Source of the DNA: an uncultured Lachnospiraceae bacterium
Lineage (GTDB): Bacteria; Bacillota; Clostridia; Lachnospirales; Lachnospiraceae
Length of the DNA stretch: 64,000 nucleotides
Direction of reading: 5' to 3'
NCBI GenBank assembly: GCA_947594855.1
Contig: CANQEL010000003.1
Span: forward strand, 39,120 to 103,119
A model generated the notes under the pieces. It made no database searches and was not told the origin of the DNA. It saw only the letters and a list, made by a program, of their open reading frames with translations. The position numbers and the translations under genes were made by a program. Of the stretch, positions 1-64,000 are shown in pieces (within the stretch, counting starts at the first letter, position 1; every line of letters begins with the position of its first letter).

Positions 1-2
1 AG

Positions 3-467
3 GGCGATGTAGAAACACTCGGAAGCATACAAAGCAGCGGTGAAAGTTACTGGTTTAACCAAAGGTTCCTTGAATTCAGAAACATATATCAGCTTCCTTT
101 CGACCAGCATTTCCTTTCCGCATTATACGCCAAAGAAGGCAGAACCCTTATGCTTATAGGCGGTTTTAACTGGGATACCTGGCAGAATACGCCTTCATTG
201 TGGTACAATTTCCAAAAAGCTAAAGAAGTATTTGATATGCTTGGACTTGGCAAAAATATCATCATTAACCTGCATGATACGGAAATGGGTCACGATATCG
301 TACATTCTGACGTAGTTAATCTCTTTAAATACTGTAATGAAATGTATAACCAGAAAGATGAACCGGATTTTGATATATCAGACCTGCAGACTTCATTATT
401 TGACTTTACGGACACTCCTTCAGGTATTAATAATAAAGCGGTATATGAAGCACAGATACCTGAATAA
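3..467 (+). CDS. alpha/beta-hydrolase, glucuronoyl-esterase (CE15)-like C-terminal portion; 5' end lies outside the window
   Basis: The frame is open from the window edge (GDVETLGSIQ...PFDQHFLSALYA...LIGGFNWDTW...MGHD). The PFDQH..L and late GH pattern resembles CE15 C-termini. The resemblance is from memory only. Confidence 0.4.
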   Translation, partial: GDVETLGSIQSSGESYWFNQRFLEFRNIYQLPFDQHFLSALYAKEGRTLMLIGGFNWDTWQNTPSLWYNFQKAKEVFDMLGLGKNIIINLHDTEMGHDIVHSDVVNLFKYCNEMYNQKDEPDFDISDLQTSLFDFTDTPSGINNKAVYEAQIPE

Positions 468-494
468 ATATCAAAATTTTTGAGGGAACGCTTT

Positions 495-1136
495 ATGTAT
501 TATTATCATATGACAACATTAAATAATCTCTATTCCATTGCTGCACAGGGATTGATACCTAAAAACGAAAATAACGGTAAACTAATTGGCGAAGAAAAAG
601 TTAAGGTATTTTTCTCTGAGGGATTTGAAGGCGCGATTGCCCTGTATGTGGATTTTGATATTGTATTTGATAAAATAAGAAAAGGACAGATGAATACAAC
701 AGATAAGTCCATAAAAAATAAAGTTCTAAAATCCAAAAATTTATCTGACTTTTTGGGTGAGGGAGTTTATTTGCGGTTTGACGGAACAGAAATCCAAAAT
801 GAAAGAAATTTTGAAAATGGTTGTACTGATATGACAATTTTGCCCGAAAATTTAAAAGTATGTATTTTGCGAAAAGGATATGATAATTCAGTTATAATAT
901 TTTCAAGATTCGAGATAATTAAATACATGATGGCAAAAATTAAGCCCGAACAGATAAAATATTATGGAGCAGTATATAAAGATTCTCCCAATTTTACGGA
1001 AGCAACAAGCCGAATACAGGAAAAAGTAAAAAAGTATTATAAAGACCATAAAGCGGAGATTGCGCAATATGATAACTGCGACTATATATTAGATTTTATT
1101 GACTTAAAAGATTTTGTTGATAGATTTATAGGTTGA
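495..1136 (+). CDS. hypothetical protein (possible ADP-ribosyltransferase-like fold, unverified)
   Basis: GAGGGA Shine-Dalgarno 7 nt before ATG 495. N-terminus YYHMTTLNNLYSIAAQGLIP, later GEGVYLRF. I recognise no family with certainty. Confidence 0.55.
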   Translation: MYYYHMTTLNNLYSIAAQGLIPKNENNGKLIGEEKVKVFFSEGFEGAIALYVDFDIVFDKIRKGQMNTTDKSIKNKVLKSKNLSDFLGEGVYLRFDGTEIQNERNFENGCTDMTILPENLKVCILRKGYDNSVIIFSRFEIIKYMMAKIKPEQIKYYGAVYKDSPNFTEATSRIQEKVKKYYKDHKAEIAQYDNCDYILDFIDLKDFVDRFIG

Positions 1137-1195
1137 ATTCATCCTAGAATTGACATATACTATTATTATTAAAATGACGTGGAGGTATATATAAA

Positions 1196-1438
1196 ATGAC
1201 TATCGATACAAATACAATGATTTCTATTACAGAAGCAAATCAAAATTTTTCAAAAGTAGCAAGACTGGTGGATGAGCACGGAACAGCAGTTATCCTGAAA
1301 AACAATGTTCCCCGGTATCTTGTTATTGATTTCAGTAAAGCAGAATCAGATTCTTATGCATCTGATGAAGATGTATTAAATATATCAAAAAAATTATTGG
1401 CAAAGAATAAGGAAGCATACGAGGTATTATCCCAATGA
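1196..1438 (+). CDS. type II antitoxin, Phd/YefM family
   Basis: 80 aa. ISITEANQNFSKVARLVDEHGTAVILKNNVPRYLVI is a typical Phd/YefM N-terminal fold. There is a GGAGG RBS and a 4-nt ATGA overlap with the downstream doc gene. Confidence 0.85.
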   Translation: MTIDTNTMISITEANQNFSKVARLVDEHGTAVILKNNVPRYLVIDFSKAESDSYASDEDVLNISKKLLAKNKEAYEVLSQ

Positions 1439-1818
1439 TCAGACTGACTAAAAAGCAGATTCTTGTATTACATTCTCAGTTGATTAAAGCCTACGGAGGC
1501 AGTGACGGAATCAGAGACGAAAAACTGCTTGAATCTGCATTAGAGAGTCCCTTTCAATCCTTTGGTGGAAAAGAACCATATCCCAGTATTCAGGCAAAAG
1601 CAGCACGGTTATGCTATGGACTGGTAAAAAATCATGCGATGATAGATGGCAACAAAAGAATTGGCGCTCATGCTATGCTAGTATTCATGGAAATGAATGG
1701 GTATGATTTGGAGTATTCACAAAAAGAGCTGATAGATTTGATTCTTGGTGTAGCAGCAGGACAAACATATTATGATGAGATTTTACATTGGCTGCTTGAA
1801 CATCAGAAATCATGTTAA
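1435..1818 (+). CDS. doc: type II toxin Doc (Fic-domain death-on-curing family)
   Basis: Fic/Doc motif HAMIDGNKRIG (HxFxDGNKR). 127 aa, translationally coupled to the Phd-like gene. Confidence 0.9.
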   Translation: MIRLTKKQILVLHSQLIKAYGGSDGIRDEKLLESALESPFQSFGGKEPYPSIQAKAARLCYGLVKNHAMIDGNKRIGAHAMLVFMEMNGYDLEYSQKELIDLILGVAAGQTYYDEILHWLLEHQKSC

Positions 1819-1866
1819 TATACTCTAATGCATATGCATATATGATTCAATGAAAGGAATGGTTTT

Positions 1867-2673
1867 ATGACATTTTCTGCAGAGTTTGGAATCCTGTTTA
1901 TTGTGGCGCTGGTGTGCTGCATTATTGGTTTTTATAAATATGTGTATTTTATCTCCATCGGTTATGGGTTAGCAATTTCCGGACAGGGAGCGGCAATGCT
2001 GCTCCTTCTTCGGGACAGGCTAAGCGTTCCGGTGGTAATCAGTTTTCTGCTATTTATATTGTATGGATTACGGCTTAGCGGCTATCTGATTTATCGTGAA
2101 GTAAAGAGTAACAGCTATCGCAGGCATATGAAGACGGAAATTAAGGATGGCTCCGATATGAATCCGTGGTTTAAAGTAATGCTGTGGATTTTTTGCGGTA
2201 TTTTGTATCTGTTTATGGTATCGCCGGTTTTTTACCGTTACTATAACGGAAACACAGACTGCACTATATCATTTGTGATTGGCACAGTTCTTATGGCCGG
2301 CGGAATTCTGCTTGAGTCCTTGTCTGATTTAAGCAAGAGCCGTCAGAAAAAGCTCAACCCGAAACGTTTTTGCGACAAAGGTTTGTTTCGGTTCGTGCGC
2401 TGTCCAAACTATCTCGGAGAACTGATTTTATGGACCGGCGTACTGATAGTCGGAATCACGTCTTTCCGGTCGGTGGGACAGTGGATTGTTTCACTGTTTG
2501 GTTATGCGGGAATTGTATTTGTAATGTTCTCCGGAGCCAGACGGCTTGAGGTACGACAGAATAAAAATTACAGCTCAGATCCGGAGTATCAGAAGTATGT
2601 AAAGACTGTTCCTATACTGCTGCCTTTTGTGCCGCTTTACAGCGTGGAAAAATATAAGTTTCTGATATTGTAG
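1867..2673 (+). CDS. DUF1295 / steroid-5-alpha-reductase-like integral membrane protein
   Basis: Multiple TM segments. C-terminal FVRCPNYLGELILWTG motif is typical of the DUF1295/ICMT-like family. Confidence 0.7.
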   Translation: MTFSAEFGILFIVALVCCIIGFYKYVYFISIGYGLAISGQGAAMLLLLRDRLSVPVVISFLLFILYGLRLSGYLIYREVKSNSYRRHMKTEIKDGSDMNPWFKVMLWIFCGILYLFMVSPVFYRYYNGNTDCTISFVIGTVLMAGGILLESLSDLSKSRQKKLNPKRFCDKGLFRFVRCPNYLGELILWTGVLIVGITSFRSVGQWIVSLFGYAGIVFVMFSGARRLEVRQNKNYSSDPEYQKYVKTVPILLPFVPLYSVEKYKFLIL

Positions 2674-2720
2674 GATATCTATATCTGTTTTTGTCTTATA
2701 AATTACCAGTATCAAATTCA

Positions 2721-2790
2721 TTGACAGAGACATACTAATATATTATAATTATTGTACAATAAATTGAACAATATACTGTACAATACAGTA
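2721..2790 (+). promoter_or_regulatory. sigmaA-type promoter (TTGACA-17-TATAAT) plus two TGTACA-core palindromes (candidate YefM operators)
   Basis: TTGACA at 2721-2726, 17-nt spacer, TATAAT at 2744-2749. TGTACA at 2753-2758 and at 2777-2782 (the second lies within ACTGTACAATACAGT). Centre-to-centre distance is 24 bp. Confidence 0.55.
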
Positions 2791-2810
2791 TATGGAAAGA
2801 AGGTATAATT

Positions 2811-3065
2811 ATGGTGGCGGTCAATTATTCAACCATAAGAAATAATTTAAAAAATTACTGTGATATGGCAACGGATTCAAATGAAACAGTTATTGTTACT
2901 CGTAAAGATGAGAAAAATGTCGTATTGATGAGTCTGGACAAATATAATCAGCTTGAAAAAGCAGCTAGGAATGCCGAATATCTTGCAATGATTGATAGGG
3001 GTATCTCACAATTAGAAGCCGGCAAAGGACAACAGCATGAATTAATTGAGGTGGAAGATGAATAA
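2811..3065 (+). CDS. yefM: type II antitoxin, YefM/Phd family (orphan; cognate toxin degraded)
   Basis: 84 aa. VNYSTIRNNLKNYCDMATDSNETVIVTRKDEKNVVLMSLDKYNQLEK is a typical YefM sequence. Its stop overlaps the start of the YoeB remnant. Confidence 0.85.
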   Translation: MVAVNYSTIRNNLKNYCDMATDSNETVIVTRKDEKNVVLMSLDKYNQLEKAARNAEYLAMIDRGISQLEAGKGQQHELIEVEDE

Positions 3066-3121
3066 ATTATGGTCAGATCGTGCATGGGATAATCGCATGT
3101 AAAGGACATTACGAAGATTAG
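3058..3121 (+). pseudogene. yoeB: yoeB/txe toxin remnant: N-terminal 12 codons fused out of frame to the last ~10 codons (internal deletion)
   Basis: ATG 3058 reads MNKLWSDRAWDNRM* (compare YoeB MKLIWSEESWDD). The +1 frame from ~3089 reads IIACKGHYED* (compare YoeB C-terminus LLIAACRYHY). About 190 nt of an ~255-nt gene are missing. Confidence 0.7.
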
Positions 3122-3126
3122 TTTTG

Positions 3127-3345
3127 TTAAAAGTCATTTACTTGAAAACCTACCGTTCTTCCGCCACTTCCTACAAGAGCAGCGCCGGCTGCCGAATTAT
3201 CAGATACGACAAGTAAAGCAATACTTGGGATTTCCAACAAATCAGCCATAAGATAAAATGAACTGGTCTCCATTTCTATCAAATCAGTATTAAATTCTTT
3301 AATTTCATCCAAATGATAATATTCATGAGTAATGGACCTGTTCAA
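3127..3345 (-). pseudogene. 5'-truncated fragment of a PNP/UDP-family nucleoside phosphorylase
   Basis: The 72-aa ORF contains DLIEMETSSFYLMADLLEIPSIALLVVSDNS, which resembles the C-terminal EME(T/S)..SD(N/H) region of nucleoside phosphorylases. No N-terminal two thirds are present upstream. Confidence 0.5.
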
Positions 3346-3498
3346 TGGACCTTTTCCATTATTTTTTTCATAGCCATTTCTCCATTATTAATTTGTCACG
3401 ATTATTATGCAATTTTCGTGACAAATTTGCAATCTTTTTTAATTTTATCAAATTCTTTTTCCATACCACACACCTGTATCATATCCAAAAAAAAGAAC

Positions 3499-3515
3499 TT
3501 TACATACATTTTACA
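3499..3515 (+). promoter_or_regulatory. candidate Pho box (direct TTTACA repeats with 11-bp period) upstream of pstS
   Basis: TTTACA at 3499-3504 and again at 3510-3515, about 90 nt upstream of the pstS ATG. The PhoP-type TT(A/T)ACA direct-repeat architecture is known from Bacillus. Confidence 0.45.
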
Positions 3516-3601
3516 TAACTGCGGTAACGGATTTTATTTTCCAAAGCTACCATATAACTGTACCTAAAAGGTAACGAAAAAAAGCAAAGGAGAATTTTAA
3601 A

Positions 3602-4411
3602 ATGAAGAAAATATTTACATTTATCATTACCGTATCTTTAACGGCACTTACGCTTACTGGTTGTTCCTCAAAACAAAAAAGCGGAACGGTTTCCACGGAT
3701 GGTTCCACATCCATGGAGGAAGTAATCGGCGTTCTCGGAGAAGCTTTTCAGGAGAAATACAACGGTATGTCCTTTACTTACAATCCCACCGGCTCGGGTT
3801 CCGGAATCCAGGCTGTAAAAGAAGGGCGCTGCGACATCGGTCTTTCCAGCCGCAGCCTGAAAGATGAGGAAAAAGCAGACGGTCTTACGGAAACAGTTCT
3901 TGCAAATGACGGAATTGCTGTGATTGTTAATCCCAAAAACACATTAAACGACATTGATGTGGATACAATTGCAAAAATCTATACGGGAGAAATCACAAAC
4001 TGGTCTGAGCTTGGCGGAAACGACGCACAGATTGTAGTTATCGGGCGTGAGGCCGGCAGCGGTACAAGAGATGGTTTTGAATCTATTACGGGTACTGAAA
4101 ATGCCTGTAAATACCGCCAGGAACTTACATCAACCGGCGATGTTATCACTACCGTTTCACAAAATCCTGACGCAATAGGTTACGCATCTCTTGCCGCCGT
4201 AAACGATCAGGTAAAAGCTCTTTTGGTAGGAGGAGTTGCTCCAAGTGAAGATACAGTAAAAGATGGCAGCTATGTCATACAGAGGCCTTTTGTTTTGGTA
4301 ACAAAAAATGATGAAAAACTTTCCGATGCGGCGCAGAAATTCTTTGACTTTGTGATGTCAGACGAAGCAGCCCCTCTCATCTCGCAGGCAGGCGCGGTAC
4401 CGGTAAAATAA
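3602..4411 (+). CDS. pstS: phosphate ABC transporter substrate-binding lipoprotein PstS
   Basis: Lipobox LTGCSS; TGSGSGIQAV and GREAGSGTRD motifs; first gene of the pstSCAB-phoU order. Confidence 0.9.
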   Translation: MKKIFTFIITVSLTALTLTGCSSKQKSGTVSTDGSTSMEEVIGVLGEAFQEKYNGMSFTYNPTGSGSGIQAVKEGRCDIGLSSRSLKDEEKADGLTETVLANDGIAVIVNPKNTLNDIDVDTIAKIYTGEITNWSELGGNDAQIVVIGREAGSGTRDGFESITGTENACKYRQELTSTGDVITTVSQNPDAIGYASLAAVNDQVKALLVGGVAPSEDTVKDGSYVIQRPFVLVTKNDEKLSDAAQKFFDFVMSDEAAPLISQAGAVPVK

Positions 4412-4423
4412 AGGAAATTAAAG

Positions 4424-5290
4424 ATGAAAAAACAAAAAATATTTGAAAATATCGTTCATGGCATATTTCTTATTCTTGGAATGATTACTGTCGGATGCGT
4501 ACTGCTTATTACGCTTTATCTGGTACTTGCCGGGATTCCGGCAATCCGAAAGATTGGGTTGTATGATTTCCTGTTTGGCGCAAAATGGGCGTCTACCGCA
4601 AAGGAGCCGTCCTACGGAATCCTTCCGTTTATACTGACTAGCATTTACGGCACTGCCGGCGCAATACTTATAGGCGTACCTGTCGGTTTTTTAACATCAG
4701 TATATCTGGCAAAACTTGCCCCGGCTAAAATCAAAACCGTTGTATCAGGCGCCGTAAGCTTACTTGCAGGTATTCCGTCCGTTGTCTACGGCCTTGTCGG
4801 AATGATGGTACTTGTCCCCGGAATCCGGAATCTGTTTCACATCCCTGACGGGGCAAGCCTTTTTGCAGCGATTATTGTGCTGGCAATTATGATTCTGCCG
4901 TCTATTATCAATATGTCGATTACCGCTTTAGAAGCCGTGCCAAAAGAATATGAAGATGCATCGCTCGCACTTGGCGCGGCTCCAATCGAAACCTACTTTA
5001 AAGTATCGGTTCCGGCTGCAAAAAGCGGGATTGCCGCAGCAGTGGTGCTTGGTGTCGGGCGGGCAATCGGAGAAGCAATGGCTGTAATGATGGTATCCGG
5101 CAATGCTCCGAATCTGCCTGAACTTTTCGGAAGCGTACGATTTCTGACAACTGCGGTAGCAAGTGAAATGTCCTATTCCGGCGGATTACAAAGACAGGCA
5201 TTATTTTCAATTGCACTTGTGCTTTTTTTGTTCATTATGCTTATCAATGCAGCGCTTAACTTCTTTTTAAAGCGCAGTAAGGAGGAATAA
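4424..5290 (+). CDS. pstC: phosphate ABC transporter permease PstC
   Basis: Six-TM permease following pstS. The sequence is typical of PstC. Confidence 0.9.
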   Translation: MKKQKIFENIVHGIFLILGMITVGCVLLITLYLVLAGIPAIRKIGLYDFLFGAKWASTAKEPSYGILPFILTSIYGTAGAILIGVPVGFLTSVYLAKLAPAKIKTVVSGAVSLLAGIPSVVYGLVGMMVLVPGIRNLFHIPDGASLFAAIIVLAIMILPSIINMSITALEAVPKEYEDASLALGAAPIETYFKVSVPAAKSGIAAAVVLGVGRAIGEAMAVMMVSGNAPNLPELFGSVRFLTTAVASEMSYSGGLQRQALFSIALVLFLFIMLINAALNFFLKRSKEE

Positions 5291-5295
5291 AAACA

Positions 5296-6156
5296 TTGGA
5301 AAGTCAGATTGGAACAAAACGAAAAATCAAAATAGCATTTTTGCGGTATCTTTGTGTGATTTGCGCAGCGTTTACCTGTGTGCTGGTTCTCTTTCTTATA
5401 GTTTATGTATTTGCAAAAGGTATTCCGAATATCTCATGGGAACTGCTGTCTGCAAAACCAAGTTACCTGTCAGGAAAAATCGGTATTCTGCCGGACATTA
5501 TGAATACTGTTTATATAATTATTGCAACACTGGCATTTGTATTGCCTCTCGGCGTGGGAGCGGCTGTTTATCTTACGGAATATGCAAAAAACAAACGGAT
5601 AGTCGCCATAATTGAATATGCCGCCGAGACACTTTCCGGAATTCCTTCCATTATATATGGTCTGGTGGGTATGCTGTTTTTCTGCCAGTTTTTGAATATG
5701 CAGACCTCGCTTTTGGCCGGAGCGCTTACCCTTGTGATTATGAATCTGCCGACAATCATGCGTACAACACAGGAAAGTCTGAAAACTGTACCCAATTCTT
5801 ACCGCGAGGGAGCTTTCGGTCTTGGCGCAGGAAAATGGCGCGTGATACGCACGGTTGTCCTGCCCGGCTGCATAGACGGCGTAATCACGGGCTGCATACT
5901 GTCTGTAGGACGTATTCTTGGCGAATCGGCAGCGCTTCTTTTTACGGCAGGATTTGCCCACACGCTGAACGGATTTTTTTACGGACTTAAAAGCGCCGGA
6001 GCAACTCTGACTGTCGCCCTCTATGTCTACGCAAAGGAACAGGGGGAATTTGGCGTAGCGTTTGCAATTGCACTTGTTCTGATGGTACTTACGCTTGCAA
6101 TCAATCTCTTTGCCATGATTGCAGGACATTATTTCAAAAGGAGACGGAATATATGA
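5296..6156 (+). CDS. pstA: phosphate ABC transporter permease PstA
   Basis: TTG start. Second permease of the operon, with a 4-nt overlap with pstB. Confidence 0.9.
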
Positions 6157-6914
6157 ATGATACTGATATCATTACAGTACGTGACTTAAATCTCTGGTAT
6201 GGCGGTACGCAGGCGCTTCACCATATCAATATGGATATTCCGAAAAAGGCGATAACAGCACTTATTGGACCGTCTGGTTGCGGTAAATCCACATTTCTTA
6301 AAACATTAGACCGGATGAATGATCTGATTCCCGGCGTTAAAATCACAGGAAAGATTTGTTATAAGGAAAATGATATTTTTGCACCCGGAATAGATGTGGG
6401 TATATTACGCAAGGAAATAGGCATGGTATTTCAGAAACCCAATCCGTTTCCCATGTCAGTCTATGATAATATCGCCTATGGTCCGCGCACCCACGGAATC
6501 CGTGCGAGGGCAAAGTTAGATGACATTGTGGAGCGCTCTCTTCGTGATGCCGCCATTTGGGATGAGGTAAAAGACAGGCTTAAAAAGAACGCTCTTGGGC
6601 TTTCCGGCGGACAGCAGCAAAGGCTTTGCATCGCCCGTGCTCTTGCAGTAGAGCCGGAAGTGCTTTTGATGGATGAGCCTACAAGCGCCCTTGACCCAAT
6701 ATCCACCTCAAGAATTGAAGAACTGGCTATGACACTTAAAGAAAAATACACAATAATTATTGTAACTCACAATATGCAGCAGGCGGTGCGGATTTCTGAC
6801 AGAACGGCGTTTTTCCTTTTGGGAGAACTCGTAGAGTACGGCGACACTGAAAAAATGTTTTCTAAACCTGCAGACCGCCGCACTGAAGATTATATCACAG
6901 GGAGGTTTGGATAA
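6153..6914 (+). CDS. pstB: phosphate ABC transporter ATP-binding protein PstB
   Basis: Walker [10 protein letters not shown], signature [14 protein letters not shown], Walker [12 protein letters not shown]. Confidence 0.95.
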
Positions 6915-7555
6915 TGAGAACACGTTTTGACGAACAGCTTAACACGCTGAATCAGGAACTTATCAAAATGGGGGCTTTGTGTGAAGAAGTAATTTCCCTT
7001 GCAGTTTCCGCACTTATCAGAAAAGATGATGCACTGGCTGCAAAGATTGCCCCTCTCGACCACATGATAAATGAAAAGGAACGGCAGATTGAATCTATAT
7101 GTCTGCGGCTTTTATTGCAACAACAGCCGGTGGCTAAAGATCTCAGACAGATATCAGCTGCGTTAAAAATGGTAACGGATATGGAACGAATTGGTGATCA
7201 GGCGGAGGATATTGCAGAAATTCTGCCTTTTCTGAATGACAGGACTCTCCCTGAACATATAAAAATCCGGGAAATGGCAAAAGAGGTAATTAAAATGGTA
7301 ACGAACAGCGTAGACGCTTATGTGAAGCAGGATACTTCCATAGCCGAAGCGGTAATTGCATCTGATGATACCGTAGACGACTTTTTTGTAGGAATCAAAA
7401 ACAGCCTGATTTCATTGATTGCGCATAATCCTACCGAAGGAGAATATGCCCTTGACCTTTTAATGGCAGCGAAATATTTTGAAAGAATCGGGGACCACGC
7501 CACAAATATCGCCGGCTGGGTATTGTTTTCCGTTACCGGAGAAAAAAATGCATAG
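6914..7555 (+). CDS. phoU: phosphate signalling complex protein PhoU
   Basis: 213 aa with duplicated PhoU repeats (MERIGDQAEDI / FERIGDHATNI). Overlaps the pstB stop. Confidence 0.9.
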   Translation: MRTRFDEQLNTLNQELIKMGALCEEVISLAVSALIRKDDALAAKIAPLDHMINEKERQIESICLRLLLQQQPVAKDLRQISAALKMVTDMERIGDQAEDIAEILPFLNDRTLPEHIKIREMAKEVIKMVTNSVDAYVKQDTSIAEAVIASDDTVDDFFVGIKNSLISLIAHNPTEGEYALDLLMAAKYFERIGDHATNIAGWVLFSVTGEKNA

Positions 7556-7624
7556 CGGCAGAACAATTGAAATAATCATAAAAAAACGCTATGATATTAT
7601 TGGTATAGAAAGGAAGTGGACCTC

Positions 7625-8293
7625 TTGATTTTCTGTGTGGAAGATGACAACGCAATCCGCGATCTAATGATATATACATTACACTCAGCAGGCTTTGAGG
7701 CACGGGGATTTTCTGACGGGACGGCATTTCTCCATGCGCTTCGCGAGGAAAGCCCGCAGCTTGTACTGCTTGACATTATGCTCCCCGGAGAAGACGGCAT
7801 AAGCATTTTAAAACGGCTGCGCTCAGATGGCAATAAAGTGCCGGTCATACTGGCTACTGCAAAAGGAACCGAGTATGATAAGGTTATCGGTCTCGATTTC
7901 GGCGCAGACGATTATCTTGCAAAACCTTTTGGCATGATGGAAATGGTATCCCGTGTAAAAGCGGTACTGCGCCGCACCTATCCTTCCCAAAATAGCGAAG
8001 TACTGTCCCTGTGCGGAATACAGATGGACACGGCGCAGCATATTGTAATCGCTGAGGGGAAACGGGTTGAGCTTACTTTTAAAGAATATGAACTTCTCCG
8101 AAAATTTATGGAGAATCCCGGAAGGGCGTTTACCCGCGATCAGCTTCTTGACAGTATATGGGGCGACGCGTATATAGGTGAAACCCGCACGATAGATGTC
8201 CATATAGGTACGCTTCGTACTAAACTGGGACAATGCGGCAGCTGTATAGAAACCGTGCGCGGCGTTGGCTATCGATTGGAGGCGGGAAAATGA
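7625..8293 (+). CDS. phoP: OmpR-family response regulator (PhoP/PhoB-type)
   Basis: Receiver domain (LLDIMLPGEDG) and winged-helix C-terminus (VRGVGYRL). I prefer TTG 7625 over GTG 7616 because the AAGGAAG SD sits 8 nt upstream of it. Confidence 0.9.
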   Translation: MIFCVEDDNAIRDLMIYTLHSAGFEARGFSDGTAFLHALREESPQLVLLDIMLPGEDGISILKRLRSDGNKVPVILATAKGTEYDKVIGLDFGADDYLAKPFGMMEMVSRVKAVLRRTYPSQNSEVLSLCGIQMDTAQHIVIAEGKRVELTFKEYELLRKFMENPGRAFTRDQLLDSIWGDAYIGETRTIDVHIGTLRTKLGQCGSCIETVRGVGYRLEAGK

Positions 8294-9957
8294 CAAAACG
8301 AATTTTCAGGTCGATTCTTCTTGTAGCAGTCACTGTTTTTTTTGCCTGCGCAGTATTATTTCTCGGAGTGCTTTACGATTATTTCAAAAATGTCCAGCAA
8401 AGCGGGCTAAAGACGCAGACAGAACTTGCCGCGCAGGGAGTCCAGAATTCAGGCATAAAATATTTTGAAGGACTGGAACCCAAAGGCTACCGCATCTCCT
8501 TAATAGATAAAGACGGAAACGTGCTTTACGACAGCGAAGCTGACTCCTCTGAAATGGAAAACCATCTTGAACGCGAGGAAATCCGTGAAGCCTTATCATC
8601 CGGCTATGGCGAAAGCTCCCGGTACTCCGTTACTCTGATGGAACGCACTCTGTATAGTGCAAAAAAACTGCCTGACGGAACGGTAATTCGTATTTCTGTC
8701 GCACAAAGCACTCTCCTTACACTGCTTCTTGGAATGATGCAGCCTATTGTAATTATTATTTTTATTGCCATAGGAATTTCTTTCTGGCTGGCACACCGCC
8801 TTTCCAAACACATTACTGCGCCCTTAAACCGGCTGAATCTGGATGAGCCGCTCTCTAACGAGGGATATGACGAGATTTCTCCTCTTCTCAGACGTATTGA
8901 CGCCCAGAAACGACAAATAAAACAGCAGGAAAACAAACTGCGGCAAACGCAGGAAGAATTTGAAGCCGTTACGGAAAATATGGCGGAAGGCATTATTCTT
9001 CTGAATAAAAAAGGCATTATTTTAGGAATCAACCGTTCTGCGGCAAATCTTTTTAAAACGACACGTACCTGTATAGGAAAATATATTTTATCGGTAAACC
9101 GCAGCATTGAAATTTCAGAACTTTTTGCAGAAATAGAAAAAGGTGTGCGGGCAGAAAAAATCATAGACCTAAATGGTGGAAAATACCAGCTTGATATCAG
9201 CCCGGTGGGTATAAACGGCAATATCTCCGGCGCTGTTCTTCTTATACTTGACGTTACTGAAAAGGAACAGGCTGAACAGATGCGTCGGGAATTTACGGCT
9301 AATGTGTCACATGAGTTAAAAACACCGCTCCATACCATCGCAGGCTGCGCAGAACTTTTGGAAAACGGTATGGTGCGTTCTGAAGATACCATGAGATTCT
9401 ATGCGCAGATACGAAGCGAAGCAGACCGCATGATTTCTTTGGTAGAGGATATTATACATCTTTCCCATCTGGACGAAGGCGGCATCAATATGAAACGGGA
9501 AAATGTTGATCTTTATGAACTGGCTTGCGAAACGGTAAAAACGCTTTCTGATGAGGCTGAAAATGCCGGCGTTTCTTTAAACGTCGATGGTGAACACGCC
9601 GTAGTAAATGGCGTACCTCAGCTTTTACAAAGCATTGTTTATAATCTTACAGATAATGCAATCAAGTATAACAGACAGGGAGGAATGGTAAATGTATCAA
9701 CAGATTGTTCTGCAGGCGAAGTACGCCTTATTGTATCCGATACCGGAATAGGTATTCCCCCTGAGCATAAGGAGCGTATTTTCGAGCGGTTCTACAGAGT
9801 AGATAAAAGCCGGTCAAAAGAACTTGGTGGAACGGGACTGGGACTATCTATAGTAAAGCACGCCGCAAGGCTTTGTGATGCCAAAATAAGGCTGCAGAGC
9901 ACAGAAAATGAAGGAACTGCCGTTACGGTAATTTTCCCGGCTCCAAAAAATGAATAA
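8290..9957 (+). CDS. phoR: phosphate-sensing histidine kinase (PhoR-type)
   Basis: ATG 8290 overlaps the regulator stop (ATGA). Two TM segments, a PAS-like region, H-box SHELKTPL and G2 box GTGLGLSIVKH. Confidence 0.9.
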   Translation: MTKRIFRSILLVAVTVFFACAVLFLGVLYDYFKNVQQSGLKTQTELAAQGVQNSGIKYFEGLEPKGYRISLIDKDGNVLYDSEADSSEMENHLEREEIREALSSGYGESSRYSVTLMERTLYSAKKLPDGTVIRISVAQSTLLTLLLGMMQPIVIIIFIAIGISFWLAHRLSKHITAPLNRLNLDEPLSNEGYDEISPLLRRIDAQKRQIKQQENKLRQTQEEFEAVTENMAEGIILLNKKGIILGINRSAANLFKTTRTCIGKYILSVNRSIEISELFAEIEKGVRAEKIIDLNGGKYQLDISPVGINGNISGAVLLILDVTEKEQAEQMRREFTANVSHELKTPLHTIAGCAELLENGMVRSEDTMRFYAQIRSEADRMISLVEDIIHLSHLDEGGINMKRENVDLYELACETVKTLSDEAENAGVSLNVDGEHAVVNGVPQLLQSIVYNLTDNAIKYNRQGGMVNVSTDCSAGEVRLIVSDTGIGIPPEHKERIFERFYRVDKSRSKELGGTGLGLSIVKHAARLCDAKIRLQSTENEGTAVTVIFPAPKNE

Positions 9958-9970
9958 ACTAACAAAAAAG

Positions 9971-10006
9971 ACGGTATAGCCAAAAACTATACCGCCTCTA
10001 TTTTTT
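9971..10006 (+). terminator. rho-independent terminator after phoR
   Basis: GGTATAG...CTATACC hairpin (9973-9993) followed by a TTTTTT run. Confidence 0.6.
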
Positions 10007-10008
10007 AA

Positions 10009-10082
10009 TAGCGAGAAAGGGACTTGAACCCCCGACACCGCGGGTATGAACCGCGTGCTCTAGCCAGCTGAGCTATCTCGCC
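10009..10082 (-). tRNA. tRNA-Met (anticodon CAT, elongator-like; Ile-lysidine not excluded)
   Basis: The reverse complement folds as a cloverleaf: GGCGAGA/TA/GCTC-AGCTGGCTA-GAGC/.../CGCGG-TTCATAC-CCGCG/.../GGGGG-TTCAAGT-CCCTT/TCTCGCT-A. No CCA is encoded. Confidence 0.85.
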
Positions 10083-10121
10083 ATATTTAAAGTCCTCCAG
10101 AATAACCCTGAAAGACTTTAA

Positions 10122-10194
10122 TGGGACCTACAGGGCTCGAACCTGTGACCCTCTGCTTGTAAGGCAGATGCTCTCCCAGCTGAGCTAAGATCCC
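10122..10194 (-). tRNA. tRNA-Val (anticodon TAC)
   Basis: Reverse complement GGGATCTTAGCTCAGCTGGGAGAGCATCTGCCTTACAAGCAGAGGGTCACAGGTTCGAGCCCTGTAGGTCCCA. The cloverleaf is canonical, with anticodon loop CTTACAA. Confidence 0.9.
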
Positions 10195-10217
10195 ATGCAT
10201 TTTTGAACTGCTTTTTC

Positions 10218-10246
10218 ATTATATAGACGTATATAACATTTGTCAA
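10218..10246 (-). promoter_or_regulatory. consensus sigmaA promoter for the tRNA-Val/tRNA-Met pair
   Basis: On the minus strand: TTGACA (10246-10241), exact 17-nt spacer, TATAAT (10223-10218). This lies about 25 nt upstream of the tRNA-Val 5' end. Confidence 0.65.
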
Positions 10247-10273
10247 GCACTTTTTTTGAACGACGTTTGGGTT

Positions 10274-11407
10274 TCAGAATTTACGCCATTCATTAACATC
10301 AGATATGATAATTTCAGCTCCTTTTATAAGCCTGTCAAACACCCCGGACTTATAAAAACTTACAATTATCATACCTATCGGAATTCCTATAATCATTCCG
10401 AGTATTCCCATAACCCTGTAACCCACAAACATAAAAAACAACGTAGACAACGGACTAAGGCCTATACTGTCTGCTACCATTTTAGGCTGCAGGAACTGAC
10501 GTACTGCCTGACATATAAGATACAGTATAAATAGTATTACTGCCATGAGATAATTGCCTACAATTATCTCATATATACACCACGGCCATATAATAGCTCC
10601 GGCGCCGAATACCGGAAGAAAATCCACAACCGCAATAACAAGCGCAAATAAAACTGCATAATCCACTCCAAGTATAATAAGACCCACCGCAAGGATAAGA
10701 AAAACAAAACACATTATTTTAAACTGTGCCTTTACATAACCGCCCAATGCCGATACCGTATTACTGACGACAAGATTATATACTTCTTTAACTCCGGCAG
10801 GCATCTTCTGGGTAAAAAATCTTACAATATTGTTATGCTCTGCAGTAAGAAAATAGCTTACAAGAATTGTAATTACTGTCATAAGCAGTCCTTCTGCAAT
10901 ACTCTTTACAACATTCCCTGCTGAATATAATGAAATTTTATTTGAAGAAATATCTTCAATAAAGTAATTTATAATTTTACCTGCATTGTCAATTAAGACG
11001 TCAAACATATCGCGCGTACGCTCAGGAAGAATTGAATACTTTTGTCTCCATTCGGCAATACTGCTCTGGACCTGATCTGATACATACGAATACATTTCGG
11101 TAAAGTTACTTGCAAATCCCACGCCCTGTTTTATAAGAACATATACTACAAAATATAACACGCTTATAACAATGGCAAGCACACATATTATTACAATTGC
11201 AGAACCATGCTTTCGTACTATCTTTATCTTTCTCTCCATAAAATGCACAAGAGGATTGGCAATCATTGCTATAATCCATCCGACTACAAACGGCCAGAAA
11301 AATGCAAGCGCTTTCGGAATCACAAATATGACAAAAAGTATAATTGCCGCTGCAAGCAGATAATTAAATAGTATCTTTAAATATAATGCCGTTCTTTTCT
11401 CTTTCAT
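10274..11407 (-). CDS. ytvI: AI-2E/PerM-family membrane protein, YtvI-like (sporulation integral membrane protein)
   Basis: 377 aa with 8 or more TM segments. The overall pattern is that of the UPF0118/AI-2E family, and the N-terminal region resembles YtvI. Confidence 0.75.
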   Translation of the reverse strand: MKEKRTALYLKILFNYLLAAAIILFVIFVIPKALAFFWPFVVGWIIAMIANPLVHFMERKIKIVRKHGSAIVIICVLAIVISVLYFVVYVLIKQGVGFASNFTEMYSYVSDQVQSSIAEWRQKYSILPERTRDMFDVLIDNAGKIINYFIEDISSNKISLYSAGNVVKSIAEGLLMTVITILVSYFLTAEHNNIVRFFTQKMPAGVKEVYNLVVSNTVSALGGYVKAQFKIMCFVFLILAVGLIILGVDYAVLFALVIAVVDFLPVFGAGAIIWPWCIYEIIVGNYLMAVILFILYLICQAVRQFLQPKMVADSIGLSPLSTLFFMFVGYRVMGILGMIIGIPIGMIIVSFYKSGVFDRLIKGAEIIISDVNEWRKF

Positions 11408-11416
11408 AGTTCCTCC

Positions 11417-11896
11417 CTATCCCAATAATGCGCTAAGTCCTCCAAACACTCCTGAACTTACAAGTCCCATTATAACACCCGCAAGAAGTACTCCAAGCAT
11501 AACTGCCATTACACTTTTCTTAAAATCCATATCAAGTATACTGGCGGCAAGCGTTCCTGTCCATGCCCCGGTTCCCGGAAGCGGTATTCCTACAAATAAA
11601 AGCAGAGCAACAAATAATCCTTTTCCTGCTTTTGACTTAAGTTTTTCTCCGCCCTTATGTCCTTTATCGAGACAGAATGAAAAAAATCTGCCTATATATT
11701 TTTTATCTGCTCCCCATTCCAGTATTCTTCTGGCAAAAAAGAATATAAATGGAACAGGAATCATGTTTCCTATAATACATATTATGTATGATGTGACAAG
11801 CGGCAGCCCGAATCCTACTGCATAAGGTATTGCGCCCCTAAGTTCTATTATCGGAACCATAGATATAAAAAATATAATAATATAATGTTTTAACAT
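11417..11896 (-). CDS. small multidrug-export-family membrane protein (COG2426)
   Basis: 159 aa. N-terminal MVPIIELRGAIPYA motif is typical of this family. Confidence 0.7.
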   Translation of the reverse strand: MLKHYIIIFFISMVPIIELRGAIPYAVGFGLPLVTSYIICIIGNMIPVPFIFFFARRILEWGADKKYIGRFFSFCLDKGHKGGEKLKSKAGKGLFVALLLFVGIPLPGTGAWTGTLAASILDMDFKKSVMAVMLGVLLAGVIMGLVSSGVFGGLSALLG

Positions 11897-11912
11897 ATTA
11901 TTCCCCTTTCAA

Positions 11913-12533
11913 TCATTTATCGCCAAAATATTCTTCAAGTCTGTTCATCATTGCCATAAGAGCCAGCCCTCTGTGGCTTATTTTATTTTTCTCTTCCGGT
12001 GCAAGCTCCGCCGTAGTACATCCAAATTCCGGAACATAAAAAATGGGGTCAAAACCAAAACCATTCTCACCAGTCAGTTTATATGCTATGCTTCCTTCGA
12101 TAATTCCTCTCTCAGTAATTATATTACCATCCGGAAATGCGCATGCTATAACACATACAAAACGTGCGCCGCGTTCTCCGTCTTTTGCATCTGCAAGCTT
12201 GTCAAGTATATAATTATTCTTAACATCATATGAAGTATCCTCACCAAGAAATCTTGCTGAATATATACCCGGAGCGCCATTCATATAATCAATTTCAAGT
12301 CCCGAATCATCTGCAAGTACCATGCAGTCTGACAGCTTTGATATCTCTTTAGCTTTGATAACTGCATTCTCCTCAAAAGTACTCCCATTCTCAACAATAT
12401 CTGCATGTATACCCGCATCCTTAAGAGAAATTAAATCAATATTATAATTTTCAAGAAAATCACTCATAATTTCTCTTATTTCATTAAGTTTGCCTTCGTT
12501 ACCTGTGGCAAATATTATTTTCGTCTTTTCCAT
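11913..12533 (-). CDS. rdgB: XTP/dITP diphosphatase (RdgB/HAM1 family)
   Basis: FATGNEGKLNE N-terminus, GFGFDPIF, SHRG motifs. Confidence 0.9.
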   Translation of the reverse strand: MEKTKIIFATGNEGKLNEIREIMSDFLENYNIDLISLKDAGIHADIVENGSTFEENAVIKAKEISKLSDCMVLADDSGLEIDYMNGAPGIYSARFLGEDTSYDVKNNYILDKLADAKDGERGARFVCVIACAFPDGNIITERGIIEGSIAYKLTGENGFGFDPIFYVPEFGCTTAELAPEEKNKISHRGLALMAMMNRLEEYFGDK

Positions 12534-12543
12534 AATTCCTCCA

Positions 12544-13692
12544 TTAAGTATGTCTGGCAGGCGGTTTTGGACCCATATACTGCAAATAATAAGTTTTTAC
12601 CATACCATTATACAGTTTACGGTTTTTATCAGCTTTTCTTCCAATATACTTTTCCGCTTCACCGTATGCTGTTATTATATAATACGACCATGTATCAAGC
12701 AACTTAAAAGTCTCACCGATTTCTTTATACAGTCCGGGAAGATTTTTCTTCTCTTCAAGTCTTTCCCCATATGGCGGATTGGTAATAATAAATCCGTACT
12801 TTTTTGGACTTGAAAGTTCTTTTAACGGTCTTTTTTGAAAATGTATATATTCGGCCACTCCCGCAAGTTTGGCATTAGCCGTTGCCATTTTTATGCACTC
12901 GCCATCAATATCATATCCCTGAATCTGCATATAGGCATCCTTTTTTATCCTGCTTTCTGCCTCCTCATATGCTTCTTCATACATCTTTTGAATATTAGCA
13001 TAATCCCATTTCTGGGACAGAAAACTCCTGTTTAATCCCGGCGCAATATCGGCTCCCATCATTGCAGCCTCAATAGGTATTGTACCGCTTCCGCAAAATG
13101 GATCTATCAGTATCCGGTCTGCCTTCCATGGCGTAAGCATTATAAGCGGCGATGCAAGTGTTTCGGCAAGCGGAGCTTTCACTGTCCATTTACGGTAACC
13201 CCTTTTATGAAGAGATACTCCAGTTGTATCAATACCTACCGTAACTATATCTTTCATAATCGTAACCCTTAATGGATAATCTGCCCCGTTTTCCTGAAAC
13301 CAGTTAACTTTATACTTCATTTTAAGACGTTCAACTATCGCCTTTTTCATAACAGACTGAATATCTGTCGAACTGAACAGCCTGCTCTTTACTGAATTAG
13401 CTTTGGCAACCCAGAACCTTGCATCTGACGGCAGGAAATTCTCCCATGGAATACTTTTTGTATTTTCAAAAAGTTCATCAAATGTACTTGCCTTAAAAGA
13501 AGCAGCTTTAAGAAGTATTCTCTCTGCACTTCTTACAAATACATTAGCTCTGCACATGGCAGAAATATCTCCTTTAAACGTAACCTTGCCGTCGCTTACC
13601 TCTGAAATTTCATAACCCAGTTTTTCAATCTCGCGTCTGCATACTGCCTCAGTTCCAAAATGACATGGCGCAATCCATTCATATTCGTACAT
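12544..13692 (-). CDS. THUMP-domain class I SAM-dependent RNA methyltransferase (RlmL/YpsC-like)
   Basis: N-terminal THUMP-like region, DPFCGSGT SAM-binding motif, NPPYGERL motif IV. Confidence 0.85.
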   Translation of the reverse strand: MYEYEWIAPCHFGTEAVCRREIEKLGYEISEVSDGKVTFKGDISAMCRANVFVRSAERILLKAASFKASTFDELFENTKSIPWENFLPSDARFWVAKANSVKSRLFSSTDIQSVMKKAIVERLKMKYKVNWFQENGADYPLRVTIMKDIVTVGIDTTGVSLHKRGYRKWTVKAPLAETLASPLIMLTPWKADRILIDPFCGSGTIPIEAAMMGADIAPGLNRSFLSQKWDYANIQKMYEEAYEEAESRIKKDAYMQIQGYDIDGECIKMATANAKLAGVAEYIHFQKRPLKELSSPKKYGFIITNPPYGERLEEKKNLPGLYKEIGETFKLLDTWSYYIITAYGEAEKYIGRKADKNRKLYNGMVKTYYLQYMGPKPPARHT

Positions 13693-13752
13693 TAACTCAA
13701 TAAACCGCCTTATATATTAATATTCATATAGTATTCTATAATAACCGATACG

Positions 13753-14097
13753 TCAAACACTTTTTTCATATCTCATGTATCTGTCATACTCATCAATGCC
13801 GCCATACAGGCTGTATACATCTAATTTATACATATCCATTTTTTCTGCAATAAGCATACTCGAATTGCCTCTGGCACAATATAATATTATATTGTATCCA
13901 TTTCTATACATATTTAAAATTTCCTTAAACATCTCATCTTCATCTTCCATTATCTGCATGAATTTTTCCTCCGGTATATTTACTGCATTATTTATGTGAT
14001 GTTCCATATATTCTTCATATTCCCTGATATCTGCCAGAAGTATCTTTTCATGTTTTTCATACATCTTTTTTAGTTCAGGATAAGTTATTATTTTCAT
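13753..14097 (-). CDS. rhodanese-like domain protein
   Basis: 114 aa. LADIREYEEY...INNAVNIP and an active-site-type loop YCARGNSS. Confidence 0.8.
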   Translation of the reverse strand: MKIITYPELKKMYEKHEKILLADIREYEEYMEHHINNAVNIPEEKFMQIMEDEDEMFKEILNMYRNGYNIILYCARGNSSMLIAEKMDMYKLDVYSLYGGIDEYDRYMRYEKSV

Positions 14098-14138
14098 ATA
14101 ATCCCCCCGTTATAATTTATGTGCATGCCCTAAAGTTT

Positions 14139-14182
14139 GTTAAAAATAAAGGCATCTAAAGATTTTAAAACCTTTAGATGCC
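14139..14182 (-). terminator. rho-independent terminator after the repeat-peptide gene
   Basis: Perfect 11-bp stem GGCATCTAAAG/CTTTAGATGCC (14151-14182), followed on the minus strand by TTTATTTTT. Confidence 0.65.
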
Positions 14183-14207
14183 TTTATACAATTTAACTAA
14201 ATATCAA

Positions 14208-14402
14208 CTAACGTGAACAGTTTCTTGAGGAATCCCTTGAAGCGTCTCTTGATGAATCTCTTGAAGCATCCCTTGATGAATCTTTTGAACTATTCCTTGA
14301 ACTGTTCTGTGAACTGTTCTGTGAATAATTCTTAGAACTGTCTTTGGATGAATTCCTTGAACTGTTCTGTGCTTTATTCTTTTCATAACTGTTTTCACTC
14401 AT
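14208..14402 (-). CDS. small repeat peptide, (S-S-[RKQ]-[DN]) tetrapeptide repeats; function unknown
   Basis: AGGAGG sits 8 nt before ATG 14402. The product is MSENSYEKNKAQ followed by about 13 four-residue repeats. A second frame is also open across the repeat, so the frame call is tentative. Confidence 0.45.
   Translation of the reverse strand: MSENSYEKNKAQNSSRNSSKDSSKNYSQNSSQNSSRNSSKDSSRDASRDSSRDASRDSSRNCSR
14221..14372. repeat. 12-nt tandem repeat, about 12.7 units (consensus TTCCTTGAACTG / TCTCTTGATGAA)
   Basis: Read directly. Successive 12-mers from 14221 share TYYYTKGA(W)SNR. The period of 12 nt keeps all frames in register. Confidence 0.85.
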
Positions 14403-14468
14403 GACATTTACCTCCTGAATATATTTTTTACACAACTAGTATGTGCCTATTAAAAAAATATATTCATG

Positions 14469-14900
14469 CTATCTTACCATTCTTATAATTAACATTATAA
14501 GAATTATCATGAGAATTATTGGCAAAAAAATCCTTATTACCGAAAATACAAGCGACATAACCGCAAAAACAATTATTATAACCGCAGCTATAATAAGATA
14601 TTTATGAATTTTTGATTTTAATGTACCGTACGGCTCGTCACCATTTTCTTCCTGACCTGCGCTGCTTCCCTTATAGCTGTTTCTTATCGGGTCTTCTTTC
14701 ATATTGTAAGTCTGCACTATTGTTCTTGCTATAAGCCTTGGGTCTCCAAGTTTTGTAAGTACCTCTTCTTCCGTCTTACCCGAATCAGTCTCGCTCTTTA
14801 TATATGAAGAATAATACTCTGTCTGCCTTTTTAATTCACCTTCATCAACTTTTCCCCTGAGACTTTTTTCAAGTTCATGAAGAAATTCCTGTTTATTCAT
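14469..14900 (-). CDS. DUF1700-like membrane protein
   Basis: N-terminal MNKQEFLHELEKSLRG...YYSSYI...LGDPRLIA pattern of DUF1700. C-terminal hydrophobic TM region. Confidence 0.7.
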   Translation of the reverse strand: MNKQEFLHELEKSLRGKVDEGELKRQTEYYSSYIKSETDSGKTEEEVLTKLGDPRLIARTIVQTYNMKEDPIRNSYKGSSAGQEENGDEPYGTLKSKIHKYLIIAAVIIIVFAVMSLVFSVIRIFLPIILMIILIMLIIRMVR

Positions 14901-14917
14901 ATTTCCTCCAAATTTTT

Positions 14918-15256
14918 TTAAAATGGAAGTCCCATACCACCGGTAAGTGATTCCATAGCCTGTGAAGAAGCTTTTTCCATCTGGCGTAAGGCTTCATTTG
15001 TTGCAGCAACAATCAAATCTTCAAGCATCTCTATATCTTCAGGGTCCACGACTTCTTCAGCAAGCTTAACCGATACGACTTCCTTTTTGCCTGATACGCG
15101 TACCTTTACGGCTCCACCGCCTGCAGTGCCTTCCCATTCGCTACATTCAATTTCCTTTGATTTTTCTTCCATCTGACGCTGCATACGCTGCGCCTGTTTC
15201 ATCAGATTATTCATATTCCCCGGAATTCCTCCGGGAAACCCTCCTTTTCTCGCCAT
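14918..15256 (-). CDS. ybaB: nucleoid-associated protein YbaB/EbfC
   Basis: 112 aa. NMNNLMKQAQRMQRQMEE start. Canonical position after dnaX. Confidence 0.9.
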   Translation of the reverse strand: MARKGGFPGGIPGNMNNLMKQAQRMQRQMEEKSKEIECSEWEGTAGGGAVKVRVSGKKEVVSVKLAEEVVDPEDIEMLEDLIVAATNEALRQMEKASSQAMESLTGGMGLPF

Positions 15257-15286
15257 AACATTTCCTCCATAAAATAATAAATTTAT

Positions 15287-16849
15287 TTATTCGTAGCTTA
15301 TCTCTACGCCACTCTTCACAAGTTTTTCAAGATCAGGGTATATTCCCTCTCTTTCACTTCTTTCATCAATATATCTTATACTTATTTTTACATCCCTGTG
15401 CACATATTCATTAATATGTTCGCATAACTCCCTGTATGAGTTTTCATTATCAAGTATCATTGCAAGAGCCCTGTTAGGACTCACGAGCATAAGCTCATTT
15501 CCATCAGCGCCTCCTATGCTTAAAGTCATTTTTCTGACTGTATTCTGAAGCGCTGCATCAAGTGATGCAACAATATCACTCCAGCTTTCGGCTACTTTTT
15601 TAACATCATCAGGCAGTGCATCAGGAAGTATATTTACTTTTTTTTCAGGCTCAGGAGCCGCCGCGGAAACAGTCCCGGCAGTCGCGCCGGCATTATCATT
15701 ATAACCTGCTTCCAAACGTCTGATGCGTTCTTTAACGGATGTAATGTCCGTTTCCATCTGAGGTTTGCACATTTTAATAATTGCAACTTCAACCATAACC
15801 CTTTTTTGTGACGCATAACGTATTGAAGATGACAATTCAGACAAAATTCTTATATACCGTATAATAACCTCCGGCTGGATATTCTTTGCATACTCTCTCA
15901 GAATACTGATATTATCAGCCGACATATCTATCATATCTTCACAGTCATCATCCGAAGTCGATACAAGAAGCAGGTTTCTGAGATACCATACAAATTCATT
16001 TACAAACCATACAAGTTCACGCCCGCTTATGACAATCTCTTCTACTATAGAAACTGCGCTTTTTACATCTCCGTCACATATTGCCTTAAGCATCCTTCCG
16101 AACACTTCCGTATCAACTGCTCCTATTACTCCCAGAACTCTGTCATATGTAAGTTTTTCTCCAAGGTAAAACGATATACACTGGTCAAGAAGGCTTAATC
16201 CGTCACGCATTGAACCGTCTGCGCATTTGGCAATATATCTTAACGCCTTTTTCTCCGCCTCCACGCCTTCTTTATCTGTAAGGTCTGTAAGCTGTTCCAT
16301 AATTACATCCGCAGATATCCTGTGAAAATCATACCTCTGACACCTCGAAAGTATCGTAACCGGAATTTTATTCACTTCTGTAGTAGCCAGTATAAATATA
16401 ACGTATGAAGGCGGTTCTTCAAGAGTCTTTAACAATGCGTTAAAAGCTCCTGTTGACAGCATATGGACTTCATCAATTATATACACTCTGTATTTTCCCT
16501 CAGCAGGCGAATACTGCACCGTATCAATAATCTCTCTTATATTATCCACACTGTTATTAGAAGCGGCGTCAAGTTCTACTACATTTACCGAAGACTGCGC
16601 CTTAATTGCCCTGCACATTGCACATTCATTACAGGGGCCGTTTTCGGTAGGATGTTCACAGTTAACTGCCTTTGCCATAATCTTAGCTACGGAAGTCTTT
16701 CCTGTTCCACGCGTTCCCGTAAACAGATATGCATGTCCTATCCTGCCCATTTTAAGCTGGTTTTTTAAAGTCTTTATAATATGCTCCTGCCCTTTGACCT
16801 CACTCAGGTCATCCGGGCGGAATTTTCTGTATAAAGCCGTATAAGACAT
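15287..16849 (-). CDS. dnaX: DNA polymerase III subunit gamma/tau
   Basis: Walker A GTRGTGKTS, zinc module CNECAMC, DEVHMLS, SRCQRYDF. Confidence 0.95.
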   Translation of the reverse strand: MSYTALYRKFRPDDLSEVKGQEHIIKTLKNQLKMGRIGHAYLFTGTRGTGKTSVAKIMAKAVNCEHPTENGPCNECAMCRAIKAQSSVNVVELDAASNNSVDNIREIIDTVQYSPAEGKYRVYIIDEVHMLSTGAFNALLKTLEEPPSYVIFILATTEVNKIPVTILSRCQRYDFHRISADVIMEQLTDLTDKEGVEAEKKALRYIAKCADGSMRDGLSLLDQCISFYLGEKLTYDRVLGVIGAVDTEVFGRMLKAICDGDVKSAVSIVEEIVISGRELVWFVNEFVWYLRNLLLVSTSDDDCEDMIDMSADNISILREYAKNIQPEVIIRYIRILSELSSSIRYASQKRVMVEVAIIKMCKPQMETDITSVKERIRRLEAGYNDNAGATAGTVSAAAPEPEKKVNILPDALPDDVKKVAESWSDIVASLDAALQNTVRKMTLSIGGADGNELMLVSPNRALAMILDNENSYRELCEHINEYVHRDVKISIRYIDERSEREGIYPDLEKLVKSGVEISYE

Positions 16850-16890
16850 ATCAAAACAACCTCCGTAGCACTATGTTAAATATAAATATA

Positions 16891-17958
16891 TTAATCTCCA
16901 AAACAGATTCCAAGATTCTTAGCTTCTCTTATAATAGAAGAATCAGGATTAACCGCTTTTATCTTTCCGGCAACCTCTGAAAGCGGTACAGGAACTATTT
17001 CATTATTTCTGATTCCAACCATATAACCATACTTTTCTTTTATAATAAGTTCCGCTGCTGCCGCGCCAAGTCTGCTTGAAATAACCCTGTCATAAGGACA
17101 TGGTATGCCGCCTCTCTGTGTATGTCCCGGAACCATTATCCTTATTTCCTGTCCGGTCTTCTCCTCTATCTCTGCGCCAATCATATATGACACTGAAGGA
17201 TACATTTTCATTTTCTTCTTTATATCCTTTTTGGAGAGTTTTACATCCTCTTTTGATAAAGCTCCCTCTGCAACAGCCAGTATCGAGAACTTCTTGCCCT
17301 GTTCAGTACGCTTGTTAATAGCGTCAACCACCTTGTCAATATCATATGGTATTTCAGGAATAAGTACTATATCAGCGCCTCCCGCTATACCTGCATGAAG
17401 CGTAAGCCAGCCTACCGAATGTCCCATTACTTCAACAATAAATACACGGCTGTGCGACGAAGCCGTCGTATGGATATTGTCTATTGCCGCTGTAGCTATA
17501 TTCACGGCACTCTGGAAACCGAATGTCATATCAGTTCCATAAAGGTCATTATCAATCGTCTTTGGGCAGGTTACTACGTTAAGCCCCTCTTCACTGAGAA
17601 GGTTTGCCGTCTTATGCGTTCCGTTTCCTCCGAGTATAACGAGGCAGTCAAGTTTCCATTTAGCATAATTGTTCTTCATTGCCTTAACCTTATCCATCCC
17701 GTTCTCATCAGGTTCGCGCATAAGCTTAAAAGGCTGCCTTGATGTACCTATAATCGTTCCGCCTTCGGTAAGTATTCCAGAGAAATCTCTTGGATTAAGC
17801 TTTTTATAGTTGCCGTAAATAAGTCCCTTATACCCGTCAAGTACGCCTATAATCTCCACATCTTCAATTTTTTCATACAACGTTTTTGCAACACCGCGCA
17901 TAGTTGCATTGAGACTCTGGCAGTCTCCGCCGCTTGTTAAAAATCCAATTCTTTTCAT
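16891..17958 (-). CDS. pfkA: 6-phosphofructokinase
   Basis: TSGGDCQSLNA, GGNGT and PKTIDNDL motifs of the PFK family. Confidence 0.9.
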   Translation of the reverse strand: MKRIGFLTSGGDCQSLNATMRGVAKTLYEKIEDVEIIGVLDGYKGLIYGNYKKLNPRDFSGILTEGGTIIGTSRQPFKLMREPDENGMDKVKAMKNNYAKWKLDCLVILGGNGTHKTANLLSEEGLNVVTCPKTIDNDLYGTDMTFGFQSAVNIATAAIDNIHTTASSHSRVFIVEVMGHSVGWLTLHAGIAGGADIVLIPEIPYDIDKVVDAINKRTEQGKKFSILAVAEGALSKEDVKLSKKDIKKKMKMYPSVSYMIGAEIEEKTGQEIRIMVPGHTQRGGIPCPYDRVISSRLGAAAAELIIKEKYGYMVGIRNNEIVPVPLSEVAGKIKAVNPDSSIIREAKNLGICFGD

Positions 17959-18188
17959 AGTCTTACTCCTCTCCGCCGTATATGGCTAAAATTTTAAGTT
18001 CGACAAACAATATTTATCAATATATATAATATCAATATACCCTCAAAATGACAAGTTTATATTTCCTTATTAATACTTTATTTTTTCTTGCTTTTTTTCC
18101 ATACATGAATTAAAATATATCTATGTATATTATTTGCGGTATACAAAAAATAATAATTTATAAAAATATGAAAGGAAGGTATTATTAA

Positions 18189-19679
18189 ATGAACAATTCA
18201 CCAGTAGCAAAAATAGGTATTGTTGCAGTAAGCCGTGACTGTTTCCCTGAATCATTGTCAGTAAACAGAAGAAAGGCTCTTGTTAAAGCTTATACAGATA
18301 AGTATGGTGCTGATGATATCTATGAATGTCCAATATGTATAGTAGAGAGCGAGATTCATATGGTTCAGGCTCTTGAAGACGTTAAAAAGGCAGGATGCAA
18401 CGCATTATGCGTATATCTTGGAAACTTTGGTCCTGAAATATCCGAATCTCTTCTTGCAAAACATTTTGACGGTCCTGTAATGTTCTGCGCAGCAGCAGAG
18501 GAAACTTCAAAAGACGGAGGCCTTATCCAGGGTCGTGGAGACGCTTACTGTGGTATGCTGAACGCAAGCTACAACTTAAAGCTTCGCAATGTTAAGGCTT
18601 ACATACCTGAATATCCTGTAGGAACAGCAGAAGGCTGCGCCGACATGATTAAAGAATTTGTTCCTGTTGCGCGTGCAGTAGCTGCTCTTAAAGACCTTAA
18701 GATTATAAGCTTCGGTCCCCGCCCGCTCAACTTCCTTGCATGTAATGCTCCGATAAAGCCATTATATGACCTTGGCGTTGAGATTGAAGAGAACTCAGAG
18801 CTTGACCTCTTTGAAGCATTTAACAACCACGCAGGAGATTCAAGAATCCCTGATGTAGTTGCTGATATGGAAAAAGAACTTGGAGCAGGCAACAAGAAAC
18901 CTGAGATTCTTTCAAAGCTTGCCCAGTATGAGCTTACTCTCCTTGACTGGATTGAAGAACACAAAGGTTACAGAAAATATGTCGCTATAGCAGGAAAATG
19001 CTGGCCGGCATTCCAGACACAGTTCGGATTCGTTCCATGTTATGTAAACAGCCGCCTTACGGCAAAAGGAATTCCTGTATCATGTGAAGTAGATATTTAC
19101 GGATGTCTTAGTGAGTTTATTGGAACAGTAGTAAGTGAAGATACTGTTACTCTTCTTGATATCAACAACTCAGTTCCTGCTGATATCTATGAAGAAGATA
19201 TCAAAGGCAAATTTGATTATACCCTTAATGATACATTCATGGGATTCCATTGTGGAAATACAGCTTCAGGAAAACTTTCTTTCTGCGAGATGAAGTATCA
19301 GATGATTATGGCAAGAAGTCTTCCAATCGAAGTTACAAACGGAACTCTCGAAGGAGACATCGTTCCCGGAGATATTACATTCTTCCGTCTGCAGAGTACT
19401 GCTGATACCAAACTCCGCGCTTATATAGCACAGGGTGAAGTTCTTCCTGTTAAGACCCGCTCTTTCGGCGGTATCGGCGTATTTGCAATTCCTGAAATGG
19501 GACGTTTCTACCGTCATGTACTTATTGAGAAGAACTTCCCGCATCACGGTGCAGTTGCATTCGGTCATTTCGGAAAAGCTCTGTATGAAGTATTCAAATA
19601 TATTGGCGTTGACGTAGAGGAAATCGGTTTCAACCAGCCTAAGGGAATGCTTTATAAGACCGAGAATCCATTTGCATAA
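18189..19679 (+). CDS. L-fucose-isomerase-family sugar isomerase (substrate uncertain)
   Basis: 496 aa. The C-terminal half (GFHCGNT...FPHHGAVAFGH) resembles the fucose/arabinose isomerase C-terminal domain family. It is paired with a xylulokinase gene. Confidence 0.65.
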   Translation: MNNSPVAKIGIVAVSRDCFPESLSVNRRKALVKAYTDKYGADDIYECPICIVESEIHMVQALEDVKKAGCNALCVYLGNFGPEISESLLAKHFDGPVMFCAAAEETSKDGGLIQGRGDAYCGMLNASYNLKLRNVKAYIPEYPVGTAEGCADMIKEFVPVARAVAALKDLKIISFGPRPLNFLACNAPIKPLYDLGVEIEENSELDLFEAFNNHAGDSRIPDVVADMEKELGAGNKKPEILSKLAQYELTLLDWIEEHKGYRKYVAIAGKCWPAFQTQFGFVPCYVNSRLTAKGIPVSCEVDIYGCLSEFIGTVVSEDTVTLLDINNSVPADIYEEDIKGKFDYTLNDTFMGFHCGNTASGKLSFCEMKYQMIMARSLPIEVTNGTLEGDIVPGDITFFRLQSTADTKLRAYIAQGEVLPVKTRSFGGIGVFAIPEMGRFYRHVLIEKNFPHHGAVAFGHFGKALYEVFKYIGVDVEEIGFNQPKGMLYKTENPFA

Positions 19680-19708
19680 TTTTGCATAATACATAACAAT
19701 AACTTTTC

Positions 19709-19743
19709 AGTACTCTCGGAGGTATTTTACTTCTGAGAGTACT
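19709..19743 (+). terminator. hairpin between the isomerase gene and xylB (weak terminator or attenuator)
   Basis: AGTACTCTC...GAGAGTACT stem, but only a poor T-tract (TTTACC) follows. Confidence 0.3.
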
Positions 19744-19797
19744 TTACCTATTCAGAATTATTTAGAATATTTTTATCAGAAAGGAAAAATTACAAAT

Positions 19798-21324
19798 ATG
19801 AACTATTTAATTGGAATTGACCTTGGAACTTCAGCTACAAAGACCGTTTTATTTGATGAAAACGGTGAAGTTATCGAATCAGCTTCAAAAGAATATCCTA
19901 TGTATACGCCTCACAACGGCTGGGCAGAACAGCGCCCTGAAGACTGGCGCGACGCCGCAATTGAAACAATAGCTGCCGTTGTTAAAAAATCAGGCGTTAA
20001 CGCAGAAGATATCAAAGGTCTTGGCATATCAGGACAGATGCATGGTCTTGTCATGCTTGACGAGGACTGCAATGTAATCAGGCCTTCTATTATATGGTGC
20101 GACCAGAGAACAGCTAAAGAGTGCGACGAAATTACTGAAAAAGTCGGCAAAGAACGTCTCATTGAGATAACTGCCAATCCTGCGCTTACAGGTTTTACCG
20201 CTTCCAAGATTCTCTGGGTACGCAATAACGAGCCTGAAAATTATGCCAGATGCAGACATATACTTCTTCCTAAGGACTATGTAAGATACATCCTTACAGG
20301 AGAATTTGCCACCGAAGTATCTGATGCTTCAGGCATGCAGCTTCTTGACGTGCCTAACAGATGCTGGTCCGATGAAGTGCTTGAAAAACTTGATATAGAT
20401 AAGAGTATGCTTGCAAAGGTATATGAATCTCCTGAAATCACAGGATATATCACACCTGAAATGGCACAGCTCACAGGTCTTTCCACAAAGACCTGCGTAG
20501 TAGGAGGAGCAGGCGATAATGCTGCAGCAGCAGTAGGTACGGGTGTTGTTAAAGACGGCAAAGCTTTCACCACAATTGGTACAAGCGGCGTTGTATTTGC
20601 GCATACAAGCAATATATCCATTGACCCACGCGGCCGTGTACACACTTTCTGCTGCGCTGTACCGGGCGCATGGCACATAATGGGCGTTACACAGGCAGCC
20701 GGCCATTCACTTAAATGGTTCCGTGACAACTTCTGCCAGGATTATATTGCAGAGGCAGAAAAACAGGGCTGTGACCCATATGACCTTATAAATGCAGATA
20801 TTGACAATGTTCCCGTAGGAAGCAATAAAATAATATATCTTCCATATCTTAACGGAGAAAGAACACCTCATCTTGACCCTGACTGCCGTGGAGTATTCTT
20901 TGGTTTATCAAGCATGCACACAAAAGCAGATACTTTAAGGGCTGTTATGGAAGGCGTATCATACTCACTTAAAGACTGCAATGATATACTCATTGAAATG
21001 GGAACCAAAGTAGACGCTATGATGGCATGCGGCGGCGGCGGAAAAAGCCCTATATGGAGACAGATGCTTGCTGACATGTACGACTGCAACGTTATGACAG
21101 TATCCGCAACAGAAGGACCTGCTCTCGGAGTTGCAATCCTTGCAGGCGTAGGAGCAGGAATATATGACAGTGTTGAAGCTGCATGCGACAAAATGATACA
21201 TACCGACAAAGAATGTGCGCCTATACCGGAGAATACAAAAAAATATAATGAGTATCATAAGATATATAAGGCTCTGTACGACAGTCTTAAGGACCAGTAC
21301 AAAGCTCTCGCAGCAATTGATTAA
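19798..21324 (+). CDS. xylB: xylulokinase (FGGY family)
   Basis: N-terminus YLIGIDLGTSATKTVLFDENG...WAEQRPEDW closely resembles XylB. 508 aa. Confidence 0.85.
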   Translation: MNYLIGIDLGTSATKTVLFDENGEVIESASKEYPMYTPHNGWAEQRPEDWRDAAIETIAAVVKKSGVNAEDIKGLGISGQMHGLVMLDEDCNVIRPSIIWCDQRTAKECDEITEKVGKERLIEITANPALTGFTASKILWVRNNEPENYARCRHILLPKDYVRYILTGEFATEVSDASGMQLLDVPNRCWSDEVLEKLDIDKSMLAKVYESPEITGYITPEMAQLTGLSTKTCVVGGAGDNAAAAVGTGVVKDGKAFTTIGTSGVVFAHTSNISIDPRGRVHTFCCAVPGAWHIMGVTQAAGHSLKWFRDNFCQDYIAEAEKQGCDPYDLINADIDNVPVGSNKIIYLPYLNGERTPHLDPDCRGVFFGLSSMHTKADTLRAVMEGVSYSLKDCNDILIEMGTKVDAMMACGGGGKSPIWRQMLADMYDCNVMTVSATEGPALGVAILAGVGAGIYDSVEAACDKMIHTDKECAPIPENTKKYNEYHKIYKALYDSLKDQYKALAAID

Positions 21325-21358
21325 ATTATAATTAATTAAAATATCTTAGGAGGACATT

Positions 21359-21568
21359 ATGGAAACCCAAAAAGAAGATAACGACATAAAAGAAACTTCC
21401 ATTCATGACAGAATTGAGCAGATTAAAGAAACTACCACCGATAAAGACAGGAAAAGTGAAATTGCTTCAAAAATCGCTTTTGGGGACAGTTTCGTCAAAA
21501 TTGCCCTGCTCATCGCCTTCTGGGGTTTCTGGATATTCTGGCTGATTGTTGCCCTTGCCGGCGTGTAA
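21359..21568 (+). CDS. small membrane protein, hypothetical
   Basis: GGAGGA RBS, polar N-terminus, C-terminal TM segment (IALLIAFWGFWIFWLIVALAGV). Confidence 0.5.
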   Translation: METQKEDNDIKETSIHDRIEQIKETTTDKDRKSEIASKIAFGDSFVKIALLIAFWGFWIFWLIVALAGV

Positions 21569-21584
21569 ATTATAAGGAGTATAT

Positions 21585-21767
21585 ATGGAGCTTTCAAAAG
21601 GTGATATTATAAAGTTAAAAAAAGCTCATCCGTGTGGAAGCCATGAATGGGAAATACTTCGTACCGGAATGGATATAAGACTTAAATGCATGGGTTGTTC
21701 GCACCAGATTATGCTTCCGAGAAAACAGGTTGAAAAAAATATCCGAGGCATCAAAAAAAGCACTTGA
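21585..21767 (+). CDS. DUF951 family protein
   Basis: 60 aa. KKAHPCGS..W...R.G.D...KC..C pattern and the conserved position upstream of rpsF in Firmicutes. Confidence 0.8.
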   Translation: MELSKGDIIKLKKAHPCGSHEWEILRTGMDIRLKCMGCSHQIMLPRKQVEKNIRGIKKST

Positions 21768-21869
21768 ATTATTATACACCACATGGTACAATAGTGTCCT
21801 GTGGTGTATATTTTTCCTTGTTCTTCCACTAAGGGGAGAGCCAAAGACCAAAAGGAGGTGCAGACAACT
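21764..21869 (+). promoter_or_regulatory. rpsF promoter (TTGAAT-17-TGgTACAAT) and structured leader
   Basis: TTGAAT at 21764-21769, 17-nt spacer, TACAAT at 21787-21792 with an upstream TG. An ACACCACA...TGTGGTGT hairpin spans the start region. An S6:S18-binding rpsF leader is known in Firmicutes, but identity here is not verified. Confidence 0.5.
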
Positions 21870-22157
21870 ATGAACAAATATGAATTATCCTTAGTTGTTA
21901 ATGCAAAGATTGAGGACGAAGTCAGAACCGCTACAGTCGATAAAGCCAAAGCATTAATCGAAAGATTCGGCGGTACAATTACTGACATCAATGAAGCCGG
22001 CAAGAAACGTCTTGCTTATGAAATCCAGAAAATGCATGAAGGCTTCTATTACTTCATAAAGTTCGATGCAGAACCGGATGCTCCGGCTGAATTAGAACAC
22101 AGACTTCGTATTATGGATAATGTCCTCAGATACTTATGCGTTAAACAGGAAGCATAA
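21870..22157 (+). CDS. rpsF: 30S ribosomal protein S6
   Basis: AAGGAGG RBS. MNKYELSLVVNAKIEDE... is a typical S6 sequence. Confidence 0.95.
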   Translation: MNKYELSLVVNAKIEDEVRTATVDKAKALIERFGGTITDINEAGKKRLAYEIQKMHEGFYYFIKFDAEPDAPAELEHRLRIMDNVLRYLCVKQEA

Positions 22158-22176
22158 GAAATGGAGGTTTCTGATT

Positions 22177-22617
22177 ATGAATAAAGTAATACTTATGGGA
22201 CGTCTGACACGTGACCCGGAAACAAGATATTCACAGGGTGAAAATCAATTCGCAATATCAAGGTTTTCGCTTGCAATAGACCGCAGGTTCAAACGTCAGG
22301 GCGAGCCGGAAACAGACTTTTTTAATTGTACTGCTTTCGGACGTCAGGCTGAATTTGTTGAAAAATATCTCAGGCAGGGAACCAAGATACTTCTGACCGG
22401 ACGTGTTCAGAACGATAATTACACCAATAAAAATGGTGAAAAGGTTTACAGTGTACAGATAATTGCAGAGGAAATTGAATTTGCTGAAAGCAAAAATGCC
22501 CAGTCAGGCGGAGGTTTCCAGACCGGAATGCCTGTACCTGAGCAGGCAGCAGATGATGGTTTTCTTAATATCCCTAACGGAATAGAGGAAGAATTACCAT
22601 TTAATACTACCAATTAA
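22177..22617 (+). CDS. ssb: single-stranded DNA-binding protein
   Basis: [17 protein letters not shown]-fold start and an acidic tail ending EEELPF. Confidence 0.95.
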
Positions 22618-22646
22618 TATTTTTATTTTGTCAGGAGGTTTATTTC

Positions 22647-22922
22647 ATGGCTTATACAAAACCTGAAAAAGAAGGCAGAACCGACGCTCCTATGAGAAGA
22701 CGCCCTAACCGCAGAAGAAGAAAAGTATGTGCTTTCTGCGCTGATAAAGAGCATACTTTTATTGATTATAAGGACGTGAACAAATTAAAGAGATATATTT
22801 CAGAGCGCGGAAAGATTCTTCCAAGGAGAATCTCAGGCAACTGTGCAAAGCATCAGAGAGCTCTTACCGTTGCCATAAAAAGAGCGCGTCACATCGCTTT
22901 ACTGCCTTATACTCTGGATTGA
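22647..22922 (+). CDS. rpsR: 30S ribosomal protein S18
   Basis: RRRKVCAFC...[23 protein letters not shown] is a canonical S18 sequence. Confidence 0.95.
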
Positions 22923-22968
22923 TAACCGACGGAGTTATTTAGAATTAAAGAGTTTAAGAATTTTATCA

Positions 22969-23000
22969 GAGGGTATCCCTATGGATGCCCTCTTTTATTA
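22969..23000 (+). terminator. rho-independent terminator after rpsR
   Basis: AGAGGGTATCC/GGATGCCCTCT hairpin followed by TTTATT. Confidence 0.55.
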
Positions 23001-23073
23001 TTGTATGGTTTGCGTTTTACTTTTCCACGTGGTATAATCTATTACAATCTAATTAAAAGAGGTATGCACCATT

Positions 23074-25146
23074 ATGAATAAAGGGAAAATATCCGGTTCA
23101 TTAAGGATTCATCTTATATGGCCGGTAATATTAATACCGTTTCTGGCTGTAATGACAATACATCTGTTTATTGTGGATTTTAAAACAGGGGCAATATCTG
23201 CAATATACATTATATGCTATGCTTTTATTGCCTTGCTTTTATACAATTTTAACAGAAAAACCGTAATGGCAAATCTTATTAATTATGCCATAGCTTATAA
23301 TGATTTTACCAGGCTTATGGTAAAAGAACTTGACATACCTTACGCCACTCTTGATACAGACGGCAACATTATGTGGTATAACGACGCATTTTCCACAATT
23401 ACCGGCGAATCTGCTGTTATTCCCGAACATATATCTTCTGTTTTTCCTGAAATAAGGAATGACCTTTTCCCTCTTACCCCTTCAGACCAGAGTGATGAGA
23501 AGGATATGGGCAGGGAACTGACATTTTCATATGGTAATCTGTATCTGCGTGCCGTTCTTAAACAGACCTCTGTTCATGATTACGACTTTTCTGACGATAT
23601 GGAAAACATATCCCTTTTTGAAAACAGCGATACATTTGTTACACTTTATCTGTACGACGAGACACAGCTTAAAGAGTACGCAGGTCAGATTCAAAACGAA
23701 GACATTGTTATGGGTCTCCTATATATAGACGATTATGATGAAGTACTTGCAAACTGCGATGAACTGACACGTTCACTTTTAATGGCTCTTGTCGAAAGAC
23801 AAATCGCCAAAAATATGCATGACCTTGACGGAATATACAGAAAAATGGAAAAGGACAGATATTTCTTTATTTTCCGTCACAAATACCTGAATATTATTAA
23901 AGAAAACAAATTTTCTATACTTGATGATGTAAGAAATGTCAAACTTGGAAATGACGACATACGCATCACCATAAGCATTGGTATTGGAGTACATGCCGAT
24001 TCTTATGCCAAACGATATGAATTTGCCCGTACCGCTATAGACCTTGCACTTGGCAGGGGCGGCGACCAGGCCGTTATAAAAGACGGTGAAAAAATTATAT
24101 ATTACGGCGGAAGCAATATACAGAAAGAAAGCAACACAAGAGTACGCGCGAGAGTAAAAGCACATGCGCTTAATGAACTTATCGTAGCGGCAGAACAGAT
24201 ATTTATTATGGGACATGCCAATTGCGACGTGGATTCTTTTGGCGCCGCCATAGGAATATACCGCATAGCAAGGGCTCTTGAAAGAAATGCACAGATAATT
24301 GTTGACACCGGTGAAGCTTCGGCCATAAAGCAGTTCCTTAGCAATTATAATAAGAACTCTTATTACGACAAATTTATTATATCTCCTGAGGAAGCAAGAT
24401 ATAAAATGACTCCTGATACACTTCTTATAATAGTAGACGTAAATAAGGTTTCACTCGTGCAATGCCCGCCACTTTTGGAGCAGACGCATAATATAGTCGT
24501 AATAGACCATCACAGACAGACCGATGAACGTATTAAAAACCCTGTTTTATCTTATATAGAACCTTACGCTTCGTCTGCCAGTGAAATGGTTACAGAATTT
24601 TTCAGATATATTAATGACGGCATACGCCCGCGTCCTCTCGAAGCAGACACGCTTTACTCAGGAATAATGGTTGATACAAACAATTTTTCAACCCAGGTCG
24701 GAGTACGTACATTTGAAGCTGTCGCATACCTGAAAAGATGCGGCGCCGATATTACACGCATACATAAACTTTTCAGGAGCGAACCGGATGAATATATGAT
24801 AAGGGCGCGCGCCATAAGCAATGCAAATATATTCCTCGACTCTTTTGTAATAACAACAATTCCGGGAGTCGAAGGCAATACTCCTGTTATAGGAGCAAAA
24901 GTTGCTAATTCGCTTCTTGAAATGAACGGCATTAAAGCTTCATTTGTTTTATCTGAATACAAATCACGTATTTATATAAATGCCCGCTCAATAGACGAGG
25001 TGAATGTCCAGCTTATAATGGAACGGCTTGGAGGAGGAGGCCATGTTTCCTCTGCAGCCGCGCAGCTTAATACAAGCCTTGATATGGCAATAAACACATT
25101 AAAGGATGTTATATCAACAATGCTCAAGGAGGGTGATCTTAAATGA
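23074..25146 (+). CDS. gdpP: cyclic-di-AMP phosphodiesterase GdpP (DHH/DHHA1 with TM, PAS-like and degenerate GGDEF regions)
   Basis: Two N-terminal TM segments, DHH motif VVIDHHRQT, DHHA1 motif GGGGH. Conserved position between rpsR and rplI. Confidence 0.85.
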   Translation: MNKGKISGSLRIHLIWPVILIPFLAVMTIHLFIVDFKTGAISAIYIICYAFIALLLYNFNRKTVMANLINYAIAYNDFTRLMVKELDIPYATLDTDGNIMWYNDAFSTITGESAVIPEHISSVFPEIRNDLFPLTPSDQSDEKDMGRELTFSYGNLYLRAVLKQTSVHDYDFSDDMENISLFENSDTFVTLYLYDETQLKEYAGQIQNEDIVMGLLYIDDYDEVLANCDELTRSLLMALVERQIAKNMHDLDGIYRKMEKDRYFFIFRHKYLNIIKENKFSILDDVRNVKLGNDDIRITISIGIGVHADSYAKRYEFARTAIDLALGRGGDQAVIKDGEKIIYYGGSNIQKESNTRVRARVKAHALNELIVAAEQIFIMGHANCDVDSFGAAIGIYRIARALERNAQIIVDTGEASAIKQFLSNYNKNSYYDKFIISPEEARYKMTPDTLLIIVDVNKVSLVQCPPLLEQTHNIVVIDHHRQTDERIKNPVLSYIEPYASSASEMVTEFFRYINDGIRPRPLEADTLYSGIMVDTNNFSTQVGVRTFEAVAYLKRCGADITRIHKLFRSEPDEYMIRARAISNANIFLDSFVITTIPGVEGNTPVIGAKVANSLLEMNGIKASFVLSEYKSRIYINARSIDEVNVQLIMERLGGGGHVSSAAAQLNTSLDMAINTLKDVISTMLKEGDLK

Positions 25147-25592
25147 AAGTAATTCTTATAAGCGATGTAAAATCATTAGGCAAAAAAGGCGATGTGGTGG
25201 AAGTAAACGACGGCTATGCCCGCAACTTTCTTCTGAAAAAGAAACTGGGTCTTGAAGCAAACGCCAAAAATCTTAATGACCTGAAATTAAAAAATGCCCA
25301 TGACGAAAAACGCAGGCAGGAAATTTACGAGGATGCCAAAAAACTCGCCGAAGAACTATCCGGCAAGTCTGTAACAATGTCAATAAAAACCGGTGAAGGC
25401 GGCAGAGCCTTTGGCTCCATTTCAACAAAAGAGATATCTGCTGAAATAACGGCGCAGCTTGGAATAGATATTGACAAGAAAAAAATGGTACTTAACTCTC
25501 CTATCAAATCAGAGGGAACATTTAATATACCTGTCAAACTCCATCCTGACGTCACCGCAGAAATTAAAGTTATTGTACATGGAAAGGATTGA
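25143..25592 (+). CDS. rplI: 50S ribosomal protein L9
   Basis: MKVILISDVKSLGKKGDVVEVNDGYARNFL is a canonical L9 sequence. Confidence 0.95.
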   Translation: MKVILISDVKSLGKKGDVVEVNDGYARNFLLKKKLGLEANAKNLNDLKLKNAHDEKRRQEIYEDAKKLAEELSGKSVTMSIKTGEGGRAFGSISTKEISAEITAQLGIDIDKKKMVLNSPIKSEGTFNIPVKLHPDVTAEIKVIVHGKD

Positions 25593-25602
25593 ACAGCATA
25601 CA

Positions 25603-26937
25603 ATGGATGAAGCAGTAATAAAAAGAATTATGCCGCACAGTACCGAAGCGGAGCAGTCAGTTATCGGTTCTATGCTTATTGATAATGATACTATTTCCGT
25701 TGCAGCGGAAAGACTCTCATCTGAGGATTTTTATCAGCACCAATACGGCATTATTTTTGATGCAATTGTTTCATTATACAATTCAAATAAATCTGCAGAT
25801 ATTATTACCGTGCAGAATAAACTTAAAGAAAGCAATGTTCCCCCTGAACTCTACAGTGTTGAGTTCATAAGCAATATTGTCGCATCCGTTCCTACTTCAG
25901 CCAACATTCGTTCCTATGCTGATATTGTATTTGAAAAATCCATACTGAGGAAAACAATAAAAGCATCTGACGATATTGCCGCCAGATGCTATCAGGACAA
26001 CGAGGCTGTTGAAGACATAATGGATGATGCAGAGAAAAACATTTTTAAAATTTCACAGCAGTCCCGTAATACCGGTGATTTCGTAAGTATATCCGATGCC
26101 GTTGTCCGTACATTTACAAGCATACAGGAAGCGTCCAAAGCAAAAGGCAATGTCACGGGAATAAGAACCGGTTTTACCGACCTGGATTATATGACAGCCG
26201 GCCTGCAGCGTTCAGATTTAATACTTATTGCTGCAAGACCCTCTATGGGAAAAACCGCGCTGGCATTAAGCATGGTAGAATATATAGCTGTCAAATCACA
26301 TGTTCCCACGGCTGTATTCAGTCTTGAGATGTCGGATATACAGCTTATTAAACGTATGATGTCAATGGATGCCAGCGTAGACCTTCATTCCATTAATACA
26401 GGCGACCTTACCGGAGCGGAATGGGAATCACTTATTGAAAGTGTCCAGAATATTGCTGAATCAAATCTCTTTCTTATAGACAACCTTTCAGGCCTCACGA
26501 TTAATGATATATGTTCAAAATGCCGTAAACTTAAACTTGAGCATAATCTGGGGCTTGTAATAATTGACTACCTTCAGCTTATTGAATCAAACCGCCGTAC
26601 AGAATCCAGACAGCAGGAAATTGCAAATATCTCAAGAGCGCTCAAATCTCTTGCAAGGGAGCTTGACATACCTGTCATAGCCCTGTCACAGCTTAACCGC
26701 GGTGTAGAGACCCGTGAAGATAAACGGCCTAAACTTGCCGACCTCCGTGAATCCGGAGCAATTGAGCAGGATGCGGACATTGTAATGTTTCTGTACAGGG
26801 ATGAGGTATATAATCCTGATAACGATAATAAAGGAAAAGCAGAGCTTATAGTAGGAAAACACCGTAACGGAAGCATAGGTACGGTTAATCTTGCATGGTT
26901 TCCGCAATACACCAGGTTCGCTAACGCGCAGCGTTAA
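25603..26937 (+). CDS. dnaB: replicative DNA helicase DnaB (DnaC in Bacillus nomenclature)
   Basis: PHSTEAEQSVIGSML N-terminus, Walker A ARPSMGKTA, LSQLNRGVE. The start may be 25579 or 25603. The 25471 start in the ORF track lies inside rplI. Confidence 0.9.
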   Translation: MDEAVIKRIMPHSTEAEQSVIGSMLIDNDTISVAAERLSSEDFYQHQYGIIFDAIVSLYNSNKSADIITVQNKLKESNVPPELYSVEFISNIVASVPTSANIRSYADIVFEKSILRKTIKASDDIAARCYQDNEAVEDIMDDAEKNIFKISQQSRNTGDFVSISDAVVRTFTSIQEASKAKGNVTGIRTGFTDLDYMTAGLQRSDLILIAARPSMGKTALALSMVEYIAVKSHVPTAVFSLEMSDIQLIKRMMSMDASVDLHSINTGDLTGAEWESLIESVQNIAESNLFLIDNLSGLTINDICSKCRKLKLEHNLGLVIIDYLQLIESNRRTESRQQEIANISRALKSLARELDIPVIALSQLNRGVETREDKRPKLADLRESGAIEQDADIVMFLYRDEVYNPDNDNKGKAELIVGKHRNGSIGTVNLAWFPQYTRFANAQR

Positions 26938-27111
26938 TTTATCTGACTTTTTTCCCTATTTCATGTCGATAAAATTGTTATGCGCAATTATATTGCATTA
27001 TTATGCAGACGATTTCTTTACACACAAAGGCCGTCAATAGTTGTATGGAATAATTATTATGTTATAATTTAACAAAACTTGTAATATATTTACATTTTAG
27101 GGGGTTGTTAA

Positions 27112-27663
27112 ATGAAACATAATACTAATTATTCAATATCCGATGCATCAAGGAAACTTGGTATTGAGGCTCATGTTCTCAGATACTGGGAGGAAGAATT
27201 AAGTCTTAATATTCCACGCAATGAACTAGGTCACAGATGTTACCGTGAAAAAGATTTGAACACATTTAAACAAATCAGGGATTTAAAAGAAGACGGCATG
27301 TCTCTTCAGGAAATTAAACGCACGCTGAATGGGGAAATGCGAACCCCTAAGCCAATAACCTCTTCTTCTGTGGTAAGTTCTTCTAAAAATCCGGACAAGC
27401 TTGGTCAGTTCAGGGAAATCATGGATTCCATAATAAGCGGTGCGATACAGAATAATAATGACAGACTCGCATCATTAATAAGTGAAAACACATCTGAACG
27501 CATAATAAAAGAAATGAATTATCTGTTCAGGACTCTTGACGAGGACGAGGATGTACGCCTCAGGCAGATTGAAGCAATGATTGAGGCGGTAAATAGTACA
27601 AAAAAAGAAGTTGCCGCCACAAAATCTCCTAAAAAAAGACGTGGTCTTTTCAGTAAAAAATAA
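27112..27663 (+). CDS. MerR-family transcriptional regulator
   Basis: N-terminal HTH YSISDASRKLGIEAHVLRYWEEE. Confidence 0.8.
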   Translation: MKHNTNYSISDASRKLGIEAHVLRYWEEELSLNIPRNELGHRCYREKDLNTFKQIRDLKEDGMSLQEIKRTLNGEMRTPKPITSSSVVSSSKNPDKLGQFREIMDSIISGAIQNNNDRLASLISENTSERIIKEMNYLFRTLDEDEDVRLRQIEAMIEAVNSTKKEVAATKSPKKRRGLFSKK

Positions 27664-27794
27664 ACTTTATTCCTATTGCAAACATTTTATATTAATGATA
27701 TAATATATTTACTTATTCGGGTGTGTAGCTTAAAACAGGATAAAAACTATTATTCATTCCCGAATATACATTAAATTATAATTATAAGGAGGAA

Positions 27795-29042
27795 ATGAAA
27801 ATGAAATTAAGCAAGAAGTTCAAATCCGTAGCTTCTATTGCTCTTGCAGCAGTACTTGCTGTTCCTGTTGTTGCTGCTCCGTCAAATGCGGACGCCGCTA
27901 AGAAAATGTCTTTTACTAAAAAGTCATTATCTATTGAAACAGGCACATCAAAGACAGTTAAAGTAAAGAACTGCAAGAAAAAAGCTAAATCAAAATGGAG
28001 TTCAAGCAAAAAAACAGTTGCTACAGTTACAAAGAACAAAGCTAAGGCAAACGTTGCAACTGTAAAGGGTGTTGGGGCAGGTAATGCTACAATAACATGT
28101 AAAGTTGGCAAGAAGTCTGCTAAACTTACAGTTAAAGTTAAGAACAAAGTCAATAGTGTAGCAATCTCAGGAGCTAATGAGGTTAAGGCAGGCGCAAAGA
28201 TTACTCTTACTGCAAAGATTAACGGAAATACAACTGCCGCATATGCTGCCAACCAGTCTGTAAAATGGACTTCAGACGATTCAAAAATTGCTAAAGTAAG
28301 CAAGAAAAATATCAACACTGCTACTGTTTCAGGCGTTAAAGCCGGAAGCACTAATATCAAGTGTACAGTAGGCGGAAAGACAGCGTCTATCAAGATTACC
28401 GTATCAGGAACAAGCGCTAACAAGGGCGGAAGCAGCAGTAAAGACAATCCTGTACCTACTTATCCGCCGGGATATGTATACAAGCAGAGATCCAAGATGG
28501 TAACAAGATGGTATAATCCTGGAAATCAGAACGGACATCCACATGACGGATATAAGAATAACGACTTCGCTATCTGGATGGTTGGTTTCTTTGACAACGA
28601 TTACGATTCAACCAATGACGAAGTACTTAACAAGGGCATATATGGTCCTGCACTTGACGATTGCAAGGGCAAAGCTCTTACTATAAAGGGTCAGTTCATG
28701 TATGAAGGCCGCGACCAGAAAACAGTCCTTCTTCAGATTAACTACACCAGTCCTGCAGAGTATCCTATTGTTTGGAAATGGGAGAAAGGCGCTGATAAAC
28801 AGCCTAATAACTTCGCTGCCGGCCTTAAGATGAAAGGTGTAAACGGTTCTCCTGAAGCTAATCACGGCGTATGGTATGATGTTAATGCTACATTTACAAT
28901 TCCTACTGACGCTAAAAACGGTGATAAGGATGAGAATGGTAAGCCATATGGTATTTATATGTACTTCCCTAACAAACCTAACAATCAGCTTTTATACACC
29001 AGCGATAACACATTCCACTTCAGAAACTTTGAAATAAAGTAA
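27795..29042 (+). CDS. secreted protein with two Big_2-like Ig domains and an unassigned ~200-aa C-terminal domain
   Basis: Signal peptide ending SNADA. Two K/T/A-rich repeats of the Big_2 type (TVKVKN...KWSSSKKTVATV; KWTSDDSKIAKV). The C-terminal Trp/Tyr-rich domain may be a carbohydrate-binding jelly roll; this is unverified. Confidence 0.65.
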   Translation: MKMKLSKKFKSVASIALAAVLAVPVVAAPSNADAAKKMSFTKKSLSIETGTSKTVKVKNCKKKAKSKWSSSKKTVATVTKNKAKANVATVKGVGAGNATITCKVGKKSAKLTVKVKNKVNSVAISGANEVKAGAKITLTAKINGNTTAAYAANQSVKWTSDDSKIAKVSKKNINTATVSGVKAGSTNIKCTVGGKTASIKITVSGTSANKGGSSSKDNPVPTYPPGYVYKQRSKMVTRWYNPGNQNGHPHDGYKNNDFAIWMVGFFDNDYDSTNDEVLNKGIYGPALDDCKGKALTIKGQFMYEGRDQKTVLLQINYTSPAEYPIVWKWEKGADKQPNNFAAGLKMKGVNGSPEANHGVWYDVNATFTIPTDAKNGDKDENGKPYGIYMYFPNKPNNQLLYTSDNTFHFRNFEIK

Positions 29043-29071
29043 ATAATATTTATTTATAATTATTCATTAAT

Positions 29072-29106
29072 ATGACGGGGCTGTAATGGCTCCGTCATAT
29101 TTTATC
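29072..29106 (+). terminator. rho-independent terminator
   Basis: ATGACGG...CCGTCAT hairpin followed by ATTTTAT. Confidence 0.5.
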
Positions 29107-29128
29107 GTTTTATTTAATGGAGGACAGT

Positions 29129-30088
29129 ATGAAAATAGTATTTCTTGAAACAGATACCCTGGGAACTGATATTGATTTTTCAGCATTTGATAATCTCGGC
29201 GACGTTACAATGTACAAACGTTCAGACCCCGCCCTTAATGCTGACAGGGCGGCCCCTGCAGATATTATAGTTGTTAATAAGATTCCAGTCGGAGAAGATT
29301 TATTAAAGAATTCAAAGAACCTTAAATTAATTGCGGCATCGGCCACAGGAACCAATAATATAGATTTTGAATATACTAATGCCCATGGGATAAAAGTTGC
29401 AAATGCAAGGAATTATTCTACCGATTCAGTAGTTCAGCATACGTTTGCATTACTATTTTACCTTTATGAGAAACTGCATTTTTACGATAGATTTGTAAAA
29501 AGCGGCGAATATTCCGAATATCCTTTATTTTCATGCTTTGTTCCATATTTTAATGAACTTGCAGGTAAAACCTTCGGAATAATCGGGCTTGGAAAAATCG
29601 GAAGCGCTGTAGCCCGCATAGCTAAAGCATTTGGATGCCGGGTAATATATTATTCCACAAGCGGCAATAATGATAATCCTGAATTTACACGGTGCGATTA
29701 TGATACTCTGCTTACCAGGTCCGATATAATATCCATTCATTGTCCGCTTAATAAAGATACTTTTAATCTTGTTGATTCAAGAGCGTTTAATCTTATGAAA
29801 AAAGACGCCATATTGCTTAATCTTGCAAGAGGTCCGGTAATAGATGAAAATGCCCTCGCAGATGCGCTTATCAACAACCGTATAGGGGCTGCAGGGCTTG
29901 ATGTGCTTTGTAATGAACCTATTCCAAATAACAGTCCTTTACTAAAAATACAAGACAGCACACGGCTTATAATCACTCCCCACATGGCATGGGGAACAGT
30001 TGAAGCCAGAAAACGCTGTCTTGATGAAGTATATAAAAATATAGAAGCTTTCCTCTCCGGCACTGAGCGCAATATAGTTACTTCATAA
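29129..30088 (+). CDS. D-isomer-specific 2-hydroxyacid dehydrogenase (glycerate/hydroxypyruvate reductase-like)
   Basis: NAD fold GIIGLGKIGSAVA; catalytic-region LLNLARG and TPHMAW. GGAGGA RBS before ATG 29129. Confidence 0.85.
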   Translation: MKIVFLETDTLGTDIDFSAFDNLGDVTMYKRSDPALNADRAAPADIIVVNKIPVGEDLLKNSKNLKLIAASATGTNNIDFEYTNAHGIKVANARNYSTDSVVQHTFALLFYLYEKLHFYDRFVKSGEYSEYPLFSCFVPYFNELAGKTFGIIGLGKIGSAVARIAKAFGCRVIYYSTSGNNDNPEFTRCDYDTLLTRSDIISIHCPLNKDTFNLVDSRAFNLMKKDAILLNLARGPVIDENALADALINNRIGAAGLDVLCNEPIPNNSPLLKIQDSTRLIITPHMAWGTVEARKRCLDEVYKNIEAFLSGTERNIVTS

Positions 30089-30104
30089 TATACTTAACGG
30101 TACA

Positions 30105-31967
30105 TTACTTTTTCCACTTTATTTTTGATAATTTTACCGCACATATCCTGTCCATTTTATATGGGCAGGAACTTATATGCGCAGATTCAAATGACACATA
30201 CAGATACTTACCTCGTAATGCTATTCCTTCCATCATAGGCGGCATTGTAAGTTTTCCAGTACATTTCTTGCGCTTTACCTTTCCCAGTGATTTTTGTGAC
30301 CAGTCCAGCTTATATCTTTCCATTCTTGAAATATAATATTTATTGCTTGCAGATACCTGATTCGACCTTGATATTATAATTGTTTTTTTACCTGTAAACT
30401 CTACATCCTGTGTTCTTGACGGAATACCCATAACATATTTATGCGTAAGTGAAGGCTGTGACGATTTGTTATTTATCTGATACCCATGCATTTTGGCGCT
30501 CTTAGTTTCCTTATGCTCACCTACCCATAAAATATCATTATAATATGATATAAATGACGCCTGCACTGCTGTAGGATATTTTCCATAATATGATACAAAT
30601 ACTGCATCTGTTCCTGATATTGCCGCCTGTTCTACCGAGCTGTATGGGAAACAGCTTACGGATGTTCCGGTAGATACCCATATATTATTTCCATCATATG
30701 CAATACCTCCTACATGATAACTGTCAGGCAGTACAAGCGTAGTTATATACTGTCCGGTGCTGCGTTTAATAACATACACCACGGAACGTTCCTCACCTTT
30801 ACCGTCATAAGCCGAAATCAACATATACCTTTCTGCAAAACATACCGACTGCAGAATCATATTATTACTCTCAAATCCGTATACGTTTGTACTCTTTATA
30901 CCCGGAACAATTACATTTTTATTAATGGTTATACGACTCGCAAATTCCTTATATTTTTTAAACAAAGCAGATTTTTTAAGTTTTTTATTAGTTTTATATA
31001 CTGCCGGCTCTACAGAAGTTCTGGATGTACCGGTTGTAGTCGCAGACACTTCATTAGAAGGCTGTGACATATATTCTGTTCCATTATACGATTTGTAACC
31101 TACAAGCCTGAAGCTGTATGGCATATACTGCGCCAGGTTAAGCTGTATATATTCTGACATATTAATATCATTTATTCTTGATATCTCCTGGTACATACCA
31201 TACATATCTTTTAAATAAAGTATATATCCGCTCCCTGCAGCATCTTTCATTGTCCATCTGAACCTTACACGGCCGTCTCCGCCTTTACACTGTGAAATAT
31301 ACGGCGTATTAGGACAGGTTGCAGTTATTACTGATGCCTGATTATTACTTATTATCTTAATATTGCTGACATATGCCGCTACCTTATAAGTATATCCGCA
31401 TGCAGGCTGTACCGATGTGTCTGTGTATGAATTGGTTTTGGAGATGCCCACCTGTACCTGTACTTCCGTTCCTTCAGCAATCCTATATATAACATACTCA
31501 GCATCATCTGAAACCTTATTCCAGTTCAGAACAACTTCATCAGCGCTTGTTCTGTCCACAACAAGTCCGGCAACATCATCAGGCCGTGTTCCCGTTTCAA
31601 ACATTTCTGAAAAATTACCAAATACTTTTTCACCATTTTCATCATATTTATAAGGTCTTATAAGAAAAGTAAACTTCTTTCCCTGTTCAAGATTTTCTAT
31701 CTTATATTCATTCTTTTCAGTCTCATCAATGAGGTCATAACTGTTCGTAGACACATTAAGCTGCCAGACTTCGTATTTTTCCGCATCTTCTACTTTATCC
31801 CAGCCGAAATAAATCATATTTTCACTATAGGATATGTCATGTAAATTAGTTACACGCACCTCTGAGAAACTTATTGAATCAGCATATACACAAACCGGAA
31901 ACAATGCCAGAAAGCATACGCTTAAAAAAGCAACCATGAATTTACCAAAAAAACGCATATTCATCAA
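30105..31967 (-). CDS. secreted protein with fibronectin-III-like repeats and an uncharacterised C-terminal (propeller-like?) domain
   Basis: Signal peptide ...CVYADS. Three repeats of the type W..V.DAE.Y.(V/I)(W/Y). The C-terminal ~270 aa belong to no family I recognise. Confidence 0.6.
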   Translation of the reverse strand: MMNMRFFGKFMVAFLSVCFLALFPVCVYADSISFSEVRVTNLHDISYSENMIYFGWDKVEDAEKYEVWQLNVSTNSYDLIDETEKNEYKIENLEQGKKFTFLIRPYKYDENGEKVFGNFSEMFETGTRPDDVAGLVVDRTSADEVVLNWNKVSDDAEYVIYRIAEGTEVQVQVGISKTNSYTDTSVQPACGYTYKVAAYVSNIKIISNNQASVITATCPNTPYISQCKGGDGRVRFRWTMKDAAGSGYILYLKDMYGMYQEISRINDINMSEYIQLNLAQYMPYSFRLVGYKSYNGTEYMSQPSNEVSATTTGTSRTSVEPAVYKTNKKLKKSALFKKYKEFASRITINKNVIVPGIKSTNVYGFESNNMILQSVCFAERYMLISAYDGKGEERSVVYVIKRSTGQYITTLVLPDSYHVGGIAYDGNNIWVSTGTSVSCFPYSSVEQAAISGTDAVFVSYYGKYPTAVQASFISYYNDILWVGEHKETKSAKMHGYQINNKSSQPSLTHKYVMGIPSRTQDVEFTGKKTIIISRSNQVSASNKYYISRMERYKLDWSQKSLGKVKRKKCTGKLTMPPMMEGIALRGKYLYVSFESAHISSCPYKMDRICAVKLSKIKWKK

Positions 31968-32132
31968 TCTCCTCGTAAGTATATTATTTGCTTAACGCAA
32001 CATATAATATAATTGTCAAATTATGTGTCATTCATATGGCTTTTCTCTATTTAATTAAAATTTTGCCAGTTTCAAACATTTATGTTATTATAAATGACAG
32101 CAAAAGAAAAACAAACCGGCAAGGAGTATAAA

Positions 32133-32909
32133 ATGCAGGACAGACACATCAGGAAAATAGAGGAACTTTCAATGAATGCATGGCCGTCTTATAAGATAGA
32201 ACTTTTTGACAAGTGGCTTATAAGATTTTCCCATCAATATACGTACAGAACCAACTGTGTAGAACAGATTGGTGAATCAAGCATACCCATTCCTGAGAAA
32301 GTACGTTACTGTGAACAGATATATTCCGAATATAATACTCCCTGCAGTTTTAAAATAAGTCCTGTAGTTCCCAATGATTTTGACGAATTTCTAAGAGATT
32401 CAGGATATGATATACGTCATGTTACTAATGTAATGACAATGACGCTTAATGGATACAAACCGGTAACAGATAACAATTCCATAGTAACCATAAGCGATAC
32501 AATTACAGACGACTGGATAACACAGCTTTTTACCCTTAACCACACAACTAATCCTGTCCACCTGAAAATAGTTCCGGGTATGTTTAAAGCTATTCCTAAA
32601 AAAACTATTGTTGCATCTGTAATTAAAAACGGAAAAATGGCAGCTTCCGGGCTTGGTATTCTTGACAGAGACGATCTTGGAATATATGCAATATATACTT
32701 CAGAGAATTTCCGGCGGCTTGGATACGCATATGCAATATGTAACGCCATACTGGAACGCGGAATATCAATGGGAGCAGGTTATTCTTATCTTCAGGTAGT
32801 AAAAGATAATGATTCTGCCGTTTCACTATACCAAAAGCTGGGTTTTAAATATGATTACACTTACTGGTTCCGTTCAAAGAACGTAGGAAAGGAATATAAT
32901 AATGAATAA
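32133..32909 (+). CDS. GNAT-family N-acetyltransferase
   Basis: AAGGAG RBS. C-terminal acetyl-CoA motif region FRRLGYAYAICNAILERG...LYQKLGF. Confidence 0.75.
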   Translation: MQDRHIRKIEELSMNAWPSYKIELFDKWLIRFSHQYTYRTNCVEQIGESSIPIPEKVRYCEQIYSEYNTPCSFKISPVVPNDFDEFLRDSGYDIRHVTNVMTMTLNGYKPVTDNNSIVTISDTITDDWITQLFTLNHTTNPVHLKIVPGMFKAIPKKTIVASVIKNGKMAASGLGILDRDDLGIYAIYTSENFRRLGYAYAICNAILERGISMGAGYSYLQVVKDNDSAVSLYQKLGFKYDYTYWFRSKNVGKEYNNE

Positions 32910-33573
32910 ACGGTTATTTCTTTTAATTTTTATCATTACTCCAATACTGTCAGTATTAACTTCCGGTAATAATATATATGCTTCTGATAATACAAATATT
33001 TTCAGCAATGATAAATATTCTGTTTTCGTACCATCCTCATTTTCTGTGGACTCAGAAAGCATTGCTGATTATACATCCTTCTATAAGGACAATGTAACTA
33101 TAGGCATAAGCACTCTTAATAATACCAAATTTGAAGATGTTGCAAAGTATACTGAAACACAGATTTCTGACATCGCAAAGGAAACACTTGACTCTCTTAA
33201 AGCGCAAAATGCATCCAATATAAAAATAACAAAACACGAAATAATTGCTTTTTCTGATAACAATTATCCTTCAGTACATATCATATATGAAGGGAATTCT
33301 GAAAGCGGCGTACCGGTATACATGGAAGAATATATTGTAACTACTTTAAATTATAAATATACCATTGTCCTTTACACCGATACGGCAGAAAGTATTAATA
33401 ATGATGACGTTATTGCTATTACAAGCAGTTTCACGGTATTAGACGACCTTATAACACACACTGAACCGGCAGATACCGGTTCAGTGCTTACGATACTTAT
33501 TATATCGGGTATAGCAGTATTGACAGTGCTTGCTGCAGCGCTGTTTATAATCGTAAAATATAAAAAACGTTAA
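32902..33573 (+). CDS. hypothetical exported protein with a C-terminal membrane anchor
   Basis: N-terminal signal sequence, C-terminal TM VLTILIISGIAVLTVLAAALFIIV followed by KYKKR. Confidence 0.55.
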   Translation: MNKRLFLLIFIITPILSVLTSGNNIYASDNTNIFSNDKYSVFVPSSFSVDSESIADYTSFYKDNVTIGISTLNNTKFEDVAKYTETQISDIAKETLDSLKAQNASNIKITKHEIIAFSDNNYPSVHIIYEGNSESGVPVYMEEYIVTTLNYKYTIVLYTDTAESINNDDVIAITSSFTVLDDLITHTEPADTGSVLTILIISGIAVLTVLAAALFIIVKYKKR

Positions 33574-34130
33574 TCTATTATCTTTATTGTATTAATAACA
33601 GGCTGGCTATCTACTGCGACACTTCCGTTATCATCAGTAACTACAGCCTCCTCACATATCTTATCTACTATGTCCATTCCTTCGGTAACATGACCGAATG
33701 CTGCATAATCTCCGTCAAGATATGTTGCGTCCTGATGCATTATAAAAAACTGTGACGTTGCCCCATCATAATCCGAAGCTCGCGCCATGGATATTACTCC
33801 GCGTTTATGGCTTATATTATTCTCAATTCCATTATTTTTAAACTCACCTTTAATGGAATCACACGCTCCGCCGGCTCCGCCCTGCATCATAAATCCTTTA
33901 ATTATTCTGTGAAAAGTAAGTCCATCATAGAACCCTTCATTAGCAAGCTTCATAAAATTCTCAACGGTTATTGGCGCCTCACCTGCATCAAGCTCCACGG
34001 TTATTACACCATAATCCTTGATATCAATCTGCGCATGATGCAATTCTGAACTCTTTTCTTTTTTTTCACACCCTGATATCATTACTGCAATAAGCAGCAC
34101 GGCAAGTAAAAAAATCCCTGTCTTTTTCAT
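33570..34130 (-). CDS. cyclophilin-type peptidyl-prolyl isomerase, lipoprotein
   Basis: Lipobox ISGCEK; FHRIIKGFMMQGG and SMAR...SQFFI motifs. Confidence 0.9.
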   Translation of the reverse strand: MKKTGIFLLAVLLIAVMISGCEKKEKSSELHHAQIDIKDYGVITVELDAGEAPITVENFMKLANEGFYDGLTFHRIIKGFMMQGGAGGACDSIKGEFKNNGIENNISHKRGVISMARASDYDGATSQFFIMHQDATYLDGDYAAFGHVTEGMDIVDKICEEAVVTDDNGSVAVDSQPVINTIKIID

Positions 34131-34286
34131 ATTTTTGTATCTCCTTTAATAACATTATGAGTATAAGTATAGCATATATTTTCCTAATTATAAACGTTTA
34201 TATCATAAATATCAAAAAAACCCTTGCCTTTTAGCCATACTTTTGATATGTTCATAGTTAGAATTGAAATAAAGGGAGGCAGTTTT

Positions 34287-34589
34287 ATGCAGGAATATGA
34301 ATTTGAAGATGATGAGGAGCTTACAGTACTTCTTACACTCGAAGATGATACCGAACTTGAATGTGACGTCATTTTAATATTTGAACTAGAAGGACAGGAT
34401 TATGTGGCCTTATATCCAAGCTCAGGAGAGCCTGATGAAATATATCTGTTCAGATGTACTTACAATGGTGGCGACGACCTCGAAATCGAAGATATTGAAG
34501 ATGAAGATGAATACAACAGCGTAGCGGAAGCATTTGATCAGATTATGGAAGAAGATGAATGGAACGACCTGCTCGGTTATGATGACTAA
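34287..34589 (+). CDS. DUF1292 family protein
   Basis: GGGAGG RBS. Acidic 100-aa protein with the LEGQDYVALYP...EIYLFR pattern typical of DUF1292. Confidence 0.75.
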   Translation: MQEYEFEDDEELTVLLTLEDDTELECDVILIFELEGQDYVALYPSSGEPDEIYLFRCTYNGGDDLEIEDIEDEDEYNSVAEAFDQIMEEDEWNDLLGYDD

Positions 34590-36400
34590 CCACGCATTAT
34601 CTCTTCAATAAATCTTGAAGGCTTTAAATCATGGTTGTACCTGTTTTTTGCAAAAAACAGGTGCAGCCTTTCTTTTGCCCTTGTCATACCTACATATAAC
34701 AGCCTTCTTTCCTCCTCTATATTATTTTCCGGAGCAGCCGTTTTATATGGTATGATATCCTCGTTTACTTCTGCAATAATAACATTTCTGTACTCAAGCC
34801 CTTTTGAGCCGTGCAGCGTCATAAGAGATACGGCATTATCGGAAGAATTGTTACTTTTCCTTAATTTCTCTGCATATTCACCCGTACTAGCAATCCAGTC
34901 ACGCATATCGTTATATTCTTCTGCCATATCGCACAGTTTTTCATATATTTCATTAAGATTAGCGGCATCTATACCCTTATAATCTGCATACTCCTTAAGG
35001 TAATCTCCATATCCCACAACTTTCTGTATATAGCGCACCGCCCGTTTTGGCGTCATCTTTGACATCACTTTTATATCAGCCTTCATCTGATATATTCTTG
35101 AAACAACCCACGGCTTATCATCATAAAGAGCTGCCAGTTCATCATATTTTATTTTTGACGGATTGATATTCTCCCTTGAAAGGTATCTCTTTGGTTTATT
35201 CATTATCCTCATAAAATCTCTTCCGCTTTCTGAACCAAGCGCAAGTTTTATATATGCAAATATATCAAGGGCAATCCAGTGCTCATATATATTAGGTATA
35301 CTGTCCCTGATACATATCGGTATGTTGTATTCAAGAAATTTATTTATGACAGGCTGCATCTGCATATTGGTCCTGTAGAGTATGGCTATATCATCATATC
35401 TTACGCCGCGTTCTGCATATTCCATAACAAGCTTTACTATCGCTTCATTTTCCTGCGCTACATTTTTAAACCCGCGTATATCAACAGGACTGCCGCATGA
35501 TTTATCTGCCACAATCCGTTTATTATACCTGAGTTTATTATTATTTATAAGTTTGAGGGATGTATCCACAATATTCTTACTGCACCTGTAATTAACATCC
35601 AGCTTTATGATATCCGCGCCCTGATAGTTTTTAGTAAAATCAAGCATAATGTTAGGGTCCGAACCTCTGAAACCATATATTGACTGGTCATCATCACCAA
35701 CTGCAAAAAGATTATTTTCGGGAAGCGCAATCATTTTAATAATCTGATACTGAATTAGATTAATATCCTGAAATTCATCAATAAGTATATATGTAAATCT
35801 CTGCTGCCATCTTGCCAGAATATCCCCGCGAGCCAGAAAGAGCTGTTTTGTATACAGCATCATATCATCAAAATCAAGCTTTCTGTTTTTCTTAAGGTAT
35901 CTGTCATATTCCATATAGATATGCTTAAATTCCTCAGCAGGATATTTTAATGCATAATAACTGTCTATATCATAACCCCCGGATTTTACGAGACTTATTT
36001 CATTAATAATATCCTTCAGCAAATCGGAATTGTCTTCCAGGATTGTTCCTGATTTTTCCGCTGCTGATGCAATAAACCTGCGTTTATCATCTTCCTTGAT
36101 AATATCAGCCGCCGAAAATCCATATGCATTTTTCAGAATATAAAAGAAAATACTGTGAAAGGTTCCGAATGTCACTCCTGTCTTTCCACCGGAGCGCTCA
36201 TATCTCTGTCTCATCTCTTCGGCTGCCGCCCTTGTAAATGTTACAACAAGAATATTTCCCGAGCTTATGTTACATTCATTTATTAGAAATTGCACACGCC
36301 CGGTAATAACCCTTGTTTTACCCGAACCGGGTCCCGCCAATACCAGTGCCGGACCGGCGGTATGGCGGACAGCCCTGTTCTGTGCATCATTAAACTGCAT
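34586..36400 (-). CDS. UvrD/PcrA-family ATP-dependent DNA helicase (short form)
   Basis: Walker [45 protein letters not shown] motifs. Confidence 0.85.
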
Positions 36401-37865
36401 TAATACTCTCCTCAAGCATATCTATGCCTGTCCGTATTCTTTTCAAAGATTCTTCCTTTCCGAGAATCTCCATAATCTCATATGCCCCTCCCGGAGTCAT
36501 CTGCTTACCTGATACAGCGGTTCTTAAAGGCCACAGCGCCTGTCCGTTCTTAATACCCTTTTCCTGTACATAACCCATTACAGCTTCAGTAATGGCGTCT
36601 ATTGAAAATTCTTTAAGATTCTCAATCACCGGAAGCATATCCTTAAGTACGGCAAGCGAATTTTCTGAGTTGGTTTTCATTTTCTTATGCGTATACATGG
36701 ATACGTCATAATCACAAAGTTCCTCAAAGAAGTCAATCTTTTCCGGTATATCTGGAAATACCTCAATACGGCTCTTACACAAATCAGCAATCTTCTTAAG
36801 GTCAAGGTCGTTCCTTTTAATAACGCTTTTTACCTGCGGAAGCGCATATTCATAATATTTTTCATTATCAAGCGCCTTAATATATTCACCATTCATCCAT
36901 TTAAGCTTCTGTATATCAAATACAGCCGGCGACTTGCTTATTCTCCTGTAATCAAATATTTTAATAAGCTCCTCAAGGGAATATATTTCTCTATCTTCCG
37001 AAGGACTCCATCCAAGAAGCGCAACGTAATTAACTATAGCCTCAGGCAGAAATCCAAGTTCTATAAGGTCCTCAAACGAAGCATCTCCCCTTCTCTTGGA
37101 AAGTTTCTTATGCTCCTCATCAGTAATTACAGGGCAGTGGATATATACCGGAATCTCCCATCCAAAAGCTTCATACAGACGATTGTATTTCGGCGCTGAT
37201 GAAAGATATTCGTTCCCTCTTACCACATGCGTTATCTTCATAAGGTGATCATCAACAACATTGGCAAAATTATATGTCGGATAACCATCCGATTTTATAA
37301 GTATCATATCATCAAGTTCAGCATTATCCACAGTTATATCACCATAAATAATATCTGAAAAAACCGTACTTCCTGAATCCGGATTATTCTGCCTTATTAC
37401 ATAAGGCTCGCCTGCAGCAAGCTTTTTCTCTACTTCTTCTTTTGAAAGTCCCAGACAATGCTTGTCATATTTGGCAGTTTCCTTTCCGTTTTCATTTACC
37501 GAATCAGCACGCAGCTTATCAAGCCTCTCCTTAGTACAGAAACAGTAATACGCTTCTCCTTTCTCAACAAGCTGTTTGGCGTAAGAAAGATACAGACCTG
37601 ATTTAACGCGTTCACTCTGTACATACGGGCCGTATCCTCCGTCTTTACCCGGTCCCTCATCATATACCAGTCCTGCAAGCGCCATAGTATTGTTAATTAC
37701 ATCTATCGCGCCTTCCACATATCTTTCCGTATCCGTATCTTCTATCCTGAACAGAAAGTCTCCGCCTTCATGCTTTGCAATCAGGAACTCATATAATGCC
37801 GTCCTCAGATTGCCAACATGCATTTTACCTGTAGGACTTGGCGCATACCTTGTCCTTATTCCCAT
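36390..37865 (-). CDS. gltX: glutamate--tRNA ligase
   Basis: [20 protein letters not shown] (HIGH region) and KLSKR (KMSKS). Confidence 0.95.
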
Positions 37866-37892
37866 AAAACCTCTTCCTTTCAATAAAACTGA

Positions 37893-39146
37893 TTATTCTT
37901 TTGCCGCTGCATCATATACTGCATAATAACATGGTTTTGCCTTCATATCTTCATCATATAACAGCGGATAGCTTGTTTCATTCTTATTTGCCGTAAGCCA
38001 AGTGGTTGCATCGCTCAATCCCCAGAATGTAACGCTTGTTATATTGGCATTGCCTGAATCTTTCATCTCTGCAAGCATCTTAAACATATCCCCATATACT
38101 TCAGCCTGTGCGGCAAGGCCTTCCTCTGAATTGTCCGGATTATGCAGGTCAAGCTCAGTAAGCTGAATTTCTATACCCGGAATCTGTGCGAATTTGAATA
38201 TTGTACCCTTAATGCTGTCAACTGATACATATTTCATATCGTGATGTGACTGCATTCCTATTCCATCTAAAAGCCCTTTTTCTGCAAGAGGATATGCAGC
38301 CGCATACATGCTGGCGCGTTTGCTTTCAGATGTAGTATTATAATCATTCAGAAAAAGCTTAACACCGTCTTCGGCGTACTCTCTGGCATACTTAAATGCT
38401 TTCTCAATGTATTCCTCTCCTATTATCTCATACCACGGGCTGTCTGTCCTGTAACCGCCCTCCGGGTCATCACTGAAAGCCTCATTTACAACGTCCCACG
38501 CATATATAAGTCCCGGATGGCTTTCCTGGCAATACGTCATGACTTTTCCGATATATGCTTTCATTCTCTTAAGCATTGTCTTTTTATTTACATATTCTTT
38601 GCTTGTATCGTAATCTTCATAAAAAAGCCACTCAGGAGTCTGGCTGTGCCATACAAGCGTGTGCCCTCTCATCTTAAGACCCGCATCCTCTGCCATAGTC
38701 ATAATACGTTCCAGAGTGTCCACTTTAATCTGAGGCATCCCGTCTTCTGCATTTAAAGTTGCATCATAATCAAGGATATAATCAGGTTTCATCTCATTCT
38801 CACACGTAATGCTTGAAAAATCCTTTGTAATAATATCAAGCGTTTCCTTATCTTCAAGCTGCCAGCTGTTTACTGCAGCGCCTATAAGGAATCTGTCCGC
38901 ATATGCATCTTTAATACTCAAATCAGCAGAATCCCTGCTGCTGTAATCATCTGACGAAGTATTTTCCGGTTCATCTGTCGCCGTCTGCTCTTCTGCGTCA
39001 GCAGTAGCAGACGTTTCCGGAGATGCTGTTTCAGCGGCATTATTCCCTGACTGCTTATCACATCCCGTAAAAACAAATGACATCATAAGTAAAACAGCTA
39101 TACCTAATGACCATGCTTTTTTCATTTTCAAATTCATATTTACCAT
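37893..39146 (-). CDS. endo-1,4-beta-xylanase, GH10, lipoprotein
   Basis: Lipobox FTGCDK. GHTLVWHSQTPEW, WDVVNEA (acid/base Glu) and IQLTELD (nucleophile Glu). Confidence 0.9.
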   Translation of the reverse strand: MVNMNLKMKKAWSLGIAVLLMMSFVFTGCDKQSGNNAAETASPETSATADAEEQTATDEPENTSSDDYSSRDSADLSIKDAYADRFLIGAAVNSWQLEDKETLDIITKDFSSITCENEMKPDYILDYDATLNAEDGMPQIKVDTLERIMTMAEDAGLKMRGHTLVWHSQTPEWLFYEDYDTSKEYVNKKTMLKRMKAYIGKVMTYCQESHPGLIYAWDVVNEAFSDDPEGGYRTDSPWYEIIGEEYIEKAFKYAREYAEDGVKLFLNDYNTTSESKRASMYAAAYPLAEKGLLDGIGMQSHHDMKYVSVDSIKGTIFKFAQIPGIEIQLTELDLHNPDNSEEGLAAQAEVYGDMFKMLAEMKDSGNANITSVTFWGLSDATTWLTANKNETSYPLLYDEDMKAKPCYYAVYDAAAKE

Positions 39147-39294
39147 TCCCCTTTTATATTTTATTCAGTTATTGCAACTATCTAATAATATAACTTACAT
39201 CTCAATTTGTGGCAATATATTTTCCATTAAAATATTGACATATTTACCGAAAAATGTTACTACAGTTATATAATTTATTAGGAGGTACATATTT

Positions 39295-39807
39295 ATGTTA
39301 GATGCAAGAGTATGTGAATTATTAAATAATCAGGTAAATAAAGAGCTTTATTCGGCTTATCTTTATCTTGATTTTTCGATTTTTTATGCAGACAATGGTC
39401 TCGATGGATTCGCAAACTGGTACATGATTCAGGCTCAGGAAGAGCGCGACCATGCAATGCTGTTTTTACAGTATATGCAGAACAACGGATGTTCAGTAAA
39501 TCTCGAAGTTATTGACAAACCTGACAAAACTTTAAATGCGCTGAACGACCCGTTAAAAGAAGGACTTACTCACGAAAGATACGTTACGGAACTTATTCAC
39601 ACAATATATGACGTTGCAAATGACGTAAAAGATTTCAGAACAATGCAGTTTTTGGACTGGTTTGTTAAGGAACAGGGCGAAGAGGAAACCAATGCCGAAG
39701 GGCTTGTAAAGAAATTTGAGCTTTTTGGAGACGACCCAAAATCACTCTATATGCTTGATAAAGAACTTGGAGCAAGAGTATATTCAGCTCCGTCGCTGAC
39801 ACTGTAA
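39295..39807 (+). CDS. ftnA: non-heme ferritin
   Basis: NKELYSAYLYL...QAQEERDHA are ferroxidase-centre motifs. 170 aa. Confidence 0.9.
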   Translation: MLDARVCELLNNQVNKELYSAYLYLDFSIFYADNGLDGFANWYMIQAQEERDHAMLFLQYMQNNGCSVNLEVIDKPDKTLNALNDPLKEGLTHERYVTELIHTIYDVANDVKDFRTMQFLDWFVKEQGEEETNAEGLVKKFELFGDDPKSLYMLDKELGARVYSAPSLTL

Positions 39808-39824
39808 GATTAATAATTGGGTAA

Positions 39825-39857
39825 AAATTGGCTGGTCATTTAATGGCCAGCCAATTT
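39825..39857. terminator. bidirectional hairpin terminator between convergent genes
   Basis: AAATTGGCTGG/CCAGCCAATTT 11-bp stem flanked by A/T runs. Confidence 0.55.
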
Positions 39858-39880
39858 CTTATATTTAAGTTTTTTCATTA

Positions 39881-41269
39881 TTATTTTACCGTAACCTTAA
39901 CATAACATTTTTCTCCTGTAGTACGCAGCATTATACATATTTTTACTGTTCCTTTTTTAATTCCCTTTACAACACCTTTTTCGGTAACTTTCGCTACCTT
40001 CTTATTGCTTGAAGAATAAGAAAGTATGGATGGGTCGGGTGTTGCTTTCTGCAATTTACCGACTTTTATTCTGTCGCCGTATATCCGGGTTTTTCTATAT
40101 CCCTTTTTGATATGGACAACCGGATTTAGTGATATCTGCCCGTTCTTTTTTATTCTGACAGCCTTTTTTGCAGCTTTGAATCTGATAATGTCTGCCGCTG
40201 CATATTGTTTGGTTTTTCCCTTGTTTGTTACCTTAACCTTTGCGGAATATGTGTATTCCTTATTCTTTATTTTCTTTAAATAAGGAGCTTTTTTGATTTT
40301 TATATTACCGCCGTCACTTTTACCTGTAAATGCATGTCTGACAACAAGTACACTGTCAGGAAGCGTGATAGAATTCAAAGAATTGCAGAAAGTAAAAGCA
40401 CCGTTTTTGATTGATGTAAGACCAAATGGCAGCTTGATGCCTGTTATTCCGGTACATCCTGAAAAAGCACGCGCTTCTATGGTTTTAACTGTTTTAGGAA
40501 GTACTACATCTCCCTTCAGTGAAGTACAGTTCCAGAACGCCTCGCATCCTATAGTTGTTTCATTACCACCCCACGTAATTTCTTTCAGGCTTAAACAAAA
40601 TGCAAAAGTGCTTTCACTGATTTCCTTAACATTTGGCGGAATTACCGCTTTTTCAATATTGGTGTGAGAACAATTGGAAGTTGCGGTATATTCGCTATTG
40701 GATGAAAATGTGACTTCTTTAATAAATGAATTGTAAGAAAATCCGTAGCTTTTTTTAACAGTATCAGGTTCAGTATAGGAAATGTCAGTTTTTGCCGATG
40801 GATATACGGCAAGTACGCTCATATCCTTAGTGAAAAGTACTCCGCCTACTGAAGCAAGCTCTGGATTGTCCGAAGCTACGGTAATTGCTGTCAGGTTTGG
40901 CAAAGTGCTTTTTAGCGCACTATAAGTAGTCTCATCTGCTTTAATGCTTTTTGGAAGTGATATTTCCGTAATCGAATCAAGAGTCTGACCTCCGAAAAAA
41001 CGAATTTTTGTTACAGGCATACCTCCCAAAGTATCAGGAATAGACAATTTGCTTTCCTTTCCGTTATAGTATATAACAATTGCACTTTTCCCGGATGGCC
41101 CGTCTTCTGTGTCATAATAGAACCCGTTTTCTAAAGTATAATTAAAATCACCTATTTCGGTATAATATTCAAAAGTTCCAACAGGTGCTGCCGCAAAACT
41201 TGCAGGCGCGTCAAATAATAATACTGTAAATGCCGATAAAAATGTGAATAAAAAAAATATTTTTTTCAT
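39881..41269 (-). CDS. BspA-type leucine-rich-repeat surface protein with a C-terminal Big_2-like domain
   Basis: Signal peptide. Repeats of the type I.LP..(V/L)..I...AF..C.SL..I. C-terminus SSSNKKVAKVTEKGVVKGIKKGTVKI. Confidence 0.75.
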   Translation of the reverse strand: MKKIFFLFTFLSAFTVLLFDAPASFAAAPVGTFEYYTEIGDFNYTLENGFYYDTEDGPSGKSAIVIYYNGKESKLSIPDTLGGMPVTKIRFFGGQTLDSITEISLPKSIKADETTYSALKSTLPNLTAITVASDNPELASVGGVLFTKDMSVLAVYPSAKTDISYTEPDTVKKSYGFSYNSFIKEVTFSSNSEYTATSNCSHTNIEKAVIPPNVKEISESTFAFCLSLKEITWGGNETTIGCEAFWNCTSLKGDVVLPKTVKTIEARAFSGCTGITGIKLPFGLTSIKNGAFTFCNSLNSITLPDSVLVVRHAFTGKSDGGNIKIKKAPYLKKIKNKEYTYSAKVKVTNKGKTKQYAAADIIRFKAAKKAVRIKKNGQISLNPVVHIKKGYRKTRIYGDRIKVGKLQKATPDPSILSYSSSNKKVAKVTEKGVVKGIKKGTVKICIMLRTTGEKCYVKVTVK

Positions 41270-41394
41270 ATAAACTCTCCCCTACCTATTTAATATATTG
41301 TGTTTTAATTTTACAATAAAATATATACCATTTATAATATCATTTGTCAATAATATATATTACTAATGTATTTTTAATCAAAACATATTTATTA

Positions 41395-41895
41395 TCACTC
41401 AAATGCTTTTTTTATACTGTCGTAATGTAAAAATATTCCCTGTCTTGCAATTTCTTCTATCTCATTGCGGTTTACCGTCTTATAAGCAAGCGTCTCTTCT
41501 TCCTGCAGATGTATGTCAGATTCATCATAATCTAGTATAAATCTGTATACATCTACAAAATAATTATCGCCTGTACCCGGATTATCCCTTTTATATGTAA
41601 AAAGATATTCCGGAGCACAGCCTGACAAATCAAGTCCAGTTTCTTCCGACACTTCCCTTATAACGGCCTCTTCTGATGATTCTCCTGCCTTGACCGCACC
41701 GCCTGATACTTCCCACCAGCCTGGCGCCCATGCCTTTGTCATTACCCGCTGTGTAATAAGAAATCTTCCGTCAGGCTTTTTTACAACTCCCAGAACCGTA
41801 AGATGATACTCTCCATCTTTAAGACACCAATCATTTCTTTTCATCGTGCGGCCCGTAGGTTTCTTATCTGCATCATATATATCCCATAATTCCAT
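41395..41895 (-). CDS. NUDIX hydrolase
   Basis: Nudix box GGAVKAGESSEEAVIREVSEETG. Starting at MELWDIY avoids overlap with the upstream gene. Confidence 0.85.
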   Translation of the reverse strand: MELWDIYDADKKPTGRTMKRNDWCLKDGEYHLTVLGVVKKPDGRFLITQRVMTKAWAPGWWEVSGGAVKAGESSEEAVIREVSEETGLDLSGCAPEYLFTYKRDNPGTGDNYFVDVYRFILDYDESDIHLQEEETLAYKTVNRNEIEEIARQGIFLHYDSIKKAFE

Positions 41896-41912
41896 TGCAT
41901 ATCTCCTGGAAC

Positions 41913-43067
41913 TTAAGCAAGACATCCTGCAAGTTCTTTAATATCCTCTTTATTCTGCTCCGTAACAGTGGATTTTATCGTAACTGTTTTATCACATATA
42001 GTCATCTCTTTAAACTGTTCCAAAACAGCTCTCATTTGCTTTGCCGCCATAGGCGCCCATGTTCCGTTTTCTATAATGCCTACCGTTCTCTTTCCATAAT
42101 TTTTTGCCTTAAGATGATTAAGGAAATCTTCCATCTTAGGGAACAGGCCCGCATCATACGTAGGAGCCGCAAGCACCATGCTGCTGTATCTGAATGCATC
42201 TGATATAATATATGACATATCATCCCTTGCAAGGTCACGTACGCATACATTTACATTATTTTTCTTTAATTCGTCAGCCATTAAAAGAGCTGCTTCTTTT
42301 GTATTGCCATGAAGTGTTCCGTATACTACAAGCACACCTGATATTTCAGGCTCATATTTACTCCATATATTATATTTATCTATATAGTATCCAAGATTAT
42401 CCTTAAGCACCGGACCATGAAGCGGACATATCATGGAAATATCCAGGTTTGCCGCTTTTTTAAGCAGATTCTGCACCTGAACGCCATATTTACCGCATAT
42501 ATTAAGATAATACCTTGCAGCCTCAGGTGTCCATTCCTCTTCATAAAGAGGCGTTGTCCCAAATGTTCCAAATCCGTCTGCAGCAAACAGTACCTTTTCT
42601 TTCTGCTCATATTCAACCATAACTTCAGGCCAGTGTACCATAGGAGCCATTACAAAACTCAGTGTATGCTCTCCAAGTGATAATGTATCACCCTCAGCTA
42701 CAACAATTTTATTGCCGTCATTAAGCTCTATATCAAAGAACTGGCCAATCATATTAAATACCTTTGCATTTGATACAAACGTAATATCAGGGTACTTACT
42801 TACCAGCGCCCCAATGCTGCCTGCATGGTCAGGCTCCAGATGGGAGATAACCAGATAATCAGGTTTCCGTCCGCATAACGTTTCTGAAAGATTGGAAAGC
42901 CACTCCTCCGTCCTCCTGGCATCTACAGTATCCATTACAGCAACTTTTTCATCTAAAATAACATATGAATTATAAGTAATTCCGTCAGGTACCGGGTACT
43001 GGCCTTCAAATAAATCAATATCCTTATCTTCTACGCCTATATATTTAATATCTTTTGATACTTCCAT
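41913..43067 (-). CDS. A-type flavoprotein / flavodiiron protein (FprA family, no rubredoxin domain)
   Basis: Metallo-beta-lactamase-like di-iron motif SHLEPDH and a C-terminal flavodoxin-like domain (LVVYGTLHGNT). Confidence 0.85.
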   Translation of the reverse strand: MEVSKDIKYIGVEDKDIDLFEGQYPVPDGITYNSYVILDEKVAVMDTVDARRTEEWLSNLSETLCGRKPDYLVISHLEPDHAGSIGALVSKYPDITFVSNAKVFNMIGQFFDIELNDGNKIVVAEGDTLSLGEHTLSFVMAPMVHWPEVMVEYEQKEKVLFAADGFGTFGTTPLYEEEWTPEAARYYLNICGKYGVQVQNLLKKAANLDISMICPLHGPVLKDNLGYYIDKYNIWSKYEPEISGVLVVYGTLHGNTKEAALLMADELKKNNVNVCVRDLARDDMSYIISDAFRYSSMVLAAPTYDAGLFPKMEDFLNHLKAKNYGKRTVGIIENGTWAPMAAKQMRAVLEQFKEMTICDKTVTIKSTVTEQNKEDIKELAGCLA

Positions 43068-43094
43068 AACAATTCTCCATTCTGATATATTTAT

Positions 43095-44246
43095 TTACAG
43101 CTTTTTAAATTTCTTTTTCCTTTTCTCGGCCTTATCATCTGCCGATGTATCATCATAATCATGTCCGTTAAGAGAGGCATCAAACTGCTTAAGAAGCTCT
43201 TTCTGCTCGCTTGTAAGTCTGGAAGGAACCTCCACTACAAGCGTAACATAATGGTCTCCCCTCATTTTTTTGTTTCTTAACGAAGGAACTCCTTTCTCAC
43301 GCAGCCTTACACGCGTATCAGTCTGTGTTCCCGGCTTTACTGTATATATTACATCACCGTCAATAGTCGATATTCTCATATCACCGCCAAGCGCTGCCTT
43401 AGCATATGATATCGGAACAGTCGAATATATATCATAATCCTGACGCAGAAAGATTGGATGTCTGTCTACAAGAACCTCTACAAGAAGATCTCCCCTTCCT
43501 CCTCCGTTTGTTCCGGGCTCGCCTTTTTCACGTATACGTATACTCTGTCCGTTATCAATACCTGCCGGAACACTTACCTGTATTTTCTTTCTGCTTGACT
43601 TATATCCTGTTCCACGGCAGTCAGGGCATTTATCTGCTATTATTTTTCCTGTTCCATGACAGTCGGGACACGTCTGAACATTACGCACCATTCCAAACAT
43701 TGAATTCTGCGTGTACACAACCTGGCCTTTCCCTCCACATTTACTGCACGTTACAGGAGATGAACCGGGTTTTGCGCCTGTTCCGTGGCAGGTGCTACAT
43801 TCATCTTTCAGATTAAGCTCTATTTCTTTCTCACACCCGAAGCATGCCTCCTCAAACTTTATATGTATGGAGGTATGAAGATTCTGTCCGCGTCTTGGTT
43901 CATTTGCTGATCTCTGGCGGCTTCTTCCGCCCCCGAACAGGTCGCCGAATATATCGCCAAATATATCACCCATATCACCAAAATCAAAACCACCTGAAAA
44001 TCCTCCTGCGCCTCCATTTTCAAATGCTGCATGTCCAAACTGGTCATACTGGCGGCGTTTTTCAGGGTCACTAAGCACGGCATATGCCTCAGAAGCTTCC
44101 TTAAATCTGGCCTCTGCCGCTTTATCTCCCGGATTCATATCAGGATGGTTCTTCTTTGCAACAGCTCTATATGCCTTCTTGATTTCTGCGTCCGTGGCCG
44201 TCTTAGATACGCCAAGAACCTCGTAATAATCTCTCTTTTCTGCCAT
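43095..44246 (-). CDS. dnaJ: molecular chaperone DnaJ
   Basis: J domain with HPD. Four CxxCxGxG repeats ([32 protein letters not shown]). GGAGGT RBS. Confidence 0.95.
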
Positions 44247-44361
44247 ATTTACCTCCAAAAGGGATACACGCATATTAAGCCAGGCTAAGCGACTCAATAT
44301 GCTATATCCCCAAATAATATATCATAAATCTTAATCAACTGTATGTGACTGATGCTTAATA

Positions 44362-46248
<1,887 letters not shown>

Positions 46249-46262
46249 TTATATCAATATAA

Positions 46263-46880
46263 TTAATTAGCTACTTTTACCATGCTGCACCTTACCACAA
46301 CATCTTTATACATATACCCTTTCTGGAATTCTTCGGCAACCATATTCTCGCCAAGCGATTCATCCTCCACATGCATTACTGCATTGTGCATATTAGGGTC
46401 AAATTCCTTTCCGACTGCTTCTATGGCCTTAACTCCCATCTCTTCCAGGGTTGTAACAAACTGAGTATATATTTTATCCATTCCCTGAACAAAAGGATTC
46501 TCTTTATCCTCTTCGCTTATACTGTCAAAGCCTCTTTCAAAATTGTCTATAACAGGTATGATTTTTTCTATTATGGCTCTTACTCCCATTTCATACATTG
46601 CTGATTTTTCCCTGTCAGTCCTCTTGCGGTAATTATCATATTCAGCCATAAGCCTCATCAGCCTGTCATTAAGCTCTTCTATTTTAATGTCTTTCTTATC
46701 TTTTTTTTCTTTCTTTTCCTTTTTGGAAATTTTTTTATTCTTTGATGATGCTTCTTCTGATACCTCTTCTGAAGCTTCTCCCTCAGTCTGAACATCCTGC
46801 TTTTGTTCTTCTGTTTCTTCCTTAATCACTTCTTCAGTATCATTTTTTACATCAGTACTTTTCTCTTTATTATCAGCCAA
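46263..46880 (-). CDS. grpE: nucleotide exchange factor GrpE
   Basis: TTG start with GGAGG RBS. Acidic and Lys-rich N-terminus. C-terminal FDPNMHNAV...GY motif. Confidence 0.95.
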   Translation of the reverse strand: MADNKEKSTDVKNDTEEVIKEETEEQKQDVQTEGEASEEVSEEASSKNKKISKKEKKEKKDKKDIKIEELNDRLMRLMAEYDNYRKRTDREKSAMYEMGVRAIIEKIIPVIDNFERGFDSISEEDKENPFVQGMDKIYTQFVTTLEEMGVKAIEAVGKEFDPNMHNAVMHVEDESLGENMVAEEFQKGYMYKDVVVRCSMVKVAN

Positions 46881-46908
46881 TTTGTCAACCTCCTATTCAT
46901 TCTGTATT

Positions 46909-47937
46909 CTAATTTTTATTTTTAAATATATCATCAAGCTGTTTCATAGTGTTCTCAAGTGTATTAACCACCTTCTGATAATCCATGCGCTTTGGTCCGA
47001 CTATACCTATCTTTCCATATACTCCTTCTTCTATCTTATAAGTTGCAGTCACTACCGAACAGTCTTTCATCGCTTCAACATTAGACTCTTCTCCTATATA
47101 TACCTGAATTCCGTGTTCTTCATTGTTGTCCAGATTCATCAGGTTTCCTATGCCGGCTTTTTCTTCAAATGTTGTAAGAAGCTTAGTTGCCATTTCTTTA
47201 TCGCTGAGTTCAGGATATTTAAGTATATTAGTTGCCCCTGAAGTATAAAGGTAATCATCTTCTTCACTGACTGCTGCCGCAATCTCATCAAGTATCATGC
47301 CGATAATTTCCGAATACTGTCCTGCCTGTTCTTTCATCTTATGAATCAGCGCCATATTAATCTCAGTAAGGTCGAGACCGTTCAAGGCAGTATTCAAAAG
47401 GAAATTCATCTGCGGCAGTTCCTCTTTGTCAAATGGTTCCGATAGATTGATAAACCTGTTTTTAACTATATTTCCATCAATAACAACTACCACAAGCATC
47501 TGTGTATCAGACACAAGCGTAAGCTGTATAAATTTGACTTTCTTATGGACATATCTCGGTTTCGATACCATAGTTGCATAATTGGTATTCTCCGCAAGCA
47601 GCTTTGCAACCTGTTTCAGAACATTTTCAAGCCTGTCTGCCTTATTGACAAGAAGTTCTTTCATTTCATCTACTTCTCTGTCTTTCTTTTGAAGCATCGT
47701 ATCAACATACAGCCTGTATCCTTTATCAGATGGTATACGTCCTGCAGAAGTGTGAGGCTGGATAATATATCCCATGTCTTCCAAATCTGACATCTCGTTA
47801 CGTATTGTAGCTGAACTAAGATTAAGGTCAGTGTACTTTGAAATGGTTCTTGAGCCGACCGGCTCGCCGGTTGCCATGTAATTGCTGATAATAGCCTGAA
47901 GAATTTTTAATTTCCTCTCGTCAATTTCCACTATCAT
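46909..47937 (-). CDS. hrcA: heat-inducible transcription repressor HrcA
   Basis: LDERKLKILQAII...GEPVGSRTISK winged-helix N-terminus. I chose the start at MIVEIDERK so that the CIRCE element stays upstream of the CDS. Confidence 0.9.
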   Translation of the reverse strand: MIVEIDERKLKILQAIISNYMATGEPVGSRTISKYTDLNLSSATIRNEMSDLEDMGYIIQPHTSAGRIPSDKGYRLYVDTMLQKKDREVDEMKELLVNKADRLENVLKQVAKLLAENTNYATMVSKPRYVHKKVKFIQLTLVSDTQMLVVVVIDGNIVKNRFINLSEPFDKEELPQMNFLLNTALNGLDLTEINMALIHKMKEQAGQYSEIIGMILDEIAAAVSEEDDYLYTSGATNILKYPELSDKEMATKLLTTFEEKAGIGNLMNLDNNEEHGIQVYIGEESNVEAMKDCSVVTATYKIEEGVYGKIGIVGPKRMDYQKVVNTLENTMKQLDDIFKNKN

Positions 47938-47950
47938 CACACCTTTGTTG

Positions 47951-47977
47951 TTAGCACTCATTCAGGTAGAGTGCTAA
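47951..47977 (-). promoter_or_regulatory. CIRCE operator (HrcA binding site)
   Basis: Perfect TTAGCACTC-N9-GAGTGCTAA read directly at 47951-47977. Confidence 0.92.
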
Positions 47978-47989
47978 TTGTTTATAGAT

Positions 47990-48018
47990 AAGATAGCACT
48001 ATCTTTATTATTTGTCAA
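47990..48018 (-). promoter_or_regulatory. sigmaA-type promoter of the hrcA operon
   Basis: Minus strand TTGACA (48018-48013), 17-nt spacer, TATCTT (47995-47990). CIRCE lies immediately downstream. Confidence 0.5.
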
Positions 48019-48041
48019 GAGGTTATTTTACATATTTTTGA

Positions 48042-48076
48042 AACAAAAAACTGCCAGCCTGTTTACGGCTGACAGT
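48042..48076 (-). terminator. rho-independent terminator after secDF
   Basis: ACTGCCAGCC/GGCTGACAGT hairpin followed on the minus strand by TTTTTTGTTT. Confidence 0.6.
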
Positions 48077-48099
48077 CTTTAATATTATTTTATGAATAA

Positions 48100-50358
48100 T
48101 CAGTTAGATTCTACTTTCTTAAAACGCGTCTTAAGCTTATAATACAGCGTTCCTGCTACACATATTGAAGAATAACATCCAAATACTATACCTGCAAGAA
48201 GCGGTATTGCGAACTGCCTTACTGAATCCACGCCAAGTATTACAAGCATAAATACCATGAAGAAAGTAGTAAGGGAAGTATTAACGCTTCGGCTTATTGT
48301 CTGGTTAATACTAAGGTCAATAACTTCGGCAAGCTGTGCCTTTCCCGGCTTCATACGCGCATTTTCCCTTACACGGTCAAATACAACGATAGTATTGTTA
48401 ATTGAGTAACCTACTATTGTAAGCATACATGCAATGAATGTATTGCCGACAGATATCCAATTCTTAAATACTGCATATACCATAAGAACAACAATTACGT
48501 CGTGTATAAGAGCAAGAACCGAACTTGCTCCAAATCCGATATCCTTGAAACGTATCCATATATAGATAAGCATACATATTGAAGCAATAATTACGGCAAT
48601 AATCGCATCTTTTCTCATCTCGTCACTGACCGTAGCGCTTATGGTCTGCGTCTGTATATTGCCCTCCTGTATTTTATATTCAGAATTGATAAGGGCATCC
48701 GTAACGGCGTCATTTTCGTCCAGGGAAAGTTCTTTTGTCTTAACAAGTATTGCATTCTCACCCTCTACGTCAGATATCTCAATCTCATTCGTAGCAGTGT
48801 TTGATTTGAAAATATCCCCGATATTATTCTTAGCATCCTGGTCTATTACCGTACCTTCATCAAATGTTATCTGGGTTGATGTTCCGCCGACAAAATCAAG
48901 TCCATAGTTAAGAATCTGACCTGTAGTTGCTTTATTAACAATAAGCGCAACAATGCATATTGCAAACAGTATTCCTGAAAAAGCAAAATATTTGTATGTG
49001 TTCTTTACAAAATGTATCTTTGACGCTTCCTTCTGTACTCCGTAGAACTTAACATCATTAAGTCCAAGATTATAAAACGCCTTAAGTACAAGCTTTGATA
49101 TAACAAGCGCGGTAAACATTGATAATATAATACCTATTGCAAGCGTCTGTGCAAAACCTTTTACAGTACCTGAACCAAGGAACCACAATACCGCTGCAGC
49201 AATAAGCGTTGTAACGTTTCCATCCACAATTGCGGAGGTAGCTTTCTCAAAACCTATCTTAATTGCCGACTGAACCGTCTTGCCGGTTGCCAGTTCTTCC
49301 TTGATACGCGTAAATATAATTACGTTGGCGTCTACCGCCATACCTACCGACAGGATTACGCCGGCGATACCCGGAAGGGTAAGCGTAACATCCAGTCCGT
49401 TAATAGCGAGCATTACCGCTCCTATATAGAATATAAGCGCTATAGATGCTGCAACGCCCGGAATCCTGTAATATGCTATCATGAATATTATAAGGATTAT
49501 AAAACCGATTAATGCAGCGATAAGGCTTGTCTCAATAGCCTCGGCTCCAAGCTTTGCTCCTACAACATTATATCTTAATACATTAAGTTCAATAGGCAGC
49601 GCACCTATACGGATTGTCGTTGCAAGATAATCAGCCTCTTCAAATTCCTTAAAACCACCACTTATCTCACAGTGTCCTTCAGTAATAGGAGCCTGTACGT
49701 TAGGCGAAGATATAACCGTATTGTCATATACTATATGAATAGGCTCTTCGCCGTGGTTATACGCATACGTTGAAGCGTCTGCAAATTTATTGGCTCCGGA
49801 ACCTGTAAATTCAACATTAACTACATTTTCCGTTATACCTGTGGTCTGACGCGTTACTGTAGCTGCCTTAGCCGTATCAACATCCGAACCTTCGCATATT
49901 ATATCGCTAAACTGCACTCCGTCTTCAAATACTACCTGTCCCTCATCATTATATGAGTACTTATAATTCTTTATAGCTTCATTATATACATCGTTTGATA
50001 TGAAATACAAGGAGCCCGCAGTACCCATCTTTTCAAGAGCTTCACGAGGATTCTCGGCGTTAGGTATATCTACGTTAATCCTGTTCTCACCCTCTTTGTA
50101 TACCTGTGATTCGGTGTTGTAACTTTCAGCACGCTTCTGGAGCTTGTACACCGTATCGCTTATCTCTTCTTCGGTACAATCGTCCCTGACCGTTTCATAA
50201 GTAATACTTACTCCTCCTGCAAGGTCAAGTCCGAGAAGTATATTTTTGGCACTTCCCTTATGCTGTCTGCCAAGTCCTATAAATACAGCCACGGAAAACA
50301 GCACTACTACCGCTAATATTATTGCAAGATGCAATAACCCTTTTTTAATGTTTTTCAT
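48100..50358 (-). CDS. secDF: protein translocase subunit SecDF (fused)
   Basis: 752 aa. Large periplasmic-type loop followed by two sets of six-TM SecD/SecF modules (GLDLAGG, LGLDFVGG). Confidence 0.9.
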   Translation of the reverse strand: MKNIKKGLLHLAIILAVVVLFSVAVFIGLGRQHKGSAKNILLGLDLAGGVSITYETVRDDCTEEEISDTVYKLQKRAESYNTESQVYKEGENRINVDIPNAENPREALEKMGTAGSLYFISNDVYNEAIKNYKYSYNDEGQVVFEDGVQFSDIICEGSDVDTAKAATVTRQTTGITENVVNVEFTGSGANKFADASTYAYNHGEEPIHIVYDNTVISSPNVQAPITEGHCEISGGFKEFEEADYLATTIRIGALPIELNVLRYNVVGAKLGAEAIETSLIAALIGFIILIIFMIAYYRIPGVAASIALIFYIGAVMLAINGLDVTLTLPGIAGVILSVGMAVDANVIIFTRIKEELATGKTVQSAIKIGFEKATSAIVDGNVTTLIAAAVLWFLGSGTVKGFAQTLAIGIILSMFTALVISKLVLKAFYNLGLNDVKFYGVQKEASKIHFVKNTYKYFAFSGILFAICIVALIVNKATTGQILNYGLDFVGGTSTQITFDEGTVIDQDAKNNIGDIFKSNTATNEIEISDVEGENAILVKTKELSLDENDAVTDALINSEYKIQEGNIQTQTISATVSDEMRKDAIIAVIIASICMLIYIWIRFKDIGFGASSVLALIHDVIVVLMVYAVFKNWISVGNTFIACMLTIVGYSINNTIVVFDRVRENARMKPGKAQLAEVIDLSINQTISRSVNTSLTTFFMVFMLVILGVDSVRQFAIPLLAGIVFGCYSSICVAGTLYYKLKTRFKKVESN

Positions 50359-50531
50359 TACTCTGTATCTCCTTTATAAAACTAAGTAAAATATCAATAA
50401 TGAATTATAGCACATCATATGCCATTAATGCAACATTTAACATAATTAAAATAATAATGTAAAATTATTATAACACTTATATTTTTGCATATGTTATTAT
50501 TATATATTATACAGGAACGGAGAAATATAAT

Positions 50532-51980
50532 ATGAAAAGACAAAAAAGGTCAGGATATGACATTCCTTCTTTAATAGCAGTACTTATAAAACCTATTGCC
50601 ATATTAATAATATTTGTGCTTATGATAGTTATTGCCAAAGCGCTTAAATATCATTCACCTTTAAGCGTTTCCTATGTGAACGACCATATTATAACCTCTG
50701 AAAATATGCTTCCTACCGATACCAAACAGGCAGGAAGTCCTAAAAATCTCAAATCTGATGAAGACAATATTTATTATTCCGTTAATTACCCTGTTATAAA
50801 CAATGACGCTATCGACTATGTCCTAAAAAGCGATGTACAGAATATAATTGATTCCTATAAAAAAGACTACACTCCGGATAAACCCAAAAATAAATACCGG
50901 GCTGATATGACTATGGATTATGAGTCATATTTTGCCGGAAATTCGGTATTATCCGTAATGTACTATATACAATATTATACACCTTCTGATAAAAAACCTC
51001 TTCAGAAGATACATACCCATGTTTTCTCGCTTTCAGACGGAAGCAGACTGACATATGGAAACATTTTTACAGGTGATTATATTGAATTTCTGTCTCAGAA
51101 AATATCAGATTATCTTCTTGAAAAATTTAATATTAAAAACTATAAACCTGATATTAATTCATTAGACTTTACTCTTTCCGACCGCGGAATAACACTGTAT
51201 ATTGAACCGGGTATTGCCGCAAACGAAAAGTACGGCTGTATATGTATACCGGTATCTGCAAAAGAAATTGAACCTTATATGTCATATAATCCATACAAAA
51301 TAAGTGAAAACCCGTCAGAAGTGAGCCCTTTAACCTCACCGGAGCCAAGCGAGCCTGTAAAAACAATAGCTTTTACTTTTGATGACGGGCCGTCCACAAT
51401 AGCCACCGAGCATATACTTAACGTTCTTGAACAGTATAACTGCCATGCAACATTTTTCGTTGTAGGCAACAGACTCAGAGGCCGTGAAGCAACATTAAAG
51501 CGCGCTTATTCCCTCGGCTGTGAGATAGGAAGCCACTCTTTCGACCACGCATCGCTCGACAGCAAAAAAGCAAAAGAAATAAAGGCAGAATTTTCAAAAA
51601 CCAACGATATACTTATGGATATTCTCGGAATAAAAGCGCCCGTAGTCAGGACTCCTTATGGCTCACATACCAAAAAGGTACTTAAGTCAGTTAATTATCC
51701 TGTTATTTTATGGAGCATAGATACACTTGACTGGAAAACACGAACTGAAATAAAAAATGATAAAAAAGTCGCCAGAAAAACTGCATCTAAAATTGTAAAC
51801 AGTGTTTCTGACGGTGATATAGTACTTATGCACGATTTATATGAAGAAACTGCCAGTGCCGTAGAAATAGCAGTACCCAGGCTCATAAAGAAAGGATACC
51901 GCATTGTATCTGTTTCAGAGCTTATGCAGTATAAAGGGATTAAATTAAAACCTCACAAAGAATATTACAATGCAAAATAA
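50532..51980 (+). CDS. polysaccharide deacetylase (NodB homology domain) with an N-terminal anchor and a DUF3298/PdaC-like region
   Basis: TM anchor; NodB motifs FTFDDGP and HSFDH; LMHD near the C-terminus. Confidence 0.85.
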   Translation: MKRQKRSGYDIPSLIAVLIKPIAILIIFVLMIVIAKALKYHSPLSVSYVNDHIITSENMLPTDTKQAGSPKNLKSDEDNIYYSVNYPVINNDAIDYVLKSDVQNIIDSYKKDYTPDKPKNKYRADMTMDYESYFAGNSVLSVMYYIQYYTPSDKKPLQKIHTHVFSLSDGSRLTYGNIFTGDYIEFLSQKISDYLLEKFNIKNYKPDINSLDFTLSDRGITLYIEPGIAANEKYGCICIPVSAKEIEPYMSYNPYKISENPSEVSPLTSPEPSEPVKTIAFTFDDGPSTIATEHILNVLEQYNCHATFFVVGNRLRGREATLKRAYSLGCEIGSHSFDHASLDSKKAKEIKAEFSKTNDILMDILGIKAPVVRTPYGSHTKKVLKSVNYPVILWSIDTLDWKTRTEIKNDKKVARKTASKIVNSVSDGDIVLMHDLYEETASAVEIAVPRLIKKGYRIVSVSELMQYKGIKLKPHKEYYNAK

Positions 51981-51988
51981 ACAATAAA

Positions 51989-53080
51989 TTACAGACCTGC
52001 CCGGACTATTCTTCCGCCGCCGACAACCAGGTCACCATCGTACAGCACTACTGCCTGGCCTTTGGTAACAGCTCTGACCGGCTCGTCAAATATAACCTCG
52101 ACACTGCCGTCTCCCCGCACTTTCGCATGCGCGGGTTTTTCAGTCTGGGAATACCTTGTTTTTGCCGTAACTTTTATCTCTTTTTCCGGGCTTTCATATG
52201 CAATCCAGTTGAAATCTTTTGCAATAAGCGCATCAGTAAACAGTTCCTCATTTTTCCCAAGTACTACTTCATTGGAAGCAAGCCGTTTTTCACATACGTA
52301 TGCGGGCTCTTTAAGCGAAAGCCCAAGGCCTTTTCTCTGCCCTATAGTATAATATATAATCCCTTTATGGTTACCAAGGATATCGCCATTACGGTTTATA
52401 AAATTGCCGTTTTCATATTCTTTACCAGTATATCTTTTTATGAATCCGGCATAATCCCCGTCAGGCACAAAACATATATCCTGACTGTCGCGTTTTTTTG
52501 CATTGACAAATCCGTATTCATATGCAATCTGTCTTATTTTATCTTTCGTATATCCGCCCAGCGGAAATCTGGTATGCGCAAGCTGTTCCTGTGTCATTGA
52601 ATATAATACATAGCTTTGGTCCTTATTAGTATCAAGACCTTTTTTTAAAAAATATCTTCCTGATTTTTCATCATATTCAACCCTTGCATAATGCCCTGTT
52701 GCAACATAATCATAACCAAGCGTTTTTGCCTTCAGATGAAGTTTCTCAAATTTCATATATCTGTTACAGTCTATACACGGATTCGGAGTCATGCCGTTCT
52801 CATATGCATATACAAACCTGTCAATTACCTGTTTTGAAAAATCATCTTTAAAATTAAACACATAATACGGTATACCCAGACTCGCTGCAACGCTCCGTGC
52901 ATCATATACATCATCTGCAGAACAGCAGGTTTTCGCCGCAGCAGTATCATTCACCTCATTTTCATAAAGCTTCATTGTAACCCCTGCGCACTCATATCCT
53001 TCTGATTTGAGCAGTGCTGCCGCCACAGAACTGTCCACTCCGCCACTCATGGCTATAAGTACTTTTTTATTCTTTTCCAT
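51989..53080 (-). CDS. mnmA: tRNA 2-thiouridine(34) synthase MnmA
   Basis: PP-loop SGGVDSS just after MEKNKKVLIAM. The 40-codon upstream extension in the ORF track overlaps nifU and is unlikely to be real. Confidence 0.9.
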   Translation of the reverse strand: MEKNKKVLIAMSGGVDSSVAAALLKSEGYECAGVTMKLYENEVNDTAAAKTCCSADDVYDARSVAASLGIPYYVFNFKDDFSKQVIDRFVYAYENGMTPNPCIDCNRYMKFEKLHLKAKTLGYDYVATGHYARVEYDEKSGRYFLKKGLDTNKDQSYVLYSMTQEQLAHTRFPLGGYTKDKIRQIAYEYGFVNAKKRDSQDICFVPDGDYAGFIKRYTGKEYENGNFINRNGDILGNHKGIIYYTIGQRKGLGLSLKEPAYVCEKRLASNEVVLGKNEELFTDALIAKDFNWIAYESPEKEIKVTAKTRYSQTEKPAHAKVRGDGSVEVIFDEPVRAVTKGQAVVLYDGDLVVGGGRIVRAGL

Positions 53081-53450
53081 GTTTACTATAATAATCCTCA
53101 ATAGCTGCCTTAATAGCTTCCTCAGCAAGTACCGAACAGTGAATCTTCTGTGCAGGCAGTCCGTCAAGCGCTTCAACCACAGCCTTGTTTGTAATCTCAA
53201 GAGCCTCTTCTACAGGCTTTCCTTTAATCATTTCTGTTGCCATTGAACTGGAGGCAATAGCTGAACCGCAGCCAAATGTATTGAATTTTACATCCGTTAT
53301 GATACCGTCGTTTACCTTAATATACATTTTCATAATGTCTCCACATTTGGCATTACCAACCTCGCCAATTCCATCGGCATCATCCATTTTACCTACATTT
53401 CTTGGATTCTGAAAGTGATCCATTACTTTTTCGCTGTATAACATATCCAA
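53067..53450 (-). CDS. nifU: Fe-S cluster assembly scaffold protein (IscU/NifU N-terminal type)
   Basis: GNAKCGD, FGCGSAIASS and LPAQKIHCS conserved Cys motifs. Confidence 0.9.
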   Translation of the reverse strand: MDMLYSEKVMDHFQNPRNVGKMDDADGIGEVGNAKCGDIMKMYIKVNDGIITDVKFNTFGCGSAIASSSMATEMIKGKPVEEALEITNKAVVEALDGLPAQKIHCSVLAEEAIKAAIEDYYSKHGKE

Positions 53451-53467
53451 TTCTCCTTTATATATAA

Positions 53468-54658
53468 CTATTCAAAATAAAATTGCTTTTTACCTGTAGA
53501 AAGGTCTTCCCACACAGGCGACATATCCCTGAGATATTCCACCACATCTGAAACTGAGCTGATTATATAATCCATCTCCTCTTCCGTATTTGATTCATCT
53601 ATTGACAATCTGAGCGAACCATGCGCAACCTCGTGCGGAAGCCCCAGCGCCAAAAGCACATGGCTTGGGTCAAGCGAGCCTGATGTACATGCCGAGCCCG
53701 AAGAAGCTGATATTCCCCTGGCGTCCAAAAGAAGCAGCAGCGATTCTCCTTCAATACCTTCAAAACAGAAATTAACAGTACCCGGAAGCCTTTTATCAGC
53801 ATCGCCGTTAAGCTTTGAATGAGGTATCTTTTTAAGCCCCCGGATAAGCCTGTCGCGAAGTACAGTTACCTTTTCGGCCGCCGGTACGATACCGTCACAT
53901 GCCTCCTTAAGCGCTGCCGCCATCGATACAATTGCAGGAAGATTTTCCGTTCCTGCCCTTTTCCCTTTTTCCTGCGCGCCGCCCTCAATAATATTTGTAA
54001 GCGGTATCCCGGTCCTTGCATACAATGCCCCTGTTCCTTTCGGCCCATGGAATTTGTGCGCTGATATTGAAAGCATATCTATATTCTGTTCCACAACATC
54101 TATATCCACATGTCCAGCTGCCTGAACTGCATCCGTATGGAACCATACTCCGTGTTTTTTGCATACGGCGCCTATCTCTTTTACCGGCTGAATTGTTCCA
54201 ATCTCATTATTGGCGTACATAATAGTTACAAGTACCGTATCCTCTCTTATCGCAGCTTCCACTTCATCCGCCGTAACTACACCATTTTCATGCACATCAA
54301 GATATGTCACCTCAAAACCTGCTCTTTCAAGCTTCATAAGTGTATGCAGAACCGCATGATGCTCAAACGCTGTTGATATAATATGCAGCTTATTTTTCTT
54401 ACGTCCGAATTCCGCTGCAGATATAATAGCCTGATTATCAGCTTCACTTCCCCCTGAAGTAAAATATATTTCCTTAGGGTCCGCATTAATGCATCCGGCA
54501 ACAGTTTCTCTTGCTTCCAATAGTTTTGAAGCAGCAAGCTGCCCTATTGTATACAGGCTTGATGGATTACCATAATACTCATCCATACATTTTACCATAG
54601 CATCCCTCGCTGTTTTGCTCATCCTGGTTGTAGCGGCATTATCCGCATATATTTTCAT
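53468..54658 (-). CDS. nifS: cysteine desulfurase (NifS/IscS class)
   Basis: PLP lysine SAHKFHGPKG and active-site loop SSGSACTSG. Confidence 0.9.
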   Translation of the reverse strand: MKIYADNAATTRMSKTARDAMVKCMDEYYGNPSSLYTIGQLAASKLLEARETVAGCINADPKEIYFTSGGSEADNQAIISAAEFGRKKNKLHIISTAFEHHAVLHTLMKLERAGFEVTYLDVHENGVVTADEVEAAIREDTVLVTIMYANNEIGTIQPVKEIGAVCKKHGVWFHTDAVQAAGHVDIDVVEQNIDMLSISAHKFHGPKGTGALYARTGIPLTNIIEGGAQEKGKRAGTENLPAIVSMAAALKEACDGIVPAAEKVTVLRDRLIRGLKKIPHSKLNGDADKRLPGTVNFCFEGIEGESLLLLLDARGISASSGSACTSGSLDPSHVLLALGLPHEVAHGSLRLSIDESNTEEEMDYIISSVSDVVEYLRDMSPVWEDLSTGKKQFYFE

Positions 54659-54689
54659 ACCGTCTCTCCTTATCCAATATATTTTTTAT

Positions 54690-55094
54690 TTATTTCATTT
54701 CAAGTATATCCTTTAACGTAACGCTTTCAAGGTAATCATCTACAACTCGGTCAAGATTCCTCCACAGCGGAAGTGAAACACACTCTTCTGCCTTTTCACA
54801 TCCTGCCGTGCCGTCAAGGCAGCTCACCGGTGCAAGACTCCCTTCAGATATCTTCAGTATCGAGCCTGCCGTATATTCATCTGTACCTCTTGAAAGCCTG
54901 TAGCCCCCGCTCTTACCGCGCTGGCTGCTTACAAAGCCTGCCTTATTAAGTATTCCCACAATTGCCTCAAGATATTTGATTGATATATCCTGCCTTTCTG
55001 CAATCTCCTTTAACGAAATATACGTACCGTCATTATGCTGCGCAAGGTCAATCATCACTTTTAAGGCATACCGCCCCTTTGTAGATATTTTCAT
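54690..55094 (-). CDS. Rrf2-family transcriptional regulator (CymR/IscR-like)
   Basis: MKISTKGRYALKVMIDLA...SLKEIAERQDIS wHTH. Three Cys in the C-terminal half (CLDGTAGCEKAEEC) could ligate a cluster. Confidence 0.85.
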   Translation of the reverse strand: MKISTKGRYALKVMIDLAQHNDGTYISLKEIAERQDISIKYLEAIVGILNKAGFVSSQRGKSGGYRLSRGTDEYTAGSILKISEGSLAPVSCLDGTAGCEKAEECVSLPLWRNLDRVVDDYLESVTLKDILEMK

Positions 55095-55106
55095 AACATA
55101 CACCTG

Positions 55107-56414
55107 CTATTCTATAGCTTTAAATGCTTCTGAAAGGTCCTCAATAATATCATCTATATGCTCTGTTCCTATTGACAGCCTTATTGTATTAGGCTTTATA
55201 CCCTGTTCAAGAAGTTCCGTCTCATTAAGCTGTGAATGTGTTGTAGTCGCCGGATGTATAACAAGCGACTTAACGTCTGCAACATTAGCGAGAAGTGAAA
55301 ACAGCTCAAGGTTATCAATAAATCTTGTTGCGGTTCCGCCATCCCCTTTAATCTCAAATGTAAAAATCGAACCTCCGCCATTCGGGAAGTATTTCTTATA
55401 AAGTTCTCTCTGTACCGGGTCATCTGATACTGCAGGATGATTAACCTTTTCAACCATAGGATGATTGTTAAGATATTCTACAACCTTAAGCGCATTTTTT
55501 ACATGCCTTTCCACACGAAGTGACAATGTTTCAAGTCCCTGCAGAAAGAAAAATGCATGAAACGGCGATAATGTTGCTCCCATATCACGAAGAAGTATTG
55601 CCCTTACCATTGTAACAAATGCCGCAGGGCCTACAGCCTTCGTAAAACTGAGTCCGTGATAAGAAGGATTAGGCTCTGATATCATAGGAAACTTTCCGGC
55701 TGCTTCCCAGTCAAATTTTCCTGAATCAACAATAACTCCGCCAATTGTAGTACCGTGTCCTCCGATAAACTTGGTAGCCGAATGAACAACTATATCCGCA
55801 CCGTATTCTATCGGTCTTACAAGATAAGGCGTTGCAAACGTATTGTCTGCAACAAGCGGTATATTGTGCTTATGCGCAATTTCTGCAAGTTTTTCAATGT
55901 CAACAACATCCGAATTAGGATTACCCATTGTCTCTATATACAACGCTTTGGTATTATCCCGGATTGCTGCTTCCACGCTTTCATAGTCAAATGGATTGAC
56001 AAATGTTGTATCTATACCATACTGTCTTAATGTATGTTCCAGAAGATTATAACTTCCTCCATATATATTATTGGCTGATACTATATGTTCCCCGGCAGCC
56101 GCCAGAGCCTGTATTGTATATGTTACCGCAGCAGAACCGGATGCAACCGCAAGCGCTGCCACTCCTCCCTCAAGCTTTGCCATTCTCTGTTCAAATACAT
56201 CCTGCGTCGGATTAGTAAGCCTTCCATATATATTTCCTGCATCCGTAAGGTTAAACCTTGCTTCTGCATGTTCACAGTTGCGGAAAACATATGATGATGT
56301 CTGGTATATCGGAACCGACCTCGCATCCGTCACAGGGTCAGGCTGTTCCTGTCCTGCATGAAGCTGCAAAGTTTCAAATCTCAGATTTCTGTCAGCATAC
56401 TCTTTTTTATTCAT
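55107..56414 (-). CDS. metY: O-acetylhomoserine aminocarboxypropyltransferase / sulfhydrylase (MetY/CysD family)
   Basis: PLP-dependent Cys/Met metabolism family. [10 protein letters not shown] carries the PLP lysine. AGGAGGA RBS. Confidence 0.9.
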
Positions 56415-56434
56415 ATTATAATCCTCCTGCCACT

Positions 56435-56494
56435 AAATTCCTATTATTTTTATAGGATTATATGTATACTATCACCAATACCATGTTTTGTAAA
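56435..56494 (-). promoter_or_regulatory. metY promoter (TTTACA-17-TGaTAGTAT) with a downstream inverted repeat TCCTAT-N7-ATAGGA (candidate Rrf2/CymR operator)
   Basis: Minus strand: TTTACA (56494-56489), 17-nt spacer, TAGTAT (56471-56466) preceded by TG. The sequence AATCCTATAAAAATAATAGGAATTT (56460-56436) contains ATAGGAATT, which I recall as the conserved end of the B. subtilis CymR box. Confidence 0.4.
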
Positions 56495-56516
56495 GACTAA
56501 TTTTAATTACAAATAT

Positions 56517-56555
56517 GCAAAAACAGACCGCCGCACTAAAAAGCGCGTCGGTCTG
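56517..56555 (-). terminator. rho-independent terminator after the small secreted-peptide gene
   Basis: CAGACCGNCGC...GCGNCGGTCTG GC-rich hairpin followed on the minus strand by TTTTTGC. Confidence 0.65.
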
Positions 56556-56589
56556 CCCGGTATCGTAAGTAATTAATCCTTTATAAGGA

Positions 56590-56814
56590 TTATATATACT
56601 CCCATTCTGTGAGCCACTTCATGTAAGTAATGGACCAAAGCCTGTGCTGAATCCTTCCGTTACATACACGGTAATACCACTTTTTTTCCTCCTTGCAAGG
56701 CTGCGCCACGGAACCCGCTCCCGGCGCTGCCGCCTGCGCAGGCACCTCCGGTATACATACCGTTAACAGAGACGCTGCAAGTACCATACATGCTAAACAT
56801 TTCTTAACCTTCAC
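56590..56814 (-). CDS. small secreted Cys/Trp-rich peptide precursor (74 aa), unknown function
   Basis: GTG start overlaps the M56 stop (GTGA). GGGAGGA SD sits 6 nt upstream. Signal peptide MKVKKCLACMVLAASLLTVCIPEVPAQA. The mature ~46 aa carry 2 Cys and 5 Trp. Confidence 0.6.
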   Translation of the reverse strand: MKVKKCLACMVLAASLLTVCIPEVPAQAAAPGAGSVAQPCKEEKKWYYRVCNGRIQHRLWSITYMKWLTEWEYI

Positions 56815-57998
56815 TCTAAGTCCTCCCTTTTGTATATTTTTAATGATGATAATTCATCAATTTTAGGATTCTCGATAACACCTACTTTTTTCTCATCAAT
56901 ATAGAGCGAATAAGTCCCGTCGGGCTCTTTTACCAAATATGAATTATCAGGGTCTATATCAAAAGCAGTATCAAGATCATATTCATAAATTTCTTCCTTA
57001 TACTCTTTCGGTACACCTGCCGACTGTATAATGAACATATATGATATTACTACCATTACCACCATAACAGTATAAAATACTACTAACGTGGATTTTTTAG
57101 TGCCTTTTAATTTTCCTGATTCTATCATATAATTGAATCTCTGTTTAATCTGATTATCGTTCATTCTTGCAGTGAAAAATTCCAGTTTAATATCATTGTA
57201 TGTATATGTTGGAGCATCTCCTTTTACCTTACGCATAATCTTCATTATGCTTTCAAGATATTCAATCTTCTCATCCTCATTCATATTCTTAGATAAATTC
57301 AAATCACTTTTTATCTCAAGAGTAGTATCAATGTTATACTTAAAGATATATATGACCGGATTCCACCAGTATATTGCACAAACTATATCCAAAAGAAACT
57401 TAACCCACAGGTCTTTATGTACATAATGCATCCATTCATGAGAAAGTGTATAATACAGTTCAGGTTCCGAAAACTCTATATCAGGCAGGTATATTGCGGG
57501 TCTTATAAGACCTGATATGAGCGGAACATTAACTTTCGTCGTACATATAATACGCATTTTATCCGCCTTGCCGCCTGTAATCTCATCTACAATTAAATAT
57601 AGATTTTCATCATCTGCCTCTTTCTCACCAATCATACATATCTTGAAACGAATGAGTCCAATAAGTATCCTGAGTACATAAATAACACTTCCTGCTATCC
57701 ATAGAATAATACACATATCAATTATTCTGATTGTATATGCATCAGAAAATCTTTGAAATGGAGCATAATTTAGAAAATTTATTATAGCAGGAAATATTTT
57801 ATATGACCTTATTACTATTGCAGTTCCAAATTCAAATCCCAAAAACAGTCTTAACAGGCTAATTATCATAACACATAATACCGAATATATGGTTATATGA
57901 ATTATGAATTTATTTCTCTTCATCAAAAAATGAACTGCAATAACAAAAATATCGCACCATAAAACGGCCATCATAAAAGAGAAAATACTCGATGTCAT
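56811..57998 (-). CDS. M56-family (BlaR1/MecR1-like) membrane metalloprotease lacking a penicillin-binding sensor domain
   Basis: HEWMH zinc motif in the loop after TM3. Four or more TM segments. Only ~66 aa lie beyond the last TM. 4-nt overlap with blaI. Confidence 0.85.
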   Translation of the reverse strand: MTSSIFSFMMAVLWCDIFVIAVHFLMKRNKFIIHITIYSVLCVMIISLLRLFLGFEFGTAIVIRSYKIFPAIINFLNYAPFQRFSDAYTIRIIDMCIILWIAGSVIYVLRILIGLIRFKICMIGEKEADDENLYLIVDEITGGKADKMRIICTTKVNVPLISGLIRPAIYLPDIEFSEPELYYTLSHEWMHYVHKDLWVKFLLDIVCAIYWWNPVIYIFKYNIDTTLEIKSDLNLSKNMNEDEKIEYLESIMKIMRKVKGDAPTYTYNDIKLEFFTARMNDNQIKQRFNYMIESGKLKGTKKSTLVVFYTVMVVMVVISYMFIIQSAGVPKEYKEEIYEYDLDTAFDIDPDNSYLVKEPDGTYSLYIDEKKVGVIENPKIDELSSLKIYKREDLE

Positions 57999-58399
57999 TT
58001 TTTTAACTGTGTTTTCCTTTCACTAATCATCTGTTCAAGTTCATCAAGCACGTTATCATTTATGTTATCATCTTTAATCAGTGCTGCAAATATTGAAGTT
58101 ATGGCAGAACCCTTTGATTTCTTATAATAATTGTTCTGCTTTAATGACAACACAATATGCTCCTCCGGGGTAATATTAGGGAAATAAGTTCTTCCATAAT
58201 TCTTACCTGTCTTTACAAATCCTTTAACACAAATAGCATCCTTGTCCAAAAGCTTGTTAAGCAGAATATGAATTGAACTTGCCTTCCAGGAACGATTTGG
58301 GGATAACTCAATAATCTCTGACCTTGAAAGCGGCCTGTTTTCATGCCACAGTAACTCCATAATTTCTAACTCGTTTTCTGTCAATGAAATACCATCCAT
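57995..58399 (-). CDS. BlaI/MecI/CopY-family transcriptional repressor
   Basis: LTENELEIMELLW...RPLSRSEIIE...SWKASSIHILLNKLLDK is the winged helix of the Penicillinase_R family. Confidence 0.9.
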   Translation of the reverse strand: MDGISLTENELEIMELLWHENRPLSRSEIIELSPNRSWKASSIHILLNKLLDKDAICVKGFVKTGKNYGRTYFPNITPEEHIVLSLKQNNYYKKSKGSAITSIFAALIKDDNINDNVLDELEQMISERKTQLKK

Positions 58400-58412
58400 T
58401 ATGTTTCACCAC

Positions 58413-58456
58413 CTAACTGTTAGCTATATTATAAGTACCGTTTTCAAATTTGTCAA
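58413..58456 (-). promoter_or_regulatory. consensus sigmaA promoter (TTGACA-17-TATAAT) with palindrome CTAACnGTTAG between the -10 and the RBS (candidate BlaI-like operator)
   Basis: Minus strand TTGACA (58456-58451), 17-nt spacer, TATAAT (58433-58428). The 5-1-5 palindrome lies at 58413-58423. Confidence 0.55.
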
Positions 58457-58624
58457 TTTATCAGCAATTATATAGAATTCTCATTATTATTATTCTATTT
58501 TCTACATTATCTATATTACTACCGGATATATAGTTATGTCAATAATAATATTAAAAAATTTTTTAAATATTTTTTCTAAAATTTCTTTTATAAATAAGAC
58601 CGTACAAACACAAAGGGTTAAACA

Positions 58625-58671
58625 AAATAAAAAGGTGCTGTCGCTTAAATAACCACTTAACGCGACAGCAC
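58625..58671 (-). terminator. rho-independent terminator after rubrerythrin
   Basis: GTGCTGTCGC/GCGACAGCAC 10-bp stem followed on the minus strand by TTTTTATTTT. Confidence 0.65.
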
Positions 58672-58710
58672 TCTTTTAGTTCAATACGTATTTAATTCAC
58701 AAAACTTTTC

Positions 58711-59253
58711 TTATCCGAAATATCTCTCAAGAAGTCCCTTAAACGCCTTTCCGTGTCTTGCCTCGTCTCTTGCCATCTCATGAACGGTATCATGGATTGC
58801 ATCAAGGTTAAGAGCCTTAGCGCGCTTAGCAAGGTCTGTCTTTCCTGCCGTAGCTCCGTTCTCAGCTTCAACACGCATCTCAAGATTCTTCTTGGTACTG
58901 TCTGTTACAACTTCTCCGAGAAGTTCTGCGAATTTGGCAGCATGCTCTGCTTCCTCGTAAGCTGCTTTCTCCCAGTACATACCAATCTCAGGATATCCCT
59001 CTCTATGTGCTACTCTTGCCATTGCAAGATACATACCAACTTCTGAACATTCTCCATTGAAGTTTGCACGCAGATCTTCAATGATATCCTCAGGTACTCC
59101 CTGCGCAACTCCCACAACATGCTCTGATGCCCATGTCATATCTCCGCTCTGCTTTGTAAATTTGCTTGCAGGCGCATTGCACTGCGGACATTTTTCAGGA
59201 GCTGAATCTCCCTCATGTACATAACCGCATACTGAACATACATATTTTGCCAT
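58711..59253 (-). CDS. reverse rubrerythrin (N-terminal rubredoxin-like domain, C-terminal ferritin-like di-iron domain)
   Basis: N-terminus CSVCGY...CPQC. Di-iron E..H motifs follow ([17 protein letters not shown]). The domain order is inverted relative to classical rubrerythrin. Confidence 0.9.
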
Positions 59254-59291
59254 AATTAATCTCTCCTTTTATTTGAATTTTTTAATAATAA

Positions 59292-59306
59292 TAGTAATTA
59301 TTACTA
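59292..59306. promoter_or_regulatory. perfect 7-1-7 palindrome TAGTAATnATTACTA (Fur/PerR-family box candidate) upstream of reverse rubrerythrin
   Basis: Read directly, 39-53 nt upstream of the ATG. The core TAATnATTA matches the PerR/Fur 7-1-7 consensus TTATAATnATTATAA. Confidence 0.45.
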
Positions 59307-59365
59307 TCTAATAATATCTTATTTGCACTTCGGCTGTCAACAATATTCTGCTTTGTTTTATATTC

Positions 59366-61279
59366 CTATTTCACTATTCCTGACATCTTTTTAAAACCTG
59401 ATTTTCTGATTAGCTTTCTATATGCCGCCAGCTTCTTTGCAGGCACTTTAATCTTAAGTTTTGCGTTTGTTCCTTTAAATGCATTTTTACCTATGCTTTT
59501 TATATAAGCTGATTTTATCACTATTTTTTTAAGTTTCTTTGCTTTTGCAAATGCTTTCTTTGCAACTGAAACCACTTTATATTTATCGCCGTTTATCGTG
59601 ACTGTCTTAGGTATTGTCACCGATGGCTTATTTTTATTTACAAGCCCGATAACGCTTACTTTTTTCTCATTGCCCACTGCTGTAACTTTATATTTCAGAT
59701 TTCCGGCAGTATATACATCGCCGGTAACCGCACCAGGAACGGAATCAGTATATATATTCCCCGGTCCTTTTTGAAGTTTCACAAGCCCTGCAATTGCATT
59801 TGCAATGTCCTCCTGCGCTTTTGCAGCTTCTCCCTCTGTTGCAGATGAATTAGCATATATCTTCTTTGCAGCCTCAACAGCTGCTTTAAGCGTATCCATA
59901 CTGCCGGCTTCATATTCTGCCGGATTGATAAGCTCCGCTTCTTTTATCTTCGCTCCAAGCTCCAGAAGATGCTTGGGAAGCTGTGCAAATTCTGCCGTAA
60001 CGGTAAGATTTTCTGCTCTCATCTTAAACGTATCATCTGAAAGCTCAATCTCTCCTTCACTGCCCGTAACTTTAAACGAGCCCGGAACAAGATAGTAACC
60101 GTCATCTGCCTGCGCCGTCAGTTTAATGCTCTCCCCTGCATAATATGAATTACTGCACTGGTTAATCTTTCCATGCGTGACGCTGCTGTCCGCATTAATC
60201 TGATACCTGGTGAAAAGACTGGTCATAAGCACATCAGCCCAACGTTTTCCATGTTCAATAAGCCCTTTTTCGCTAAGATGAAGATTGTCAGTATGCCTGT
60301 AATCTCCAAGAAGGTCGTCAGTAGTCGGTCCTATAAATATATCATAATTATTGCAAAGCGACCTCTGCGTACCGGTTATCGCTTCCATTTTGGCAGTATT
60401 ATTATAATTAGACCATGCATACGATACCTGCGCAATTACCCACATAAGGTCGTATCCCGCATCCTCTCTTGTCATTGCAATCAGTTTCTTAAATGATGCA
60501 CTATATTCATCCATAGGAGTGGCATCCGTATCCGCCTCACCCTGATGGATAAGAAACGCTCTGTATCCATACCGGCTAAGTCCCGTTATAGCCTGCCTGA
60601 TAGTTTCATAATGTTCCGTGCAAAGTCCTTCTATTGTAGTACCTCCAAATCCTGTAGAACAGAATCCTACTGGTACTCCAAGCCTTTCTGTTAATTCATC
60701 ACCCAATGTAGGCCACGGCGAGCCTCCGCCGTTTCCGGTTGCAAATCCACTGCTATTCGGCTGGCTGTCCTCGCAATGCTGCCATATTCCCTGCGCAGCA
60801 TCATATGCCGACACCGTATCATATGCGGCAGCTGTTTTTGCGCCGCCAAAATTGCATGAGTTGGACTGGCCTCCAGTGATAAACACTTCTCCAACGCCAA
60901 TATGCTCTACGGCTGCATATGCAAGCTCTGAACCGGAATCATCATATACAGCCACTTCAAGCTGATACCATCCGCCTGCAGGAACATTCGGTATTACGCC
61001 GCTGTATTTTGATGTTTCTGACTTACCAAGTTCAGTCCAGTCATTTATTACGCTATCTCCATTTACAATTCTTGCCTTTACATGTCCTTCTCCGTCATAA
61101 ACGGCAGTTACTGATACGTCAGCGGTATTATCATAATTTCTCTGATATATTCCTCTGTCTGTCGGAAAATCAATTTCAATCTGTTCTGCAGCGCATACTT
61201 TATGTGACATCAAAAATATTCCTGCCAGCATAATAAAACATACAAAATATGTACTAATCCTGCTTATATATGTTCTCAT
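59366..61279 (-). CDS. secreted carbohydrate esterase-like protein (DUF303 / sialate-O-acetylesterase-type GGQSN motif) with a C-terminal LRR-type tail
   Basis: Signal peptide. FITGGQSNS motif and HQGEAD. Central Ig-like region. C-terminus IGKNAFKGTNAKLKIKVPAKKLAAYRKLI. Confidence 0.65.
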   Translation of the reverse strand: MRTYISRISTYFVCFIMLAGIFLMSHKVCAAEQIEIDFPTDRGIYQRNYDNTADVSVTAVYDGEGHVKARIVNGDSVINDWTELGKSETSKYSGVIPNVPAGGWYQLEVAVYDDSGSELAYAAVEHIGVGEVFITGGQSNSCNFGGAKTAAAYDTVSAYDAAQGIWQHCEDSQPNSSGFATGNGGGSPWPTLGDELTERLGVPVGFCSTGFGGTTIEGLCTEHYETIRQAITGLSRYGYRAFLIHQGEADTDATPMDEYSASFKKLIAMTREDAGYDLMWVIAQVSYAWSNYNNTAKMEAITGTQRSLCNNYDIFIGPTTDDLLGDYRHTDNLHLSEKGLIEHGKRWADVLMTSLFTRYQINADSSVTHGKINQCSNSYYAGESIKLTAQADDGYYLVPGSFKVTGSEGEIELSDDTFKMRAENLTVTAEFAQLPKHLLELGAKIKEAELINPAEYEAGSMDTLKAAVEAAKKIYANSSATEGEAAKAQEDIANAIAGLVKLQKGPGNIYTDSVPGAVTGDVYTAGNLKYKVTAVGNEKKVSVIGLVNKNKPSVTIPKTVTINGDKYKVVSVAKKAFAKAKKLKKIVIKSAYIKSIGKNAFKGTNAKLKIKVPAKKLAAYRKLIRKSGFKKMSGIVK

Positions 61280-61427
61280 TCACATTACCCCTTTATACAG
61301 TATATTTATTTAATATTATCAAGGCACCCCTTATGTTTGTCAAGAATATAAAACCATATTATTATGTAACTTTTTACAATAAAAGACATAAATTGATATA
61401 AAACATTATTGCAAGAAGGAGTTTTTT

Positions 61428-61643
61428 ATGGAGTGCAACAAACTTAACGACAAGTTCAGTTATGACCGTCTTGAAGGCATGCCGCTTGGAAGCGCATATG
61501 TCCCCTGGCAGCAGTTCTGCCAGGTTATGGATGCCGGCAAAGGGCTGAGCTACGGCACAATATTTGCCGAACTGGTTTTACCTTTCTATGGCGCCGCCGC
61601 TGCCTGCAGTGATAAAAGGAGGGGTTCATGTGAACAATGCTAA
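61428..61643 (+). CDS. cotJA: spore coat-associated protein CotJA
   Basis: MPLGSAYVPWQQF....GL..GTIF.EL..PF is the characteristic CotJA pattern. Confidence 0.85.
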   Translation: MECNKLNDKFSYDRLEGMPLGSAYVPWQQFCQVMDAGKGLSYGTIFAELVLPFYGAAAACSDKRRGSCEQC

Positions 61644-61881
61644 AAAGAATCTTATGCAGTTTATTAATGAAGTAAGCTTTGCGCTTGATGACGTTTCCCT
61701 GTATCTGGATACACATCCTGATGACAAGGAAGCACTTGATTATTACCAGCAATATCGTATTCAGAGACAACAGTCAATAAAAGAGTATGAAAAATGTTAT
61801 GGCCCGATTACACGTTATGGCGTAGAATCAGACCACAAGTGGACATGGACAGAGGAACCATGGCCATGGGAAGGAGTGTGA
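61630..61881 (+). CDS. cotJB: spore coat protein CotJB
   Basis: GTG start 6 nt after AAAGGAGGGG. LMQFINEVSFALDDVSLYLDTHPDDKEALDYY is the characteristic CotJB pattern. Confidence 0.85.
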   Translation: MNNAKKNLMQFINEVSFALDDVSLYLDTHPDDKEALDYYQQYRIQRQQSIKEYEKCYGPITRYGVESDHKWTWTEEPWPWEGV

Positions 61882-61885
61882 TTGT

Positions 61886-62078
61886 ATGTGGACTTATGAA
61901 AGAAGGCTTCAATATCCGGTTAAAATTACAAGATGCAATCCAAAAATAGCACAGGTAATCATAAGCCAGTACGGAGGACCTGATGGTGAAATGAGCGCCT
62001 CCATGCGTTATCTTTCACAGAGATATTCCATGACTGACAAATCTGTAGCAGGATTACTTACGGATATAGGTACAGAAG
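61886..62078 (+). pseudogene. cotJC: cotJC (manganese-catalase-family spore coat protein), 5' segment only (codons 1-64), interrupted by inserted DNA
   Basis: MWTYERRLQYPVKITRCNPKIAQVIISQYGGPDGEMSASMRYLSQRYSMTDKSVAGLLTDIGTE parallels B. subtilis CotJC up to ...LLTDIGTE. The expected E-F/L-A-H-L-E-M continuation is absent; the frame runs into unrelated sequence and stops at 62191. Confidence 0.8.
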
Positions 62079-62092
62079 CACCGCAAATGTTC

Positions 62093-63499
62093 CTAAGTAT
62101 CTTCTTTACATGCAGTATATGTCCATTTTGCCGAACAGTTTTTCAGATACACATCAATACTGTCATTATCATTTACTACAATTCTGTCTAATATATATCT
62201 GTAAAATTCATCTTCATATTCCACTCCGCAAACAATCTCATCAACAGCATCAGCAATACTTTGCAGACTTTTTATATCTAAAATAACGGCAGATTTTATA
62301 ACCGTAATAAGATTATTCCTTATTTTTACCAGTTCATTTCCTAAACTTTTTACAACAAGGCACATAATATGTACTATATCTTCATTACGTATGCTCCTGC
62401 CCAAGCAGCCTTCCCGGTTCCCATACCGGTCAGTATGTGGGCTGCCATACTGAACAGCATTATTACAACGCCATGCCTTATATGTACTTCCATCTTTACG
62501 TTTCTTATACCGCGCCACATAACTTGAACCACAGCAGCCGCATTTGATTTTTCCGGAAAATGTATAGCGGTTACTGTATTTTGCCCGGCCTCTTTTAGAT
62601 GTGGAACGTTCATCCAGAATACGGTTTGCTTCTTCAAACATTTCACGCGAAATAATAGGCTCATGATGTTCCTTTATAACAATAAATTCTTCCTGTCCCT
62701 TATTATATTTTTTTTCATGCGATAAAAAATCCGGCGTGTAAGTCTTTTTCTGTACCAAATCCCCGCAATATTTCTCGTTTCTTATAATTCTTAAAATAAC
62801 AGTATTATGCCATTTGTTTACTCTCGCAGGCCGTATGCCTTCCTCCTGAAGCTCCCGCGCAATCACATGCGTACCTTTTCTTTCATTAACAAATTTCTGA
62901 AAAATGCGCCGCACAACTGCAGCGCCTTCTTCATTAATATACATTTTACCGCCACGCACATCATAGCCAAGCATACTTCTCCCAAATACCACCCCCTGTT
63001 CCATCTGACGTCTCTGTCCCCACTTTACACGTTCAGAAGTCTTACGGCTTTCTTCCTGGGCAATCGAAGACATTATTGCCAGACGAAGCTCCGCATCACT
63101 ATCCATGGTATTAATATTGTCATTCATGAACACAACAGCCACTCCGTATTTTTTTAAAATACGCGTATAATATATGCTGTCAAGGGTATTTCTTGCAAAA
63201 CGTGATATTTCCTTAGTAATAATCAAATCAAACTCACCATTCACGGCACACTCTATCATATGGTTAAACTCTTTACGTTTCTTCGTATTGGTTCCCGATA
63301 TTCCTTCATCTGCAAATATCCTGTATAATTCCCAGCCATTATTACCCTCTATATATTTTCTGAAAAATCTGCATTGACTTTCAAAAGAGTTTGCCTGGTC
63401 CCTGCTGTCCGTTGAAACGCGGCAGTATGCGGCTACTCTTTTTTTTACTTCAGAATTTCTTTTCTTCTGATTTAAGAGTTCATATTTATTCATTTCCAT
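62093..63499 (-). CDS. large serine recombinase (resolvase/invertase N-terminal domain + recombinase domain + zinc-ribbon region)
   Basis: 468 aa. Catalytic region AAYCRVSTDSRDQ...SQ, then EISRFARN. C-terminal Cys cluster CGCCGSSY...WRC. Confidence 0.9.
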   Translation of the reverse strand: MEMNKYELLNQKKRNSEVKKRVAAYCRVSTDSRDQANSFESQCRFFRKYIEGNNGWELYRIFADEGISGTNTKKRKEFNHMIECAVNGEFDLIITKEISRFARNTLDSIYYTRILKKYGVAVVFMNDNINTMDSDAELRLAIMSSIAQEESRKTSERVKWGQRRQMEQGVVFGRSMLGYDVRGGKMYINEEGAAVVRRIFQKFVNERKGTHVIARELQEEGIRPARVNKWHNTVILRIIRNEKYCGDLVQKKTYTPDFLSHEKKYNKGQEEFIVIKEHHEPIISREMFEEANRILDERSTSKRGRAKYSNRYTFSGKIKCGCCGSSYVARYKKRKDGSTYKAWRCNNAVQYGSPHTDRYGNREGCLGRSIRNEDIVHIMCLVVKSLGNELVKIRNNLITVIKSAVILDIKSLQSIADAVDEIVCGVEYEDEFYRYILDRIVVNDNDSIDVYLKNCSAKWTYTACKEDT

Positions 63500-63692
63500 T
63501 ATTCCCCAAATTATTTTTATTATGTAAAAACAGTTTGTCCATGCAACATTCTCTTTGAAATGTTGTCAATAGTTTTCTTTTTTCCAATGACATAAGTATT
63601 GCTGCCTGGATATCGGTTACCAGTTCCTTACATTCCAATACATTTAATTCTGCGGCAGGACCGCCGGTATATACAAATTCGCGATACTTCAT
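63486..63692 (-). CDS. small hypothetical protein overlapping the recombinase start (candidate accessory or directionality factor)
   Basis: 68 aa from the MKYREFVY start (75 aa from the upstream ATG). 14-nt overlap with the recombinase ATG. I recognise no family. Confidence 0.45.
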   Translation of the reverse strand: MKYREFVYTGGPAAELNVLECKELVTDIQAAILMSLEKRKLLTTFQRECCMDKLFLHNKNNLGNNGNE

Positions 63693-63787
63693 CCCTGTTT
63701 TTCCTCTTTTCATACCATCAATATATGATACAGGGATTGTCCTATATGCCGTATCAGAATCATATTCTGGTACCTGGTAATTTTTAC

Positions 63788-63828
63788 AAAAAAAGAAGTC
63801 CCAAATTGTTTTAATAATTTAGGACTTC
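63788..63828 (-). terminator. rho-independent terminator after the LRR-protein gene
   Basis: GAAGTCCNAAATT/AATTTNGGACTTC 13-bp stem followed on the minus strand by TTTTTTTG. Confidence 0.6.
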
Positions 63829-63850
63829 CGTTATCAATTACTTTATTTTA

Positions 63851-64000
63851 TTATTTTATTACTACTCCGGAACTTACTCCCGCTTTCTTTAACAGTTTCT
63901 GATACACAGCAGTTTTCTTTTTAGGCACTTTTATCTTAGCTTTATCATTTATACCATAGAAAGCTTTGCTTCCTATACCTTTTTTAGTAATTTTAGTTGA
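63851..64000 (-). CDS. C-terminal 49 codons of a BspA-type LRR protein (5' end outside the window)
   Basis: The minus-strand frame is open from the window edge: STKITKKGIGSKAFYGINDKAKIKVPKKKTAVYQKLLKKAGVSSGVVIK*. It is paralogous to the tail of the 59366-61279 protein. Confidence 0.6.
   Translation of the reverse strand, partial: STKITKKGIGSKAFYGINDKAKIKVPKKKTAVYQKLLKKAGVSSGVVIK

Follow-up and report, generated by a model that had tools for sequence, protein, structure and literature searches.

Introduction

To our knowledge, the sporulation genes from which an element has been shown to be excised during development are few; among them are sigK, spsM, spoVFB, spoVR and gerE, and most of the cases come from Bacilli and C. 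difficile. The intervening elements known from such genes are skin, SPbeta/spsM, vfbin, vrin, gin and yin. Precedents for excision from sporulation genes are skin, SPbeta/spsM, skinCd and gin (PMC5025042, PMC4191935, PMC5595907). Here we describe an element that splits cotJC in the window, the whole 64,000-nucleotide stretch of DNA analysed, which comes from an uncultured Lachnospiraceae bacterium; it adds a concrete and readily testable case in gut Lachnospiraceae. By analogy with skin and gin, we consider it probable, though far from assured, that this 6,274-bp element was inserted into cotJC by its large serine recombinase (LSR) and is removed in the sporulating mother cell, restoring CotJC.

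The gin element interrupts gerE of Bacillus cereus ATCC 10987 and is served by GirC and GirX (PMC5595907). The cotJC element resembles it in being a small, non-phage element in a mother-cell sporulation gene, in combining an LSR with a small, here putative, accessory protein, in having attP-like inverted repeats around a central dinucleotide, and in that excision restores, or here would restore, the reading frame. However, the target of gin is gerE, its host is a Bacillus and its recombinases number three, whereas a single recombinase is found here in cotJC of a gut Lachnospiraceae bacterium; moreover, the LSR described here has no coiled-coil, and its small companion ORF has no detectable similarity to described families (Pfam, NCBIfam, PDB). 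Frame-restoring excision is demonstrated for gin and proposed for the present element.

In skin, which splits sigK, the recombinase is SpoIVCA in B. subtilis and CD1231, with the RDF CD1234, in C. difficile (PMC5025042). As in the present locus, the LSR gene lies at the edge of the element beside one half of the gene; CD1234 is small (72 aa) and of no known family, like the 68-aa ORF found here, and the B. subtilis recombinase is under the control of sigmaE and SpoIIID, which would fit the promoter-like motif described below. In contrast, skin is prophage-like, measures 14.6-48 kb and splits a sigma-factor gene, so that its excision gates development, whereas a coat-enzyme gene is split here and little regulatory consequence is therefore expected. 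CD1231 also has a coiled-coil, and CD1234 is transcribed from a promoter of its own rather than as part of the recombinase operon. The LSR-mobilised conjugative or mobilisable transposons of Clostridia, of the Tn5397/TndX and Tn4451/TnpX type, likewise carry an LSR at the element end, and a circular or attP form exists, as in a relative of the window element; unlike them, the window element has no transfer genes, and its family has one highly specific target in a sporulation gene. The closest solved structure, 3g13, from a C. difficile conjugative-transposon recombinase, has a catalytic domain only about 50% identical to the present one.

The sequence-only reading of the window supposed that cotJC might be an undescribed target of such elements, but the gene has been cited before: a 2021 preprint names it, citing Abe et al. 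2013, and Galperin et al. (2022 preprint) list a split cotJC in Laceyella sacchari FBKL4.010 (CP025943.1, positions 2604060-2612766), neither with an experimental demonstration. cotJC is thus a previously listed target, to which the present element adds a further case. In Laceyella the same gene carries an insert of about 8 kb between a 5' piece of 231 nt and a 3' piece of 351 nt, with a compatible break; the host, however, belongs to the Bacilli, and the case is a single genome in a table, without analysis of recombinase, att sites, distribution or selection.

Results

The cotJ operon and the break in cotJC

The anatomy of the locus was read directly from the window and is as follows.

61428 to 61643, plus strand: cotJA, intact, matching CotJA PF11007 (E 1.7e-14).
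61630 to 61881, plus strand: cotJB, intact, with a GTG start, matching CotJB PF12652 (E 1e-32).
61886 to 62070, plus strand: 5' segment of cotJC, codons 1-61 and the GG of Gly62.
62047 to 62093, no strand: attL, with the host-side arm to 62068, the crossover GG at 62069-62070 and the P' arm at 62071-62093.
62093 to 63493, minus strand: LSR, 466 aa from the MNKYE start; an alternative start at 63499 would give 468 aa.
63486 to 63692, minus strand: small ORF, 68 aa from the MKYREF start, overlapping the LSR start by 8 nt.
63720 to 63749, minus strand: promoter-like motif GCATATA-N15-CATATATT, with TAGGACAATC embedded, upstream of the small-ORF/LSR operon.
63794 to 63829, minus strand: terminator-like hairpin, a 14-bp stem followed by a T run, 3' of the cargo gene.
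63851 to 64000, minus strand: 3' end of the cargo gene; the window stops short of the remainder of this gene, of attR and of the 3' part of cotJC, for which the gene calls on contigs L001 and L004 and Pfam were used.

In the sequence-only reading, cotJA and cotJB were taken to be intact and cotJC to follow its family as far as codon 64 and then to be foreign, and the ORFs and Pfam matches agree with this. The cotJC 5' ORF (61886-62191) matches Mn_catalase PF05067 over residues 1-64 only, corresponding to profile positions 1-65 of 284. The family match breaks off after codon 64, whose last nucleotide is 62077. This point lies within the conserved ...DIGTEE(L)AH... stretch, a little before the metal-ligand motif of Mn-catalases; past it, the frame reads APQMFLSIFF... 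through element DNA to a stop at 62191. The 3' segment of cotJC, which the sequence-only reading called for, was found 6.3 kb from the 5' half behind a 12-bp repeat and begins ...VGTEELAHLEIV. The two halves joined in silico are in frame and give an intact ORF of 202 aa, with a predicted rejoined junction of ...GATATAGGTACAGAAGAACTGG.... The joined CotJC gives a full-length match to PF05067, metal-ligand region included, and is 95% identical over its full length to its best intact homologue, the 202-aa P0001 of another species, whose locus is a syntenic cotJABC. The empty site, from which attB was to be reconstructed, was supplied by relatives whose cotJC is uninterrupted and has the same neighbouring genes. 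A second cotJC copy, which if intact would have made the split irrelevant, was absent from the 73.5 kb readable (window plus extension).

The exact 101-aa truncated ORF and close variants of it occur on 56 independent contigs, and the split is not an assembly artefact. In the window-identical haplotype, no start codon opens the 3' half at the junction, and gene callers give only an internal ORF of 70 aa (L002-L004). This short call reflects the missing upstream ATG and not decay; tblastn gave one uninterrupted match with 99% identity, and a pseudogenised 3' half was rejected.

The interrupted gene is the coding sequence of a sporulation gene within the cotJABC operon, and its expression in the mother cell is presumed from other species. 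In B. subtilis, cotJ is sigmaE-dependent; the cotJ-like operons of C. difficile depend on sigmaK, likewise a mother-cell sigma factor (PMC3789822). The earlier description of cotJ as a mother-cell operon holds up in this comparison, but the dependence on sigmaE does not extend to C. difficile.

Both halves of cotJC are conserved, and within the cotJ operon the 5' half reads as a 101-aa ORF, as would be expected if the halves were used as they are, either as two reassembling polypeptides or with the truncated CotJC in a regulatory role, and no DNA rearrangement took place. However, the 3' half would have to be expressed without a start codon at the junction and after 6.3 kb of oppositely oriented genes, the protein is broken just upstream of the metal-ligand motif, and the intact recombinase and att sites are left unexplained. 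We regard such use of the separate halves as highly improbable.

Extent of the element and its attachment sites

The element comprises 6,274 bp and is bounded by a 12-bp direct repeat, TAGGTACAGAAG, with one copy at 62067-62078 and the second 6,274 bp downstream on L004. The part missing from the window was taken from metagenomic contigs 100% identical to the window end, of which L004 extends the window to 73.5 kb readable in all. The element is present in the metagenomes DRR848701, SRR27728183, ERR10663691 and the ERZ272494xx runs. In the combined coordinates of window and L004, the cargo gene reaches to about 68008, the second 12-bp core lies at 68341-68352 and cotJC ends at about 68768. When 17 loci were compared, the identity shared by attL and attR narrowed to GG in L034, which places the crossover at the GG of the Gly62 codon. 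The element-side P' arm of attL is TACAGAAGCACCGCAAATGTTCC, roughly 23 bp (62071-62093). The reconstructed attP has 21-nt inverted arms that are identical at 19/21 positions around the non-palindromic GG; its predicted junction is ...CGATGCTTCTGTAGGTACAGAAGCACCGCAAATG..., and that of attB is ...ACGGATATAGGTACAGAAGAACTGGC.... As reconstructed, it is a typical serine-integrase attP, and the same architecture was found in the relative L097, which has an intact attP without cotJC, the unintegrated form.

Three genes make up the element: the LSR gene, the conserved 68-aa ORF and a cargo gene, which the terminator-like hairpin parts from the recombinase operon. The cargo is a 1,385-aa secreted surface protein with a transglutaminase core, Ig domains and BspA-type LRR domains. 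Neither phage structural, replication or lysis genes nor conjugation or mobilisation genes were found among the three. The attP pattern was absent from IMG/VR viral contigs, and the LSR had no match at 58% identity or above among 50,697 phage records and nothing above 58% in plasmid collections. The prophage origin assumed in the sequence-only reading was therefore rejected, the 6.3-kb element being free of phage genes and its longer relatives conjugative-transposon-like. We conclude that the window element, neither phage-like nor conjugative, is a shortened form within a large LSR-element family, at most an ICE derivative.

The element family in gut Clostridia

Of 80 species-representative genomes that hold an LSR homologue, from Lachnospiraceae, Oscillospiraceae, Ruminococcaceae and their allies, 73 have this gene beside a cotJC fragment. 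Cultured carriers include Yeguia hominis NSJ-40, Hespellia stercorisuis DSM 15480 and Lachnospiraceae bacterium 3-2 and 47-T17. At 61 of the 80 loci the LSR converges on an immediately neighbouring cotJC 5' fragment that stops near residue 64; at a further 10 the fragment lies farther downstream, and at 2 the two are co-directional. Automated joining at 17 loci with both halves yielded 14 intact ORFs reading ...IGTEEL... across the junction; in the others (L043, L044, L065) the script joined the halves out of register, with residues lost or added and one ORF of 179 aa. The cotJC site is the attB of an element family across gut Clostridia. Among the genes of the long relatives (L012, L097) are ABC-transporter and two-component modules, together with those for a sigma-70-family factor, a PemK toxin and a lysozyme/CHAP cell-wall hydrolase, and members of this length resemble conjugative transposons.

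That the family is mobile is clear from pairs of hosts with only 43-58% identity in CotJB plus the CotJC N-terminus, whose LSRs share 94-98% identity in their N-terminal regions. This mobility, together with the conjugative-transposon-type genes of the long relatives and the existence of a free attP form, would suit an ordinary mobile element that uses a conserved att site in cotJC and is excised sporadically or in connection with transfer, its carriers tolerating the loss of CotJC, for example through another Mn-catalase or a coat paralogue. In agreement with such tolerance, C. difficile without CotJC-like catalases shows no gross coat defect (PMC11222575). However, the window element itself has no transfer genes, and the selection data presented in the last section are harder to reconcile with an ordinary element; we consider this explanation unlikely on balance.

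The large serine recombinase

A serine recombinase of 468 aa on the opposite strand, with its stop 15 nt past the break, had been read from the sequence; the stop codon (62093-62095) does lie 15 nt beyond codon 64 of cotJC, and three Pfam domains were found, Resolvase PF00239 (E 2.2e-31), Recombinase PF07508 (E 2.7e-25) and Zn_ribbon_recom PF13408 (E 6.6e-08). Exact look-up retrieved the 466-aa MNKYE form and not the 468-aa form. The catalytic R25-V26-S27-T28 and the SRFARN residues are invariant in a 46-sequence family alignment. The same reading reasoned that the recombinase coding sequence must overlap the element-side half-site, but it only abuts it, as the P' arm fills the gap between crossover and stop; many relatives do have an LSR ORF that runs through the att site.

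The coiled-coil motif of LSRs emerges from the zinc-ribbon domain and controls synapsis and directionality. Compared with most relatives, the window LSR is without this motif, about 70-80 aa being missing in the alignment; the L018 LSR is one of those that keep it. In the relative P0165, the corresponding stretch is predicted as a two-helix hairpin (helices 412-434 and 440-490, block-mean pLDDT about 73-86). The predicted structures of the window LSR and P0165 have mean pLDDT of only 48 and 51, and only the P0165 hairpin was used; because the window LSR model is of low confidence, the absence of the coiled-coil rests on the alignment. When the coiled-coil is deleted by engineering, phiC31 integrase is inactive and LI integrase works at about 2% efficiency (PMC10754689), a point against excision by the window LSR.

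Given the loss of this hairpin, the inactivity of the phiC31 mutant and the reduction of the element to three genes, the element might be a dead remnant, locked in place by an inactivated LSR, with the LSR and cotJC on their way to becoming pseudogenes. Against this, the LSR is full length, retains all catalytic residues and has a dN/dS of 0.096 over a dS of 0.28 (vs L076), the att sites are intact and cotJC shows no decay. Moreover, LSRs that lack all or most of the motif occur at about ten other loci with differing deletion end-points, and all keep open frames. We therefore hold a dead remnant to be improbable.

In one of these proteins, from L013, the motif is wholly or mostly missing while the N-terminal 385 aa are 97% identical to relatives that keep it. 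A more speculative proposal, which we advance as a doubtful one, is that LSRs without the coiled-coil have been derived repeatedly from the integrases of cotJC-targeting, conjugative-transposon-like elements, and that this is a route of domestication. Loss of the motif would then yield an excisionase that needs no directionality factor and is controlled solely by the timing of its transcription, here in the mother cell; the 68-aa partner might replace coiled-coil-mediated synapsis, and the cotJC site would be a widespread, previously unrecognised developmental rearrangement in gut Clostridia. The family in any case comprises natural serine integrases with and without a coiled-coil that share one att site and a conserved small partner, a set useful for directionality studies and as recombinase tools.

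The small ORF and the promoter-like motif

Most related loci have a homologue of the small ORF, at 31-58% identity, upstream of their LSR. A word-index search returned 3 matches, and no Pfam, NCBIfam or PDB match was found even with a 21-sequence profile. The ORF could encode an accessory protein or a directionality factor.

A single match to the sigmaE-like pattern kmATAww-N13-15-CATAyAhT, with 0.3 expected, is present on the two strands of the 73.5 kb and lies upstream of the small-ORF/LSR operon. Of 58 distinct upstream regions from the family, 43 contain the core G[GT]ACAR-N8-12-CATA (background 0.6%), and a scan of the 80-nt interval upstream of the small ORF gave no sigma-70-type site. 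Promoters of sigmaE in C. difficile carry ATA as the -35 and share the -10 with those of sigmaK (PMC3789822). We infer that the promoter-like motif may belong to sigmaE or SpoIIID, with ATA as the putative -35 and CATATATT as the putative -10. Inspection by eye of the region upstream of the window cotJA revealed no convincing sigmaE-type promoter, so this assignment has no positive control. The conserved motif was found too in the conjugative-transposon-like relatives that have a gene for their own sigma-70-family factor, and it may be this factor, not sigmaE, that uses it. The small-ORF leader was also considered as the site of an anti-Shine-Dalgarno hairpin; the idea was dropped, as RNAalifold gave no consensus pairs and Rfam no match.

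Selection on the split gene and proposed excision

Purifying selection on the split gene and on the recombinase was observed directly. Between the window lineage and L076, in both of which cotJC is split, dS was 0.71 and dN 0.004; within the species, where all strains bear the element, the 9-10 differing positions in cotJC were all synonymous. A permanently inactivated gene would be expected to decay, so the conserved split cotJC counts against an ordinary mobile element whose carriers simply tolerate the loss, even though the low dN/dS of cotJC is in part older than the insertion. The exact rejoined CotJC of the window lineage was absent from 15 billion proteins, and no empty site of that lineage is on record. 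On this absence and on the cluster of truncated ORFs from 56 contigs, the insertion is fixed in the window lineage, a further point against an ordinary element.

Since the split cotJC is under strong purifying selection while no rejoined allele is on record, we favour regulated excision, probably in the mother cell. Its occurrence during sporulation is supported by the selection on the recombinase and the fixation of the insertion, and the argument leans as well on the promoter-like motif upstream of the recombinase operon, which is putatively of mother-cell type. Both the mother-cell specificity of excision and the parts assigned to the small ORF and to coiled-coil loss are likewise deduced, as is excision itself. 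In the proposed sequence of events, the LSR would have inserted the element into cotJC with a crossover at the GG of the Gly62 codon; the sporulating mother cell would turn on the small-ORF/LSR operon, and the LSR would recombine attL with attR, releasing a 6.3-kb circle. The 202-aa cotJC thus restored would be expressed alongside cotJA and cotJB for the spore coat, while the forespore chromosome would retain the element. If such excision takes place, sporulating gut commensals would commonly undergo programmed DNA rearrangement; if not, cotJC would be an ordinary integration hot spot.

Divergence of the element genes is about 3-fold lower than that of the host genes on either side (dS about 0.25 vs 0.7-1.0), as an ordinary mobile element would also show. 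With the element dS at about one third of the host dS, vertical co-inheritance of element and host was rejected, and the element must have entered, or moved between, these lineages after their split. The other two element genes, compared with L076, had a dN/dS of 0.13 (cargo gene) and 0.39 (small ORF).

The two halves of cotJC flank a 6,274-bp element

The end of the window carries a cotJ operon whose third gene is interrupted, followed by the element responsible:

61428-61643, plus strand: cotJA, intact (ORF listing, Pfam)
61630-61881, plus strand: cotJB, intact (ORF listing, Pfam)
61886-62191, plus strand: cotJC 5' ORF, with a Mn-catalase/CotJC match over residues 1-64 only
62093-63493 (466 aa) or 63499 (468 aa), minus strand: large serine recombinase (LSR) with Resolvase, Recombinase and Zn_ribbon_recom domains
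63692-63486, minus strand: small ORF, 68 aa from MKYREF
63829-63794, minus strand: terminator-like hairpin after the cargo gene
63851 onward (5486-9643 of L004, a metagenomic contig that continues the window), minus strand: cargo gene, 1,385 aa, with signal peptide, transglutaminase core, Ig domains and BspA-type LRR tail

The sequence-only reading had described cotJA and cotJB as intact, CotJC homology as ending at ...LLTDIGTE, and an LSR as lying on the opposite strand with its stop codon 15 nt past codon 64, and each statement held. The ORF listing, the sequence and the Pfam scans agree on cotJA and cotJB. Residues 1-64 of the third ORF correspond to positions 1-65 of 284 in the Mn-catalase profile, where the Pfam match stops; past ...LLTDIGTE the frame reads APQMFLSIFF... 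and then meets a stop codon. The recombinase was recognized from its ORF and three Pfam domains.

The 466-aa recombinase was found on eight metagenomic contigs; three of them, L004, L007 and L008, match the final 3.6-5.2 kb of the window at 100% identity, and L005 differs by 1 base in 10 kb. In these contigs, a second piece of cotJC starts 6.3 kb further on (...ASVGTEELAHLEIV...), behind the second copy of a 12-bp direct repeat, TAGGTACAGAAG, whose copies lie at 62067-62078 and, 6,274 bp downstream, at 68341-68352 (window coordinates extended along L004). When the halves are joined at this repeat, CotJC reads through as 202 aa without interruption. One relative, whose CotJC is intact, also 202 aa long and 95% identical, has its cotJABC operon in a similar genomic context, and no second cotJC copy was found within 73.5 kb of readable sequence. 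The structural interpretation of the split, which had anticipated a 3' segment, an in-frame join and relatives with an intact gene, is confirmed and extended. Downstream of cotJC, a GH43 gene is one 502-aa ORF in contig L001 (3137-4645) and two overlapping ORFs of 383 and 99 aa in L004 (3230-4646), the window-identical haplotype, where the split call may reflect a frameshift or an assembly error.

All three genes of the element lie on the strand opposite cotJC, the LSR start overlaps the end of the small ORF, and the GC content is that of the surroundings. Neither phage nor conjugation genes were found in this three-gene content, and the proposed prophage derivation was not borne out. The host gene beside cotJA (59366-61279, minus strand) encodes a SASA esterase with an InlB B-repeat, and its BspA-type LRR and lysine-rich C-terminal tail are of the same kind as those of the cargo protein, suggesting a shared cell-surface anchoring module.

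Attachment site

Attachment sites were compared over 17 loci from 14 lineages in which both cotJC halves were captured. The reconstructed attP is aacattttcgatgcttctgta-GG-tacagaagcaccgcaaatgtt, its arms forming 21-nt inverted repeats with identity at 19 of 21 positions. The identity common to the two element-host junctions, attL and attR, varies over the 17 loci and narrows to the dinucleotide GG in locus L034, which puts the crossover at bases 1 and 2 of the Gly62 codon. Family-wide, the arms on the element side are conserved (GGAACATTTCCGATGCTTCTCTG-GG-TAGAGAAGCCCCTGAAATGTTCC).

The LSR coding sequence had been expected to overlap the element-side half-site, but in the window element its stop codon merely abuts the P' arm (62071-62093). 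Many relatives have an LSR ORF that crosses the att site, and in a co-directional sub-family this ORF extends into the cotJC 3' portion, giving LSR-CotJC fusions of 697 aa. Examples are P0143 (L012 10001-12094; ...ISGAS/VGTEELNHLEM... across attR), which alone is indexed in 135 blocks, and P0127, P0129, P0130 and others. Excision would alter the recombinase C-terminus in these fusions. Other relatives have extra Pfam domains (ABC_tran, thiamin pyrophosphokinase), which may reflect read-through into other targets.

Distribution and mobility of the family

One genome was scanned for each GTDB species, and 80 loci with LSRs 59-94% identical to that of the window emerged, arranged as follows:

61 of 80 loci: LSR next to, and convergent with, a cotJC 5' fragment that stops near residue 64
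10 of 80 loci: cotJC 5' fragment further downstream of the LSR (tandem or nested insertions)
2 of 80 loci: LSR co-directional with a cotJC 3' fragment
6 of 80 loci: no cotJC near the LSR
1 of 80 loci: contig ending just after the LSR

The hosts include Lachnospiraceae, Oscillospiraceae, Ruminococcaceae and Acutalibacteraceae, as well as Yeguia hominis, Hespellia stercorisuis and Lachnospiraceae bacterium 3-2. Elements with both halves captured span 3.0 to 12.4 kb. The smallest consist of the small ORF and LSR only; the longer members L012 and L097 carry accessory genes of transposon type, namely MacB/FtsX and ABC transporters, two-component systems, a sigma-70-family factor and a PemK toxin, with an additional lysozyme/CHAP hydrolase in L097. 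When the halves were joined automatically, 14 of the 17 loci gave an intact ORF with ...IGTEEL... at the junction. The script put L043, L044 and L065 together out of register, with residues lost or added where the halves meet and one ORF short (179 aa).

Between hosts in which the CotJB plus CotJC N-terminal sequences share just 43-58% identity, the N-terminal regions of the LSRs are 94-98% identical. Judged from these sequences, the family is horizontally mobile. L097, a 14.4-kb JGI contig (OJNU01001159.1) and the sole exact attP-pattern match in JGI metagenomes, has an intact attP (1435-1466) beside a 565-aa LSR, with the small ORF and no cotJC; it is apparently a family member caught unintegrated, and the contig may represent a circle, a plasmid or a tandem junction. 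No close relative was found in the phage collection, the plasmid collection or IMG/VR. The closest solved structure to the LSR is a C. difficile conjugative-transposon recombinase.

Selection on the split gene and the element

In L076, the closest species representative, cotJC is likewise split, by a related element with a 94% identical LSR. Between the window lineage and L076, cotJC has a dS of 0.71 and a dN of 0.004, and the ratio against an intact orthologue is 0.05. At the within-species level, 9-10 cotJC differences, all synonymous, separate the L001 and L004 haplotypes, each of which carries the element. The element genes have dN/dS values of 0.096 (LSR), 0.13 (cargo) and 0.39 (small ORF). 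Their dS is ~0.25 versus 0.7-1.0 for cotJA, cotJB and cotJC, about three times less divergence; the element thus postdates the divergence of these hosts, and some of the constraint on cotJC is older than the insertion. About two non-synonymous changes were seen in cotJC, versus the order of a hundred expected neutrally over a dS of ~0.25. The insertion looks fixed in this lineage: the 101-aa truncated ORF and close variants occur on 56 contigs, and the exact rejoined CotJC protein is absent from a 15-billion-protein collection.

Nine of the L001/L004 differences cluster in ~170 nt of the cotJC 3' segment (positions 201-369), where divergence is ~5% versus a 1% background, and the L001 version agrees with L076 over the first 40 nt past the core. 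This suggests that the L001 flank is a recombinational import from a related, likewise split lineage.

Among known elements, gin in gerE and the skin elements are the closest analogues. The gene cotJC had been thought a possibly undescribed target; however, it is named in earlier literature, in a 2021 preprint citing Abe et al. 2013 and in a table of Galperin et al. 2022, which gives a split cotJC with an insert of ~8 kb in Laceyella sacchari. The break point there is compatible with the site in the window lineage. The literature search found no paper on this family in gut Clostridia, on its att site or on coiled-coil-less LSRs. Developmental excision is the best-supported of the proposed mechanisms and a fairly probable one; the absent coiled coil and the family's breadth are the aspects that merit further study.

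The missing coiled coil, and the small ORF that precedes the LSR

Most relatives are 530-590 aa long, and a stretch of ~70-80 of their residues, immediately behind the zinc ribbon, is absent from the window LSR. In the relative P0165, this segment comprises two long predicted helices (412-434 and 440-490; block-mean pLDDT ~73-86, the rest of the model being poor), and such a pair is how the LSR coiled-coil motif is built. LSRs without all or most of the segment occur at about ten other loci, with differing deletion end-points; in one, L013, the N-terminal 385 aa are 97% identical to motif-keeping relatives. Given these end-points and this identity, loss of the coiled coil is recurrent. Deletion of the coiled coil abolishes phiC31 integrase activity and leaves the LI integrase with weak, promiscuous activity on attP x attB and attL x attR (PMC10754689). 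We speculate that the motif-less LSR, under purifying selection, might be an excisionase independent of a directionality factor. The small ORF matched no described family; it is like the directionality factors CD1234 and GirX in size and position.

Candidate regulation

A scan of the 80 nt upstream of the small ORF found no sigma-70-type promoter. Consensus sequences in B. subtilis include a sigmaE pattern (kmATAww-N13-15-CATAyAhT) and the SpoIIID box. The interval upstream of the small ORF contains GCATATA-N15-CATATATT (63720-63749, minus strand), the sole match to this B. subtilis pattern in 73.5 kb (0.3 expected), and an embedded TAGGACAATC that resembles the B. subtilis SpoIIID box. The core motif is conserved in the family, being present in 43 of 58 distinct sequences upstream of the small ORF versus 0.6% in background, and relatives encoding their own sigma factor share it. 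Together, these matches are no more than suggestive of a mother-cell sigmaE-type promoter. RNA structure was rejected as the nature of the motif. The motif is also an imperfect palindrome (TATATGG...N...CATATA) and could be an operator for a dimeric regulator, instead of or besides a promoter. sigmaE promoters have an ATA -35 element and a -10 element common to sigmaK, according to PMC3789822. In the same source the cotJ-like operons of C. difficile are sigmaK-dependent, so that the relevant stage is probably the late mother cell.

Further breaks in cotJC

In a sister species (P0059; L098, L099 and L100), whose CotJC is 95% identical and occurs in 164 blocks of the contig collection, human-gut samples included, cotJC (L098 6001-6576) diverges after about residue 175 (...HFQRFGEA/NREDCNK). 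The DNA downstream holds a gene for an EF-G/TetM-type ribosomal-protection-like protein of 646 aa, a 59-aa ORF and a different LSR (501 aa) in which a coiled-coil-like region is retained, the element extending to at least L098 12508. This break is a candidate for a second LSR insertion site, close to the cotJC 3' end; the remaining 26 cotJC codons were not located. Three Lachnospira/Eubacterium genomes (L074, L077 and L079) show another split within the cotJC 5' fragment, near residue 28-31 and ~3 kb away from the first one, with residues 1-31 at ~17.5 kb and 26-68 at ~14.3 kb in each, suggesting nested or additional insertions in cotJC.
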